Shown here one piece after another: positions 1-64,000 of a DNA stretch of 64,000 nt. The position numbers and the translations under genes are program-made. Origin of the DNA: Spirochaetaceae bacterium (GTDB taxonomy: Bacteria; Spirochaetota; Spirochaetia; DSM-2461); assembly GCA_965224705.1 (NCBI GenBank), contig OZ245056.1:1920001-1984000 (forward strand). The letters run 5' to 3'. The notes under the pieces are model-generated. The model did no database searches, was not told the origin of the DNA, and saw nothing but the letters and a program-made list of their open reading frames with translations. Every line of letters starts with the position of its first letter. Position 1 is the first letter of the stretch.

Positions 1-10
1 AGAGGTCGAT

Positions 11-328
11 ATGTATACAGCCACAATGCTCTATCCAGTGAGCATTGATTCCATGAAGGAATTTGTGAAAATCTGGAATGACAGAGTTCTAAAACTTGCA
101 ATGAAGCAGCCCGGGTTTATCCGCATGCAATTAATATCCCGCAGGGGAGAAGTTCTGGCGATGGGGACCTGGAAGGATAAGGAATCCGCAGAAAAATTCA
201 TGGCCATGGGTCCATTCAAGCATCTCATGGATGAGGCAAAACTTCTTCTGACCAGTAATCCGACTCCAACTGTCTGGGAACTGGAATCGTTTTGTGAGAT
301 TCAGGAAGACTCTGAAAATCAATCCTGA
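11..328 (+). CDS. Antibiotic biosynthesis monooxygenase (ABM)-like small protein
   Basis: 105 aa, GAGG RBS before ATG; 'MKQPGFIRMQL...MGTWKDKESAEKF' resembles the ABM/dimeric alpha-beta barrel pattern. Confidence 0.6.
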   Translation: MYTATMLYPVSIDSMKEFVKIWNDRVLKLAMKQPGFIRMQLISRRGEVLAMGTWKDKESAEKFMAMGPFKHLMDEAKLLLTSNPTPTVWELESFCEIQEDSENQS

Positions 329-449
329 TTCGCCCGCCTCTCCGCAGGAAAGTACATGCAGATCCCTGTTGTCTTACACTGGAAAATCTTCCCAGAATAC
401 TGAAAAAAGTTTCAGATAGAAAATCTGTCAGACTGGACATCATTTCAAT

Positions 450-484
450 TGGCGGCTAACCTTTTTTGGGATGGTTAACTGTCA
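450..484. promoter_or_regulatory. Candidate biotin-regulator (BirA-like) operator upstream of bioY
   Basis: Imperfect inverted repeat TGGCGGCTAACC-N11-GGTTAACTGTCA (9/12 match) about 80 bp upstream of bioY; spacer slightly shorter than canonical BirA boxes. Confidence 0.3.
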
Positions 485-565
485 GTCGGCAGGTCAGAAA
501 ACTCAATTCTCAATACCCTCAGAGAATCATCACAACCAATAACCGGGAATATCTCAGGAGTGTAT

Positions 566-1129
566 ATGAAAGATACGACAGTTCGATCCGTTGTTATGGT
601 TTCCGTTTTCACGGCTCTCATCATAGTTGGTGCCATCTTCAGTTTCCCGGCTCCCTGGAATCCTGCTGTACCGCTCACCCTTGCCACCCTGTTTGTAATT
701 CTATCCGGTATGATTCTGGGTCCATGGCTCGGTGCGGCTTCAACAGGTCTCTACCTCTTTCTGGGCATCGTGGGACTGCCGGTATTTGCTGGAGGAACAG
801 GTGGAGCCCAGATCATAGCAGGGCCCACCGGTGGATTTCTTTTTGGTTATGTCCTTGCCGCTGCTGCAGCCGGCATGATTGTGCGTATAAATAAGTCCCT
901 GCCTGTTCTGATCATTGCGGCCCTGGCGGGCACTGTTTCCATTTACCTCCCTGGATTCCCCTGGATGCATTGGCGTCTTATAGGTATGGTTGAAGATTGG
1001 TCCTGGGTTTCCAGCTGGACAAAATACACCCTGCCCTTTCTTGCCGGTGATGGAGTAAAAGCTATTGCCGCCGTGGCTGTTACCCATTTACTCAGGGATA
1101 GAATCCATACCCGAACAGAGAATGGGTGA
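566..1129 (+). CDS. bioY: Biotin ECF transporter S component BioY
   Basis: AGGAG RBS; 'VPLTL...LFLGIVGLPVFAGG.GG...GPTGGFLFGY...PFLAGD.VK' BioY motifs. Confidence 0.92.
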   Translation: MKDTTVRSVVMVSVFTALIIVGAIFSFPAPWNPAVPLTLATLFVILSGMILGPWLGAASTGLYLFLGIVGLPVFAGGTGGAQIIAGPTGGFLFGYVLAAAAAGMIVRINKSLPVLIIAALAGTVSIYLPGFPWMHWRLIGMVEDWSWVSSWTKYTLPFLAGDGVKAIAAVAVTHLLRDRIHTRTENG

Positions 1130-1874
1130 CACTTCTCTTCTCCAGATACGAAATCTCTCCCATCGTTTTTCAAACGGATTTCTGGGATTGAACAACGTGT
1201 CCATGGATATTGATCACGGCGATTTCATGGTTCTGGCCGGGCCGAATGGCAGCGGTAAAACTGTATTGATGCGCCATTTAAATGGCCTGGCCCTTCCCAC
1301 TTCCGGTGAAGTATTGTTTGAGAAAGTACCTGTTTCTGCTGACCTCAGACGCGCCCGGAGGAGCATTGGACTTGTTTTTCAGGATGCTGACGCCCAGATT
1401 GTGGGTCAAACTGTAGGCAGGGATACAGCTTTCGGACCTGAGAATCTTAAAATGGATAGAAATGAAATATCCAGACGGGTTGAGAAATCCCTTGAAGCCA
1501 CAGGTCTTGCCGGTTTCAATGACAGGCGGCCCCATACCCTCTCCGGAGGCGAAAAGAGGAGGTTGGCGGTGTCTGGAGTCCTTGCCATGCGTCCGCAGAT
1601 TCTGGTCCTTGATGAACCCTTCACCGGACTCGACTGGGATGGCAGTGCCCGCCTTATTGAAGTTCTCACAAGCCTCCATGCTGACGGAACGGCCATCCTT
1701 GTTATTACCCACGATCTTGAAAAGATTCTTGCTCATGCAAACCGTCTGGTTCTGATGAACCTTGGCCGTATCCATGCCGACAGCCATCCTCTGGATTCGA
1801 TAGACAGAGTGGAAGATCTTGGAATTCGAAGACCACGCTGCAAGATTTCTGAAATGACCTGGAAGTACAGATGA
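1122..1874 (+). CDS. ECF transporter ATPase (BioM/EcfA type)
   Basis: Walker A GPNGSGKT, 'GLVFQDAD.QIVG.TV..D.AFGPEN', LSGGEKRR, LDEP; ATG at 1122 overlaps bioY stop. Confidence 0.9.
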   Translation: MGDTSLLQIRNLSHRFSNGFLGLNNVSMDIDHGDFMVLAGPNGSGKTVLMRHLNGLALPTSGEVLFEKVPVSADLRRARRSIGLVFQDADAQIVGQTVGRDTAFGPENLKMDRNEISRRVEKSLEATGLAGFNDRRPHTLSGGEKRRLAVSGVLAMRPQILVLDEPFTGLDWDGSARLIEVLTSLHADGTAILVITHDLEKILAHANRLVLMNLGRIHADSHPLDSIDRVEDLGIRRPRCKISEMTWKYR

Positions 1875-2629
1875 GGGAGATAGATTTTCTCCACTACATT
1901 CCGGGAAACAGCCTGTGGCATAAACACGATCCCCGCTTCAAACTCATGGAGTTGATATTCTGGACTGTCTCCGCCCTGATGGGCTCCATTCCCACTCTGA
2001 TTATGACGGGCATGATTCTCACACTGCTCCACGGGCTGGCTGGAAGCAGAATCAGGAAATTTAGGAAACCCCTGTTTTTCTGGCTGATCATGTCCCTGGC
2101 AATACTGGCTGCTGGCGGTCTTGCCGAACCACAGCCGCCTTTTATTGTTTTTGACTGGCCGACTCCATTCGGCATACCCGGTTTGCTGACCGGAGGACTT
2201 CGCAGCCTGCGGCTTCTGGTTGTATTGATGGCAGGCCAGCTATTGGCATCGACGACAGATCCTGCGGATTTAGCTGATGCCGTTCGCCGAAGTTTTTTTT
2301 TCCTTCCCAGAAGCTGGTCAGGTGTTCTGGCCACAGCTATTACACTTACCCTGACCAGTATTCCCCGGCTGCTGAGTTCAGCCGCCATGATTCAAGATGC
2401 GGCATTCAGCCGGGGGCTTGGCGAGCGAAAATCCATCTTCCGCAGGGCACTCTCCCTCAGCCTTCCTCTCACCACAGAAACTCTCCACCGGGCAGATCTG
2501 ATAACAGAAGCTCTGCTCGCCCGATGCTTCACCTCCAATCCAACACCGGCAATTCTTCATGTGAAACCTGGAGACTGGCTGCTGAGCAGTATGAGCATTC
2601 TTCCTGTTCTCGCATCCCTGCTCTATTGA
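1871..2629 (+). CDS. ECF transporter transmembrane T component (BioN/EcfT type)
   Basis: 'S.WHK.DPRFKL', hydrophobic helices, two xRx motifs (SRG, ARC); ATGA overlap with ATPase. Confidence 0.85.
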   Translation: MREIDFLHYIPGNSLWHKHDPRFKLMELIFWTVSALMGSIPTLIMTGMILTLLHGLAGSRIRKFRKPLFFWLIMSLAILAAGGLAEPQPPFIVFDWPTPFGIPGLLTGGLRSLRLLVVLMAGQLLASTTDPADLADAVRRSFFFLPRSWSGVLATAITLTLTSIPRLLSSAAMIQDAAFSRGLGERKSIFRRALSLSLPLTTETLHRADLITEALLARCFTSNPTPAILHVKPGDWLLSSMSILPVLASLLY

Positions 2630-3687
2630 ACACTGACTTCAAAGACACTGATTGAATGATCTCCAATAAGGAAAATTCGGTTTCCCCTGGCTGTAATGGA
2701 TCTAATGCTTTCAGGCAGGCTGGCTTCAAAAACTGACCGTTCACTGTATGTCAGGATATTCAGCTTCGGCTTTGATGGCCCGGACCTCAATATGGCCAGA
2801 GTATCCGTTTCATCTACTAATGCCCATGCGGCCAGAGTCCCTGGGAGTTCCAACTGCCGATAATCACTGCCATCAGCTTCTACAATCGTGATTGTACCGC
2901 TGGATTCATATACAGCCTGTGAGCTGTCATTGATAAACTGGACCAGCACATTGCGCCGAAAATCCGTGTTTGTATCATGGGAAGTAACCAGATGAAATTC
3001 CTTTTTCTGCTCCGCAAGTAGAATGAACTGCTGTGGATCCAGACCGGAAATCAGGGCAATTTTTGTACCGTCTTCAGACAGAGCACCGCCATATATGGCT
3101 TCAACGCGGCTGCCCCCTGGTCTGAAATCAAGAAGAATTTCACCTGTATCATGGATGAGAACACAATGTCCATCCAATAATCCAATGAGAGTTCTGGCGG
3201 CATGAGCATCAAGAAAAGTAATTTCCGAAATGAACTCACGCTGCCACAGAATTTCACCACTGACAGGATTGACCTTCCATACAATTCCCTTGAAGCTGTT
3301 TATAAGAAATAACAGGCCATTTATTGTATACGGCAATGCAGGAGTCTGCATTTTGAACCGCAGGCGTCCATCAGGTTCCCGAATCTCAACAGTGGAGTCT
3401 TGTTCAACCGCCCACCAGTGATTATCAACAGCAATCGATTCTCCTTCCAGATAATGAACCGGATTCCCCTTCTCATCAAAATACATTGCCCTCTGGCCAA
3501 ATTGAATGCCTGTTTCAGGATGTCCGCCGCTGAGAACAACGGAACTGCTGTTATTATCAAAAACACCCACGGGATGGATGATCATTTCCTGACTGGAAAT
3601 CCGGGGAAACAGAAAAAAGTATCCGGTGAAGACCAATATACTTATAAAAAATATACCCAATTGATTATTGTGCTGCATGAGGTCCAA
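2623..3687 (-). CDS. Exported beta-propeller (PQQ/WD40-like) protein
   Basis: N-terminal hydrophobic anchor; 'VNPVSGEILWQR' PQQ-like repeat; 'RVEAIYGGALSEDG.KIALISGLDPQ'. Confidence 0.6.
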   Translation of the reverse strand: MDLMQHNNQLGIFFISILVFTGYFFLFPRISSQEMIIHPVGVFDNNSSSVVLSGGHPETGIQFGQRAMYFDEKGNPVHYLEGESIAVDNHWWAVEQDSTVEIREPDGRLRFKMQTPALPYTINGLLFLINSFKGIVWKVNPVSGEILWQREFISEITFLDAHAARTLIGLLDGHCVLIHDTGEILLDFRPGGSRVEAIYGGALSEDGTKIALISGLDPQQFILLAEQKKEFHLVTSHDTNTDFRRNVLVQFINDSSQAVYESSGTITIVEADGSDYRQLELPGTLAAWALVDETDTLAILRSGPSKPKLNILTYSERSVFEASLPESIRSITARGNRIFLIGDHSISVFEVSVQ

Positions 3688-3850
3688 ACGGCTATTTATC
3701 AGAAAGAATGATACCGGCCGACAGACCGTCCATCATTCAATCGCCATCTTCGGTACCTCCGCCGATAAAGAGAGACATGCTCGGTATGATGCCCGGCATC
3801 ATAACCATTAATACGCTTCATTGAAGCCTCCTCTTTAACAAAAAACTAAT

Positions 3851-4002
3851 GGGCACCTCTAAAAAACACTCATTCCGTTTCTGGCTTGATCCTTACCACT
3901 GCGCTGCCAGAATGCTCACGCAGCTACGCTCCGCTTCTGCCGCCTTGTATCAGTGAGAAATCTCTGTGTCAGATTCCGAAAGAGGGTTTTTTAGAGGCGC
4001 CT
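3851..4002. mobile_element. MITE-like repeat family A (intact copy)
   Basis: TIRs GGGCACCTCTAAAAAAC / GTTTTTTAGAGGCGCCT, 4-bp TSD TAAT (3847-3850, 4003-4006), non-coding; homologous in reverse to 22710-23545. Confidence 0.85.
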
Positions 4003-4223
4003 TAATGAATCATTATTTTGAAATCTGTCTACATTATCAATAGATTGAATTCCCCTACATTGAAAAACGGCAGAAGGCTGGAAGTAGATTCCAGTTCTTG
4101 AGGCAATCAGTACCCAGAAGTTCAACCCTGTGTCAGATTTTAAACGATACGACTACAATGATCAGCCGATTCCATGGCCTTCAGCTTGTCAAAAAACCGG
4201 TGTTGAATACAATGGATCGAATC

Positions 4224-4871
4224 ATGAATCAACAACCGGGTAAACAAGCTTCCCTGAACCAGATACTGGACCGCCTGCATACCGAGTTTCCCGATCGAAA
4301 ACCATTACTCAGTTATAAAAATGCCTTTCAGCTGCTTATCGCTGTGGCCCTGTCGGCTCAAACCACCGATGCGGCTGTTGAAAAAGTAACCCCGGAGCTA
4401 TTTGCTCAATGGCCTACCCCGGCCAGCCTTGCCAATGCCGACAGGGAAAAACTGGAAGACACGATCCATTCCCTTGGTTTCTACCGCCAGAAGGCGAAAA
4501 ATCTCATGGCAGCCGCAAGACTTCTGGTCGACAAATATAACTCGGAAGTCCCGAAAGAGATGGAAGAACTCACCGAACTCCCCGGCATAGGCCGGAAGAG
4601 TGCCAACGTTATTCGCTGCCATATATGGAATCTTCCGGGTATCATTGTGGACACGCATTTCGGGCGAGTCTGCCGCCGACTTGGTTTGACCCGGCATACT
4701 GACCCCATGAAGGTGGAACGGGAACTCTCCAGTATCATTCCTGTTGAAAGGCAAATGGAGTTCTCCATGACAGCCAATTATCATGGACGGAAATACTGCA
4801 TGTCCCGTAAACCGGACTGCACAGCCTGTCCGCTCAATGATCTTTGTGAGTTCAGGCAACCGGACGCTTAA
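4224..4871 (+). CDS. nth: Endonuclease III
   Basis: LLIAVALSAQTTD, HhH LPGIGRKSAN, VDTH, C-terminal C-x6-C-x2-C-x5-C Fe-S motif; start chosen at ATG 4224. Confidence 0.95.
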   Translation: MNQQPGKQASLNQILDRLHTEFPDRKPLLSYKNAFQLLIAVALSAQTTDAAVEKVTPELFAQWPTPASLANADREKLEDTIHSLGFYRQKAKNLMAAARLLVDKYNSEVPKEMEELTELPGIGRKSANVIRCHIWNLPGIIVDTHFGRVCRRLGLTRHTDPMKVERELSSIIPVERQMEFSMTANYHGRKYCMSRKPDCTACPLNDLCEFRQPDA

Positions 4872-5623
4872 TCAGCCCCATGCAGCAGGATAACAGGCAC
4901 ATTTCTTTCATCGATCCAGACCTCAGCGACAGTTCCGTCAGATGGCCGTATGAACTGGTGCAAACCATGTACCATGGATCCGCTCCATCCTGAATCATCG
5001 GCAATGAGGGGGAGATCGGGAGGATAGGAGGAATACCAGATTCCCGCTGGCAGGGGAAGGCCGATGTCCATGGATGCCTGTTGTGTCATACTATACACCC
5101 AGAGAGAGTCGTCTCGAATATCCTCGGCCAGTTTTCGCCTGTCAAGTTTCCATGGTTGGGCATGGCTTCTTGCTGATACCGTGTCTCTGAAACGGTCAAT
5201 GTTGAGCCTTCGAATATCCACTCCGCCCTGAGCAAGTTCCAGCAGGAACTCCGCTGCAAAGCCATCCAGCCAATTCAGCTCAATTGCTTCATGGACATGG
5301 GCCGTTCCCTGCACGAAACCTGCCGGTTTGCAGTGCCAGAACTGGAAAATACCAGAAAAATGCGGCCATGCAGCCACAATGAGGGGGATTTCCCGGGGGA
5401 TGGAGAGTGATAATTCTCCACTCCCACTCACCTGTGAACTCTTTACTTCACCGGATTCGGCAAGCCAGTGAATTGTCCACGAAGCCTGTTCTGGTATTTC
5501 TGATGCAGCAGGAAACTCCTCGGGCCATTTAACCGGAATATCATCGCTGGCGGAGAACAGGGAACAGGAGGAAAACAGAATGGAAAACACCCCGGCGATT
5601 GATGATACCTGCTTCAATGTCAT
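4868..5623 (-). CDS. Hypothetical lipoprotein
   Basis: Start MTLKQVSSIAGVFSILFSSC, spirochaetal lipobox-like. Confidence 0.6.
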   Translation of the reverse strand: MTLKQVSSIAGVFSILFSSCSLFSASDDIPVKWPEEFPAASEIPEQASWTIHWLAESGEVKSSQVSGSGELSLSIPREIPLIVAAWPHFSGIFQFWHCKPAGFVQGTAHVHEAIELNWLDGFAAEFLLELAQGGVDIRRLNIDRFRDTVSARSHAQPWKLDRRKLAEDIRDDSLWVYSMTQQASMDIGLPLPAGIWYSSYPPDLPLIADDSGWSGSMVHGLHQFIRPSDGTVAEVWIDERNVPVILLHGAD

Positions 5624-5745
5624 ACTGTTTATAACTGTTCCAGAAAGCAGAATAATTGAGAGATCCGATAGTTTTTCATCAGAAGATTTCAGGAGCCCTT
5701 TATTCAGACTTGACCCCGCCTCCAGATCTCCGTAATCATCAATGG

Positions 5746-7041
5746 ATGATAAAGACCATGAACGGCCGACAGCCTGGACAGAATCCCCCCATTGTATCCG
5801 GCAGAATAACAATACCGGCATCGAAATCGCATACAATCAGAGCACTGCTGATTGCTGCATTTGCAGAAGGAGAAAGCCGCCTGCAAAAACCATTGCACTG
5901 CAATGATACATTGAGCTGCCGTGAGGCCATTGAAGCCCTGGGTGCAGAAGTCAGAGATGAGGGAGAAGACTGGTTTGTCCGGGGCTTCGGAAGCAGGCCG
6001 AACGCTGTCCGTTCTCACATAGATGTCGGGAACTCAGGCACGACACTCTACCTGACAGCGGCTCTGGCAGCCCTGTCGGAAAACAGAATCAGTTTTGATG
6101 GGGATCATCAGATCCGCAGGCGTTCAGCCGCACCCCTTCTGGATGCCTTGAAGAATCTGGGGGCCTGTGTTGACTCGGAACAGGCAGGCTGTACCCCATT
6201 TTCAGTTAAGGGTCCCCTATCGCCCGGCAAGACAGAAGTTGATTGTCCTGTCAGTCAATACCTGTCCGGTCTTCTTCTGGCGGTTCCCCTGATTCAGGCT
6301 CCTGGTGGCAATGAGTCGACTCACATCAAGGTCAGCAGTCTTAACGAAGCTCCCTATGTGGACATAACACTGGATTGGCTTGACTTCCAGGGGATTGAGT
6401 ATAAGAGACAGGATTGGGCATGGTTTCAGATACCGGCAGGTCAGCAGTATCGAAGTTTTGACAGAATGATTCCTGGAGACTGGTCGTCGGCGACATTTTT
6501 TCTTGCCGCTGCGGCGATCAGCGGCGGGACACTCATCCTGGACGGCGTTGATGTCCATGACTCTCAGGGAGACAGGGCTGTTCTGGATATGCTGAAATCG
6601 ATGGGATGTGAATGGGAAGAAGTTCCAGGTGGTGTGATGCTGAAAGGTCAACCCCTGACGGGATGTACGATTGATTTGAACTCGACTCCGGATGCCCTGC
6701 CGGCCATGGCCGTTACAGCCTCCTTCGCTCAGGGGGAAACCCGGCTGATCAATGTTCCCCAGGCTCGTGTGAAGGAAACCGACCGCATTGCCATTATGGC
6801 CGCCGAACTCCGTAAACTTGGTGTCACTGTAGAAGAACTTGCCGATGGGATGGTTATTCAAGGGACTCGAAATCCATCCTTTCCATCCTGTGTGTTAAAT
6901 GGGCATGGGGATCACAGAGTTGTCATGGCTCTGGCCCTGGCATCTTCTGGATGTGTTGGAAATCTATCGATTGAAGAGGCAGAAGCGGTGAATGCTACTT
7001 TCCCGGATTTTTTCAGCCTGATGGAACAGGCACTGAAGTAG
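5746..7041 (+). CDS. aroA: 3-phosphoshikimate 1-carboxyvinyltransferase (EPSP synthase)
   Basis: PASKSHTIR, DVGNSGTT, SQYLSGLL, RVKETDRI, DHRVVMA, TFPDFF. Confidence 0.95.
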   Translation: MIKTMNGRQPGQNPPIVSGRITIPASKSHTIRALLIAAFAEGESRLQKPLHCNDTLSCREAIEALGAEVRDEGEDWFVRGFGSRPNAVRSHIDVGNSGTTLYLTAALAALSENRISFDGDHQIRRRSAAPLLDALKNLGACVDSEQAGCTPFSVKGPLSPGKTEVDCPVSQYLSGLLLAVPLIQAPGGNESTHIKVSSLNEAPYVDITLDWLDFQGIEYKRQDWAWFQIPAGQQYRSFDRMIPGDWSSATFFLAAAAISGGTLILDGVDVHDSQGDRAVLDMLKSMGCEWEEVPGGVMLKGQPLTGCTIDLNSTPDALPAMAVTASFAQGETRLINVPQARVKETDRIAIMAAELRKLGVTVEELADGMVIQGTRNPSFPSCVLNGHGDHRVVMALALASSGCVGNLSIEEAEAVNATFPDFFSLMEQALK

Positions 7042-7045
7042 TATT

Positions 7046-7858
7046 ATGCGGAAGTGCATTGCGTTGCTCATGCTGCTGGCAGGAATAATGCTCAGTGCTC
7101 AGGAGACTCTCATGGATGTACTCCCCTCCCTGGCCGATGCGGATATAAGGACATTGCTGGAGAAGGAACAGCTGCTTCGTTTCCATGGAGAGGGGGTCTC
7201 TCCCAACCTGCTTCCGGATACTCAGATCTCGGCCAATATTGCAAGGCAACTGAGTGGAGGCGATCTGAACCTGGGAATAGAGGGACTTTTTTACATAAAA
7301 TCGGATGCGATGCCCTCCGGGTATACATCCCTGCCCCGGGAAGAAAGAACTCTGAGACTGTACAATATACTGCGGTCAGTCAGCACACTGACCGGTTTGG
7401 AGTACTACTCTGCATCGCGGAAAAAGATGCGTCTGCTCTTTGAGGAATCCTGGGTGATTCCCCGGTTAACGTCTCCCCGAACCTCCCTTCCCGATCCCCT
7501 GGTTCGAACTGTTCCTGCACAGGAGAGCATCTTCATTCACCAGAAGGACAGGAGCTTTGCAACACATGAATCCATCATCACCTACCTGGCTCATGAGGGA
7601 GTACTCTCGGCCGCCATCATTAATCAAACGCCTCTGAGATACAAAGGACTTATCCGGGTTGTGAACCCGGGGAATATGCAAACCCACCTCATAGTTATTC
7701 CCGTTGAAGAGGGCTTGCTCATGTATGGGACTATTTCAGCAAAGACAAAGGATGTGAAGCTGTTTCTCAGCAGGGCGGAAGCCTCGTTCACAAACAGGGT
7801 TATCGCTCTGACCGGTTGGTACAGAACACGCTTGCAGGAAGAATTCAGCGAGCAATAG
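7046..7858 (+). CDS. Exported DUF6675-like (Treponema TP0183-like) protein
   Basis: Signal peptide; 'YNILRSVSTLTGLEYYSASRKKMRLLFEES...Q.D.SF...SFTNRV.AL..W'. Confidence 0.6.
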   Translation: MRKCIALLMLLAGIMLSAQETLMDVLPSLADADIRTLLEKEQLLRFHGEGVSPNLLPDTQISANIARQLSGGDLNLGIEGLFYIKSDAMPSGYTSLPREERTLRLYNILRSVSTLTGLEYYSASRKKMRLLFEESWVIPRLTSPRTSLPDPLVRTVPAQESIFIHQKDRSFATHESIITYLAHEGVLSAAIINQTPLRYKGLIRVVNPGNMQTHLIVIPVEEGLLMYGTISAKTKDVKLFLSRAEASFTNRVIALTGWYRTRLQEEFSEQ

Positions 7859-7949
7859 TGTGCTGCACCAGGAATTGACTGTTTGCTCCTCAGGCTGTTT
7901 TTCAATTGAATCTTCTCCCACTTCTTGCCGTAATATTGAAACCTTTCGG

Positions 7950-8332
7950 AGTGTCAGAAAGCTTGTAGAGGTCTAATCCTATTTTATCCCGGTCAGGTGA
8001 AGATTCTTGATCAGAATAGTGGTTTTATACTATTTCTACTGGAATTTGAGAAGTTAGAGTTTTATATAATTCGGATCCATACCGAGATGGAAGCTTGTAA
8101 TTGTTTTTCTATATGGTATTATCTGCACTAGGAGCCTGTCGGATTTACGTCTCACGGCTCGATTTTTGCCCTTTTTCCCTGCTGCTGCGTTGCCAAAATA
8201 CTCACGTAGCCCAGCTACGCTCCGTTTTTGTCGCCTTGCATCAGGAAAAAATCATCAAAAATCGCCTCGAAGCCTTAAAATCCGACAGACTCCTAGATGG
8301 GGTCACTGCCCATTAACAAGCTTCCTGACGCT
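7950..8332. mobile_element. MITE-like repeat family C with a nested family B element
   Basis: Ends AGTGTCAGAAAGCTTGT / ACAAGCTTCCTGACGCT; same ends at 55901-56013. Confidence 0.65.
8131..8293. mobile_element. MITE-like repeat family B
   Basis: TIRs GGAGCCTGTCGGA / TCCGACAGACTCC, flanked by TA in CTAG context; closely similar copy at 59747-59909. Confidence 0.85.
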
Positions 8333-8362
8333 AAGAAATTTTTTTCACAGGAGAAAATCATT

Positions 8363-8947
8363 ATGAATTTAACAATTACATTGCAGGAGAGGAATTCCCG
8401 AGGGGAACTCCTTCTGCGAACACTATTTGGATGGATTTACATCCTGGTGCCTCATCTCTTTCTTCTCGTTTTTATTTCGATATGGAATTCCATCCTGGAT
8501 TTCGTAAAGTTCTGGGTTGTGTTGTTTACTGGCAAGATCCCCCAGAGTATCTATGAATTTCAGAAGAAACTATGGCAGTGGAAAATCCGCCTCATGGCTT
8601 CAGTACTCAATATGCGCGACGGTTACCCGGCCATTGGCATAGGCGCAAATAATCCGGATGCCACTATAGAGTTTGAGAATCCGGAAAAGGTGAGCCGCAG
8701 CCTTGTGTTGATTAGAGTCCTGTTCGGTTCAATCTATGTTGGCTTCCCTCATGGGATTCTTTTAAGCATCATTGGAATCGCTGTCAATTTCGTCGTTTTC
8801 ATTTCCTGGTGGATTATTCTTTTTGCGGGTGTATTTCCCTCGAATATGCATGACTTCCTGATGTACTATATCCGATGGAGTATCAGAGTGGAGCTCTACA
8901 TGTCTTACTACAGTGATGATTACCCTCCATTCCATGGCCGTGAGTAG
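8363..8947 (+). CDS. DUF4389-like membrane protein
   Basis: Internally duplicated 'SR..LL.R.LFG.IY...PH...W..LF.G..P....F......W..R...Y......YP' halves; AGGAG RBS. Confidence 0.8.
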   Translation: MNLTITLQERNSRGELLLRTLFGWIYILVPHLFLLVFISIWNSILDFVKFWVVLFTGKIPQSIYEFQKKLWQWKIRLMASVLNMRDGYPAIGIGANNPDATIEFENPEKVSRSLVLIRVLFGSIYVGFPHGILLSIIGIAVNFVVFISWWIILFAGVFPSNMHDFLMYYIRWSIRVELYMSYYSDDYPPFHGRE

Positions 8948-8964
8948 CCGACAGGGAGCTAACC

Positions 8965-9462
8965 ATGAATGAAGGAACAACGATTACATTGCCGCAGCCC
9001 GAGGAAATAAGCCGCCGAGAGAAAGAAGATGCCATGGGTGCCTATTTCATGATGTTTGCGGCCTGGGGTATGGGTTTACCCTTCCCGTTTCTTAATCTGG
9101 TCGCCGCATTCATTTATTATGGACTACACAGAAGAAAATCCCGATTTGTAGCCTTCCATGCCCTTCAATCACTCACTTCCCAGTTTCCGGTTACGGCTGT
9201 CAACGCTGGACTCCTCTTCTGGTTACTTCGGACTATTGTCAAAGAACATTCCTACAGCCAGGAGTTTTGGGCATACACAGCATTCGCCATTATGCTGAAT
9301 CTGGCCTATATCATCACTTCCCTGGTGGCTCTGACCAGAGCATACAAAGGCAATTTCTTTTATTTTCCAATCTTCGGGCGGTGGGCATTCAATCGGTGGT
9401 ACGGGGCAAATTCCTCATCCAGGGAAAATGTGCCGCCCAAACCAAATCTTCCACCACGCTGA
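8965..9462 (+). CDS. DUF4870-like membrane protein
   Basis: 'SRFVAFHALQS...AYKGNFFYFPIFG' pattern. Confidence 0.7.
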   Translation: MNEGTTITLPQPEEISRREKEDAMGAYFMMFAAWGMGLPFPFLNLVAAFIYYGLHRRKSRFVAFHALQSLTSQFPVTAVNAGLLFWLLRTIVKEHSYSQEFWAYTAFAIMLNLAYIITSLVALTRAYKGNFFYFPIFGRWAFNRWYGANSSSRENVPPKPNLPPR

Positions 9463-10307
9463 TGATGGGATTTCGTCCGTCTGTTCTCTGGCTCAAAGAT
9501 GCTGCTATATTAGCGGCAGTTTTGCTTCTTATGGCAGCAGCAGGTTTGGGCTTTTCTCGACTAATGGAGAGAGGGCAGGTTCCTGGAGAAACCTTCATAG
9601 ATAAAACGATACAATCCTTCCTCGACTCCATAGAGACTTCCATCCGTGCCGTGTCGGATATACGCAATGATTCGGAAATTAGACATCTTGTAACCGTATT
9701 GCAAAACCGCCTCGGGACTGGCCTTGCAGAAATGGAGCCTGATTTGAAAATATCGGATATCCGGGTTCTGGTCGTGGAATCCGATGCAGTCAATGCTCTG
9801 GCCTTACCCGGAAATCTGATAATCCTCTTTACCGGTCTTATCAAGCATATGGACAATCCGGAAAATCTTGCCAGTATACTGGCCCACGAAATAGGGCACT
9901 GTGTCAATAATGATTCTCGCAATGCCCTGCTGCGGGATCTGGGGATCTCGTTATTAACCGGAGTCACCGGAACAGGAAATGTTGATAGAGTGGCCGGAGA
10001 ACTTTTCCGTGGTGCTGTTCGTTTGAACTATGGTCGGAAAGCCGAGAAGAGGGCCGATCATTTCGCTGTCGATCTCCTTGCGGCCTCAAGAATAGATCCT
10101 TTTTCTTTTGTTGATGCTCTAAGAAGCCTTGAAAATCTTTCAAATGCCCCGGAATGGTCTCAATATATAGACGAACATCCACGGATGGAGAAGCGTATAA
10201 GAGACGCACAGCGCCGGGGTGAAATGGCCTCCCTGTACCGGAAAGAGTTTACCCCCATTGCCATCGACTGGCTTGCCATCCAGGAAGCCCTTGATTATTC
10301 GGAATGA
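9462..10307 (+). CDS. M48 family zinc metallopeptidase
   Basis: VNALALPG, LAHEIGH (HExxH), E.RAD, HP...R; TGATG coupling with the upstream gene. Confidence 0.85.
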   Translation: MMGFRPSVLWLKDAAILAAVLLLMAAAGLGFSRLMERGQVPGETFIDKTIQSFLDSIETSIRAVSDIRNDSEIRHLVTVLQNRLGTGLAEMEPDLKISDIRVLVVESDAVNALALPGNLIILFTGLIKHMDNPENLASILAHEIGHCVNNDSRNALLRDLGISLLTGVTGTGNVDRVAGELFRGAVRLNYGRKAEKRADHFAVDLLAASRIDPFSFVDALRSLENLSNAPEWSQYIDEHPRMEKRIRDAQRRGEMASLYRKEFTPIAIDWLAIQEALDYSE

Positions 10308-10405
10308 AATCCGGGACTTGAATCAATGCTGGAAAACCAGTACAATGCCATTCATATAATTTTTTATTATTTACAAAGATGAATAATTCACCAAGGAGGC
10401 CTTCA

Positions 10406-11434
10406 ATGGCTAAAGTTAGAGTTGCTTTTAATGGCATGGGCCGCATAGGCAAAAATGTTATGCGCATCATCACTTCCCAATACAACGATGAGATTGAAAT
10501 CGTTGCGGGAAACGATCTGGTATCCGCATCTCAAATTGCAGCAGGTTTGCCAAAAGATTCTATTCATGGAAGATTCCCTGTCGATGTGAAGCTGATCAGT
10601 GACAATGTCATTCAAATCGGAACTCACAGGGTAACCGTTTACGCAGAAAAGGATGCGGGAGACATCCCATGGGCAAAACACAATGTTGATGTGGTTCTGG
10701 AATGCACCGGATTCTATCTCACTACGGACAAGGCCCAGGCTCATATCAAGGCGGGAGCCAGAAAAGTAATCATATCTGCTCCATGCAAGGATGATACCAA
10801 AACCGTTGTCATCGGTGTGAATCACGATTCCCTCACTTCCAGTGACAGAATTATTTCCAATGCATCATGCACAACCAACTGCCTGGCGCCGCTTACCAAG
10901 GCTGTTGACGACAGTTTCAAAGTTGTGTCAGGTCTGATGTGCACCACACATGCCGCTACTGCAACGCAGCGCGTACAGGATTTCTTTGGCGGAGGCAAGA
11001 ACCGGGCGACCATGAACAACATTATCCCGGCCTCCACAGGTGCAGCAATTGCGGTGGGTAAGGTTCTTCCTCACCTTAACGGCAAACTCAATGGAACAGC
11101 TCTCAGAGTTCCTACTGACACTGGTTCGGTTACTGAAGTTGTTTACCTTGTTGAAGGAAAGCACAGTGTTGACGAGATAAACAAAGCCGTGACTGAGAAT
11201 GCGAAAAAAATCAATGCCATGTCTCTTTCAGGAAAAATTCTGGATGTGAGTGATTACTATGAATGCTCCCGTGACTGTGTCGGAGAGGCATGGAGTTCCA
11301 TGGCAATTCCCGGGAATACCCGTGTGGCTGAGGCTGGAGCAAACACCATGGTGAAGATGACCAGTTTCTATGACAATGAAATGGGGTACTCAGCCAGAAT
11401 GGCCGAGTTGACTCAAATCTTTGCCGCCATCTAA
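10406..11434 (+). CDS. gap: Type I glyceraldehyde-3-phosphate dehydrogenase (divergent)
   Basis: NGMGRIG, ECTG, SNASCTTNCL, IIPASTGAA, RVPT, YDNE.GY; AAGGAGG RBS. Confidence 0.9.
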   Translation: MAKVRVAFNGMGRIGKNVMRIITSQYNDEIEIVAGNDLVSASQIAAGLPKDSIHGRFPVDVKLISDNVIQIGTHRVTVYAEKDAGDIPWAKHNVDVVLECTGFYLTTDKAQAHIKAGARKVIISAPCKDDTKTVVIGVNHDSLTSSDRIISNASCTTNCLAPLTKAVDDSFKVVSGLMCTTHAATATQRVQDFFGGGKNRATMNNIIPASTGAAIAVGKVLPHLNGKLNGTALRVPTDTGSVTEVVYLVEGKHSVDEINKAVTENAKKINAMSLSGKILDVSDYYECSRDCVGEAWSSMAIPGNTRVAEAGANTMVKMTSFYDNEMGYSARMAELTQIFAAI

Positions 11435-13012
11435 CTGTTTCCGAACAACTCCGGGGATGGTGTAGCCGGGAATTGAAGTCAGGTTCTTAAAAGGATGTAT
11501 ATCCAGGACATTGGAGAACCATCCATCAAAGAAACGAAGGTCGATGAGATTGATCGCCGGGTTATGCGCAATGGGCATAACCTGCCCGGAATAGAGTAGA
11601 ATCTCTTCGGCCTCACTTAATTTTTCCAATCGGTCCCTGTAGGGGAGAAGTGCTGCCTCTCTGAGAAGGGAGTCATATCGAGTATTGGAGAATCCTGATT
11701 CATTGAAGCTACTGTCTGTCAGCCACATCCCCAGGAATGTCCAGGGGTCTGCGTAATCCCCCGTCCACGTAAGGGTGGCAATGTCGTACCCGCCAAGTTT
11801 TACGGAATTATAGTAATTGGGATAGGGGACGCTTTCGATAAAAACATCCAGTCCCAGTTCCTTCTGCCAGATGGACACCATGTAATCGACAGCAATATCC
11901 TCTGATGGAATCTTGATTGTAAGGGATGGCAGTCCCTGTCCTTCAGGATAACCGGCTTCATCCAGAAGATTCATTGCCTGCATTCTGCGTTCATCGACCG
12001 GGGGGTAGTCGGCGTCAGCAGTTGGGTAGTCCGGGATGGGGGGAACAAGACTCGTCCCTGGAATGAGCTGCTGACTGCGGATTTCTTCCCAGGGCAAAAG
12101 GAGTGACAGGGCCCGGCGGACTTTTCCATTCGACCAGGCGTCATTCCTGTTTGAAAAATAATAATAAGTAGTAGAAAACAGGGGTGAAGTTACAAGAGAA
12201 TCCTGTTTTCCGAGAGCCGATAGATTGATACCGGATACAACCCAATCTATTTCAAACCGGTTAAATTCAGCCATTATTTCATCAGAATCATCGTTGAACA
12301 GAAGATGCAGTTCATCAATTCCAATGTTTTCGGCATCCCAGTAATATGGGTTTTTCGTCAGGATGACTTCCTCAGAATTTCGAGTTTCAATTACATACGG
12401 ACCATTCACCGGTACTGAGGTAACTTTCGACCAGTCAACTGTATTTCGATAAACTTTGTGGACGGGAGCGAAACTGAAATGGCATAGAATGGACAGAAAT
12501 TGAGGTGATGGGTGCTTGAGTTTGACGATCAGGGTCTGACTGTCAGGTGTTTCAATTCCAATCCCATCAGGCCCGGCAATGCCTGTCCGGTATTCGTACG
12601 CTCCTGCAAGGTCGTCCAGCAATGATGCATACTCAGCCCTGGTGTCAGGCGATAGTAAATGAATCCATGATTCTTTGAACTCATTCGAGGTGATAATCTC
12701 ACCATGACTCCATTGCAATCCATTTCTCAGATGGAATGTGATGGTTAAGCCGTCTTCAGAAATTGACCACGACTCGGCCGCACCCGGGACGGGCTTCAAA
12801 GTAGCTGGATGGAAAATTGTTAAACCTTCATACAGAGCCGTAAAGATCTGGGCTTCAGAAGTTGTATAGGCATGATGGGGATTCCAACTGATCTGGTGAG
12901 TGCTGAACTGCACAGAAAAACTCGTTGAGTCCGACCAGATGCTGTGAGAAATGCACCAGAACACTGAAAGCACGAAAAAAAATCTTTTCATTGGAAGGAA
13001 CAATGTTGCCAT
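11390..13012 (-). CDS. Peptide ABC transporter substrate-binding protein (OppA-like)
   Basis: LYEGL, AESWSISEDGLTITFHLR, NGPY, KNPYYWD, VRRALSL, W.GDY.DP.TFL. Confidence 0.88.
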   Translation of the reverse strand: MATLFLPMKRFFFVLSVFWCISHSIWSDSTSFSVQFSTHQISWNPHHAYTTSEAQIFTALYEGLTIFHPATLKPVPGAAESWSISEDGLTITFHLRNGLQWSHGEIITSNEFKESWIHLLSPDTRAEYASLLDDLAGAYEYRTGIAGPDGIGIETPDSQTLIVKLKHPSPQFLSILCHFSFAPVHKVYRNTVDWSKVTSVPVNGPYVIETRNSEEVILTKNPYYWDAENIGIDELHLLFNDDSDEIMAEFNRFEIDWVVSGINLSALGKQDSLVTSPLFSTTYYYFSNRNDAWSNGKVRRALSLLLPWEEIRSQQLIPGTSLVPPIPDYPTADADYPPVDERRMQAMNLLDEAGYPEGQGLPSLTIKIPSEDIAVDYMVSIWQKELGLDVFIESVPYPNYYNSVKLGGYDIATLTWTGDYADPWTFLGMWLTDSSFNESGFSNTRYDSLLREAALLPYRDRLEKLSEAEEILLYSGQVMPIAHNPAINLIDLRFFDGWFSNVLDIHPFKNLTSIPGYTIPGVVRKQLDGGKDLSQLGHSG

Positions 13013-13072
13013 GAAGAGCTATTTCTGGCAACAGGTATGACACGATAGCGGAAAATTTGTTAGCATAGGCGC

Positions 13073-14971
13073 ATGATTATTGTACTGAAAAACAATATTA
13101 CTGATAAAGAAAAAGATTTCCTTACTCATTTTCTCAATGAGAATGATTTTCGGGTACGAGAGATTACAGAGGAAAATGAAACAATTCTAGGTGCCGTCGG
13201 GAATTTAGATATTGATCATCAGGCTGTGGCAAATATTCCAGGTGTTGCCCAGGTCATCCCCATAAGTAAACCATATAAAATGGCTTCCCGGCAATTTCAT
13301 CCCCAGGATTCCATCATCAGTGTGAAGTCCCTGAAGATTGGCGGCTCCCGCATAGTCATCACAGGAGGGCCATGTGCTGTGGAATCCAGGGAACAGATAG
13401 TGGAATCAGCATGGGCAGTAAAAAAAGCCGGCGGCGTGATGCTTCGGGGGGGAGCATATAAACCGCGTACTTCACCATATTCATTCCAGGGTCTTGGAGT
13501 GGAAGGATTGGAGTATTTGAAGGAAGCTGGTGAAGTAACAGGTTTGCCAACCGTTTCTGAAGTTGTGTCTCTCAACGATGTTGAGCGAATGAGCCGGTTC
13601 ATTGATGTTTTTCAAATTGGCACCCGGAATATGCAGAATTTTGAATTGCTCAAGGCGGTGGGATCAGCTGGAATGCCAGTGATTCTGAAGCGTGGATTAG
13701 CCTCAACCATTGAAGAATGGCTTATGGCGGCTGAATACCTGCTGGCATCGGGAACTGATGATGTGATTCTCTGCGAACGGGGAATACGAACCTTTGGGCG
13801 GAGCACCCGCAACACTCTGGATATTTCCGCCATTCCCGTTATTCGGGAACTCACTCATCTGCCAATCATTGTTGACCCCTCCCATGCGACAGGGATACGA
13901 GACAAAGTTCCTTCCATGGCCCTGGCCAGTATTGCTGCCGGAGCACATGGCCTGATAGTGGAAGTCCACCCCGATCCGGATAAGGCAATAAGTGATGGAG
14001 CGCAAACTCTCTGGCCGCAACAATTTGATAAACTGCTAAGAGATGTGGAAGCTCTGTGCCCTACAGTGGGGAAGGAACTCGCCCGGCTGCCGGAACGACA
14101 TCAAAAAGATCTTTTTCGGTCTCATGAGGATAGAACAGGCAGGGGTAAACTGCCTGAAGTTGTCTTTCAGGGTGAACGGGGAGCCCACAGCGAACGGGCC
14201 ATCATGAACTACTTCCCGGAGGGAGATGTGCAGCCAGTGGCCCTGCCCACATTTGAAGAAGTCTTCAACTCCGTTCTGTCCAGAAAAGCTTCCTGGGGGA
14301 TGATACCTGTTGAGAACTCCCTGGCAGGCAGTGTCCTGGAGAATTATGATTTGCTGACCCGATACCCGGATGTAAAAATTGTTGGGGAAATAAAAGTCAG
14401 GATTCAGCACAACCTCATTGTTCTACCCGATGGCAGTGAATCACAGATCAAAAAAGTCTACTCCCATCCCCAGGCTCTTTCACAGTGCGAAAAATTTCTC
14501 CATGAGAAAAAATGGGAAGTCATTCCCTACTTTGACACGGCCGGGGCTGCGGCCATGGTGCGCCGTGAGCAGAATGCCTCTCTGGCTGCCATCGCCAGCA
14601 GGGAAGCTGCGGACTACCACAAATTGAAAATTCTTTCTGAAAACATTGAAACCAATCCGCGCAATTACACCCGGTTTGCCATTATTGCTCATCTGGATAC
14701 CCCTGTGCCAGAGCATACGGACAAAGTATCCTTTATATTTACATTGAAGAGTCATGTCGGTTCTCTCATAGACGGCCTTGACATCCTCAAGAAATATGGG
14801 GTCAACATGACCAAGCTGGAATCCAGACCCATTGCCGGCCAACCCTGGAACTACATGTTCTATATTGATGCCATGCTTCCGGAAAATCCTGTCGATTTTG
14901 GAAAAGTTGAAAAAGCACTCCAGGAAGTAACAGAGGATTATCGCTGTCTTGGGGTATACCGGGCCGTTTAG
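13073..14971 (+). CDS. Fused DAHP synthase (type I-beta) / prephenate dehydratase
   Basis: GPCAVES, RGGAYKPRTSPYSFQG, CERGIR, DPSH; then FQGERGAHSE, PVENS..GSV, SHPQAL.QC, NYTRF, TKLESRP (PDT + ACT). Confidence 0.92.
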   Translation: MIIVLKNNITDKEKDFLTHFLNENDFRVREITEENETILGAVGNLDIDHQAVANIPGVAQVIPISKPYKMASRQFHPQDSIISVKSLKIGGSRIVITGGPCAVESREQIVESAWAVKKAGGVMLRGGAYKPRTSPYSFQGLGVEGLEYLKEAGEVTGLPTVSEVVSLNDVERMSRFIDVFQIGTRNMQNFELLKAVGSAGMPVILKRGLASTIEEWLMAAEYLLASGTDDVILCERGIRTFGRSTRNTLDISAIPVIRELTHLPIIVDPSHATGIRDKVPSMALASIAAGAHGLIVEVHPDPDKAISDGAQTLWPQQFDKLLRDVEALCPTVGKELARLPERHQKDLFRSHEDRTGRGKLPEVVFQGERGAHSERAIMNYFPEGDVQPVALPTFEEVFNSVLSRKASWGMIPVENSLAGSVLENYDLLTRYPDVKIVGEIKVRIQHNLIVLPDGSESQIKKVYSHPQALSQCEKFLHEKKWEVIPYFDTAGAAAMVRREQNASLAAIASREAADYHKLKILSENIETNPRNYTRFAIIAHLDTPVPEHTDKVSFIFTLKSHVGSLIDGLDILKKYGVNMTKLESRPIAGQPWNYMFYIDAMLPENPVDFGKVEKALQEVTEDYRCLGVYRAV

Positions 14972-14981
14972 GATCAAATCA

Positions 14982-16856
14982 ATGACACTGCTGAAAAACA
15001 GTCTGGTTCTCTACAAACAAGCCCCCGCACTCATCATTGAAACTGGGGAAAAGCTTGAGCTGGCCCTTAATGGGGGCAAGAGCCGGAGTGTTCGGATAAA
15101 AGATGTTGTGCTGCTTCACCCAGGGCCTGTTCCTGCATTTCCAGATCTGGAAAAAGAAGCACCTGAAGGACAACCCGAAGAGGCATGGAAACTGCTTCAA
15201 GATGAATCGCCCAGCCTGAGTGAGCTGGCGGAACTTGTCTATGGGGAGTTTACACCATCCACGGCCTGGCTGTCATTCAAACTTCTCAATCGGACTCCCT
15301 GGTTCAGGGGAACACCGGAGTCCATTGAAGTTGTTGACGCAGAAAGTGTTGCGCAGCGTATTCGAATGGAGGAAGAAAAAAAAGAAGCAGAGCAGCAGTG
15401 GACGGACTTCATTGAACGGTTCAAGCAAAAGAAGATCAATCCTGAAACGGATGAACTCTTCCTGAGAGATCTGGAAATGTTTGCCCTGGGCCGAAGCAAG
15501 GGCTCTCGCATTCTTAAAACTCTTAAAAAAACTCAAACCCCTGAAAATGCCCACAGAGTTATGATCGACTACCATGTAAAGACTGACATCTGGAATCCTC
15601 ATCCCCTGAGGCTTGAATTACCTATGGATGTTCCAGATTACTCTCTTGGAGAACTTCCCTCCGATGAACGCATGGATCTTACCAATATGGAAGCTTTTGC
15701 TATTGACGATGAGGAAACTGAGGATCCAGACGATGCCCTGGCCTGGGATGGAACAAAACTATGGGTTCATGTTGCTGATGTTGCTGCATTATTCCCCCCT
15801 GATTCCCCTGCCGATCAGGCTGCCCGGGAAAGGGGAAGCAGTCTCTACCTGCCGGAAGTTACGATTCCAATGCTTCCACCGAAAGCGGCGAAACTCCTCG
15901 GGTTGGGACAGAATGAGACATCACCTGCAATGTCGTATGCTTTTTCATTTGACAGCAGCTTCAATGTTACTGATTTTTCTGTCCATCTTACGACGATACG
16001 AGTTACCAGACTCTCATATGCTGAGGCGGATAAACGCATGTCCAGAGAACCTTTTAGAACGATGAAAAAGATCACCGATGCGGCTGCCAGACGCCGATAT
16101 GATTCAGGTGCAATATCCATCAACATGCCGGAAGTCAAGGTTAGAGTTGATGGCAATGGTGAGATTAACATAACGCCCATTCCTGAACTGGCCAGCAGTC
16201 ACATGGTAGCAGAAGCCATGATACTTGCCGGTTCGTATGCGGCCAAACTGTGTCTGGAGCATGATATCCCCATCCCCTTTGCAGTTCAGGTTAAAGGTGA
16301 TTTTCCAGAAGATGAAAATCCCCGTTCTGAAAATCAATACGAGGGGAACAGCGATTCGAAATATGCTGACTACCTTTCTGAATTCAACCGACGCCGCGGT
16401 ATGAAACGAAGCCGGATGACTCTGAAATGTGCCCCCCATGCTGGACTGGGTCTGGAGGCGTATACCCGGGTCACCAGCCCTCTGCGCCGCTACCCCGACC
16501 TTGTCACTTCCAGACAGATTCGCCAGTTCATTCTGGACCGGGAGATTGAATCTGAGGAATCAGTTCTTGAAGGTTTGGCTGCCTTTGAATCCCGTATTGG
16601 CAGTCTGGTTCAAGGAGAACGGCGATCTAACTTCTTCTGGAAACTTCTCTGGCTGAAAAGGCAGAACAAATTCAGTACTGATGCATGGCTGCTTGATAAA
16701 CGGGAACGGCAGGGTTATTTCCTGATTCCAGAAATCGCCATGGAAACCCGTGTACCATTGAAGGAAGAGATGAAGCTTGGCAGTCGTGTTAAATTGAGTC
16801 TTCACAAGGTGGATGTACCAGAATCTTCTGTGCTGTTCAGGATTGAGGAAACTTAG
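14982..16856 (+). CDS. rnb: Ribonuclease II/R family (RNB domain) exoribonuclease
   Basis: AIDDEETEDPDDA, VHVADV, H.GLGL.AYTRVTSPLRRY.DL. Confidence 0.88.
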   Translation: MTLLKNSLVLYKQAPALIIETGEKLELALNGGKSRSVRIKDVVLLHPGPVPAFPDLEKEAPEGQPEEAWKLLQDESPSLSELAELVYGEFTPSTAWLSFKLLNRTPWFRGTPESIEVVDAESVAQRIRMEEEKKEAEQQWTDFIERFKQKKINPETDELFLRDLEMFALGRSKGSRILKTLKKTQTPENAHRVMIDYHVKTDIWNPHPLRLELPMDVPDYSLGELPSDERMDLTNMEAFAIDDEETEDPDDALAWDGTKLWVHVADVAALFPPDSPADQAARERGSSLYLPEVTIPMLPPKAAKLLGLGQNETSPAMSYAFSFDSSFNVTDFSVHLTTIRVTRLSYAEADKRMSREPFRTMKKITDAAARRRYDSGAISINMPEVKVRVDGNGEINITPIPELASSHMVAEAMILAGSYAAKLCLEHDIPIPFAVQVKGDFPEDENPRSENQYEGNSDSKYADYLSEFNRRRGMKRSRMTLKCAPHAGLGLEAYTRVTSPLRRYPDLVTSRQIRQFILDREIESEESVLEGLAAFESRIGSLVQGERRSNFFWKLLWLKRQNKFSTDAWLLDKRERQGYFLIPEIAMETRVPLKEEMKLGSRVKLSLHKVDVPESSVLFRIEET

Positions 16857-16870
16857 ATTAAGGAATGAAA

Positions 16871-16892
16871 GACCGTTCCCAAAGGAACGGTC
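16871..16892. terminator. Hairpin between convergent rnb and tRNA-Phe
   Basis: GACCGTTCC-CAAA-GGAACGGTC perfect 9-bp stem. Confidence 0.7.
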
Positions 16893-16898
16893 AATGCC

Positions 16899-16971
16899 TG
16901 CCACCGAAGAGATTTGAACTCTTGACACATGGATTTTCAGTCCACTGCTCTACCAACTGAGCTACAGTGGC
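16899..16971 (-). tRNA. tRNA-Phe (GAA)
   Basis: Reverse complement GCCACTGTAGCTCAGTTGGTAGAGCAGTGGACTGAAAATCCATGTGTCAAGAGTTCAAATCTCTTCGGTGGCA folds as a cloverleaf; CCA not encoded. Confidence 0.95.
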
Positions 16972-17162
16972 ACATCGGATGTGAAACTACTACAACGAAC
17001 TGGCTTTGTCAAGCAATTGCTTTCGGAATTAGTACTGAAAAGAAGGATGTGGTTTCCTCCCCGGGCTGATCGCTCACATCAATTGACAACAGTTGACACG
17101 GAAATCCTCCATTTTCCAGGTACCAGTTCTGACCGTTACTGACACAGCCTCAGTTTTGGATT

Positions 17163-17233
17163 GTCGGCGGGATACCATAACTGAAAGTGCCGCCTTGCCT
17201 TGCGTCCAGAACCAGGCTAAACTGAAAGTCATC
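17163..17233 (+). promoter_or_regulatory. Repeated upstream element with sigma70-like promoter (second copy 19008-19078)
   Basis: GTCGGCGGGATACC...GCCGCC then TTGCCT-N17-TAAACT, 10 nt before GTG; near-identical before genes 1 and 2, absent before gene 3. Confidence 0.6.
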
Positions 17234-18997
17234 GTGAAAAAGAAACTGGAACAGGGCATTACCGATTTCAAGGAATTCATCAGTGAAAGCTGCTATTTTG
17301 TCGATAAAACCCGTCTCATAGCGCACCTCATCGACCATCCCAGCAAAGTGCATCTCATCACCCGTCCCCGGCGCTTCGGCAAAACCCTGAACCTGAGCAT
17401 GATCCGCTACTTCTTTGAGGCCCCCCCACCGGGCGGAGATAGTGACGGCGTGCCGCCCAATGCCGCCCTGTTTGACGACATGTCCATCGCGGAACATCCC
17501 CGGTGCCGCGAATACATGGGGCAGTATCCGGTGATTGTGCTAAGTTTCAAGGATGCCAAGGGGGCCTCGCATACGGAGTGCATGGAAATCATCAGGGATA
17601 TGCTCTCCGCGGAATATCAACGACATGAATACTTGCAAAACTGTGGAGTACTGCGCGAAGCTGATAAAGAGTTGTTTGTCAAAATATCGAATAGAAAAGG
17701 TACGGATCAGGACTGCGCGCAATCGATAAAACATCTTTCCTCCTGGCTGAAGCGCGCCTACAACCAACCGGTTTACATCCTGCTGGACGAGTACGACACC
17801 CCCCTGCATGCCGCCTACACCGGCAGCTTCTACGATGAAATGATTGCCTTCATCCGCAGCTTCATGGTGCAGACCTTCAAGGACAACCCCAATTTGAAGC
17901 AGGCGGTGGTCATCGGGATACTGAAGGTGGCGCAGGAGAGCATCTTCAGCGACTTCAACAATCCGGCGGTGTCCACCTTGCTTGATCCCGACATGGAGGA
18001 CTGTTTTGGCTTCACGGAAGCCGAAGTAGAGACCATGGCCGCCCACTTCGACATGGAAGACCGGATGGACGGCATCCGGGAGTGGTACAACGGCTACATC
18101 TTCGGGGGGGACACGGTCATCTACAACCCCTGGAGCATCGTCAATTACCTGCGAAAGCCTTCCGCCGGACTGCGCCCCTACTGGGTGCACACCAGCGACA
18201 ACAGACTCATCAAGAAAGTACTGCATCTGGATAAGAGGAACAGCCGGGAAGTCGTTGAAAAACTGATCCGGGGAGAGGAAGTCAGGCGGGAGGTGGCGCT
18301 CAACATTGCCTATCCGCAGATAGAAAGAAACACGGATGCCGTGTGGAGCTTTCTGCTCCACGGAGGCTATCTTAAGGCCGACGAGCGGCAGCAGCTCCAC
18401 ACCTTCATCACCTACCGGCTTGCCATCCCCAATCTGGAAGTGAAGGTGGTCTACGAAAAGGTTATCCGGGACTGGCTGGAGGAGGACGTGGAGATAAGCG
18501 ATTCCTTTCAGTCCTTCATCCGCGGCATTCGCGAGGGAGATACCGGTCTGATCGAAGAGGGACTCGGAGACATCCTCTTCGGCCTCGCCAGTTATCACGA
18601 TACGGCATCGCGGGACAGGAGGGAGGAAAGGAAACGGACGGAGGGCTTCTATCACGGTCTGGTGCTGGGTATGCTGGCCTATCTGGGCGGTGAATACATG
18701 GTGGAGAGCAACCGCGAATGCGGCATGGGGCGCCCCGACATCGTCTTGATCCGGCGCGATACCGGCTCCGGGCGGCCCGGCAGGGTTCTTCTCTTTGAGT
18801 TCAAGCGGGAGGATGCTGGTGGAACGACGCCCCTGGAGCAGTTGGCGGGGGAGGCGTATTGCCAGGCGGAGCAAAAATACCTTGAGGGCCTGAGGAAGAA
18901 GTGGGAGCCGGGGGAAATCCTTGTTCTGGGGGTGGGCTTTCGGGGCAGGGAACTGGCACTGGAGGGGGGAGCGAATCTCCCCGGTTTTGAGTCATGA
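17234..18997 (+). CDS. AAA-ATPase-like + PD-(D/E)XK nuclease domain protein, copy 1
   Basis: YFVDKT, RPRRFGKTLNLSM, LLDEYDTP, WYNGY, YNPWS, E.FYHGLVLG, SNRE.G.GRPDI, FEFK (PF09820/PF08011-type motifs). Confidence 0.9.
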   Translation: MKKKLEQGITDFKEFISESCYFVDKTRLIAHLIDHPSKVHLITRPRRFGKTLNLSMIRYFFEAPPPGGDSDGVPPNAALFDDMSIAEHPRCREYMGQYPVIVLSFKDAKGASHTECMEIIRDMLSAEYQRHEYLQNCGVLREADKELFVKISNRKGTDQDCAQSIKHLSSWLKRAYNQPVYILLDEYDTPLHAAYTGSFYDEMIAFIRSFMVQTFKDNPNLKQAVVIGILKVAQESIFSDFNNPAVSTLLDPDMEDCFGFTEAEVETMAAHFDMEDRMDGIREWYNGYIFGGDTVIYNPWSIVNYLRKPSAGLRPYWVHTSDNRLIKKVLHLDKRNSREVVEKLIRGEEVRREVALNIAYPQIERNTDAVWSFLLHGGYLKADERQQLHTFITYRLAIPNLEVKVVYEKVIRDWLEEDVEISDSFQSFIRGIREGDTGLIEEGLGDILFGLASYHDTASRDRREERKRTEGFYHGLVLGMLAYLGGEYMVESNRECGMGRPDIVLIRRDTGSGRPGRVLLFEFKREDAGGTTPLEQLAGEAYCQAEQKYLEGLRKKWEPGEILVLGVGFRGRELALEGGANLPGFES

Positions 18998-19078
18998 GTT
19001 TTAGAGTGTCGGCGGGATACCATAACTGAAAGTGCCGCCTTGCCTTGCGTCCAGAACCAGGCTAAACTAAAAGTCATC

Positions 19079-20842
19079 GTGAAAAAGAATCTGACTCAGG
19101 GCATCACCGATTTCAAGAAATTCATCGACAATGATTGCTACTTTGTCGATAAAACTCATCTCATTGGGCATCTTATCAATGACCCCAGTGAGGTACACCT
19201 GATCACCCGCCCCCGGCGCTTCGGCAAAACCCTGAACCTGAGCATGATCCGCTACTTCTTCGAGGCCCTCCCACCGGGCGGAGATAGCAGCGATCCACCA
19301 CCCAATGAACCCTTGTTCAATGGTATGTCCATCGCGGAACATCCCCAATACCGCGAATACATGGGGAAATACCCTGTGATATACTTAAGTTTCAAGGACG
19401 TGAAAAAATCGACATATCAAGATTGCATGACTCTTATCAGGAACATGCTCTCTGCGGAATATCAACGGCATGAGTATTTACAAGATTGTGGTGTCTTGAA
19501 TGACAGAGAACGGGTACAATTTGAGAAAATATTGTGCAATAAGGGCAGCGATCAGGATTGCGAACAATCCATAGCCTTTCTGTCTATATGGCTCAAACGC
19601 GCCTACAACCAACCGGTCTACATCCTGCTGGACGAGTACGACACCTCCCTGCATGCCGCCTACACCGGCAGCTTCTACGATGAAATGATTGCCTTCATCC
19701 GCAGCTTCATGGTGCAGACCTTCAAGGACAACCCCAATTTGAAGCAGGCGGTGGTCATCGGGATACTGAAGGTGGCCCAGGAGAGCATCTTCAGCGACTT
19801 CAACAATCCGGCGGTGTCCACCTTGCTCGATCCCGAAATGGAGGACTGTTTTGGCTTCACGGAAGCCGAAGTAGAGACCATGGCCGCCCACTTCGACATG
19901 GAAAACAGGATGGACGGCATCCGGGAGTGGTACAACGGCTACATCTTTGGCGGAGACACGGTCATCTACAATCCCTGGAGCATCGTCAATTACCTGCGAA
20001 AGCCTTCCGCCGGACTGCGCCCCTACTGGGTGCACACCAGCGACAACAGACTCATCAAGAAAGTACTGCATCTGGATAAGAGGAACAGCCGGGAAGTTAT
20101 TGAGAAACTGATCCGGGGAGAGGAGGTCAGGCGGGAGGTGGTGCTCAACATTGCCTATCCGCAGATAGAAAGAAACACGGATGCCGTGTGGAGCTTTCTT
20201 CTCCACGGAGGCTATCTCAAGGCTGACGAGCGGCAGCAGATCCACACCTTCATCACCTACCGGCTTGCCATCCCCAATCTGGAAGTGAAGGTGGTCTACG
20301 AAAAGGTTGTCCGCGACTGGCTGGAGGAGGACGTGGAGATAAGCGATTCCTTTCAGTCCTTCATCCGCGGCATTCGCGAGGGAGATACCGGTCTGATTGA
20401 AGAGGGTCTCGGAGACATCCTCTTCGGCCTTGCCAGCTATCACGATACGGCATCACGAGGCAGGAGGGAGGAAAGGAAACGGACGGAGGGCTTCTATCAC
20501 GGTCTGGTGCTGGGAATGCTGGCCTACCTGGGCGGTGAATACATGGTGGAGAGCAACCGCGAATGCGGCATGGGCCGTCCCGACATCGTCTTGATCCGGC
20601 GCGATACCGGCTCCGGACGGCCTGCCAGGGTTCTTCTCTTTGAGTTCAAACGGGAGGATGCCGGTGGAACAACGCCTCTGGAGCATCTGGCGCGGGAGGC
20701 ATATTGCCAGGCGGAGCAAAAATACCTTGCGGGCCTGAGAAAGAAGTGGCAGCCGGAGGAAATCCTTGTTCTGGGGGTGGGCTTTCGGGGCAGGGAACTG
20801 GCTCTGGAGGGGGGAGGGGAACTCCCCGGTTTTGAGTCGTGA
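19079..20842 (+). CDS. AAA-ATPase-like + PD-(D/E)XK nuclease domain protein, copy 2
   Basis: Same motifs; tandem paralog. Confidence 0.9.
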   Translation: MKKNLTQGITDFKKFIDNDCYFVDKTHLIGHLINDPSEVHLITRPRRFGKTLNLSMIRYFFEALPPGGDSSDPPPNEPLFNGMSIAEHPQYREYMGKYPVIYLSFKDVKKSTYQDCMTLIRNMLSAEYQRHEYLQDCGVLNDRERVQFEKILCNKGSDQDCEQSIAFLSIWLKRAYNQPVYILLDEYDTSLHAAYTGSFYDEMIAFIRSFMVQTFKDNPNLKQAVVIGILKVAQESIFSDFNNPAVSTLLDPEMEDCFGFTEAEVETMAAHFDMENRMDGIREWYNGYIFGGDTVIYNPWSIVNYLRKPSAGLRPYWVHTSDNRLIKKVLHLDKRNSREVIEKLIRGEEVRREVVLNIAYPQIERNTDAVWSFLLHGGYLKADERQQIHTFITYRLAIPNLEVKVVYEKVVRDWLEEDVEISDSFQSFIRGIREGDTGLIEEGLGDILFGLASYHDTASRGRREERKRTEGFYHGLVLGMLAYLGGEYMVESNRECGMGRPDIVLIRRDTGSGRPARVLLFEFKREDAGGTTPLEHLAREAYCQAEQKYLAGLRKKWQPEEILVLGVGFRGRELALEGGGELPGFES

Positions 20843-22596
20843 GTTTTGTGAAAAAGAAACTGGAACAGGGCATCACCGATTTCAAGAAATTCATCGACAA
20901 TGATTGTTACTTTGTCGATAAAACTCGTCTTATCGCATATCTTATTGACCATCCCAGCGAGGTGCATCTCATCACCCGCCCCCGGCGCTTCGGCAAAACC
21001 CTGAACCTAAGCATGATCCGCTACTTCTTCGAGGCCCCGCCACCGGGCGGAGATAGCAGCGATCCACCACCCAATGCGCCTTTGTTCAATGGCATGTCCA
21101 TCGCGGAACATCCCCAATACCGTGAATACATGGGGCAGTATCCGGTGATTGCGCTAAGTTTCAAGGATGCCAAGGGGGCCTCGCATACGGAGTGCATGGA
21201 AGTCATCAGGGAAATGCTGTCGGCGGAATATCAACGACATGAATACCTGCAAAACTGTGAAGTGCTGCACGAAGCCGATAAAGAGTTGTTTTTTAACATA
21301 TCGAATAGAAAAGGCACGGATCAGGACTGTGCGCAATCGATAAAACATCTCTCCTCCTGGCTCAAGCGCGCTTACAACCAACCGGTCTACATCCTTCTGG
21401 ACGAGTACGACACCCCGCTGCACGCCGCCTACACCGAAAACTTCTACGATGAAATGATCGCCTTCATCCGCAGCTTCATGGGGCAGAGCTTCAAGGACAA
21501 CCCCAATTTGAAACAGGCGGTGGTCATCGGGATACTGAAAGTGGCACAGGAAAGCATCTTCAGCGACTTCAACAATCCGGCAGTGTCCACCGTGCTGAAT
21601 GATTCCATGAAGGATTGTTTTGGTTTCACCGAGGCGGAGGTGGAGGCCATGGCCTCCCATTTCGGGCAGGAATCCCGGCTGGACGGCATAAGGGAGTGGT
21701 ACAACGGCTACATCTTCGGCGGCGACACGGTCATCTACAATCCCTGGAGTCTCGTGAGCTATTTCAGAAACATCAAGGACGGGCTTCTGCCCTACTGGGT
21801 GCACACCAGCGATAACAAACTGGTAAAAGAAGTGCTGCATCTGGACAGAAGGAACAGCAGGGAAGTCGTTGAGAAACTGATCCGGGGAGAGGAAGTCAGG
21901 CGGGAGGTGGTGCTCAACATTGCCTATCCGCAGATAGAAAGAAACACGGATGCCGTGTGGAGCTTTCTGCTCCACGGAGGCTATCTCAAGGCTGACGAGC
22001 GGCAGCAGCTCCACACCTTCATCACCTACCGGCTTGCCATCCCCAATCTGGAAGTGAAGGTGGTCTACGAAAAGGTTGTCCGGGACTGGCTGGAGGAGGA
22101 CGTGGAGATAAGCGATTCCTTTCAGTCCTTCATTCGCGGCATTCGCGAGGGAGATACCGGACTGATCGAAGAGGGACTCGGAAACATCCTCTTCGGCCTT
22201 GCCAGTTATCACGATACGGCATCGCGGGGCAGAAGGGAGGAAAGGAAACGGACGGAGGGCTTCTATCACGGCCTAGTGCTGGGAATGCTGGCCTACCTGG
22301 GCGGTGAATACATGGTGGAGAGCAACCGCGAATGCGGCATGGGCCGTCCCGACATTGTCTTGATCCGCCGCGATACCGGCTCCGGTCGGCCCACCAGGGT
22401 TCTTCTCTTTGAGTTCAAGAGGGAGGATGCCGGTGGAACAACGCCTCTGGAGCAGCTGGCACGGGAGGCGTATTGCCAGGCGGAGCAAAAATACCTTGAG
22501 GGCCTGAGGAAGAAGTGGCAGCCGGGGGAAATCCTTGTTCTGGGGGTGGGCTTTCGAGGCAGGGAACTGGCTCTGGAAACAGGCCGTGATGAATGA
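20839..22596 (+). CDS. AAA-ATPase-like + PD-(D/E)XK nuclease domain protein, copy 3
   Basis: Same motifs; start GTG 20839 (GTGA overlap) or 20848. Confidence 0.9.
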   Translation: MSFVKKKLEQGITDFKKFIDNDCYFVDKTRLIAYLIDHPSEVHLITRPRRFGKTLNLSMIRYFFEAPPPGGDSSDPPPNAPLFNGMSIAEHPQYREYMGQYPVIALSFKDAKGASHTECMEVIREMLSAEYQRHEYLQNCEVLHEADKELFFNISNRKGTDQDCAQSIKHLSSWLKRAYNQPVYILLDEYDTPLHAAYTENFYDEMIAFIRSFMGQSFKDNPNLKQAVVIGILKVAQESIFSDFNNPAVSTVLNDSMKDCFGFTEAEVEAMASHFGQESRLDGIREWYNGYIFGGDTVIYNPWSLVSYFRNIKDGLLPYWVHTSDNKLVKEVLHLDRRNSREVVEKLIRGEEVRREVVLNIAYPQIERNTDAVWSFLLHGGYLKADERQQLHTFITYRLAIPNLEVKVVYEKVVRDWLEEDVEISDSFQSFIRGIREGDTGLIEEGLGNILFGLASYHDTASRGRREERKRTEGFYHGLVLGMLAYLGGEYMVESNRECGMGRPDIVLIRRDTGSGRPTRVLLFEFKREDAGGTTPLEQLAREAYCQAEQKYLEGLRKKWQPGEILVLGVGFRGRELALETGRDE

Positions 22597-22709
22597 TGAG
22601 GAATGGGCCATGGAAAAGTCTCTGCTTCAACATTAAATCAATATTTGGAAAGGATCTACACCTGGAAACCAGGCTGTAGCAAGCTTCCTGACACGGAATT
22701 TGATTTTGA

Positions 22710-23545
22710 GGGCACCTCTAAAAAACCCGCTTTCGGAATCTGGCGCAGAGATTTTTCACTGATACAAGGCGACAAAAACGGAATGTGCCCGGCATGAACA
22801 ATATCCAGCGGGTGAGAATCCCGCCAAGGCCCTGAAAGGCGGAAATTTGTAGAAAAAGACAAGGGTGTCCGAAGAAAGATAGACAACGCATTGAGAGTAT
22901 GCCTGCTCACCAGATGGAGATTGTCTTTCCCAATGAGGAATCTGAAGGAAGTCTAAGTCAAAATATTCGCCTGAACGAGAGTGAACCTTTGAAAGGCAGT
23001 TATGGAGGATGAGATACCTTCGGCTATTGAAGTCCCATATCCTTTACGTAAAATCCATAATTGTGCAGAAGGCAGGCGGGATATGAAATGGAGATTGGTC
23101 TTACCCGGGGAGGGCCTGTGGAATGGAAACTGTGGAACAGCGCCATAAGATTTCCTAAGCCGTGCAGGGATGCAGGGTAATCTTCCACCGGCAGTCAGAA
23201 GAACCCAGGCCGATCAGACGGGTGGAGATCCCGAAACCGGGAGGAGGAGTGAGACTTCTGGACAACTTCAAGGAGCCCGGCTATGCACAAAGCCTTTCCC
23301 AATCGGTATTTCATTGAAGAACTCGGGCAGTTTATCTATTCAGCCTGAGACTGAAAGAAATTGGACACATGCATGAGGAGCCGTGTACGGACCCGTACGC
23401 ACGGTTCTGTGAGAGGACGGCATCCCTGCTTCCGCAAGGTGCCTCCTAACTCGATGCGTAGCTGGGCTACGTGAGCATTTTGGCAACGCAGTAGCAGTGG
23501 TAAAGATCAAACCAGAAACGGAATGGGTGTTTTTTAGAGGTGCCC
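22710..23545. mobile_element. MITE family A copy interrupted by a group II intron
   Basis: TIRs GGGCACCTCTAAAAAAC / GTTTTTTAGAGGTGCCC; removing 22783-23455 restores the reverse complement of the 3851-4002 element; no matching TSD. Confidence 0.88.
22783..23455 (+). mobile_element. Group II intron with internally deleted RT/maturase ORF
   Basis: 5' end ATGTGCCCGGCATG; domain V GAGCCGTGTACGGACCCGTACGCACGGTTC (23378-23407); domain VI ending CTCGAT; RT remnants PRPIRRVEIPKPGGGVRLL (23204-23260) and PAMHKAFPNRYFIEELG (about 23277-23327). Confidence 0.9.
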
Positions 23546-23916
23546 TTTGTATTCCCGGATGAATTTCCTGGGAGTTCTGGAACAGATGAGTGTGATGGTG
23601 GTATTGCCGTAATTGGCTTCCGGGTTTTCTCTGAGGTAGAGATTTGTGTATATGGAAAGATCGTAAATATCCTGTGCTCTTACGGCATCGCCATATGATT
23701 TGTAGCTGACCAGATTGTACGGCGCGAAATAGTTGAAGATGTCGAATTCTACGCTGGCAGTGTTTTGTTTGATAAGGAGGACATCCAGCCTCTTGGGCTT
23801 TTGAGCATTTCATGTTCCGTTTCAACCAGATATCCGCAAGAGCCGAAAAATTCCCTTGCCTGTCTTTTGAAAAAGGTGTCCAGGGTAATCTGGGCTCTGG
23901 GAAGTGTCTTTTCCAT
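23546..23916 (-). pseudogene. 5' half of Rpn-like gene, frameshifted and truncated at the MITE end
   Basis: Closely similar to the 5' half of 30029-30829; 1-bp deletion near 23790; stops at the MITE TIR. Confidence 0.85.
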
Positions 23917-23967
23917 CGTTTGCAGGATAGCATGATTCTGAAGACCTATCCATACCGGGTTTTTCAA

Positions 23968-24186
23968 TCAAACAGCGTTGCCGTTCATCACCAGGCCCCG
24001 TGCGAAAGCCCCCCTGCATTTTGAGCTTCCCACCTCCGTTGTCTCAAAAAATGTGAAATTTCCTGAAAACGGCACTAAACCGCAGAGGACGCAGAGGTAC
24101 GCAGAGAAATATGAGATAAAAATCTGGTCAATAATCACCTAAAACACTCTGCGCTCTCTGCGTTCTCTGCGGTTAAAAAAGCATGG
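23968..24186. repeat. Array leader repeat with long hairpin (other copies about 25428-25726, 28568-28871, 29725-30028, 30881-31167, 38298-38531)
   Basis: Near-identical non-coding unit containing AACCGCAGAGGACGCAGAG...CTCTGCGT(C/T)CTCTGCGGTT inverted repeat (24078-24174). Confidence 0.9.
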
Positions 24187-24565
24187 ATAGCACAAAAAAG
24201 CTGGATGGGATAATGACTATCGACTTGAAGTCCTTAGTAGGTTTTAGATGCGATTGCCCTGTCGGTTCTCACAAATTGGCCCGAACATTTTGGGGGATAG
24301 CGATAAATTCACCATCAATTTCCATTACGATGACAGGGAATGGCCCGAGATTCCTGTTTTTGGGGAAAAGTATGTCCAGAACATAGAAAAATGGCTTTTT
24401 TTGTGAAAGGCTTGACAAAAGCTTCATTTTCAATAAAAAGTTGGTTGAGGTAGCATCAGAAGTAGCAACATACCTCCTCTGACTGATACTTTCATGGAAA
24501 GTTTTTGGATTAGCTTTATTGTGTGATACAATCAATTGTATGCTAGGGTAGGAGAGTACGTATTC

Positions 24566-24772
24566 ATGGAGAAAAAAAGTACATTGATTCTTTCGGATGA
24601 GCAGATTGCCTATCTGAGAGACAAGCCGGTTGTAGGCAATGATGAAACTCCCACAGAGGAGGAACAATGGCGTAGGAATGCCAAAATCAATGCCGAATCT
24701 GCGGCAAAAATGGCTCAGGATGCCGTGGAGGCCTTGATGACAGGCTATGATTCACGTAGATGCACGAAGTAA
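24566..24772 (+). CDS. Small hypothetical protein (68 aa)
   Basis: AGGAGA RBS, ATG 24566; TTGACA upstream at about 24412; overlaps the next gene. Confidence 0.6.
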   Translation: MEKKSTLILSDEQIAYLRDKPVVGNDETPTEEEQWRRNAKINAESAAKMAQDAVEALMTGYDSRRCTK

Positions 24773-25295
24773 ATGCCTGGTCGATGTTGTCGATGAATTT
24801 CTGAATGCATTATTTCGAGATTTATTTCGATCAGAATTATCGCTAACAGGGACATATCTGGATTACTTCAGAGCCAATCGCCGAACAATCAAATCGGCAC
24901 AAGAAGAGTATTACAAAAATCTGGAAAAGTGGAGAGATTGGTTTTCCCTTACCAACAGGGTGGATAGGCATAAGGTGGCAGCGATAACTGCGCATTATTT
25001 GATAAAGCATTTCCCCATAGTAACAATTGAAAATCGTCCTGAATTAAAGAATGTTGGAATACTGCAAATTATCGATGAATTGTCCACTTTATTTGTAGCC
25101 TTAAGCCGCTTGAAAAATGAAGGAGTTGCGTATGATCCAGAAAAGTCTCTTATAGGCAGTTTTATTCAAACATTTAGAAGGCATTCCCTGGTATTGGGGG
25201 AATTTGACAATTATGCAATCTCAGTTGAATCCATGGCAAGAAATTTCTATCTGCTGGAAGAAGCACATAGAGTGAAGGCAACAAAGCCTTCCTGA
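24747..25295 (+). CDS. Hypothetical protein (182 aa, D-R-H-K-V-A-A motif)
   Basis: Intact AT-rich ORF overlapping the upstream small gene. Confidence 0.7.
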   Translation: MIHVDARSKCLVDVVDEFLNALFRDLFRSELSLTGTYLDYFRANRRTIKSAQEEYYKNLEKWRDWFSLTNRVDRHKVAAITAHYLIKHFPIVTIENRPELKNVGILQIIDELSTLFVALSRLKNEGVAYDPEKSLIGSFIQTFRRHSLVLGEFDNYAISVESMARNFYLLEEAHRVKATKPS

Positions 25296-25732
25296 ATATG
25301 TCTCTATGCTGATTATTTCTTCCACTGTTTTGAAGCCTGATACACCAAACTTTGTTGTGTAGATTTATACAAAACGCCTGTCGGCGATACAAACCTCCCC
25401 CCAAGGCTGACGAATCGCACTCCCCGGCAGCGTTGCCGTTCATCACCAGGCCCCGCATGAAAGCCCCTCAGCCATTTTGAGCTTCCCACCTCCGTTGTCT
25501 CAAAAAATGTGAAATTTCCTGAAAACGGCACTAAACCGCAGAGGACGCAGAGGTACGCAGAGAAATATGAGATAAAAATCTGGTCAATAATCACCTAAAA
25601 CACTCTGCGCTCTCTGCGTCCTCTGCGGTTAAAAAAGCATGAATAAGACTTTCATAATGTCTCAAAGAATGCGTTAGAATTTTCTATCATGATTTATGAA
25701 GCGTAATGTTTTGCGAAAGAATACCTCTTAGA

Positions 25733-27702
25733 CCGAAGTTTTTGGCGAAGAAGTTAGTAATTCTCTATCAAAAAAAGATTTACAAATAAATTCTGTGTTG
25801 TTTACTGCTTACACCTCCCTATTCGCATGGGATTGTACTGTACGTTTAGCAACTCAAATACCTTTGTATGAAAAGGATTTAACTCACTTCCCTGCGAGTA
25901 GCAGGGGGCGTTATCCACGGCAGGTCGAATGTCGATGATGGCTACAGCCGAAAGAGAATCAATAAGGGATCGAAAGCTCATCACGGGATATCCTTCTTCG
26001 TTAACTTTATGTTCTGCTTTGTGATTGCCATGAGGTGAACGCAAAGCCTTCCTCACCGGTGAGCTTTGCCTGCTTCTGTCTTGATACTCATCCATAAACA
26101 GCAGAGGTTTGAGTTTTTCCCTCATAGCAAACTCTACGTAATAGGCAAGCAAGCACAGATAAAAGTGCCCTTTAACCCGACTTGCAAGACGATGATGAAT
26201 GGGACGGGCCTGTAGTCCGGCTATTTTCAAGCAGCGAAACACTTCCTCCACTCGTTGAAGATTTTTGTAGTTCTCCACACATTCTGGTGTTTGCATTCTA
26301 TCGCTTTCCACATTGGTACGCAGGATATAAATACCGTCACAGGCCTCTTCCTGTCCGATGGATTCTTCGTTTCGAGAAAACAAAAAGTCATCGTCCCTGA
26401 TCTCTACATTGAAATGCTTGCCCATTTTATACTTTCCAATAATTCGGCCATAGCGTTCGGCAATCTTCACTTTGCCCCGTAAAGCTCTTTTTCCCCTTCT
26501 TGCGGCTTTCTGGATGGCCCATAATTTATCTTCTGCTGCACTCAACAGTTCCCGCCGTTTGTTCCTGCGTTCCTGAGCAAGATAAGGATTGCGGCACACG
26601 ATAAGCCGTTCGCCGGGAAAGTCTTCGCTGTGTATTTCCCATAAATCCGTTTCATCAAAGAGTTCCGGGGTAATACTCTGGGCAGTAACCAATTTCTTGA
26701 CCGCTGGAGCACTCAAGGCTCCAAGCCATCTTATCCAATCCCCATTGTCAAGCATCTCTTCTTTAATGTTTTTGGCTGTAACCATTCCCCGATCACCGAC
26801 AAACACTATTGATTTGCCCAGCTTCCTTAACTTTTCAAGCTGCTCTGCTACGGTAGTGCCGTCACTTCTATTGCCCTTAAATACTTGAGCTCCAACCGGA
26901 ACGCCGTATCGATTTGTCATGACACCTAACTCTATTTGCCGTTTACCCCTTTTCCCGTCCCGGCTATATCCGTATTCGGCAAGTGAACAGTGAGAACCTT
27001 CATACCAAAAGGAACTCAAGTCGTACAGCAAGATCGTATCATCCTTGAGATGACGGTTTCTTAATCGCTGTTCAATACTTCCCCACTGCTCTTCCAGATT
27101 ATCAAGTGCTCCGTAAAGATCAGCAGGCTTGACTTCTCCCAGACCAAGAATGCGGTTCAAAGAGCTATGTGTATTCTTTTCATCAAGAGCATAAGCGGTC
27201 GCAAGCTTTGATGCAGGGTGAATAATCCTCTGGGCGATCATTGCCTTAATCAGCATCAGGTTATCAGGAGACACACCTTTAAGAAGACTCTCTATGTTGA
27301 GTTGTTTCATGGTTTGAATGATGGCCAGAGAGTGTCCGTGGGCGTAGGATCGTTCAATCGTGAACATTTTATCCGGAGAGATAATTCTTGCTCCCTTAAG
27401 CAGAGCATGAAATCCTTCTCTAATTTCTGCCGGCCAATCAGTGAGATTGGCTATTGTTGTAGTCGTGGGTTTTCCATTGACGCGGGTTGATTTTCGAAGG
27501 AGCCAGCAGCCTGGAGAGTTTCTATTTTTGATATACTGGATATACATGTGCTGTATTATAGCATGTATTATTTATATTTCAAGCTATTAGTAATAGAAAA
27601 ACCCGTATTACATGCGTACATTTTCCGTCTTTTTCAGTGGTATACTCTTGTAACTTTTTTTCAGAAAAAGAAATTAACTGGATTTTGCGCCAAAAACTTC
27701 GG
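25733..27702 (-). mobile_element. IS1634-family insertion sequence
   Basis: Perfect 15-bp TIR CCGAAGTTTTTGGCG/CGCCAAAAACTTCGG; 6-bp TSD CTTAGA (25727-25732, 27703-27708). Confidence 0.92.
25802..27547 (-). CDS. IS1634-family DDE transposase
   Basis: LYDLSS.WYEG, YGYSRDGK, FVGDRGM, DG.Y.LRTN, YK.L..VE..FR.LK, RPIHH....RV.GH. Confidence 0.92.
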   Translation of the reverse strand: MYIQYIKNRNSPGCWLLRKSTRVNGKPTTTTIANLTDWPAEIREGFHALLKGARIISPDKMFTIERSYAHGHSLAIIQTMKQLNIESLLKGVSPDNLMLIKAMIAQRIIHPASKLATAYALDEKNTHSSLNRILGLGEVKPADLYGALDNLEEQWGSIEQRLRNRHLKDDTILLYDLSSFWYEGSHCSLAEYGYSRDGKRGKRQIELGVMTNRYGVPVGAQVFKGNRSDGTTVAEQLEKLRKLGKSIVFVGDRGMVTAKNIKEEMLDNGDWIRWLGALSAPAVKKLVTAQSITPELFDETDLWEIHSEDFPGERLIVCRNPYLAQERRNKRRELLSAAEDKLWAIQKAARRGKRALRGKVKIAERYGRIIGKYKMGKHFNVEIRDDDFLFSRNEESIGQEEACDGIYILRTNVESDRMQTPECVENYKNLQRVEEVFRCLKIAGLQARPIHHRLASRVKGHFYLCLLAYYVEFAMREKLKPLLFMDEYQDRSRQSSPVRKALRSPHGNHKAEHKVNEEGYPVMSFRSLIDSLSAVAIIDIRPAVDNAPCYSQGSELNPFHTKVFELLNVQYNPMRIGRCKQ

Positions 27703-27703
27703 C

Positions 27704-27892
27704 TTAGAGCTTCTTGATTTCCGCTTCGCTCAGGCCGGTGGCCTTGATGATGAGTTTCATATCGGCTCCGGCAGCCTTGAAGTTTTTGGCTGTTTGCGTT
27801 TTGCCTTTTTCCATACCTTTTTCCATACCATCATCCCAGGCCTTTTCAAGCTGAGGTCTCATGAGTTCGGTTACATCGGCAACGGGTACCAT
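27704..27892 (-). CDS. Internal in-frame small protein (62 aa), putative RpnS-like antitoxin A
   Basis: AAGGAGG-ATAAC-ATG inside the long gene. Confidence 0.65.
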   Translation of the reverse strand: MVPVADVTELMRPQLEKAWDDGMEKGMEKGKTQTAKNFKAAGADMKLIIKATGLSEAEIKKL

Positions 27893-28516
27893 GTTATCCT
27901 CCTTGCCCTCAAAGATTGATATTCTCATTATAGTCCCCTTAAGCAGCTTGTCAACAATCTGCCTGGGAAAACCGGACTCCTTGATTTCATCCTGGCCGGA
28001 TAAACGGTCAATATTCCGACAGAATTCGGATAGAAACACACCATCTGGCCCCGATAGCCGGATGATTTCTATGTTGATGATGTGAATTCTGTACATTCCA
28101 TAGTCGCCGATGAAGTGACCGGGACATGTTTCGGTGAAAGACCCTTTATATTCCCGGATGAATTTTCTGGGGGTTCTGGAACAGATTAACGTGATGGTGG
28201 TATTGCCGTAATTGGCATCCGGGTTTTCTCTGAGGTAGAGATTTGTGTATATGGAGAGGTCGTAGATATCCTGTGCTCTTACGGCATCGCCGTACGATTT
28301 GTAGCTGACCAGATTGTACGGCGCGAAATAGTTGAAGATATCAAATTCTACGCTGGCGGTGTTTTGCTTGATAAGGAGGACATCCAGTTTTTTCGGGTTT
28401 TTGAGCATTTCATGTTCCGTTTCAACCAGATATCCGCAGGAGCCAAAAAATTCCCTTGCCTGTCTTTTGAAAAAGGTGTCCAGGGTAATCTGGGCTCTGG
28501 GGAGTGTCTTTTCCAT
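27704..28516 (-). CDS. Rpn-like PD-(D/E)XK-fold protein, intact copy A
   Basis: TE.E....P.KLDVLLIK...NLVSYKS..D; C-terminal G.EKG repeats and 'AK.FK..G.D...I.KATGLS..EI' tail typical of Rpn/YhgA-like proteins. Confidence 0.75.
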   Translation of the reverse strand: MEKTLPRAQITLDTFFKRQAREFFGSCGYLVETEHEMLKNPKKLDVLLIKQNTASVEFDIFNYFAPYNLVSYKSYGDAVRAQDIYDLSIYTNLYLRENPDANYGNTTITLICSRTPRKFIREYKGSFTETCPGHFIGDYGMYRIHIINIEIIRLSGPDGVFLSEFCRNIDRLSGQDEIKESGFPRQIVDKLLKGTIMRISIFEGKEDNMVPVADVTELMRPQLEKAWDDGMEKGMEKGKTQTAKNFKAAGADMKLIIKATGLSEAEIKKL

Positions 28517-28871
28517 CGTTGACAGGATAACATGATTTCGAAGACCTATCCATACCGGATTTTTCAATCATACAGCGTTGCCGTTCATCACCAGGCCCCG
28601 CATGAAAGCCCCCCTGCATTTTGAGCTTCCCACCTCCGTTGTCTCAAAAAATGTGAAATTTCCTGAAAACGGCACTAAACCGCAGAGGACGCAGAGGTAT
28701 GCAGAGAAATATGAGATAAAAACCTGGTCAATAATTACCTTGAACACTCTGCGCTCTCTGCGTCCTCTGCGGTTAAAAAAGCATGAATAAGACTTTCATA
28801 ATGTCTCAAAGAATGCGTTAGAGTTTTCTATCGTGATTTGTGAAACGTAACGTTTTGGGAAAGAATACCCC

Positions 28872-29048
28872 TTAGAGCTTCTTGATTTCCGCTTCGCTCA
28901 GGCCGGTGGCCTTGATGATGAGTTTCATATCGGCTCCGGCGGCCTTGAGGCCTTTAGCTGTTTGCGCTACACCTTCACGCTTACCATCATCCCAGGCCTT
29001 TTCAAGCTGAGGTCTCATGAGTTCGGTTACATCGGCAACAGGTACCAT
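28872..29048 (-). CDS. Internal small protein (58 aa), putative RpnS-like antitoxin B
   Basis: AAGGAGG RBS retained; variant segment GKREGVAQTAKGLK. Confidence 0.6.
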   Translation of the reverse strand: MVPVADVTELMRPQLEKAWDDGKREGVAQTAKGLKAAGADMKLIIKATGLSEAEIKKL

Positions 29049-29673
29049 GTTATCCTCCTTGCCCTCAAAGATTGATATTCTCATTATAGTCCCCTTAAGC
29101 AGCTTGTCAACAATCTGCCTGGGAAAACCGGACTCCTTGATTTCATCCTGGCCGGATAAACGGTCAATATTCCGACAGAATTCGGATAGAAACACACCAT
29201 CTGGCCCCGATAGCCGGATGATTTCTATGTTGATGATGTGAATTCTGTACATTCCATAGTCGCCGATGAAGTGACCGGGACATGTTTCGGTGAAAGACCC
29301 TTTATATTCCCGGATGAATTTTCTGGGGGGTTCTGGAACAGATTAACGTGATGGTGGTATTGCCGTAATTGGCATCCGGGTTTTCTCTGAGGTAGAGATT
29401 TGTGTATATGGAGAGGTCGTAGATATCCTGTGCTCTTACGGCATCGCCGTACGATTTGTAGCTGACCAGATTGTACGGCGCGAAATAGTTGAAGATATCA
29501 AATTCTACGCTGGCGGTGTTTTGCTTGATAAGGAGGACATCCAGTTTTTTCGGGTTTTTGAGCATTTCATGTTCCGTTTCAACCAGATATCCGCAGGAGC
29601 CAAAAAATTCCCTTGCCTGTCTTTTGAAAAAGGTGTCCAGGGTAATCTGGGCTCTGGGGAGTGTCTTTTCCAT
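28872..29673 (-). pseudogene. Rpn-like copy B, frameshifted in a homopolymer tract
   Basis: G6 at 29325-29330 versus G5 at 28169-28173 in copy A. Confidence 0.8.
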
Positions 29674-30028
29674 CGTTGACAGGATAACATGATTTCGAAG
29701 ACCTATCCATACCGGATTTTTCAATCATACAGCTTTGCCGTTCATCGCCAGGCCCCGTGCGAAAGCCCCCCTGCATTTTGAGCTTCCCACCTCCGTTGTC
29801 TCAAAAAATGTGAAATTTCCTGAAAACGGCACTAAACCGCAGAGGACGCAGAGGTACGCAGAGAAATATGAGATAAAAATCTGGTCAATAATCACCTAAA
29901 ACACTCTGCGCTCTCTGCGTCCTCTGCGGTTAAAAAAGCATGAATAAGGCTTTCATAATGTCTCAAAGAATGCGTTAGAATTTTCTATCGTGATTTGTGA
30001 AGCGTAACGTTTTGCGAAAGAATACCTC

Positions 30029-30829
30029 TTAGAGCTTCTTGATTTCCGCTTCGCTCAGGCCGGTGGCCTTGATGATGAGTTTCATATCGGCTCCGGCAGC
30101 CTTGAAGTTTTTTGCTGTTTGCATTTTGCCTTTTTCCATACCATCATCCCAGGCCTTTTCAAGCTGAGGTCTCATGAGTTCGGTTACATCGGCAACGGGT
30201 ACCATGTTATCCTCCTTGCCCTCAAAGATTGATATTCTCATTATAGTCCCCTTAAGCAGCTTGTCAACAATCTGCTTTGGAAAACCGGACTCCTTAATTT
30301 CAGCCTGGCCGGATAAACGGTCAATATTCCGACAGAATTCGGATAGAAACACACCATCTGGCCCCGATAATCGGATGATTTCTATGTTGATGATGTGAAT
30401 TCTATACATTCCATAGTTGCCGATGAAGTGCCCGGAGCATGCTTCGGTGAAAGATTCTTTGTATTCCCGGATGAATTTCCTGGGAGTTCTGGAACAGATG
30501 AGTGTGATGGTGGTATTGCCGTAATTGGCATCCGGGTTTTCTCTGAGGTAGAGATTTGTGTATATGGAAAGATCGTAGATATCCTGTGCTCTCACGGCAT
30601 CGCCGTATGATTTGTAGCTGATCAGATTGTACGGCGCAAAATAGTTGAAGATGTCGAATTCTACGCTGGCAGTCTTTTGCTTGATAAGGAGGACATCCAG
30701 CCTTTTTGGGCTTTTGAGCATTTCGTGCTCCGTTTCAACCAGATATCCGCAGGAGCCGAAGAACTCCCTTGCCTGTCTTTTGAAAAAGGTGTCCAGGGTA
30801 ATCTGGGCTCTGGGGAGTGTCTTTTCCAT
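30029..30829 (-). CDS. Rpn-like PD-(D/E)XK-fold protein, intact copy C (internal small ORF 30029-30205)
   Basis: Tandem paralog of copy A with the same internal RBS+ATG. Confidence 0.75.
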   Translation of the reverse strand: MEKTLPRAQITLDTFFKRQAREFFGSCGYLVETEHEMLKSPKRLDVLLIKQKTASVEFDIFNYFAPYNLISYKSYGDAVRAQDIYDLSIYTNLYLRENPDANYGNTTITLICSRTPRKFIREYKESFTEACSGHFIGNYGMYRIHIINIEIIRLSGPDGVFLSEFCRNIDRLSGQAEIKESGFPKQIVDKLLKGTIMRISIFEGKEDNMVPVADVTELMRPQLEKAWDDGMEKGKMQTAKNFKAAGADMKLIIKATGLSEAEIKKL

Positions 30830-31280
30830 CGTTGACAGGATAACATGATTTCGAAGACCTATCCATACCGGATTTTTCAATCAAACAGCGTTGCCATTCA
30901 TCTCCAGGCCCCGCATGAAAGCCCCCCAGCCATTTTGATCTTCCCACCTCCGTTGTCTCAAAAAATGTGAAATTTCCTGAAAACGGCACTAAACCGCAGA
31001 GGACGCAGAGGTACGCAGAGAAATATGAGATAAAAATCTGGTCAATAATCACCTAAAACACTCTGCGCTCTCTGCGTCCTCTGCGGTTAAAAAAGCATGA
31101 ATAAGGCTTTCATAATGTCTCAAAGAATAAGGTAAAATTTTCTATCGTGATTTGTGAAGCGTAACGTCTTGTCCAGCGGGGCAGTTTCGGCCAATACGGT
31201 GATAGCGATAAATTCACTATCAATTTCCACTACGATGACAATGTTCTTCTTCCCACAATACCTGCGGGAACAACCTGTAT

Positions 31281-31478
31281 CAAAGGGAATGTTCTTAGAA
31301 GCACATTTCCTACGGAACTATTCATAAATACGCCTCCAACAGGCACAACCGCACAAACGAGTAAGGAAACAGTTTTTGAATTCGCAACTCAATAATTGTC
31401 GGGTTGAATAAGCCAGTATAACAGTATTTCTGAAATCTCCGGATAATCCCGGCTTGGTTTTACTGAGTTGGGATTTTT
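31281..31478 (+). pseudogene. 3'-end remnant of a paralog of the giant lipoprotein plus its downstream DNA
   Basis: Encodes KGNVLRSTFPTELFINTPP...TSKETVFEFATQ*, homologous to 37939-38141 (KGNVLRITFPAGLFKDTP...TSEKTEFEIVIR*) including the trailer. Confidence 0.8.
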
Positions 31479-31642
31479 CACCGATGATGGAAGGGCCTCT
31501 TGCTTGCAGCAGGGGTGCCTCCTCCCGGTTGGATCGGAGTGGCCTGCTGCTTCAACGGCTTTTTCAGTTGACGATCACATTTCACGGCATTATTTTAGGA
31601 TGGAATGCTTTGGTTATACATTTCTTTAAGAAGGAGCACATT

Positions 31643-34600
31643 GTGAGTAATTCAAAAAAAAGAAATTTCGTCTTCATCGGAATAACAGCCGTCCTGATGG
31701 CAGTAACCTTACTGGCCTGCCCATCACCAGCAAAACCGGATCCTCCAGTTGTTGATACGACAAGCCCGGTTGTCGCGGGAACACCGGAACAGGAACCCAG
31801 GGAGAGTGATTCCACATACAAGGTAGCTCTCAGATTCGCCATTACAGAAGAGAATGCTGTTTCCTATGTGTCCGGTGTCACCGACGCAACATTGAAGGCG
31901 GATCTGGGCACCATCACAGTGGGAGGCACAAATCCCTCGAGTGAGGTGCCGACAATTGACTCGGCCACCCTGGATACTGCCAATAAGAAAATCGTCATTA
32001 CCCTCACAGATGGAACAGAACTCATAGAGGGAAACACCCTTACAATAGCTTTTCCCGCCAACATCATCCAGGATGCTGCGGGCAACAAAAACAATGCAGC
32101 CACCCTTGTGGCAACAGTCGTGGAAGATGACACACCGCCGACACTGAAGACTGTCACGGCCAGTGACAGCAGCAGAGACGTCGTGCTCACCTTTGATGAG
32201 TATGTGACCTATAACAGTACTGTTGCAGATCTAAAAGCCGTTTTCACCGTTTACTCGGATGGAAGCAATTCCCCCACGACTGAGATTACAGTGGACGCAG
32301 CTGCAGGAGACCGCACAGACATCATAACGCTCACACTGGCGGAAGACCTGACTGCGGGAAATAAAATAAAAATCGACATCAGCACCGGACTCACCGACCT
32401 TGCCGGTAACGACATTACAAGCCCCATCAGCGAAACAGTCACGGTCGCCGACGGGACGATTCCCAGGCTCAGCAGTATTTCTGCCGACGACTCCCAGGCC
32501 GACATCGTGCTCACTTTCAGTGAGGCCGTGACAGCAGCCGCAGGCGATTTCTCGGTTACCTCGGGTGCCGCAGGTTCTACCTTCCTGCCCATAAAAATAA
32601 ATTCAATAGCTGGAAGCGGCTCGGCAACCATAACCCTCACCCTGGCGGAAACTCCGGCAGTCAATAACATAATCAAGGTTCTTGTTGGTATCGGAGTTAA
32701 AGATGGCGCGGGCAATTCTGTTCTACCCGGAAGCGAAAAATCGGGTGTTGTCGCCGACAAAACCCCTCCCACCCTGAAAGAGATTAAAACCAACAGCAAT
32801 AACCTTGCCCAGGTCACACTCATCTTCAGTGAGAAAGTTACAGCAGAAACGATCGATTTTACGGTCTACTCGGATAGCAGCGATCCCCCCACGACGTTGA
32901 AAACAATCGACAGTATCTCAGGAAGCGGCACGGAAACCATAGTGCTAACCCTGGCAACGGGATCGGCATTGACTGACGGTGAAAACCTCAAGGTCTCCAT
33001 TACGGGAGGACTGACAGACGTTTCCCTGGCCGGGACTCCCAATTCCATTGAGCAAGTTGAGACGACAGTCACTATCGCTGATGATGCTGAAGCCCCAACC
33101 CTGGACAGTATGGATGAGCCGAACGATGTCAGCCGTCGAATCGTGCTCAACTTCAGTGAAGCCGTTGATACAACTAATGCATCAGCCAGTGATTTTACAG
33201 TCACTTCAGATGACCAGGATCCTCCCGCTACGCCCAATGTCGTGCAAAGCTTCACAGGAAGCGGCACGTCCCGTATAACGCTGACTCTGACCGACGATCT
33301 GGTTGCCGGTAACAAGGTGAAAGTCGTCATCAACGGTGTTGCGGACACCGCTGGTAACACTATTACAGCAAATGCCGAAGTGACAGGGACGGTTGTTGAC
33401 CTCTCCCTGCCGACACTGGACAGTCTTTCTGCCGACGACAGCAGCAAAGACATTGCACTCACCTTCAGTGAGGCTGTTGACGCAGAAGCGGGTCATTTTA
33501 GCGTTACCGCAGGCTCCTCGCCGAATACAGTCGCTTCTGTGTCAGGAAGCGGCTCGGCCAGTATAACGCTGACTCTGACCGACGATCTGGTTGCCGGTGA
33601 AACACTCCATGTCGATGTCACGACCGGACTCACCGATGCGGCCGACCATTCCATCAAGGCAGGAACAAGGAAGACAACAGTTGTCGCCGATGCGGTCCTG
33701 CCAACACTGACGGGACTCACAGCCAGCGATGATGCCCCGCGATCCGCAGTCCTTACTTTCAGCGAGAAAGTTGTCGGGGCCGAAACGGGTGATTTTACGG
33801 TATACTCGGACACGGCCGATACCCCTACAACTGTAATTTCTGTAACAGCGGTCAGCGGAGACGGCACAGACACAATAACGCTCACCCTGGCAGAGGATCT
33901 GATTGCCAATGAAAACATCAAAGTCGATATCGCTGATGGCGCAGTGACCGATACCGGTAAGAATCCGATAGCCGCCGCAAGCTCCTCTGTTGAAACCGTT
34001 GCCGATAAAACTGCCCCGACGCTGACTGAACTGTCCGCCAACAGCGGGACAACACAAGCTAAACTCACTTTCAGTGAGCCCGTTACAGCGGAGACCGCTG
34101 ATTTTGAGGCCTACTCGGATGCATACAGCACCCCCGTCACTCCCATTGAGGTGGAATCGGTAGAAGGAAGCGGCACGGCCGACATAACGCTGAATCTGCA
34201 AAACGAACTGGTTTTCGGTAATTCTATTAAAGTCATCGTTCTGGGCACTCTTACAGATACCGCCGATACGCCCCATTCCATACAGCAAATAATAAAATCT
34301 GCAACTATAGCCGATAAATTGCCGCCATCCCTGGAAGAGGTCATACCCGCCGCTGCTAAACAAGTCATGCTCAAATTCAGTGAATCTGTTAAGGCCGTGA
34401 AGGGAGATTTCGACGTCTATTCGGATAGCAATGACGACCCTTCAACACAGAATGATGTCACCGGCATCACAGGAAGTCACTCGTCCACCATAACACTCAC
34501 CCTGACAACCGATCTGGTCGGCGGTGAAAATCTCAAAGTCGTAGTGGGCTCCGGGGTGCTTGATTTCGCCGACAATGCTGCTGCGGCAGACACCTCTATG

Positions 34601-37600
34601 ACAGTTGCCATAGCCGCTGACAACACTGCTCCCACCCTGAGTAGTATTTCTGCCAATGATGGGCGTAAGGAAGTCGTACTCACCTTTGATGAGGCCGTTA
34701 TAGCAGCGATAGGCAACTTCACGGTCTATGCGGATGACAAGGTTGCTCCTGACACCGAAAATGCCGTGATAGGAGTCGCAGGAAGCGGCTCTGAGGAAAT
34801 AAAACTCAGCCTGACCGATGACTTAACGAAAGGAGACAATGTCAGAGTTGACGTCGCAGAAACTCTTACCGACATTGCTGGCAATCAAATTACAGCAGTA
34901 TCCAAAACCGCAGAAATAATAGATGGAACCCCGCCGTTGGTGGAAGGCACTCCTCTTGCTGATAATGATAACAGTGGAGGGGCAAAAATTGCGGTAACCT
35001 TCAGTGAGCCCATTATAGCGGGAACAGAACACTTCTCGGTCCAAACAGGTACTCATCGCCGCACTGTCGACTCTGGCAACGTTTTCTTTGATTTCATTGA
35101 TAATCCCGTTGATAATCCCGTGACAGGCATTGAGGGAACAGACACGGGCGCTGTAACGCTCATATTGCAGAATGATCTAATTGCTTGGGAACGATTCAAA
35201 GTAACCACCAAGGCCGGGATTACCGATACTCATGGAAATGCCCTCATTCAAGAAATCATAAGGGTAGGATTCATCACTGATGCCTTCCCGGCGGCTCTGC
35301 AGGGGATTTCTGCGGATAATGGCTCGCCGCTGCAAGTCGTGCTGACATTTGATAAGCGTGTATATGTCACTGCCACCGATTTCGCGGTCACCTCAGGTCC
35401 TGATGGTAGTCTCACTGACAATGTTGTGACAAGCCTTGCGGGAAGTTCCACGGATACCATAACGCTTACGTTAACAAATGCTCTGACGGCTGGCGAGAAA
35501 ATCAACGTTGTTATCCATGATCCTGACAACGAGATTGAGGATACTGATCAAACAGTAGACATATCCGATGTTATCGCTCCGGCTGCTGTTTCTATCGCTG
35601 CCAATGATGTTGCTGACGGAAATAACGGAAAAGTGGTGATTATATTCGATGAGGCTGTCTCTGTGAATCGGAATCATTTCGCCATCACCTCGGACAGCAA
35701 GGCCGATCCCACGGCTCACAATCCCGTGACAGGCTCTACAGGAGACGGGACCACGGAAATAACACTCACACTTGAAAACAAACTGACAGCGGGTGAGAAC
35801 ATCAAAGTCTTCATTGGAGAGGGAGGGGTAACCGATGCCGCCGGCAATGCAATGCCATCCTGGACCGGCACGGCGGCAATCCTTGACAAAACCCCGCCGT
35901 CCCTGCTGAAAATTGTTATTCCTGATCGTTCGGCGGATCCTGGAGTGGTTGAACTCATCTTCAGTGAACCCGTCGCTGCAGTAAATGATGATTTCACAGT
36001 CACTTCAGGTTCTTCAAGTGACCCCACGACAACCACATATAGTGTGGTTACTCTCTCCGGAACCCAGCCAGACACGTTAAAATTAACTCTGGATAAGGTC
36101 ATTCCATCGACAGACCAGAGTATCAAAGTTGCTGTTGGCACCGAAGTTGCGGATGGTGCTACTCCTGAGAATAATGCAGACTCGCATGAGCTGATCGCTT
36201 CTCTCGATGCTGATACAACGTCGCCAACCCTGGACAGTATTTCCGCTGATGACAGCGCAAAAGAAGTCGTGCTTACCTTCAGTGAGCGTGTCGATACAGA
36301 ATTTTTGACTCATTATGAAGTTTACTCAGGCGGTGTGACGGCCCCTTATGCACTCAACGCCGTTACTGATCTAACCAGCATTGGTGAGAACAAAATAGTA
36401 CTCACCCTGCAAAACGATCTGCTTGCCGGCGAGAACATCAGAGTTGTCGTGAAAGAGACGCTCAAGGATGTGAATGGTAATGCAATCGCAGCCGGAACCG
36501 AAATAACAGAAATCATAGCGGATGCCAGCCCTCCTGTTCTGGAAAGCATTGCCGCCAATTCCGCCGTTCGGGGAGCCGTGCTCACCTTCAGTGAAGCGGT
36601 CAGGGCGGCAAAAAGCGATTTCACGGTGACCACAGGGCCTGCCGGTGATCTTGATCCTAATGAGGTAATCGCCATCAGCGGAGATGGCACGGATACCATA
36701 ACGCTTTTCCTGTCAGTTGATCCGACGGATAAGAGTTACAAGATCAATGTCGCGGTTAAAACCACACTGACCGATCTTGCCGGCCGTTCAATTGCGCCGG
36801 GAGCTGTTTTGGAAGGAGATATATCCAGGCCAGAATACAGGAGCGTATCAACGGTAATGTCATCGGCCATCCGCGGCAGTGTTGTAACTCTCCAATTCAG
36901 TGAAGATGTTGCTCTCAAGACTACTGAGACATTGTCCGTAGGCGATTTCAATGTATACTCCGATGACAAAGCTGAACCGGATGAGCCTGTTGACCTGACG
37001 GGAGCAGCTTTTGACGTCTCTGGTGATACAATAACCATCACACTGGCCAATGATGTTAAGGTACATGGGGGAAATCGTATTAAAGCGGACATCACTCCGG
37101 CTGGATTGGCAAAGCTCCAGGATACTTCGGGGAATGATGCGAAAGGTGCTGTTTCCCATATTGGGGAGGTGAAATATGCCTATACTCCTACCACTAAGGC
37201 TGAACTTAAAGAAGCCATAGACACTGAGATGACCGCCCAGGGCAATACCGCCGATTTGAACATCATCGACACCAGTGCGATCACGGATATGCGGGAGCTC
37301 TTCTCTGCGAGTCGTCGTAATTTCAGTGGTGATATCTCAAGGTGGAATACGGCGAATGTGAAAACAATGTATGGTATGTTCTCTGGTACTAGAGCATTTA
37401 ACCAGGATCTTGTAACGGTTGGAGATATCTGGAATACTTCCAAGGTTACGAACATGGAACGAATGTTCTACGGGGCCACTGCTTTTGCTGGCGATATAAA
37501 AAACTGGGATACATCCAGTGCGACGAATATGGTTCGAATGTTCCAAGGTGCTAGTGGTTTTAATCAGGACTTATCGAATTGGGATGTAGGCAATCTCCAA

Positions 37601-38059
37601 ATAAAAACAGACTTCAATACGAACTCAGGTCTTACTGATGCTCATCTGCCAAAATTTGATGCGGTTGACTTGGCGCCAATTATAACTAGAGTTGAGTCGG
37701 TAGTCCTGAACTCCGGTTCCGGGACTAAGTCCCTCAGTTTCCTGTTAAGCGATATTGATGGTATCGCCTATAATGGGGAGACTTCCGAAAACTCTTTGGA
37801 TAATTTTATATCTGATGTCGAAGTAGAGTTATTCATAGGAACTGGAGACTTCCTCGGTGCAGCGCCGACACTGACTCAGGCTTCATACAGCACAGATTCT
37901 GCAATGATTACGCTCGAGTTCGGTGCAAATACCTATACCAAAGGGAATGTTCTTAGAATTACGTTCCCCGCAGGTCTGTTCAAAGATACGCCGACAGCAG
38001 CATCACATAAAACAGAAAAAACGAGTGAGAAAACAGAATTTGAAATCGTAATTCGATAA
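31643..38059 (+). CDS. Giant surface lipoprotein with about 17 Ig-like repeats and DUF285/BspA-type repeats
   Basis: AAGGAG RBS + GTG; signal ...VLMAVTLLAC; repeats of about 105 aa 'D.TPPTL...VLTFSE.V...ITLTL...TD.AGN'; 'IDTSAITDM..LF...DISRWNT.NV..M..MF...FNQDL..W' near the C-terminus. Confidence 0.85.
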   Translation: MSNSKKRNFVFIGITAVLMAVTLLACPSPAKPDPPVVDTTSPVVAGTPEQEPRESDSTYKVALRFAITEENAVSYVSGVTDATLKADLGTITVGGTNPSSEVPTIDSATLDTANKKIVITLTDGTELIEGNTLTIAFPANIIQDAAGNKNNAATLVATVVEDDTPPTLKTVTASDSSRDVVLTFDEYVTYNSTVADLKAVFTVYSDGSNSPTTEITVDAAAGDRTDIITLTLAEDLTAGNKIKIDISTGLTDLAGNDITSPISETVTVADGTIPRLSSISADDSQADIVLTFSEAVTAAAGDFSVTSGAAGSTFLPIKINSIAGSGSATITLTLAETPAVNNIIKVLVGIGVKDGAGNSVLPGSEKSGVVADKTPPTLKEIKTNSNNLAQVTLIFSEKVTAETIDFTVYSDSSDPPTTLKTIDSISGSGTETIVLTLATGSALTDGENLKVSITGGLTDVSLAGTPNSIEQVETTVTIADDAEAPTLDSMDEPNDVSRRIVLNFSEAVDTTNASASDFTVTSDDQDPPATPNVVQSFTGSGTSRITLTLTDDLVAGNKVKVVINGVADTAGNTITANAEVTGTVVDLSLPTLDSLSADDSSKDIALTFSEAVDAEAGHFSVTAGSSPNTVASVSGSGSASITLTLTDDLVAGETLHVDVTTGLTDAADHSIKAGTRKTTVVADAVLPTLTGLTASDDAPRSAVLTFSEKVVGAETGDFTVYSDTADTPTTVISVTAVSGDGTDTITLTLAEDLIANENIKVDIADGAVTDTGKNPIAAASSSVETVADKTAPTLTELSANSGTTQAKLTFSEPVTAETADFEAYSDAYSTPVTPIEVESVEGSGTADITLNLQNELVFGNSIKVIVLGTLTDTADTPHSIQQIIKSATIADKLPPSLEEVIPAAAKQVMLKFSESVKAVKGDFDVYSDSNDDPSTQNDVTGITGSHSSTITLTLTTDLVGGENLKVVVGSGVLDFADNAAAADTSMTVAIAADNTAPTLSSISANDGRKEVVLTFDEAVIAAIGNFTVYADDKVAPDTENAVIGVAGSGSEEIKLSLTDDLTKGDNVRVDVAETLTDIAGNQITAVSKTAEIIDGTPPLVEGTPLADNDNSGGAKIAVTFSEPIIAGTEHFSVQTGTHRRTVDSGNVFFDFIDNPVDNPVTGIEGTDTGAVTLILQNDLIAWERFKVTTKAGITDTHGNALIQEIIRVGFITDAFPAALQGISADNGSPLQVVLTFDKRVYVTATDFAVTSGPDGSLTDNVVTSLAGSSTDTITLTLTNALTAGEKINVVIHDPDNEIEDTDQTVDISDVIAPAAVSIAANDVADGNNGKVVIIFDEAVSVNRNHFAITSDSKADPTAHNPVTGSTGDGTTEITLTLENKLTAGENIKVFIGEGGVTDAAGNAMPSWTGTAAILDKTPPSLLKIVIPDRSADPGVVELIFSEPVAAVNDDFTVTSGSSSDPTTTTYSVVTLSGTQPDTLKLTLDKVIPSTDQSIKVAVGTEVADGATPENNADSHELIASLDADTTSPTLDSISADDSAKEVVLTFSERVDTEFLTHYEVYSGGVTAPYALNAVTDLTSIGENKIVLTLQNDLLAGENIRVVVKETLKDVNGNAIAAGTEITEIIADASPPVLESIAANSAVRGAVLTFSEAVRAAKSDFTVTTGPAGDLDPNEVIAISGDGTDTITLFLSVDPTDKSYKINVAVKTTLTDLAGRSIAPGAVLEGDISRPEYRSVSTVMSSAIRGSVVTLQFSEDVALKTTETLSVGDFNVYSDDKAEPDEPVDLTGAAFDVSGDTITITLANDVKVHGGNRIKADITPAGLAKLQDTSGNDAKGAVSHIGEVKYAYTPTTKAELKEAIDTEMTAQGNTADLNIIDTSAITDMRELFSASRRNFSGDISRWNTANVKTMYGMFSGTRAFNQDLVTVGDIWNTSKVTNMERMFYGATAFAGDIKNWDTSSATNMVRMFQGASGFNQDLSNWDVGNLQIKTDFNTNSGLTDAHLPKFDAVDLAPIITRVESVVLNSGSGTKSLSFLLSDIDGIAYNGETSENSLDNFISDVEVELFIGTGDFLGAAPTLTQASYSTDSAMITLEFGANTYTKGNVLRITFPAGLFKDTPTAASHKTEKTSEKTEFEIVIR

Positions 38060-38531
38060 CTGCCGGGCTGAATAAGCCAGTATAACAGTATTCTGGAATC
38101 TCTGGATAATCCCAACCTGGTTTTACTGAGTTGGGATTTTTTGCCTGAAACAGGTTCCTGCTCCCGGTCGGAAGAATCTGTCGCTTCAGCAGCAAATCAA
38201 TGTCTGGCTTTAAATGAAACCAGGCTATAACAAGCTTCCTGACACTGAATTTGATTCTGAGTAACCGGAAGCCTGTAAAACCCCTCCGGTGCAATACTGA
38301 CGAATCGCACTCCCCGGCAGCGTTGCCATTCATCTCCAGGCTCTGAAAGCCCCCCTGCATTTTGAGCTTCCCACCTCCGTGCCCTCCGTGAGAAATACCC
38401 CAAACACTCTGCGCTCTCTGCGTCCTCTGCGGTTAAAAAATCATGAATAAGGTTTTCATAGTGTCTCAAAGAATGCGTTAGAATTTTCTATCGTGATTTG
38501 TGAAGCGTAACGTTTTGCGAAAGAATACCCC

Positions 38532-38708
38532 TTAGAGCTTCTTGATTTCCCCTTCGCTCAGGCCGGTGGCCTTGATGATGAGTTTCATATCGGCTCCGGC
38601 GGCCTTGAAGTCTTTGGCAGTTTGCGTTTTGCCTTTTTCCATGCCATCATCCCAGGCCTTTTCAAGCTGAGGTCTCATCAGTTCCGTTACATCGGCAACA
38701 GGTCCCAT
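38532..38708 (-). CDS. Orphan small protein (58 aa), putative RpnS-like antitoxin D
   Basis: GAGGAGG-ATAAT-ATG; MGPVADVTELMRPQLEKAWDDGMEKGKTQTAKDFKAAG...KKL* intact. Confidence 0.6.
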   Translation of the reverse strand: MGPVADVTELMRPQLEKAWDDGMEKGKTQTAKDFKAAGADMKLIIKATGLSEGEIKKL

Positions 38709-38918
38709 ATTATCCTCCTCATTATAGTCCCCTTAAGCAGCTTGTCGACAATCTGCTTTGGAAAACCGGACTCCTTGATTTCAGCCTGACCGGATAAGCG
38801 GTCAATATTCCGACAGAATTCAGATAGAAACACGCCGTCTGGCCCTGATAGCCGGATGATTTCTATGTTGATGATGTGAATTCTGTACATTCCATAGTCG
38901 CCGATGAAGTGACCGGGA
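38532..38918 (-). pseudogene. 3' half of Rpn-like gene with a 22-bp deletion
   Basis: Homologous to about 27704-28124; 5' half absent; deletion just upstream of the internal RBS. Confidence 0.85.
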
Positions 38919-38919
38919 G

Positions 38920-39117
38920 GTGCTAAGGATTACTCTTTCAAACAGCAAAGTCGAGTATCTCGCGGGAGTTCAGTATCCTACCTTCCAGACTGGGACAGGA
39001 GAAGGATCCTTATCGGAGATGGTCGGCAAGGCATATGCACTAACAGCCGGCAGCGGAGATTTCTTCTATGCTTCGGATACAGCAATGAATACCGTAACGA
39101 AGTTATACCTCCCATAA
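38920..39117 (+). pseudogene. C-terminal remnant of a beta-propeller/NHL-like protein
   Basis: Starts at the Rpn breakpoint; 'FFYASDTAMNTVTKL' resembles an NHL repeat; followed by a terminator hairpin. Confidence 0.4.
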
Positions 39118-39126
39118 CCCCCCCCG

Positions 39127-39164
39127 GAGCAGCCGGAGATTCTCTGGCTGCTCTGCCTCTTTTT
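39127..39164 (+). terminator. Rho-independent terminator-like hairpin
   Basis: GAGCAGCCGGAGA-T-TCTCTGGCTGCTC followed by a T-rich run. Confidence 0.65.
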
Positions 39165-39288
39165 TACTCGACTCCATCACTCTTCCGGCTATTTCAAAAC
39201 ATTTCTTCTGTTGAACACCCACAATTTCATTCCTAACCGCTTGACCACAAAAAAGATTCATCTATACTGAATAGAAGGAGAAGTATAT

Positions 39289-40905
39289 ATGAAAAGAACA
39301 TTGATTTTTATTACCGGTATTGCCATTCTTACGGCAGCTTTCTTAATCGGCTGCAGCAGGGAGCCTGAAGTACAGGCGGTTGTGATGAACTGGAATCTCA
39401 GCAGCTCCGGGCCGAAAACAATTGATCCCGGACTCAACGGTGCCAGTGATGGGGGCCACGTGGGGAATCAACTCTTTGAAGGCCTGGTTCGGGAGCAGGA
39501 TGGTGTTGTGGTTCCCGGTATTGCCGAAGACTGGGAATTCTCCAGCGACAACAAAACCCTTACCTTCCATCTCAGAGATTCTAAATGGTCCGATGGCTCC
39601 AAACTCACGGCCAATGATTTCGTCTACTCATGGAAAAGAGGCATGAACCCCGAAACCGGATCGGAGTATTCCTGGATCTGGGAATATACAAACATCGTCG
39701 GTGCTCAGGAAGCAGCCGAAGGGAATGGAAGTCTGGATGATGTTGGCATAAGGGCCCTTGATGACCAAACCCTTGAGATTACACTGAAAAACCCAACGAA
39801 CTACCTGGTATCCCTCCTGTCCTTCTATCACTTCCACCCGGTGAAAAAATCTGCCGTTGACGCTGGAGCGGAAGGAACATGGGCATCGAATCCTGAAATC
39901 TTTGTTGGAAACGGTCCATTCATGGTGACGGAGTACAACATCGGTGATGGTATGGTTATCGAAAAAAATCCCAATTACTGGAACACCGGTGAAGTAAAAA
40001 TTGATGTCATCAACATCGGGTTTATCAACGATCACTCAACAGCATACCAGGCATACCTGAATGGCGAGTTTGACTTTATTAACGAAGTCCCTCCATCGGA
40101 AGTTCCGCGGCTGGTTGCCGAAGAACCGGAGTTTTACATATTCCCGCAGTTGGGAACCTATTATTACAACTTCAACATGGATCTGGATATGTGGCAGGAT
40201 GTGCGTGTCCGCAAGGCTCTCACTCTTGCGATAGACCGCAATAGAATTGTCGAAGTTATGGCCAAGGGCAACATACCGGCTTCTGGATTTGTACCCCCCG
40301 GATTCCCGGATCATGAAGGCAATGATTTTTTCGAGAAAGCGGGAACTTATGGTATCGTCAACGATGGCAGCAGGGCTGATGAGGCGAAGGAACTCATGGC
40401 GGAAGCCGGCTATCCTGACGGTGAAGGATTCCCAAAGTTCACCCTGATGTACAACACATCCGAAGGTCATCAGCTTGTTGCTGAAATGGTACAGGAGATG
40501 TGGAAAACAAATCTGGGAATTGAGTGCGATCTTGAAAACCAGGAATGGGCCGTGTTTCAGGATACAAGGAAGGAAGGTGACTACGAAGTGGCTCGAGGCG
40601 GCTGGATAACAGACTTCCTGGATCCCATGGGCTTGCTGGCAATTTTCCAGTCGAACAATGACTATAATGATCCCAATTATTACAACAGTACTTATGATGA
40701 ACTGGTATCGGCCGCCAATGAATCGGTGGGAGCGGATCATTTTGAGAAGCTCTATGCGGCGCAGGAAATTCTTATGACCGATCTTCCCATTGTACCGGTT
40801 TACCATTACACAAGGATGTTCCTTTCTTCTCCTCAGGTGAAAAACTGGACACGCTCCAAGCTGGGAACACTGGATTTCTCATCGGCGTATATTGAAAGGG
40901 AATAA
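39289..40905 (+). CDS. oppA: Oligopeptide ABC transporter substrate-binding lipoprotein
   Basis: Lipobox LIGC, LFEGL, KWSDG..LTA.DFVYSW, GNGPF, KNPNYW, VRKAL.LAIDR. Confidence 0.92.
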   Translation: MKRTLIFITGIAILTAAFLIGCSREPEVQAVVMNWNLSSSGPKTIDPGLNGASDGGHVGNQLFEGLVREQDGVVVPGIAEDWEFSSDNKTLTFHLRDSKWSDGSKLTANDFVYSWKRGMNPETGSEYSWIWEYTNIVGAQEAAEGNGSLDDVGIRALDDQTLEITLKNPTNYLVSLLSFYHFHPVKKSAVDAGAEGTWASNPEIFVGNGPFMVTEYNIGDGMVIEKNPNYWNTGEVKIDVINIGFINDHSTAYQAYLNGEFDFINEVPPSEVPRLVAEEPEFYIFPQLGTYYYNFNMDLDMWQDVRVRKALTLAIDRNRIVEVMAKGNIPASGFVPPGFPDHEGNDFFEKAGTYGIVNDGSRADEAKELMAEAGYPDGEGFPKFTLMYNTSEGHQLVAEMVQEMWKTNLGIECDLENQEWAVFQDTRKEGDYEVARGGWITDFLDPMGLLAIFQSNNDYNDPNYYNSTYDELVSAANESVGADHFEKLYAAQEILMTDLPIVPVYHYTRMFLSSPQVKNWTRSKLGTLDFSSAYIERE

Positions 40906-40910
40906 TGAAA

Positions 40911-40939
40911 ACAGGGCTGTTTATCGAAACATGCCCTGT
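40911..40939 (+). terminator. Intercistronic hairpin after oppA
   Basis: ACAGGGCTGTTT-ATCG-AAACATGCCCTGT. Confidence 0.6.
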
Positions 40940-40968
40940 ATCTTTTCCAGAGGGGATGGAATAGCTGA

Positions 40969-41898
40969 ATGAGAAATTACTTTATAAAGCGGTTCATACA
41001 ATCTCTACTCACAGTCATTCTCATTGCGTCCGTAACATTTTTCATGATGCACTCCATCCCTGGAGGTCCGTTCACCAGAGAACGCCCCGTCCCCGATGAA
41101 ATCATGCGTGCTCTGAATGCCAAGTACAATCTGGATGCTCCTCTCATTGTTCAGTACTACGATTACATGAAGGGTCTGGTCACATTCGATCTGGGCCCGT
41201 CCTTCTCGAAGATTGGCGTATCGGTGAATGAGCTGATCGCCACGGGTTTTCCTGTTACGGGCCGGATTGGTCTCCTTGCGGCTCTTTTCATCATTGTGAT
41301 TGGAGTTCCTGTCGGCATAATTTCCGCCATCCGGCAGAACAAGCCGATTGATTACTTTGTGATGTTTATGGCCACTCTTGGAGTAACAATACCAAGTTTT
41401 GTTCTGGCAACACTGTATATATTTGTGTTTGCGGGCAAACTTGGATGGGTTCCAACCTATGGCGCCAAAACACCGGCGTCATACATCGGGCCGATGATTG
41501 CCCTGAGCGGGTATTCCCTGTCCTTTGTGGCCAGACTGACCCGGTCTTCCATGCTTGAAGTTCTACGTCAGGATTACATAAGAACCGCAAAGGCCAATGG
41601 GCTTTCCACGCTTTCTGTTATCGGCAAGCATGCGCTCAAAAACGCTCTCATTCCAGTTGTTACCTATCTTGGGCCAACCATCGCGGCAATCATGACGGGC
41701 TCTTTTGTTGTGGAACGTATTTTTGCCATTCCGGGAATTGGTCAGTATTTTGTAGAAAGTGTCTCCAACAGGGATTATACAATGATCATCGGTATCACCG
41801 TATTCTATGCCATATTCTATGTTATGATGGTTTACATTGTTGATATGCTGTATGCCGTTATCGATCCTCGAATAAAATTTGAACGGAAAAACCACTGA
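40969..41898 (+). CDS. oppB: Oligopeptide ABC permease
   Basis: PGGPF, DLGPS, RSSMLEVL.QDYIRTAKA.G, KHALKNA. Confidence 0.92.
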   Translation: MRNYFIKRFIQSLLTVILIASVTFFMMHSIPGGPFTRERPVPDEIMRALNAKYNLDAPLIVQYYDYMKGLVTFDLGPSFSKIGVSVNELIATGFPVTGRIGLLAALFIIVIGVPVGIISAIRQNKPIDYFVMFMATLGVTIPSFVLATLYIFVFAGKLGWVPTYGAKTPASYIGPMIALSGYSLSFVARLTRSSMLEVLRQDYIRTAKANGLSTLSVIGKHALKNALIPVVTYLGPTIAAIMTGSFVVERIFAIPGIGQYFVESVSNRDYTMIIGITVFYAIFYVMMVYIVDMLYAVIDPRIKFERKNH

Positions 41899-43085
41899 TG
41901 AGTACCACTGATTTTAGTTTTGTGCCCCGGGAGGAGTGTTCCAATCAGGAAGTGCTGAGGAAATCGCACACATACTGGCAGGATGCGTGGCGGAGATTGT
42001 GCTGTCACAAACTCGCCATGACAGGACTGGTGGGTGTGGTTTTCATCGTCCTGACGGCTGTATTCGGCCCATTATTCTTCCAGCGTTCCTATTCCGATCA
42101 AAATCTTGATTTCTCCAATGTTCCACCCCGAATGGATATCTACGAAATTGCCGATGACTATTATGTTTATCTGACTCACGACTACAAACTTCTGCGGATC
42201 AGTGAAAAAGGTGAAATTCTTCATCGTCTGAAACTGCAGGACAAGGATGTTGTCAATAAGCTCTACACCTATGTCGATGGTGAGAAATCCGTTGAGCTTG
42301 ATTTTTCCTACAATCTTCTGCCGGGGAAGACCGCTGACTATGACTATACTTTTTCAGCCAATGGCGGCCCGATAATTTCAGAGAAGTATAAAAGAGTCCG
42401 AAATAAAACCTATCCCTTCGGCAGCGATATTGTTGGACGCGGAATTCTCATACGGGTGATTTACGGTGCCAGAATTTCCCTCACCATAGCCTTTGTTGCC
42501 ACCATTGCCAATCTTCTTATCGGAGTCACATGGGGAAGTATTGCCGCCTGGGAGGGGGGACGGGTTGATACTCTGATGATGCGTTTTGTTGACCTCCTCA
42601 CCACCATTCCATTGGTTATCTACGTCATACTCATCATGGTTCTCGTCGGTAATCGCGGACTCTGGACGATGACTATCGCCCTGGGATCTATTTACTGGGT
42701 TGTGATGGCACGGCTGGTCCGTGGTCAGGTTCTCTCCCTCAAAGAGCAGGAATTTATTTTCGCGGCCGTCGCCCTTGGCGTGAGCCGAAGGCGAATCATC
42801 GTCCGGCATCTCATTCCCAATGCCATAGGGCCCATCATTGTAACCATGACCATGATGATCCCCCGGGCAGTTTTTACCGAGGCCTTTATTGGATTCATCG
42901 GATTGGGTGTTTCAGCGCCCATGGCTTCCTGGGGAACCCTGGCAAGCGATGCCCTTTCCGGGCTGCTGTCCTACCCCTACCAGTTGTTTTTCCCAGCACT
43001 GGCCATTGCGTTTACCATGCTTTCATTCAACTTCCTGGGAGATGGCCTGCGGGATGCTCTCGATCCCCGATTGAGGAAGGGCTAG
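41898..43085 (+). CDS. oppC: Oligopeptide ABC permease with an enlarged extracytoplasmic loop
   Basis: YWQDAWRR, FGSD..GR, G.RISL, RH.IPN, FLGDGLRDALDP. Confidence 0.9.
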   Translation: MSTTDFSFVPREECSNQEVLRKSHTYWQDAWRRLCCHKLAMTGLVGVVFIVLTAVFGPLFFQRSYSDQNLDFSNVPPRMDIYEIADDYYVYLTHDYKLLRISEKGEILHRLKLQDKDVVNKLYTYVDGEKSVELDFSYNLLPGKTADYDYTFSANGGPIISEKYKRVRNKTYPFGSDIVGRGILIRVIYGARISLTIAFVATIANLLIGVTWGSIAAWEGGRVDTLMMRFVDLLTTIPLVIYVILIMVLVGNRGLWTMTIALGSIYWVVMARLVRGQVLSLKEQEFIFAAVALGVSRRRIIVRHLIPNAIGPIIVTMTMMIPRAVFTEAFIGFIGLGVSAPMASWGTLASDALSGLLSYPYQLFFPALAIAFTMLSFNFLGDGLRDALDPRLRKG

Positions 43086-43091
43086 GGAATC

Positions 43092-44117
43092 ATGGATCAA
43101 ACAGTACTGGAAGTAGAAAACCTTCGAACATCTTTTTACTCTCATCTCGGTGAGATACAGGCGGTGCGCGGTTCATCGTTTACATTGAAGCAGGGCGATG
43201 TTCTGGGCATCGCGGGTGAATCGGGTTCAGGAAAAAGTGTCACAGCCCTGTCCATCATGGGACTTATTGAAAGCCCAGGGAAAATCAAGTCAGGAAGCAT
43301 CCATTTTAACGGGAAGGATCTCACCAGATTGTCCGGGAAGGAACTTCGCGCCGTCAGGGGCAAGGAAATTTCAATGATATTCCAGGATCCCATGACTTCG
43401 CTCAATCCTGTGTACACAATTGAAAACCAGATGGTGGAAGTTCTCCGAGAACACAACAGAGGCATGACCCGAAAACAGGCTGCCGCCCGGGCTGTCGAGA
43501 TGCTGGAACTTGTCGGTATTCCAGAACCCCATATTCGGATAAAAAGCTATGCGCACGAATTCTCAGGAGGGATGAGACAGCGTGTGATGATAGCCACGGC
43601 CCTCTCCTGCGGGCCGCAGCTCCTCATTGCTGATGAACCAACCACGGCATTGGATGTTACGATTCAGGCCCAGATTCTGGAACTGATGAACAGTCTCAAA
43701 GAGCGGATTAACACCTCCATAATCCTCATCACTCACGATCTTGGAGTCATTGCCGAGATATGCGACCAGATCATCGTGATGTATGGGGGAACCATCATGG
43801 AAAAAGGCACGGTGGATGAAATCTTCTACAACCCCCAGAATCCCTACACAGTGGGCCTTCATCAGTCTGTCCCGAAGATGAGAGATTCAGGCAGTAAAAA
43901 GCGTCTGATTCCCATTGAAGGCTCTCCTCCCGATCTCCTCAACCCTCCCGGTGGATGTCCATTCTTCCCGCGCTGCCCCCATACAATGCGAATCTGCATG
44001 GAGAAACCGCCGCCCAGCACTCAGCTCAGTGATACCCATACCTCATCCTGCTGGCTCTTTGACAGGGATGCCCCCAGAGTGGAAAATTACAGAAAGGAAG
44101 AGGCCATCAATGCCTGA
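43092..44117 (+). CDS. oppD: Oligopeptide ABC ATPase
   Basis: [44 protein letters not shown]. Confidence 0.92.
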
Positions 44118-45102
44118 GACAGACTCCCTGCTCGTGGTCAACAACCTCAAAAAACACTTTCCGACAGGCAGCGGAGGTATTCTGAGCAGGAAGAAATCCC
44201 TCATCAAAGCTGTGGACGGAGTGTCTTTTTCAATCACCCGGGGAAAAACTCTGGGACTGGTGGGAGAATCCGGATGTGGAAAATCAACAACGGGCCGGAC
44301 AATCCTTCGGCTGTATAAGCCCACAGATGGAGATGTTCTCTTCGATGGTGAGGACATTTCCAATACGCCCCAGAAGAATCTTTTTCCTTACCGCAAAAGA
44401 ATGCAGATGATTTTTCAGGATCCTTATGCCTCTCTGAATTCCCGCATGACAGTCACCGACATAATCGGAGAGGGTATGACGACGCACAATATATATAAAG
44501 GAAAGGAAAAACAGGAACGCATATTTGATTTACTTAATCGCGTCGGATTGAAAAGAGAGCATGCGAACCGATACCCCCACGAGTTTTCCGGCGGGCAAAG
44601 GCAGCGAGTTGGCATAGCCCGTGCCCTGGCCGTAGAACCGGAACTGATTATTTGTGATGAACCCATATCGGCCCTCGATGTATCCATTCAGGCCCAGGTC
44701 GTCAACATGCTGGAAGATCTGCAGAATGAGATGAAACTGACCTACCTGTTTATCGCGCACGACCTTTCCATGGTGAAGCATATCTCCGACCGTATCGCGG
44801 TGATGTACCTGGGTATGCTGACGGAAACGGCAGATAGCGATGAGCTGTACAGGAATCCCCAGCACCCCTATACAAAGGCTCTTCTCTCGGCCATCCCCTA
44901 TCCGGATCCGAAAATTACCCGCCAGAAGAAACGGATTGTACTGGAAGGGGATGTTCCTTCCCCTGTTGACCCTCCGGGAGGATGCCGATTTGCATCCCGC
45001 TGTCCTCTGAACAAGGGTGGGGAAAATGATATATGCCAGACGGTGACGCCGGAATTGGTGGAAAAAGATTCGGGGCACTTTGTTGCCTGCCACAAAGTTT
45101 GA
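44110..45102 (+). CDS. oppF: Oligopeptide ABC ATPase
   Basis: [38 protein letters not shown]. Confidence 0.92.
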
Positions 45103-45107
45103 ACGCA

Positions 45108-45470
45108 TTACTTCATGCCTAACAGTTTGAAAATAGTTTGCAAAACCTTATCCGCTTCAAAGGGTTTAACAATGAAATCCTTTGCCCCCAGGGAAAGTGC
45201 TTCAAAAACCTGCTTCTTCTGACCGACAGCACTTACAATAACTATACGAGCTTCAGAATTATGCTGTATCATTTTTTTGAGAGTTTCAATTCCATCCATT
45301 TCCGGCATGGCAATGTCAAGCGTTACAAAGTCAGGGCTGTGAATTTTGAAATTTGCCAGGCCGTCCACACCATTGACAGCTTCACTTACAATCTCAAAAT
45401 GGGGTCCCAGAATATCCCTCAGCCTCATTCTCATCACGGCCGCATCATCAACAATCATCCCCTTATACAT
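45108..45470 (-). CDS. CheY-like single-domain response regulator
   Basis: IVDD, LDIAMPEMDG, VSA, FIVKPF. Confidence 0.88.
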   Translation of the reverse strand: MYKGMIVDDAAVMRMRLRDILGPHFEIVSEAVNGVDGLANFKIHSPDFVTLDIAMPEMDGIETLKKMIQHNSEARIVIVSAVGQKKQVFEALSLGAKDFIVKPFEADKVLQTIFKLLGMK

Positions 45471-45948
45471 GCTCAACCTCTTGAACCTGACTCTGCAGTG
45501 CCAGATTCAATTCCAACTGGCCGATACTGGAATTAAAAGATAGAAAAACTGTCGGAATATCATAAGCATCAAAGCTCCTTTCTGGATGAGTGATAATGGA
45601 AGGAGTTGTGATTTTAATCAGCTTATCATCTCCAGCCAACCCGATGCTGGCCTGACCGGTTATCATATTGGCAAGCTCGCAGACCGCACTCTGGACCATC
45701 TCCCCTACCTCATGAGGCTGTTTTTTACCTGTCATGGCCGTGGCAACAGAATATGCAAAATCCCAATCCATTGAATAGATCACCTGTCCGTAAATGGGGC
45801 CTTTTATACCAATTAGAATCGAAACAGGCATGGAGGAATGAGTGTTTTTTCTTCTGCCGATACCACTTCTCTCCAGATTGATATGTATTTCCTTATCAAA
45901 TATCAATTTTGCACTGTTAACAAAGAAATTGATATACTCGTATCTCAT
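45463..45948 (-). CDS. cheX: Chemotaxis phosphatase CheX
   Basis: IGIKG...G.V.YSM, SAVCELANMITG, ITTPSII. Confidence 0.85.
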   Translation of the reverse strand: MRYEYINFFVNSAKLIFDKEIHINLERSGIGRRKNTHSSMPVSILIGIKGPIYGQVIYSMDWDFAYSVATAMTGKKQPHEVGEMVQSAVCELANMITGQASIGLAGDDKLIKITTPSIITHPERSFDAYDIPTVFLSFNSSIGQLELNLALQSQVQEVEHV

Positions 45949-45963
45949 CCAGTCACCATACCC

Positions 45964-47577
45964 TTACTGAAATGGTACAAACATACTGATCGAAGTTCCC
46001 CTGTCTATCGCTGTTTTTATTGATAACTGGCCACCCAATCTATCAATCTCAGTCTTTACAGTCCAGAGCCCAAGACCCCGGCCGGAAATTTCTGTCAGGT
46101 TTTCTGCTGTCGAAAAATCTCTTAAAAAAAGCAACTCCAGTATTTCATCGGAGTTGTAGGTTTTATCATTGGAAAGAATTCCTTCACGTCTGCCAATGGC
46201 CTCAATTTCCTGTACAGAAATACCCCTGCCGTCATCGATGAAGCTGATTTCCATACCATCATTGTGTACTTTGATGTCGATAAAAACTTCCCCCTGAGCG
46301 GGTTTATTCTTCTTTTTTCTCTCCAGAGGAGTTTCAATACCATGATCAATCATGTTTCTCACCAGATGGGCAAAAGTACAGAGTAAATCATCGTAGATTT
46401 CAGGCAGGATCTGGATATCATCCCCTCTAATCTCAAGAGGCTTAACTTCCTTGCCAAGAGACTTTGCCAGTCTCTGGCTCATGGGAGGATATGGAGCCAG
46501 CAGGGCATGAAGGGAAATTCTCCTGAACTGTTGAACAGAGCCGAAAATTTCATTGTCACTACCGTATTTTTTTGCGATAGACTCCTCTAACTGGAGGTAA
46601 TGGTGGTAGGGAATGGAGACCTGGTCAATTCTGTTCAGCCATTTCTCGCCAAACAAATTCAGTACAATATCTGATTCATCCTCATACGCTTTCTTCAAAG
46701 AACTGACCTGTGAGGGGATGTCGATTGCCTCATTACAGGCTATTTTATCAGAAATATAGTTTTCAAAGTTATTGGCAGCAGTATGTGTTGCTTCAAATGC
46801 AAAAAAGGAAGCACTCCCCTTAAATGTATGAATCATTCTCTGAAGGGTTTCATAATCTTCATTCTCCACATCTCCCAACCTGCTGAAAGTTTGAAAGACT
46901 GCCTCTGCCTCCTTCAGGAAGGAGGAGAAGAATTTCTGGTGAGATAGTATCTGGAAAACCATATTCCTGAGTTTCTCTTCTTTTTCCTCTTTTTCCTTCA
47001 GTAGTAACTGGAGGGTAATATCGGTCATGATACCAAGCACCTGAGTCCGGTCGATCATCCTGTATTCAATCTTTATGGTTTTACTGTTAATGGTGATTTC
47101 CCTGTCCATCAGATCAAAAACAACATCGGCCTTACTGATATCAGTGAAGAGAAGTGAAAACCCATCAATGAACTCTTCCTGTTTCCTCTTCTTGCTGAAT
47201 AGAAGCTCTGGGAGAAAGAGTCCAACAGGTTTTTTATTGAAAATTTCTTCGCATTTCCGTGAATAGTTTTCCTTAACAACAAAGTCTGCTCCGAACAGAA
47301 AAAATCCCTGACCTGTAACATCAAGCATGTTCTTGATTTTACTTGTCCGTTCCTGAACCATTTTTTCAAGGTTAACGTTTATCTTCTGCAATCTATCCTG
47401 CCGTACTCCGATCATCCGGGCAAACCAGCCCAGAAAAAATGGTGCCGAGCTTATAATAGAAAAAAGAATCCAGGGATTATTCGGAAGAAATGAAATGAAA
47501 AAAAGTGCGATAAGGGGAAAAAGGAATCCGAAAGTTATTCCATAAATCAAGTATTTTTTCGTGTAATTTGACAACAT
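45964..47577 (-). CDS. Membrane-anchored CheA-like histidine kinase (Hpt + HATPase, no CheW domain)
   Basis: Two N-terminal TMs, HTFKGSA Hpt, HLVRNMIDHGIE, DDGRG, FST...TEISGRGLG; ends right after the ATPase. Confidence 0.8.
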   Translation of the reverse strand: MLSNYTKKYLIYGITFGFLFPLIALFFISFLPNNPWILFSIISSAPFFLGWFARMIGVRQDRLQKINVNLEKMVQERTSKIKNMLDVTGQGFFLFGADFVVKENYSRKCEEIFNKKPVGLFLPELLFSKKRKQEEFIDGFSLLFTDISKADVVFDLMDREITINSKTIKIEYRMIDRTQVLGIMTDITLQLLLKEKEEKEEKLRNMVFQILSHQKFFSSFLKEAEAVFQTFSRLGDVENEDYETLQRMIHTFKGSASFFAFEATHTAANNFENYISDKIACNEAIDIPSQVSSLKKAYEDESDIVLNLFGEKWLNRIDQVSIPYHHYLQLEESIAKKYGSDNEIFGSVQQFRRISLHALLAPYPPMSQRLAKSLGKEVKPLEIRGDDIQILPEIYDDLLCTFAHLVRNMIDHGIETPLERKKKNKPAQGEVFIDIKVHNDGMEISFIDDGRGISVQEIEAIGRREGILSNDKTYNSDEILELLFLRDFSTAENLTEISGRGLGLWTVKTEIDRLGGQLSIKTAIDRGTSISMFVPFQ

Positions 47578-47753
47578 TCTCAGTTAATTGAAACGTATTT
47601 TCCCATTTCAATCAAGGTCTGTGATTCTGACAGCAAAGATCTTTGTCCGGTATTGGAGATTGCACCGGAAAATATGGCAATTCCATGTATTTGAAATCAA
47701 CAACAGCACCCATGATTGACACTTGCACAAACATTGAAGAAAAATACACGGCA

Positions 47754-48857
47754 ATGAACAAAAAAATCAATGTTGGGATACTCTGCGGAGGACGTTCCTG
47801 TGAGCACGAAGTCTCGGTGGCTTCCACCCGCTCCGTTCTGGAAGCTGTCAACCGCGATAAATACAACATTACTCTTATTGGAATATCAAAAAAAGGTCAG
47901 TGGCTAACCCCTTCTGGAGATGCCTTGAGACTTCTTCAGGGTGGTACGGTTGAGAAAGACGATAATCATTCAGTTTTACTGGACTATTCTGATTCCAGAA
48001 AACTGTTGGCTTCTGAGACATTGAAATCACTCAGCCAGTCCATTGATGTGCTTTTTCCCATACTGCATGGTCCATTTGGTGAAGATGGTACGGTTCAAGG
48101 ATTACTTGAACTATCCGGCATACCCTACGTAGGATCCGGTGTGACAGGATCGGCGGTCGGCATGGACAAGGAAATGATGAAGCGAGTGTTTCGTTCGGAA
48201 AACCTGCCTCAGGTGAATTACACAGTGGTTACCCGCGAAAGGTGGAAAGCCTGCCCAGAGGAAGTTCAGCGAAGCACAGAAGAACAATTCACCTATCCAG
48301 TTTTTATAAAACCTGTCAATTCAGGTTCATCGGTCGGCATCAGCAAAATACACAATGCCGGTGAGTTCACTGCCGGAATGGATGAAGCCTGCAGCTTTGA
48401 CTACAGGGTGATGATAGAAGAAGAAGCCGCCAACTGCCGTGAAATTGAAGCCGCAGTTCTGGGGAATGAAACTCCGGAATCAGCATCAGTCATAGGCGAG
48501 ATTGTTCCCCATAACGATTTTTATGACTACGAAGCCAAGTATACCGAAGGCAGCACGGAGTTAATCATTCCAGCTCGAATTTCCCCGGAAACCAGGGATG
48601 AGATACGGAAAATGGCCATCACAGCATTCAAAACCATCGGTGCGGCTGGCCTGGCCCGTGTGGATTTCTTCGTCCGCAAAGATGATGAAGCAATTTTCCT
48701 TAACGAGATAAACACGATGCCCGGCTTCACACCGGTCAGCATGTATCCCCGACTCTGGATTGAATCAGGTGTTTCCTACACAGAACTCATCGACCGCCTC
48801 ATCCAATATGCCCTTGAGTACCATAGAACCAGACGAAACATGCGTGTCGTTCTCTAA
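47754..48857 (+). CDS. ddl: D-alanine--D-alanine ligase
   Basis: GGRS.EHEVS, LHGPFGEDGTVQG, GSSVGI, YDYEAKY, NEINTMPGFT..SMYP. Confidence 0.95.
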   Translation: MNKKINVGILCGGRSCEHEVSVASTRSVLEAVNRDKYNITLIGISKKGQWLTPSGDALRLLQGGTVEKDDNHSVLLDYSDSRKLLASETLKSLSQSIDVLFPILHGPFGEDGTVQGLLELSGIPYVGSGVTGSAVGMDKEMMKRVFRSENLPQVNYTVVTRERWKACPEEVQRSTEEQFTYPVFIKPVNSGSSVGISKIHNAGEFTAGMDEACSFDYRVMIEEEAANCREIEAAVLGNETPESASVIGEIVPHNDFYDYEAKYTEGSTELIIPARISPETRDEIRKMAITAFKTIGAAGLARVDFFVRKDDEAIFLNEINTMPGFTPVSMYPRLWIESGVSYTELIDRLIQYALEYHRTRRNMRVVL

Positions 48858-48865
48858 CCAGTACA

Positions 48866-49264
48866 ATGGCTGTTCGTTCCATAAAAAAACACAGGGTAAC
48901 CCGGATGATGCACTACCTCTTTCTTCTTCCCTTTCTGCCCGGAATTCGTTCGCTGATTACCAGGCACAGTACCTCTGATCTCGTAATTTACTTCTCTGGT
49001 TTTTGTCTTGTACTTATCCTGATTATTTTCAGCAATCATAAGCCATTATTGACGATGGAAGAATCCCGCCTTTCCCTCTACCTCAACCACCGCCGTACAG
49101 TAGCATATCTTCCCTACAAAGAAATATCTGCTTACAGGAAGCTGTCATCAGATCGTATCAGAATTCTTTCTCCGAACCATCATCCTGTCAATCTTTACAT
49201 TGGCAGAAAAGACATGAATCACCTTGTAGACAAACTCCAGGAGATGAACATTGCGATGCAGTAG
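48866..49264 (+). CDS. Hypothetical membrane protein
   Basis: 132 aa, two hydrophobic segments, operon-like spacing after ddl. Confidence 0.55.
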   Translation: MAVRSIKKHRVTRMMHYLFLLPFLPGIRSLITRHSTSDLVIYFSGFCLVLILIIFSNHKPLLTMEESRLSLYLNHRRTVAYLPYKEISAYRKLSSDRIRILSPNHHPVNLYIGRKDMNHLVDKLQEMNIAMQ

Positions 49265-50210
49265 AACCGTATTCCTCTCAGGATGGATCATCATTGCATC
49301 GTCACTGTTAACCTCCTGCAAGGAAGAGAAGGTGATGCCCACGGAACACCAGATTTCTCTGCTGAATAAGTGGCTTGATTCATCTCATCAGACTCCGGCC
49401 GAGAGCATCATTCAGGGATTCCAGCAGGGCCGCTCCGTTATACTTGCCCAGGATATGATTCTCCGCGGAGATACTGTGGATCTTGTCCGCTCCCTGATCC
49501 CTCTATTCTACAATCTTGGAATAAGAAACATCGGACTGTATCAATTTAATACAACCAGCCAGAAGGATCTGGACTGGTACTATGCCGATCCTGACCGGAA
49601 GAATGTTATCGACTCGCCCATGCCGTTTCTTGCATACATCGAATACAGAGAATTCCTGGAGTATATTAAAGACCTGAACAACCATAAGAAGCTCGGGGAA
49701 GAAGCCATCAGTATTGCAGCTCTGGGTGAAGGGGGAAGCATCTCTTCCTCCAGAGTCAATCAACTTCTGGAAGAGGGAAACTGCTTTTTATGGCTGAAAT
49801 CTACCGATCTTGTATCAATTCCACATACAGAAACCAATGAAGTGAAACCTCTTGTTCTTTTACATCACGGTCCCGGATCGGAGGGTTCGATCTGGAATGA
49901 ACTGATACTGCACACAAAAAATCAACGGCCACTCAGAGATGCCACTTTTGCCTTCAACCCGGATACTCCGCCATTTCACCTCTGGAAGTACAATCATCCC
50001 GTAAAACCGGACATTGTTATCGTCACAGTTTTTCCATACCGCGCCGTTACCACAGTCCCTGATTACCTAACCGAAGATATGACAGATGAAGTGCTGGCAA
50101 ATTTTCCTGAGATCCATATCCGCAATCCTCAGAATCTACCGCCATCTCGATTGAACAGGATTGTTAACCGGCAGGTGAAACGGTATGCCCGATTCCTGAG
50201 AAACTTATAA
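49251..50210 (+). CDS. Hypothetical lipoprotein
   Basis: Lipobox-like LLTSC near the N-terminus; long intact ORF. Confidence 0.6.
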   Translation: MRCSRTVFLSGWIIIASSLLTSCKEEKVMPTEHQISLLNKWLDSSHQTPAESIIQGFQQGRSVILAQDMILRGDTVDLVRSLIPLFYNLGIRNIGLYQFNTTSQKDLDWYYADPDRKNVIDSPMPFLAYIEYREFLEYIKDLNNHKKLGEEAISIAALGEGGSISSSRVNQLLEEGNCFLWLKSTDLVSIPHTETNEVKPLVLLHHGPGSEGSIWNELILHTKNQRPLRDATFAFNPDTPPFHLWKYNHPVKPDIVIVTVFPYRAVTTVPDYLTEDMTDEVLANFPEIHIRNPQNLPPSRLNRIVNRQVKRYARFLRNL

Positions 50211-51071
50211 ATTCTCCAGCCCCAGCGATTCAGCAATCTGCAATACGGCAGGGGAATTGTTCAAAGTATAAAGATGGATACCAGAAACACTACTGTCCAA
50301 TAAATCCCGTACCTGTTCGGTTGCCCAGTGTATACCAGCCTTGCGCACGCCCTCATCGGATTCTGCCCGTTTGACAGCTTGAAGCAGCCCGGCCGGGAAT
50401 CGGGTCCGGGACGCCAGTTTCGCCATTTTTTCCATATTATGAATTCCGGTGATCGGCATTATTCCCGCAATAACAGGTATATCAATACCCGTAATTTCAC
50501 ACCGTGAGACAAAATCAAAATAATCCCTGTTGTCAAAAAAGAGTTGAGTCACCATGTAATCGGCTCCGGCATCAACTTTGCTCTTCAGATAGATCATCTC
50601 ATCAAGGCGGTTTAAGGAATCAGGATGCCCTTCCGGAAAACCGGCCACCCCAACTCCCATCTCCGGATGCTGAATGCGGATGAAAGACACAAGTTCAGCG
50701 GCATGGGAAAAGTCCCCCTGCATGGAAGCGGTATCAGCAGGCATATCACCTTTGAGAGCCAGGATGTTTCTCACACCACTTTTGGCATATTTATCAAGGA
50801 TTTCCTTGATCTCATCCTGTGTATGACTGACACAGGTGAGATGAGCCACGACATCAACACCGGTCAGCTTCTGAATTTCTGTAACGAGCCGGTGAGTGAG
50901 ATCCCGTGTGGATCCGCCTGCTCCATATGTAACACTCACATAGGCTGGTTTGAGATGGGCCAGATCGTCTATAGTTTGGAAGAGTTTTTTTTCTCCCTTC
51001 GGGGATTTAGGCGGGAAGAATTCAAAGCTTACCGATGTTTTTCTTGAGGTTAACAGGTCAATAATCGGCAT
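50205..51071 (-). CDS. metF: 5,10-methylenetetrahydrofolate reductase
   Basis: SFEFFPPK, SVTYGAGGS, HLTC, AGFPEGH, TQLFFD, GIHLYTLN. Confidence 0.95.
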   Translation of the reverse strand: MPIIDLLTSRKTSVSFEFFPPKSPKGEKKLFQTIDDLAHLKPAYVSVTYGAGGSTRDLTHRLVTEIQKLTGVDVVAHLTCVSHTQDEIKEILDKYAKSGVRNILALKGDMPADTASMQGDFSHAAELVSFIRIQHPEMGVGVAGFPEGHPDSLNRLDEMIYLKSKVDAGADYMVTQLFFDNRDYFDFVSRCEITGIDIPVIAGIMPITGIHNMEKMAKLASRTRFPAGLLQAVKRAESDEGVRKAGIHWATEQVRDLLDSSVSGIHLYTLNNSPAVLQIAESLGLENL

Positions 51072-51077
51072 GGACTG

Positions 51078-51512
51078 CTACTTCTGAAGATTGATCAATG
51101 CATGGATTGCCAGAATGTAGCTGTGTTTTCCAAAACCAAAGATCCCCCCCTCACACACTGGAGCTATGACGGAGGAATGGCGGAATTCTTCCCGTTTATA
51201 TAAATTGGAAAGATGCACTTCTATAACAGGGATCTGGACCGCAGCAACGGCATCGCGTATGGCATGAGAATAGTGGGTGTAGGCAGCAGAATTGAGTATA
51301 ATGCCATCAAGTCGATCTTTCCCCTTCTGTATCAAAGTAATGAGTTCCCCTTCGGAGTTTGACTGATGAAACTCCAACTCAAGGCCAAGCTTATCACCTT
51401 CAGCCGCAATTTCCCTGTTGATATCGTCCAGAGTCTGGTTACCGTAAATGTGTGTTTCCCTTTGACCAAGCATGTTAAGATTCGGACCATTGATAATTGA
51501 TATACGCTTCAT
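51078..51512 (-). CDS. aroQ: Type II 3-dehydroquinate dehydratase
   Basis: NGPNLNMLG.RE..IYG, QSNSEG, AYTHYS, EVHLSN...REEFRH.S. Confidence 0.95.
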   Translation of the reverse strand: MKRISIINGPNLNMLGQRETHIYGNQTLDDINREIAAEGDKLGLELEFHQSNSEGELITLIQKGKDRLDGIILNSAAYTHYSHAIRDAVAAVQIPVIEVHLSNLYKREEFRHSSVIAPVCEGGIFGFGKHSYILAIHALINLQK

Positions 51513-51642
51513 AACAGAATTAACAATAGAAGGATGATTGGGTAAAGTCAAGCAGGTTTTCAATGGGGAAGCGTTCCCACAGAGTTTTAGAGTTCATTAA
51601 AAAGACGGATAACAGTATAATCCTCATAAAAGGAATTCTCTC

Positions 51643-53733
51643 ATGCCGGAAAAAATTACCATGGATCTGTTGACAGATGCAGGACTCAAATCAGCAGAGG
51701 CCAGAGCTGTCTTAGCGCATATCAATGAACTACTCACAACGAAGCCGCCGAAGGAGTGCTGGATTGAGCTTTGCACCTCTGTTCTGACACAAAACCACCC
51801 ATTCGAACTGCACCGAAAACTGCATGAAGCCGTGTTTAAGGATTGGGACCACTCCGAAGGACCGCCTCCCGCATGGTTCCCAACCGAAGCATTCATTGAC
51901 CAGACCAATGTTGGCCGAATGATGAAGAACATGGGATTTGAATCATACAATCAATTTCATGCATGGACTGCCGGGAATCGCAGTGAATTCTGGAAAAGCA
52001 TCACCTCAACACTCAATATCCGTTTTTCTGATCCCCCCTCCAGAATAGTGGATTTATCCCGGGGTATCGAACATCCAGAGTGGTTTCCAGGAGCAGCTCT
52101 CAACATCGTCGATTCATGCATTGATACAGATGTTCATGCTCCAGCCATAATCATATCCGGGGGGGGCAGTTCGTTGAGAACGATCAGCCGCCATGAACTC
52201 CTCTGCCAGGTCAACCGTGTTGCCAACAGCCTGAGCCAGGCAGGCCTTCTTCCTGGTACCGCCATTGCCATTGACATGCCCATGACAGCAGAATCATGTT
52301 TTATCTATCTGGGCATCATCAAGGCCGGATGTACCGCTGTATCGATAGCAGACAGTTTCGCTCCGGAGGAAATTGCCAAACGCATCAAAATTGGTAATGT
52401 TAGAGCTGTTTTTACCCAGGATTATCTGACAAGAGGGGACAAAATTTTACCCCTGTATGAAAAAGTTACCGCGGCAGACTCACCATTGACCATTGTACTG
52501 ACCTCCTCCGTAAGCACCGATGATGAGTCGCAGAGAATAACACTCCGCGATGGCGATATAACATGGAAAGACTTCCTCTGCGATGATACGGATTTCGATT
52601 CTGTAAAATGTACCCCGGATGCGATTATCAACATCCTCTTCTCTTCAGGAACAACCGGCACCCCGAAAGCCATACCCTGGACCCAGACAACACCCATCAA
52701 ATGTGCCGCTGACGGTCATCTCCACCATGATATTCGGCCCGGCGATGTTGCAGCATGGCCAACCAATCTTGGCTGGATGATGGGGCCCTGGCTCGTTTTT
52801 GCTGCTCTGATCAATCAGGGGACTATCGCCCTTTACAGTGATGTTCCAACCGACCGGCAATTCGGTCGATTTGTTCAGAATGCCGGTGTCAATATTCTGG
52901 GACTTGTGCCGAGTATGGTCCGCGCCTGGCGGAGCACGGACTGCATGCTCGGACTCGACTGGAGTTCCGTGCGGGTGTTCAGTTCAACCGGAGAGTGCTC
53001 CAGCGCCGATGATATGTTCTATCTCATGACCCTCGCAGGATACCGGCCTGTAATAGAGTACTGCGGCGGCACCGAAATAGGAGGAGGTTATATCTCCGGG
53101 ACAGTGGCAAGGCCGTCCGTTCCCGGAGTCTTTTCAACACCCTCACTCGGTATGGAGTTCGTTATTCTGGATGAGGAGGGACATGAAGCTGAAAACGGAG
53201 AGGTTTTTTTGATTGCTCCATCCATAGGGCTTTCTGTCAATCTGATCAACCGCAATCACCATGAAATCTATTACACCGGCACTCCTGCCCCGCCATCACG
53301 GCTGGCTGGTATCCTCCGGGAAGATGGACAGGAATACACAGTACGGCTTCGCCGCCATGGAGATCAGTGTGAACATCTGGGAGGGGGATATTTCCGCATG
53401 CATGGCCGGGTTGATGATACGATGAATCTTGGCGGCATCAAAGTAAGCTCGGTAGAAATTGAACGAATGCTGAATAAAATGGATGAGGTTCAGCAGACTG
53501 CGGCCATTGAAGTGTCTGACTCCAGCGGAGGTCCCGGCCGTCTGGTGATTTACGCAGTAACGGATGAACCTCTTACGGCCAATGAACTCAAAACGATGAT
53601 GCAGGAAGTAATCAAAAAACAGCTGAATCCCCTCTTCAGGATATATGATGTGGTAATCACAACAGAGCTGCCGCGTACCGCCTCAAACAAAATCATGCGC
53701 CGTGTTCTGCGCAAAAGCTATGATTGCACATGA
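51643..53733 (+). CDS. AMP-binding acyl/acetyl-CoA synthetase-like enzyme
   Basis: FSSGTTGTPK, WPTNLGWMMGPW, EYCGGTE, GRVDDTMNLGG, PRTASNKIMRR. Confidence 0.88.
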   Translation: MPEKITMDLLTDAGLKSAEARAVLAHINELLTTKPPKECWIELCTSVLTQNHPFELHRKLHEAVFKDWDHSEGPPPAWFPTEAFIDQTNVGRMMKNMGFESYNQFHAWTAGNRSEFWKSITSTLNIRFSDPPSRIVDLSRGIEHPEWFPGAALNIVDSCIDTDVHAPAIIISGGGSSLRTISRHELLCQVNRVANSLSQAGLLPGTAIAIDMPMTAESCFIYLGIIKAGCTAVSIADSFAPEEIAKRIKIGNVRAVFTQDYLTRGDKILPLYEKVTAADSPLTIVLTSSVSTDDESQRITLRDGDITWKDFLCDDTDFDSVKCTPDAIINILFSSGTTGTPKAIPWTQTTPIKCAADGHLHHDIRPGDVAAWPTNLGWMMGPWLVFAALINQGTIALYSDVPTDRQFGRFVQNAGVNILGLVPSMVRAWRSTDCMLGLDWSSVRVFSSTGECSSADDMFYLMTLAGYRPVIEYCGGTEIGGGYISGTVARPSVPGVFSTPSLGMEFVILDEEGHEAENGEVFLIAPSIGLSVNLINRNHHEIYYTGTPAPPSRLAGILREDGQEYTVRLRRHGDQCEHLGGGYFRMHGRVDDTMNLGGIKVSSVEIERMLNKMDEVQQTAAIEVSDSSGGPGRLVIYAVTDEPLTANELKTMMQEVIKKQLNPLFRIYDVVITTELPRTASNKIMRRVLRKSYDCT

Positions 53734-54002
53734 TAATAACGGATCTCACCGCAGTTAACTGAGCATGCAGAGAGAGCTTCATGCAGCGGTAGGCGACCGT
53801 GTGTCCAGACTCCACTGATACAGAAAGCCCTGTCCGGGGGGGCATAATCCAAATAAAAACAAGTATTGTACTCATTGGAGACTCCAGGGGGTGGAAGAAA
53901 TTATGGAGAACTCTTTACAATACATCCAATTCAATTCGGTGCACTCAATCTCAATTACCTGGATTCCAGGATCGCACCGTGGTTACAAACTAAGGAGTTA
54001 AT

Positions 54003-55901
54003 ATGAACCCCAAGTACGATGCCCTGTTGAAGGGTAAGATGTCTGATGAGAGTTATCAGCGGCTGGCTGTACTCAAAAATCAGAAAGTTTACGATTTCAT
54101 TGGAAAATTTGCGGAGCATTGTGAACCGGTCACCATCTATGTTGCCAATGACAGCCTGGAAGATGAGCAGTACATCAGAGAACAGGCTCTGGCCAAGGGA
54201 GAAGAACACAAACTTGCCCTTGATGGGCGCACCATCCATTGGGATGGCTATGGGGATCAGGCACGAGACAAAGGGAACACCAAGTACATAGTTTACCCAG
54301 AAAACATGGATCGCATGAAATCCCTCAACGCCCTTCCCTACGATGATGGCTACAAGGAAATCATGGACATTGCCAGGGGGAATATGAAAGGAAAGGACTG
54401 TATCGTTAAATTCTTCGCCGAAGGGCCGACAGAAAGCCCCTTCACCATTCCCTGTGTACAGTTCTCCGACTCCTGGTATGTTGCTCACTCCGAATCCATC
54501 CTGTACCGTCCTGGGTATAATCATTTCTTGAACATGAAGGAAGATGAAAAAGATGACTTCTTCCGCTTCATCCATTCCGCCGGTCAACTTGATGAACGAG
54601 GCTGCGTTGTCAATCTGGATAAACGCCGTATCTACATGGATCTTCAGAACAACATGGTGTACTCAATGAATGCCCAATATGCCGGCAACTCAGTCGGCCT
54701 CAAAAAGCATGCAATGCGGCTGGCCATCAATAAATCAGGCCAGGAGAATTGGCTTTGCGAGCACATGTTCATCATGGCCATTATAAACAAGTCCAGACGC
54801 AAAACATATTTTGCCGGTGCCTATCCATCAGCCTGCGGCAAAACCTCCACCGCCATGGTACCGGGAGAAGAAGTTGTGGGTGACGATATTGCTTATTTCC
54901 GCAACATCGATAACGAGTTCCGGGCCGTCAATGTTGAACAGGGGATCTTTGGAATCATCAAAGACGTGAACGCAGAGGATGACCCTGTAATTTTTGAGAA
55001 TCTCAAGAAGCCTCAGGAACTCATCTTCTCCAATGTTCTCCAGGGTGCAGATAATAATCCCTACTGGTTAGGTATGGGTGAGGATGCCCCCGACAGCGGC
55101 AAAAACCACCATGGTTCCTGGAAGAAAGGTGACCGGGATTCAAACAACAAAGAAGTGGGTGTTGCCCATCCCAACAGCCGATATACCATGCGTCTGGACT
55201 ACCTCTCCAACTTTGATCAGGAAGGCTTCGACGCCAAAAACGGAGTTGTGATTGAAGGACTGCTTTACGGAGGCCGCGACTCGGACACCACCGTTCCTGT
55301 TGAAGAATCCCCTTCCTATGCCAGCGGCATCCTTCTGAAGGCAGCCACCCTGGAATCGGAAACAACCGCTGCAACCCTGGGTACCGAAGGCGTACGGGTT
55401 GCCAGTCCCATGGCCAACATGGACTTTGTATCCTATCCCCTGGGAGAGTACACGGAAAACAACCTTAAGTTCACCAGGGGGATGAAGGCAGAACCCAGAG
55501 TGTTCAGCACGAACTATTTCATGCTCAGTCCAGAGGGTAAATTCATGACCAGTAAACTGGCCAAAAGAGTATGGCTGCACTGGGCAGAAGGTCGGGTGCA
55601 TGGTGAGTATGAAGGCTTTGCCACCCCCACTGGAACCATCCCATTGTATACCGATCTGAAAAAACTCTTCAAAGAGCTCTTGAATGAAGATTTCTCGGAA
55701 GCCGACTACCAGTATCTCTTTACTTTCCGCTGCACAAAATGGGTGGAAAAACTGGAACGCACTAAATCTTTCTTTGCCAAAATGGATGCCAATGTTCCAC
55801 AGCACATCTATGACTCATGGGAGAAGGCCATTGGTGAAATTGAAGCCGCCAGAAACAAGTATGGTGATGAAATTAAACCTGGTGATTTTAAGGGGTCCTG
55901 A
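54003..55901 (+). CDS. pckG: GTP-dependent phosphoenolpyruvate carboxykinase
   Basis: YAGNS.GLKK..MR, WL.EHM, AYPSACGKT, VGDDIA, AHPNSR, YGGR; AAGGAG RBS. Confidence 0.9.
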   Translation: MNPKYDALLKGKMSDESYQRLAVLKNQKVYDFIGKFAEHCEPVTIYVANDSLEDEQYIREQALAKGEEHKLALDGRTIHWDGYGDQARDKGNTKYIVYPENMDRMKSLNALPYDDGYKEIMDIARGNMKGKDCIVKFFAEGPTESPFTIPCVQFSDSWYVAHSESILYRPGYNHFLNMKEDEKDDFFRFIHSAGQLDERGCVVNLDKRRIYMDLQNNMVYSMNAQYAGNSVGLKKHAMRLAINKSGQENWLCEHMFIMAIINKSRRKTYFAGAYPSACGKTSTAMVPGEEVVGDDIAYFRNIDNEFRAVNVEQGIFGIIKDVNAEDDPVIFENLKKPQELIFSNVLQGADNNPYWLGMGEDAPDSGKNHHGSWKKGDRDSNNKEVGVAHPNSRYTMRLDYLSNFDQEGFDAKNGVVIEGLLYGGRDSDTTVPVEESPSYASGILLKAATLESETTAATLGTEGVRVASPMANMDFVSYPLGEYTENNLKFTRGMKAEPRVFSTNYFMLSPEGKFMTSKLAKRVWLHWAEGRVHGEYEGFATPTGTIPLYTDLKKLFKELLNEDFSEADYQYLFTFRCTKWVEKLERTKSFFAKMDANVPQHIYDSWEKAIGEIEAARNKYGDEIKPGDFKGS

Positions 55902-56013
55902 GTGTCAGAAAGCTTGTTAAATTAGAAAAGCATTTCGTTAATATAGCTGTTTTGATGACTTAGAAGCTTGTGATTATTAGAAACAGAGAGAATTCAACAA
56001 GCTTACTGACACT
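55901..56013. mobile_element. MITE-like repeat family C
   Basis: AGTGTCAGAAAGCTTGTT / AACAAGCTTACTGACACT inverted ends; first base overlaps the pck stop codon. Confidence 0.75.
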
Positions 56014-56119
56014 TCGTAAGGGGTAGAATCATACTCAGGACCATGTCCGTATGACGCATTTCGGAGTGCCCGGAAGCTTGTCATTGACTTTGCTTTCTGA
56101 AAACTCATAGTATTCCCCC

Positions 56120-57019
56120 ATGAAGCCAAAAGCTCCACTGGCAATGATTGTCAATCCAAATGCCGGAAAAAAAACCGGCCGTCAAATCGCTGAAAACGCT
56201 GCTGCCCGGTTGAATGATGCCGGTCTGTCCGTACAGATGTTCATATCAGAGAAACCGGGAGGTACTCTTTCCATCGCCAGATCTCTCAGCCAGACAGAAT
56301 GGTCTGGTGTCATTGCTGTGGGTGGAGATGGTTCCCTGTTTGAGGTTCTCAACGGCCTGTGCTCTGATAAATCTGTGATTTCCATTCCCATTGGACAAAT
56401 TCCCGTGGGAACCGGCAACTCTTACATAAAGGATCTGGGAATATCCTCTGTGGACGATGCTGTTCAGTCGATTATAGCAGGCGAATGCTGTCTGGTAGAC
56501 CTGGGATGGTTTACCTGTAATTCTGTTCACTACCGCTTCATCAACCTCCTTGGAGTAGGATTTGTATCCAATGTCGCACGTCGATCAGCCAGGTATAAGG
56601 TATTTGGTGCCCGGAGCTATATCTTCGGTATTATTGAAGAAATAATCCATCTTGATCCTGTTCCGATTCGGCTGCAGGTGGACGACGAAGTAATTGAACG
56701 ACGTGCTATCTTTGTAGAAATTTGCAACTCCCGGTACACAGGCGGAGATATGCTCATAGCTCCATCAGCAAAAATTGATGATGGCTTACTTGATGTGGTT
56801 ATAATGAAAGACACCACAAGACTGAGAGCATTGAAACTGTTGCCGACAATTTTCACCGGAACCCATCTGGAGACACCCGAATTTGAAGTATTCCGCGGTC
56901 ATCACATAAAACTGGAGTCTGAACGTCCCATGGCCCTCACTCCCGATGGAGAGACGTTTGGAAGTACCCCTATTGAGGCCGGCATCGATTTAAAGGTTCT
57001 CCAGTTTTTCAATGCTTGA
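56120..57019 (+). CDS. Diacylglycerol kinase family (YegS/DagK-like) lipid kinase
   Basis: NPNAG, GGDGS, PVGTGN, N.RY.GG, DDGLLD, DGE. Confidence 0.88.
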   Translation: MKPKAPLAMIVNPNAGKKTGRQIAENAAARLNDAGLSVQMFISEKPGGTLSIARSLSQTEWSGVIAVGGDGSLFEVLNGLCSDKSVISIPIGQIPVGTGNSYIKDLGISSVDDAVQSIIAGECCLVDLGWFTCNSVHYRFINLLGVGFVSNVARRSARYKVFGARSYIFGIIEEIIHLDPVPIRLQVDDEVIERRAIFVEICNSRYTGGDMLIAPSAKIDDGLLDVVIMKDTTRLRALKLLPTIFTGTHLETPEFEVFRGHHIKLESERPMALTPDGETFGSTPIEAGIDLKVLQFFNA

Positions 57020-57050
57020 CCCGGCCCTGAACAGGTCGTATCATTATCTT

Positions 57051-57416
57051 ATGAGCAGCGTCTCTTCATGGATATCCAGCCTTGGAATGTGGCCCCTCAT
57101 CGTGGCCCTTCTTCTCAATTTTACGTTTCGGCGATACGGCAAGGCTGCCATCAAGAAAAGAATGGCGTCTCTTTATCATGCTCTTTCTGTGTTTGCTGTA
57201 ACGGTGATGGCCGCCTTCATTGTTCAGAAGGGACTTACCGATACAATTCTTGCCATCGGCGTTCTTATTGTTCTTGGAGTGCTCATCATTCTCAGAAAGA
57301 AGGCATTCCCCTACCAGCTTACCTGTGCTGAATGCAGCAAAAAACTCGATATTCGAACCATTTACTTCATGGACAACAATCTGTGTTCCAACTGCAGTGC
57401 CCTGTCGTCAACCTGA
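57051..57416 (+). CDS. Membrane protein with C-terminal CxxC...CxxC motif
   Basis: Three hydrophobic segments, CAEC...CSNC; alternative start at 57012. Confidence 0.6.
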   Translation: MSSVSSWISSLGMWPLIVALLLNFTFRRYGKAAIKKRMASLYHALSVFAVTVMAAFIVQKGLTDTILAIGVLIVLGVLIILRKKAFPYQLTCAECSKKLDIRTIYFMDNNLCSNCSALSST

Positions 57417-57437
57417 TCCAGATTTCCTGAACTTCAT

Positions 57438-59702
57438 TTACTTGCATCTGGACCATCCACAGGCCGGACATGTGGCACATCCCTCCCGAAACACCAGACC
57501 TGTTTCACACTCAGGGCAGCGTTTTTCCCCAGCAATTACTTCTTCCCCATCATGTATGTAGGTTTTAAGTACACGGCTGATAACACGTTCAAAATCCATG
57601 AACTGAGTATCCTTCTGGAGTTGTTTCACAATGAACTGCAAGGGGGCGCCATGCCTCAGTGCCATGGAGACAAATCGAGCCAGGGAGGCATTGGGCGAGT
57701 CGTATACGGCGGTAAAGTCCTCCAGAACCATGCGCGGATTCGCATCACCCATCACGAGATCGTATCGGTTTTTTTTCATCTTACGGACGACACCCCTGGT
57801 GTACCCATTGATTTTAACGCCTTCATGGTCTGGAACATCAATCCAGAAGACTTCATAGAGGCTGCCGTTCAAGTGACCTGTAATGATGATGTAGCTCTTG
57901 CCCCTCACTTTTATACGGTGAATTTCACAGGGTAATTCGTGGGGGCGGGCAGGGGTTTGATTGCGGGTAATCGTTATTTTTTCAGGTTTGTCAGAATATT
58001 CGAGAATGCCCTTCATGCTCCCTTCGGGATTAAATGTTGTAAATCCTTTCAAACCTTTTTTATAAGCGTAGAGAAAGAGTTTCTGATACTGATCAAAGGT
58101 GGTTCCCGGCGGTAAATTCAACGTCTTGGAGATTGAATGATCTATATTTTCCTGAATAGCGGCCTGTAAGTCAATTGAAGCAAAGGGATCAATATCGGCT
58201 GTCGTCACCATCCAGTCGGGAGGGCTGTCTTCACCGGTGAGTTCTTTCCATTGCAGCCATGCCAGGTCGTAGACCGTTTCGGTTTTAACTTCATCACCCC
58301 GGCCGACGCGGATGTTGCGGTCGTATTGAAGGGCAAAGGCCGGTTCTATACCGCTTGAACAGTTTTGTCCGACAGATAAACTGATGGTTCCGGTCGGGGC
58401 AACGGTGTTCATCTGTATGTTGCGAAGACCATACTCTGCAATTTGATCCCGTATATCAACAGGAAGTTTCCTGACGAAATTGGCGTTAAGGATTTTCCCG
58501 GCATCAAAGGCAGGGAAGGACCCCTTTTCCCTTGCCAGATCAGAAGATGCCCGATAAGACGCATCTCGAAGGGTACGCGACATCTCCGATGCAAACTCAA
58601 TGGACTGAGGGGAACCATATTTGATTCGAAGCAAACTCATTGCCGTTCCCAGAGCGGTGAAACCCAGCCCTATGCGGCGCCATTGTTTGGAAAAAGATTC
58701 AATTTTATCCAGCGGATAATCGGTGACATCCAGTACGTTATCCAGGAATCGGACCCCCAGACTCACAGACTCCGAAAAACTGTCATAGTCAAATTTCGCC
58801 TCTTCAGTAAATGGGTTTACCACGAATGCAGACAGGTTCATGGCCGCCAGGCAGCAGAGGGAATAGGCGGGCATAACAAGTTCCCCGCAAGGATTAACTC
58901 TATCCATCTGAAAGGCCCAGTAACCGTTATTAAACTTTTGCACCGTATCGAAATTGAAAATACCAGGTTCGTTGTGAATGTAGGCGTTCTGAGAAAGCTT
59001 ATTGTAGAGATCCCGGGCCTTAAGAGTTTTATACACCTTTCCGTTAAAATGAAGATTGAAATCTCCATCCTCTTCAACAGCACGAATGAATTCATCAGTC
59101 ACCTTTACTGAAATATTGAACTGAGTGAGCTCCTTATTCTTATCACCCTGCTTGACAGTAATAAACTCTTCTATATCAGGATGACTGATGTCCAGAAGTG
59201 CAATATGAGCACTGCGCCTCTGGCCGCCTGTCATAATTGTTTTTGCACTTTGATTGAATATTCTCAGGAAACTTACCACGCCGGAGGACTCTCCACCCCG
59301 GGAAAGGGCATCTCCTTTGGGGCGAAGTTTAGAGATATCAAAACCAACTCCTCCGCCCATTTTACTGATTCTGGCATCTTCAGCGAGGGATGTGTAAATT
59401 GATTCGAGAGAGTCTTCCACGTCAATTGTGAAACAATTATTATAGTTCTTCATTGGACTGTAAGAGCGGGCATTGGCAAGTATTCGTCCTGCAGGGATAA
59501 AACGGCCTGAGACAATCTCGCTGTAGAACTTTTCAGTGAACTCATCCTGAAGTTCTTTCGGCTCCGGGCTGGATATTTCAATGGCCACTTCACGAAATAC
59601 TTCCTGCGGAGTCTGCTCCTCGTGCAGCATGTATTTCCGTGAGAATATTTCCCTGCAAACAGCCTGTTTGAATTCAAATGTTTCTTTTTTGGTGTCTATC
59701 AT
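57438..59702 (-). CDS. nrdJ: Adenosylcobalamin-dependent (class II) ribonucleotide reductase
   Basis: PAGRIL, NCF, GGGVG.D.S.LRP.G, NPCGEL, APTGTIS, C-terminal CPEC...EGCATCPACGWSRC. Confidence 0.9.
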   Translation of the reverse strand: MIDTKKETFEFKQAVCREIFSRKYMLHEEQTPQEVFREVAIEISSPEPKELQDEFTEKFYSEIVSGRFIPAGRILANARSYSPMKNYNNCFTIDVEDSLESIYTSLAEDARISKMGGGVGFDISKLRPKGDALSRGGESSGVVSFLRIFNQSAKTIMTGGQRRSAHIALLDISHPDIEEFITVKQGDKNKELTQFNISVKVTDEFIRAVEEDGDFNLHFNGKVYKTLKARDLYNKLSQNAYIHNEPGIFNFDTVQKFNNGYWAFQMDRVNPCGELVMPAYSLCCLAAMNLSAFVVNPFTEEAKFDYDSFSESVSLGVRFLDNVLDVTDYPLDKIESFSKQWRRIGLGFTALGTAMSLLRIKYGSPQSIEFASEMSRTLRDASYRASSDLAREKGSFPAFDAGKILNANFVRKLPVDIRDQIAEYGLRNIQMNTVAPTGTISLSVGQNCSSGIEPAFALQYDRNIRVGRGDEVKTETVYDLAWLQWKELTGEDSPPDWMVTTADIDPFASIDLQAAIQENIDHSISKTLNLPPGTTFDQYQKLFLYAYKKGLKGFTTFNPEGSMKGILEYSDKPEKITITRNQTPARPHELPCEIHRIKVRGKSYIIITGHLNGSLYEVFWIDVPDHEGVKINGYTRGVVRKMKKNRYDLVMGDANPRMVLEDFTAVYDSPNASLARFVSMALRHGAPLQFIVKQLQKDTQFMDFERVISRVLKTYIHDGEEVIAGEKRCPECETGLVFREGCATCPACGWSRCK

Positions 59703-59746
59703 AGCTTCCCCCCATTCTTCATTGGTTCTCATTGTTTTTGGCCCCA

Positions 59747-60095
59747 GGAGCCTGTCGGACTTACGCCTCACGGCTCGATTTTTGCCCTTTTTTCCCGCTA
59801 CCGCGTTGCCAAAATACTCACGTAGCCCAGCTACGCTCCGTTTTTGCCGCCTTGTATCGGAAAAAAATCATCAAAAATCGCCTCGAAGTCTTAAAGTCCG
59901 ACAGACTCCCAGGAGCCTGTCGGACTTTAAGACTCACAGATCTATTTTGCCTTCTCTCCGCCTTCATTCGTTTTCGCCTATCGCCCGGCACTCTCTCAGG
60001 CATTGCCTGCCTGCCTGCCTATCGGCAAACAGGTCGCCCTGCATCAGGAAAAATCATCGAAAATCGTCTTGCAGTCTTAAAGTTCGACAGACTCC
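59747..60095. mobile_element. Tandem doublet of MITE family B (59747-59909 and 59912-60095)
   Basis: GGAGCCTGTCGGACT...AGT(C/T)CGACAGACTCC twice, separated and flanked by CA; different interiors. Confidence 0.85.
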
Positions 60096-60153
60096 CAGAC
60101 GCATATAATGACTTGAAACAATCAGGTTTGACAAGTCAATAAAACTCTGACAA

Positions 60154-60169
60154 ACGCTATATATAGCGT
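60154..60169. promoter_or_regulatory. NrdR box
   Basis: Palindrome ACGCTATATATAGCGT resembles the NrdR consensus acaCwAtATaTwGtgt, upstream of nrdJ. Confidence 0.7.
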
Positions 60170-60276
60170 TTAGATTACTCTAAGTATCGACTATAACACT
60201 ATTAATCCTTTATCATTTTTTTTGATTTTTTTTCTGTTCTGATTTTTTTGAGACTTTTCGCTTACAATTTTCGACG

Positions 60277-61959
60277 CTACAGATTTTTTGTTGGATTGAG
60301 TTTGTCTTCATCTTCCAGAGAGGCCCTGGTTTCTTCAACAGCTCGAATTATCTCAGGGAGGAGCTGTTTTTTCCGGGAAAGGATACCGGGAAGGCTGAGG
60401 ATACCGTCAGGCATCACCTCATACGGAAGGGAACGGACAACTTTACTCAAACCTCTGGTTAAAAGGACACTGTCTTCCTTCATTATATCTGTGATAAGGA
60501 GCATGACACCATCCAGAGTCTGGGATTCCTTCGTTTGGGTGAGGGCCTTCTGCAGGTTTTCGGAGACATCTTCCAGCCCTGATAGAGTTTGAACTTCCAC
60601 CTGACCGATACCGAAACGAATTGAACCTGATTCGTAAATTTTGAAATCTTCATTGACAGCATTCATGGGTTCAATTTCTACCAGGCGGGCACCTGAAGCG
60701 AACATCTCCTGACCCCATACCGTCCAGTCAACATCCGCATGACGGGCAAGGCCTTCCGCAGTCTGTCTGTCCTCATCCGTGGTGGTGGGAGATTTGAGTA
60801 AAACCGTATCCGAAAGGATTGCAGAAAGCATAAGGAGGGCGATTTCTGTCGATATGGCAACACCGTGTTGTCTGTATAATTGACGGAGGATGGTGCAGGT
60901 ACAGCCCACGGGTCGAGTATAGAGACTGAAGGGGTTTCGAGACATGATTGCCCCAACACGATGATGATCAATAATCTCAAGGATGTCAGCATCCCTGGCT
61001 CCAGGAATGCTTTGATCCAGTTCATTGTGATCGACCAGGATCAGTTTATTCCGGGGTCTGTTGAGAAAAGAACCTCGAGAGACAATGCCCACAAATTGCC
61101 CATTATCGAAGACTGGTAATCCCCTCAGGCCCGATGAGGATAGAATTGACTTTGCCTGGTCAAAACCTGTACTGGCTTCAAGAAGTTCTATTTTCGTTTC
61201 AACAATTCTCTCCAGAGGGGTGCTGAAGCGCAGAAGCCGGACTGTCTCCGCTGTATCAACATCGGAGAGATAAACAGAACCCGTATACTGGGAAAAATCC
61301 AGCTCTGTAACTTCCTCCCTGGTAGCACCCGTCAGTATGACGGCCGGAAAGTCATTACTTATGGCGTAATCAACAAGATCACGGCGCATACCGACAATAA
61401 GCAATGCCTGATTTGTTTTCAGAGCAGTTATACACTCAACACTTCGTTCAAACGGCATGGCTCCAATCATGATGGGAACTGTGAAATCTTCTGCTATTCC
61501 CTTATGCATCACACAGCCTGGTACAACCTTGGCAAGATTGTCGATGCGGAAATGGTATGCAGGTCTGGCCCCAAAAGTTTCTCTCATAAGAAAATGGCTC
61601 ACTTCAACGCTGCTGACAATGCCCTTATAGCTGCCATCCTCATCAAAAACCGGCAGCAGACTCACTCCTGTTTCATCAAGCACTCCTATGGCCGACTGTA
61701 GAGGGTCTTTTAATTCAAGACGAGGCACATCTCTATCCACCACATCGGCTACTTTTGTCCTTACATCCTTCATATACTGCGGTGGTTCAATGCCCAGTTT
61801 CGAAAAAACTGATCTGGTCTGGGCGTTGATATTACCACAGCGAACAGGAATGTAGCTGTTGTTCGGATCCACTTTATTCTTCAAATGGGCGTATACATAA
61901 GCCGAAGCTATTGAGTCGAAATCGGGATTTCTATGTCCGGAAATATAGATTCTACTCAT
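60277..61959 (-). CDS. ppaC: Family II Mn-dependent inorganic pyrophosphatase with CBS/DRTGG insert
   Basis: GH.NPD.DSI, LVDHNE, IIDHH, ILSDT.L.KSPTTT, SRKKQ; CBS-like insert. Confidence 0.88.
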   Translation of the reverse strand: MSRIYISGHRNPDFDSIASAYVYAHLKNKVDPNNSYIPVRCGNINAQTRSVFSKLGIEPPQYMKDVRTKVADVVDRDVPRLELKDPLQSAIGVLDETGVSLLPVFDEDGSYKGIVSSVEVSHFLMRETFGARPAYHFRIDNLAKVVPGCVMHKGIAEDFTVPIMIGAMPFERSVECITALKTNQALLIVGMRRDLVDYAISNDFPAVILTGATREEVTELDFSQYTGSVYLSDVDTAETVRLLRFSTPLERIVETKIELLEASTGFDQAKSILSSSGLRGLPVFDNGQFVGIVSRGSFLNRPRNKLILVDHNELDQSIPGARDADILEIIDHHRVGAIMSRNPFSLYTRPVGCTCTILRQLYRQHGVAISTEIALLMLSAILSDTVLLKSPTTTDEDRQTAEGLARHADVDWTVWGQEMFASGARLVEIEPMNAVNEDFKIYESGSIRFGIGQVEVQTLSGLEDVSENLQKALTQTKESQTLDGVMLLITDIMKEDSVLLTRGLSKVVRSLPYEVMPDGILSLPGILSRKKQLLPEIIRAVEETRASLEDEDKLNPTKNL

Positions 61960-62013
61960 AAGTACTCCATTTTAGCATCAGTTCCAGGCTTTGACGATTC
62001 CTTTCGAGATATA

Positions 62014-62616
62014 TCAGCACGATTCGGTGAGGATTATTCCCCTGTGTTCCATGGTTTTGACAGCCTGTTCAAGATTGCCTTCAGGTAAATCCACACCCCG
62101 TGCGGCATCAATGAGAACGACTGTTTCAAATCCTGCGCTGTGAGCATCCAGAGCACTGTAGAAGACACAGAAATCTGTAGCTAATCCACAAAGGTACACC
62201 TTATTCACTCCTCTGCTCCTCAGATATGCTGTAAGCCCTGTCGATGTGTGATGGTCGTTTTCAAGAAAAGCAGAATAGGAATCAAGATTCTTAGAGTTCC
62301 CTTTTCGAATGATTATGCTGGCTGAATTGAGATTGAGATCGGGATGGAAATCAGCCCCTTTACTGCCCTGTATACAGTGATCGGGCCATAGTACCTGTCT
62401 GCCGGAAGTAAGTTCAATTGATTCGCCAGGATTTCGATCATGACTGGATGCGAAAGAAACATGGCCCCGGGGATGCCAATCCTGAGTGGCCACTGTGACA
62501 GGAAATCGATCATGCAGGGCGTTAATCCGGGGCACAACATCCTCACCTCCGGGAACAGCCAGGGCTCCTCCAGAACAAAAATCATTCTGTACATCCACAA
62601 TAATAAGTGCTTCCAT
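62014..62616 (-). CDS. pncA: Nicotinamidase/pyrazinamidase
   Basis: VDVQNDF..GG.LAV, QDWHP..H.SF, WPDHC, KG....DSYSAF, GLATDFCV. Confidence 0.93.
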   Translation of the reverse strand: MEALIIVDVQNDFCSGGALAVPGGEDVVPRINALHDRFPVTVATQDWHPRGHVSFASSHDRNPGESIELTSGRQVLWPDHCIQGSKGADFHPDLNLNSASIIIRKGNSKNLDSYSAFLENDHHTSTGLTAYLRSRGVNKVYLCGLATDFCVFYSALDAHSAGFETVVLIDAARGVDLPEGNLEQAVKTMEHRGIILTESC

Positions 62617-62770
62617 CGTCGGAAATCTCCTGTCCGAAGAATATACAGGTATTGAGAAGGATTGTAAATGATCCTCTCCCACCCTCATTCCTCAAAGAGC
62701 ACTGCCAGGTTGTGCGGGCATTCTAACCGCAACGTGATGGCGAAAAAGTTTGATCTGCGAACTGATTGTT

Positions 62771-63436
62771 TTAAAGGGAGCCTTTATTCATTTCCTCTAT
62801 CCGGGCAATTATACGCGCTGAATCGTCCTTTTCAATGGCCTTTATCTGGACAGGAGGAGGGGATAGACTGTAGATCTGATGAGACAGGGTTATCGCTGTG
62901 CTATAATCATGGGTCACCAGAACAACAGTTTTTCCAGTTAAATGTCTGGTGACACGCTCCAGAATGCGGTTTCTCAGAGAGGGATCCAGAGAAGAGAATG
63001 GCTCATCGAGGAGAAGTGTTTTACCTGGAGCCAGAAGCGCACGGGCCAGGGCAACACGGCGAGCCATACCACCGCTGATCTGCCCGGGCAGTTTCCTGAT
63101 GGCATCACCAAGTTCCAGATCTTCCAGAAGAACCATGGCCTCTTCCCTTCTGATCTTCCTGGATAGGCGATGATCCATGGCATACATGGCATTTTCAATA
63201 ATGGGCCTCCAGGGGAGCAGGCGATCCTCCTGAAAAACACAGGAAACAGGCTCAGTACAGCTAATCTCTCCATCATCAGGGCGAATGAGACCTGCGATGA
63301 TATTCAGCAGGGTCGTTTTTCCACACCCTGAAGGACCTGCGAGACTGATTATCTCCCCATCGGATACAGATAAACTCAGACTTCGGAACAGAAGATTCTC
63401 CCCGAAGGATTTGTTGATGTTTCTAAGCCTGATCAT
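62771..63436 (-). CDS. ABC transporter ATP-binding protein (NitT/TauT-like)
   Basis: GPSGCGKT, VFQEDRLLPW, SGGMARRV, LDEPF. Confidence 0.85.
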   Translation of the reverse strand: MIRLRNINKSFGENLLFRSLSLSVSDGEIISLAGPSGCGKTTLLNIIAGLIRPDDGEISCTEPVSCVFQEDRLLPWRPIIENAMYAMDHRLSRKIRREEAMVLLEDLELGDAIRKLPGQISGGMARRVALARALLAPGKTLLLDEPFSSLDPSLRNRILERVTRHLTGKTVVLVTHDYSTAITLSHQIYSLSPPPVQIKAIEKDDSARIIARIEEMNKGSL

Positions 63437-64000
63437 GCTGGTTGTCCATGTGTTTGCGTAAAATAGAGAAGAATAAATCGATCCCCACCGTTAACAGGAT
63501 GACTAAAAGAGACCAGGAAAAAACGCCTGCCGTATTCAATCGGGCCCGTTCGATTTGAAGTATTGTTCCAATACCCATTGCAGGCTGACTGAGAACTTCC
63601 GCTGCAACAGCGACCTTCATCGTCAAACCGGTACCAGCCATCATTCCTGATATAAGGTGGGGACGCAGGGCGGGAAGAATAAAATGCCGCAGAGTCCTGA
63701 TCCAGGAGATTCGAAAAACCTGATGCATCTCCATCAGCCTGGAATCCAGATGACGAATACCTGTCAGAACAGCAGTATACAGCACCGGAAAAACAATGAG
63801 AGTACACACAAAAATAACAGCTGTATTGGACTTGAACCAGATGAGGGAGAGAAGAATGACTCCCATGGTCGGTAAGGATTTCATTACGGCAATAATCGGC
63901 TCAAGCACGAAGGCAATTCGGCTGACAAATCCTGAAATCACACCTGTGAGCAGTGCTGCTATGACGTTTAAAAGAAAGGAGAAAAGTGCCCGGCTGACCG
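63423..64000 (-). CDS. ABC transporter permease (NitT/TauT-like), 5'-partial
   Basis: Reading frame open to the window edge; EM..VF, KVAVAAEVL, GIG. Confidence 0.8.
   Translation of the reverse strand, partial: VSRALFSFLLNVIAALLTGVISGFVSRIAFVLEPIIAVMKSLPTMGVILLSLIWFKSNTAVIFVCTLIVFPVLYTAVLTGIRHLDSRLMEMHQVFRISWIRTLRHFILPALRPHLISGMMAGTGLTMKVAVAAEVLSQPAMGIGTILQIERARLNTAGVFSWSLLVILLTVGIDLFFSILRKHMDNQHDQA

Follow-up and report, generated by a model that had tools for sequence, protein, structure and literature searches.

A decayed IIC-type group II intron in the hairpin core of a MITE, and evidence that related introns entered the same core in two genomes

What does a group II intron recognise when it is found, exact to the base, in the hairpin core of a dispersed MITE, and has its lineage entered that core more than once? 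The question is raised by the window analysed here (the whole stretch of 64,000 nucleotides), which carries such an intron. A review lists three target modes of bacterial group II introns, namely homing sites, terminators, and attC sites (PMC4424553). Throughout, the window copy is called W, the genome of the window G000, and a second genome of the same genus G001; L-numbers denote the intron loci compared.

The intron lies on the + strand at 22783-23455, as an earlier note made from the letters alone had proposed for the MITE core, and Rfam matches bear the proposal out, both for domain I (RF02001 at 22924-23099, 86.6 bits) and for domains V and VI (RF00029 at 23376-23455, 42.5 bits). It splits AAAAACGGA|GCGTAGC, and the uninterrupted junction is indeed present where the note had read it, at 3929/3930, 8220/8221, and 59836/59837 on the minus strand (three matches, versus none in 100 shuffles). 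Genome-wide, the 16-nt core has 123 matches with up to two mismatches, 120 of them empty and three directly following an intron 3' end; together with the empty junctions in the window, the 120 empty matches make the boundaries 22783-23455 exact. From TIR to TIR the occupied element measures 836 nt, that is, a 163-nt MITE plus a 673-nt intron. The host element and its empty counterparts in the window are as follows:

22710-22782, + strand: left arm of the MITE, on the 5' exon side, in the shell with the GGGCACCTCTAAAAA terminal repeat (BLAST of the left flank)
23456-23545, + strand: right arm of the MITE, opening with the apical hairpin GCGTAGC-TGG-GCTACGT
3851-4002, minus strand: empty MITE with the shell of W and a shortened apical hairpin (sequence comparison)
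8214-8229, minus strand: core junction without an intron, the MITE having the other shell (junction match and fold)
59830-59845, minus strand: core junction without an intron, the MITE again having the other shell (junction match and fold)

The earlier note had placed these elements in a single "family A". A common core does unite them; the shells are two, with different terminal repeats, GGGCACCTCTAAAAA at W and at 3929 and GAGTCTGTCGGAC at 8220 and 59836. The large family, with GAGTCTGTCGGAC ends, comprises 133-141 elements (two counts), and the small family hosting W, with GGGCACCTCTAAAAA ends, comprises nine; terminal inverted repeats, many copies, and no ORF mark them as MITEs. A 1605-nt IS1182 element with the same ends and a CTAG duplication is a candidate autonomous partner of the large family, and the core is absent from it; for the GGGCACCTCTAAAAA shell no autonomous partner was found in G000. 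Empty elements are predicted to fold as one long hairpin (z scores of -4.7 and -3.5, and -7.8 in G001), while the third element of the window folds poorly (z -0.96). In this fold an internal loop with an unpaired GGA precedes the insertion point and an apical stem of 7 bp follows it, which agrees with the short hairpin that the note had seen in the 3' exon. The same GGA/GA loop occurs in G001, and the core pattern is found in seven of 14 genomes of the genus, with differing apical stems.

Some features of the neighbourhood and of the MITEs elsewhere are recorded here in their own right. A truncated fragment of a multi-copy gene (23546-23930) starts exactly at the right end of the MITE, which suggests an adjacent deletion. 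The window also holds tandem AAA-ATPase / PD-(D/E)XK genes (19040-22596; PF09820 and PF08011), a family present at many G000 loci, and, on the minus strand at 25802-27547, a DDE transposase of 581 aa (PF01609). At two further G000 loci, L006 (~525300-527600) and L007 (~2210300-2212800), a MITE interrupts an RT gene; we take both genes to be DGR-like from their motifs and neighbours, and one of them comes after a gene with a variable-region-like C-terminus.

Full-length sisters of W, which the earlier note had asked for, are present in G000. Three copies are complete (A, 2037 nt; B and C, 2035 nt each), the others being W, the internally deleted D, the 5'-truncated E, and two fragments, F from the 5' part and G, 37 nt long, from the 3' part. 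Both B and C encode an intact RT/maturase of 421 aa (TIGR04416, with PF00078 and PF08388) that is devoid of an endonuclease domain, and A has one internal stop; beside W there are thus two sisters with an intact ORF and five other broken pieces. In long blocks the identity between copies is 94-98%, so their spread in G000 is not very recent. Copy A stands at locus L002 (G000 1067400-1071300) in the company of a truncated tyrosine integrase, a fragment 3.5 kb from A, and of a DNA methyltransferase-like ORF. This locus is possibly a cassette array, and the flanks of A and D may resemble attC sites.

The six 5' junctions available in G000 all end in CG(A/G)A, and comparison of junctions with the intron RNA yields a short target rule, to which two elements of W belong:

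22779-22782, + strand: IBS1, CGGA, formed by the unpaired GGA of the core internal loop and the preceding C
23019-23022, + strand: EBS1, UUCG, in the terminal loop GAUA-CCUUCGGC-UAUU of domain I (Rfam alignment and RNA fold of sister B)

EBS1 UUCG makes four Watson-Crick pairs with CGAA and, with CGGA, includes one G-U pair. The note had suggested TCCG at 22868 as EBS1; that motif stays invariant whatever the target and was rejected, whereas the UUCG at 23019-23022 varies with it. In G001, EBS1 reads CUCU and the 14 5' junctions end in GGAG, GGGG, GGAA, CGAG, or AGAG, mostly GGAG. Covariation extends to L052 (UCCG with CGGA) and, at three of four positions, to L053 and L055; L051 and L101 fit poorly. 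Across sites only 4-5 nt of exon are conserved, and the pairing is by EBS1 with no EBS2-IBS2. The first exon base at the 3' junction is G in seven of seven G000 cases (five distinct contexts) and variable in G001. No intron base covarying with it, as an EBS3 partner would, was found by eye in G000 and G001; the delta base, tried as a partner of this G, fits G000 and fails in G001 and L052. Two further CGAA|G sites come from contigs of other studies: the first lies in a MITE module, and at the second the loose ends fit the loop of a 12-bp palindrome.

The explanation that we consider probable is that an endonuclease-less IIC-type lineage selects its sites by 4-nt EBS1-IBS1 pairing together with foldable palindromes, and that W was inserted and then decayed. 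An RT-encoding intron of this kind would have spread in G000, preferring palindromic DNA that can fold when single-stranded and having no need of a terminator T-run. MITEs would provide most such hairpins in G000, and W would have entered the core of one of them before it decayed. The core may have been entered repeatedly because IBS1 lies unpaired there, in an internal loop that immediately precedes the 7-bp apical stem. We infer that DNA structure drives site choice; the class C literature further suggests, by analogy, that targeting may take place on single-stranded DNA at the replication fork. As for a replication-strand bias, the GC skew of G000 was too weak and patchy to place an origin.

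Insertion in the core is seen in G000 for W, E, and the 3' side of D, in three MITE subtypes. Of the remaining copies, B sits in a module internal to the large family, F occupies the hairpin loop of a third repeat family, and C lies in a long unique palindrome spanning the junction; the flanks of A, of G, and of the 5' side of D have no MITE match (those of A and D are unique). Counting native flank pairs and orphan halves gives seven to ten events in G000, three of them at the core. The core accounts for 103 of the 11180 CGRAG sites in the genome, a share against which three of nine events would have a P of 6e-5, but for 103 of 1306 such sites (7.9%) once long ORFs are set aside, when P rises to 0.02-0.03 for eight or nine events and to ~0.04, by hand, for ten. 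Insertions in some MITE make up five of nine events versus 18.6% of non-coding CGRAG sites (P 0.014). All of these enrichments are limited by small counts and by kin that are not independent. In G001, homologous core junctions account for four of 14 5' and two of eight 3' junctions, with 188 homologous cores empty, and the core is entered one base later (GGAG|T) than in G000; the enrichment there has a P of 0.001-0.02 if the background share, roughly guessed, is 3.5-8%. Ten of the 14 5' junctions in G001 lie outside the core, several of them with no strong hairpin.

The notion that the repeat hairpin serves as a reusable landing pad thus holds in part: the core has been reused in G000 (three events) and in G001 (four of 14), and it is not exclusive, more than half of the insertions being elsewhere. 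Unrelated targets do occur, and an enrichment at the core persists that is modest against the non-coding background. There is modest support for a preference of the lineage, in two genomes, for a conserved MITE hairpin within a broader preference for palindromes. With P values of only 0.01-0.04 once the non-coding share of cores and MITEs is allowed for, and with many G001 sites devoid of a clear hairpin, it could also be that structure plays no part: any match to EBS1 would be taken, genic insertions would be selected out, and MITE cores would simply be the commonest matching non-coding sequence. We regard this as unlikely, though the most serious of the alternatives, since the same core position was used in two genomes despite different apical stems and a different EBS1, and since sites outside MITEs (C, the L033/L037 site, and L051) are palindromic too. 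Moreover, on either side of the junction the clade flanks are predicted to fold more stably than the background (P ~0.005 each, from rows that are not independent).

These sites are not classical terminators. The last 10 nt upstream contain 0-3 T in 24 clade junctions, versus 2-8 in 29 canonical IIC junctions (one of the 24 rows, L101, begins 2 nt into the intron, and the contrast is unchanged), and upstream stems average -5.5 kcal/mol in the clade, -9.5 in canonical IIC introns, and -3.5 in the background; P values for stems and T-runs are overstated because the rows include kin and repeated targets. By T-run and stem comparison, then, clade sites are not classical terminators, and the contrast with terminator-targeting IIC introns that the earlier note had drawn is borne out. 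The window site itself has neither upstream stem nor T-run (65th percentile of background), and in an 80-nt fold it is unremarkable (26th percentile); some clade sites do have upstream stems, and L053 and L055 carry their hairpin upstream, in the classical geometry. A perfect stem of at least 5 bp starting at +1 or +2 was found in four of 19 distinct clade 3' flanks versus ~2% of the background, in a test defined post hoc; the 19 remain of 25 rows after exclusion of six AGC rows whose domain V is of another form (L133, L024, L025, L034, L038, and L041). At L051 (2064-2090), one of these four, a close relative (74% aa) stands directly before a terminator hairpin and T-run, which it thus entered from the 5' side. 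It is conceivable, if doubtful, that a widespread, hitherto undescribed lineage with an AGC triad reads a hairpin that starts at or straddles the insertion site, a geometry opposite to that of the IIC complex of known structure, and that it adjusts its 4-nt EBS1 so as to follow the conserved MITE core across species.

Whether repeated cores mean repeated entry depends on how far introns and MITEs have carried or exchanged one another. Copy D of G000 is a chimera, flanked by unique DNA on its 5' side and by a MITE on the other, and the flanks of L037 and L033 appear swapped, which indicates recombination between intron copies. At L089 (1829-9508), two direct intron copies lie 6.7 kb apart with flanks seemingly swapped, as if the segment had entered a MITE through intron-intron recombination. 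Such shuffling would suit a history in which the core was entered once and the inserted intron then copied, through transposition of the MITE or through recombination or gene conversion between MITEs, so that the repeats would not be independent homing events. We think this rather improbable, given that core insertions occupy different shells and subtypes, that the copies differ by 2-6%, and that neither of the two intact composites, W and B, has a matched target duplication. In the GGGCACCTCTAAAAA shell, six of eight intron-free elements have a 4-bp match and W has none; carriage of the intron by the MITE, which the earlier note had raised, is accordingly not supported.

The sister intron of G001, at 71-75% DNA identity to that of G000, shows nesting the other way round. 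Ends of the small MITE family lie within its domain I, at the same position (~135) in seven of 14 copies at different targets (L088, L081, L046, L080, L083, L086, L087). Seven ORF-less copies with one common deletion junction likewise occupy different targets (L089, L040, L046, L084, L087, L081), and no intact RT is left. Gene conversion would account for this pattern, as would spread in trans of introns that take the MITE along as cargo; the G001 introns look like an orphaned non-autonomous family in which the MITE inside the intron is possibly carried along.

W is a different matter, as its lesions show:

22783-23455, + strand: decayed IIC-type group II intron W, 673 nt long, with 94-97% identity to the sisters of 2035 nt and an A in place of the initial G
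22924-23099, + strand: portion of domain I matching RF02001 (group-II-D1D4-3; Rfam)
23207-23210, + strand: junction of deletion 1 (positions 425-876 of sister B missing)
23210-23261, + strand: RT island RRVEIPKPGGGVRLL, 52 nt, equal to B 877-928
23257-23349, + strand: junction of deletion 2 and maturase C-terminal stub up to the stop codon (B 929-1837 missing, TCTGG microhomology)
23378-23407, + strand: short domain V of 30 nt with an AGC triad, identical in sequence to that of the sisters
23410-23455, + strand: domain VI together with the 3' end, one A having been added at the bulge (23448-23449)

The RT island and the maturase stub are both there, as the note had described, and the two deletions together remove ~85% of the RT gene. 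Through deletion 1, W has also lost its start codon (B 664), a stretch that would be the domain IV leader, and the latter half of an RF01998-like region that the order of domains in IIC introns would make domain III; sub-threshold RF01998 matches lie at intron positions ~375-460 in L033 and L051. The note had considered domains V and VI intact, which holds for domain V and not for domain VI, where two stem/loop substitutions accompany the extra bulge A. The AUGUG 5' end that it had called non-canonical is present, as a private G1A change; the other five G000 5' ends read GUGUG.

An active ORF-less intron would be expected to have an intact G1, domains I-III, V, and VI, and several copies with the same deletion. 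By sequence the G001 ORF-less subfamily agrees with this profile, its domain III-like region included, and W, the only G000 copy with its deletions, departs from it. Contigs of run X9 contain the same deletion 2 (a 914-nt skip) at a higher depth than the ORF, and X6 and X8 have loose ends there, which suggests a deletion-2 derivative common to related strains, at this or another locus. Among the assembled contigs that make up the RNA run, X8, no whole-intron joint was listed, a result that counts neither for nor against splicing. It is very improbable that W still functions as a streamlined intron that dispenses with an ORF, tolerates a non-canonical 5' end, and is moved by an RT acting in trans, as the note had envisaged, for although its domain V is intact, deletion 2 recurs in related strains, and G001 harbours a spread ORF-less subfamily, W is structurally broken (G1A, the extra bulge A, and half of a domain III region that the G001 copies keep) and has these deletions in one copy alone. 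Judged from its lesions, W is probably a dead relic, neither spliced nor mobile.

W itself is thus only a fossil, and the interest lies in its lineage, which suggests that hairpin reading of the IIC type takes in palindromes of the MITE and REP-like kinds, where the stem may stand across the cut from its usual position. Such reading is directly testable: two sisters retain an intact ORF, EBS1 differs naturally between two genomes, and the empty targets that are defined number more than 100. Introns and MITEs that nest both ways and swap flanks would also offer a route of rearrangement in repeat-rich genomes.

How far does the lineage belong with known introns? The best solved relative of its RT is that of GsI-IIC (6ar1, E 2e-95). 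The RT groups with over 100 clusters (~60% identity), which come for the most part from short contigs, in a clade (support 100/1.0) that stands on a long separate branch, with 38-45% identity to canonical class C RTs and 39% to D.p.I1 of variety g6. The lineage works like IIC, its RT clade taking an unsettled or sister position relative to the class C groups in quick IQ-TREE and FastTree trees with one distant outgroup and only loci with a long RT frame. The domain V pattern was found in none of 400 other genomes of the phylum sampled, in two of 120 around G439, in none of 300 around G440, and in no viral contig sampled; the 5' part of the ribozyme had no DNA match in plasmids. A Pseudomonas domain V match, considered as a clade member, proved on checking to be an ordinary terminator IIC intron. 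A literature search that did not extend to the majority of subscription papers, among them the primary studies on IIC targeting, returned no title or abstract describing IIC introns that target MITE cores; further group II intron papers were also drawn on (PMC11602168, PMC8643678, PMC7306698, PMC3552965, PMC12584367, PMC8919778).

A CGC catalytic triad is typical of group IIC. Terminator-type IIC introns (GsI-IIC, the E. rectale intron, B.h.I1) resemble the lineage in their RF02001 domain I, short domain V, 4-nt EBS1, and endonuclease-less RT/maturase of ~420 aa, but the canonical IIC loci compared have a CGC triad and T-run targets, whereas clade members with RNA examined have an AGC triad, a 30-nt domain V, an RT mostly with FADD, and no T-run. 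The cryo-EM target of the E. rectale intron consists of a stem, a spacer, and then IBS1 (PMC10190682); its stem is 5' of IBS1, while at the MITE core the short stem begins 3' of the site. IIC-attC introns of the S.ma.I2 type also sit inside an imperfect palindrome and may swap flanks by recombination between copies, but their consensus site is TTGT/T in the attC bottom strand (PMC3001079, PMC7923331), as against CG(A/G)A|G here, and the integron-associated intron L135, with a TTGT junction, falls outside the clade. Variety g6 (D.p.I1; PMC4244168) has the same IIC-like RNA with an AGC triad, yet D.p.I1, the one g6 reference compared, sits after a terminator and, at 39% RT identity, does not group with the clade. 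That introns can use the repeats of other mobile elements is already known from RmInt2 of Sinorhizobium meliloti, which targets the inverted repeats of ISRm17 through EBS1/EBS2/EBS3 pairing (PMC4615759); there as here, such repeats are abundant targets met with relaxed specificity, but RmInt2 uses terminal repeats, and the present lineage a 4-nt pairing and an internal hairpin core that is missing from the putative autonomous IS1182 parent.
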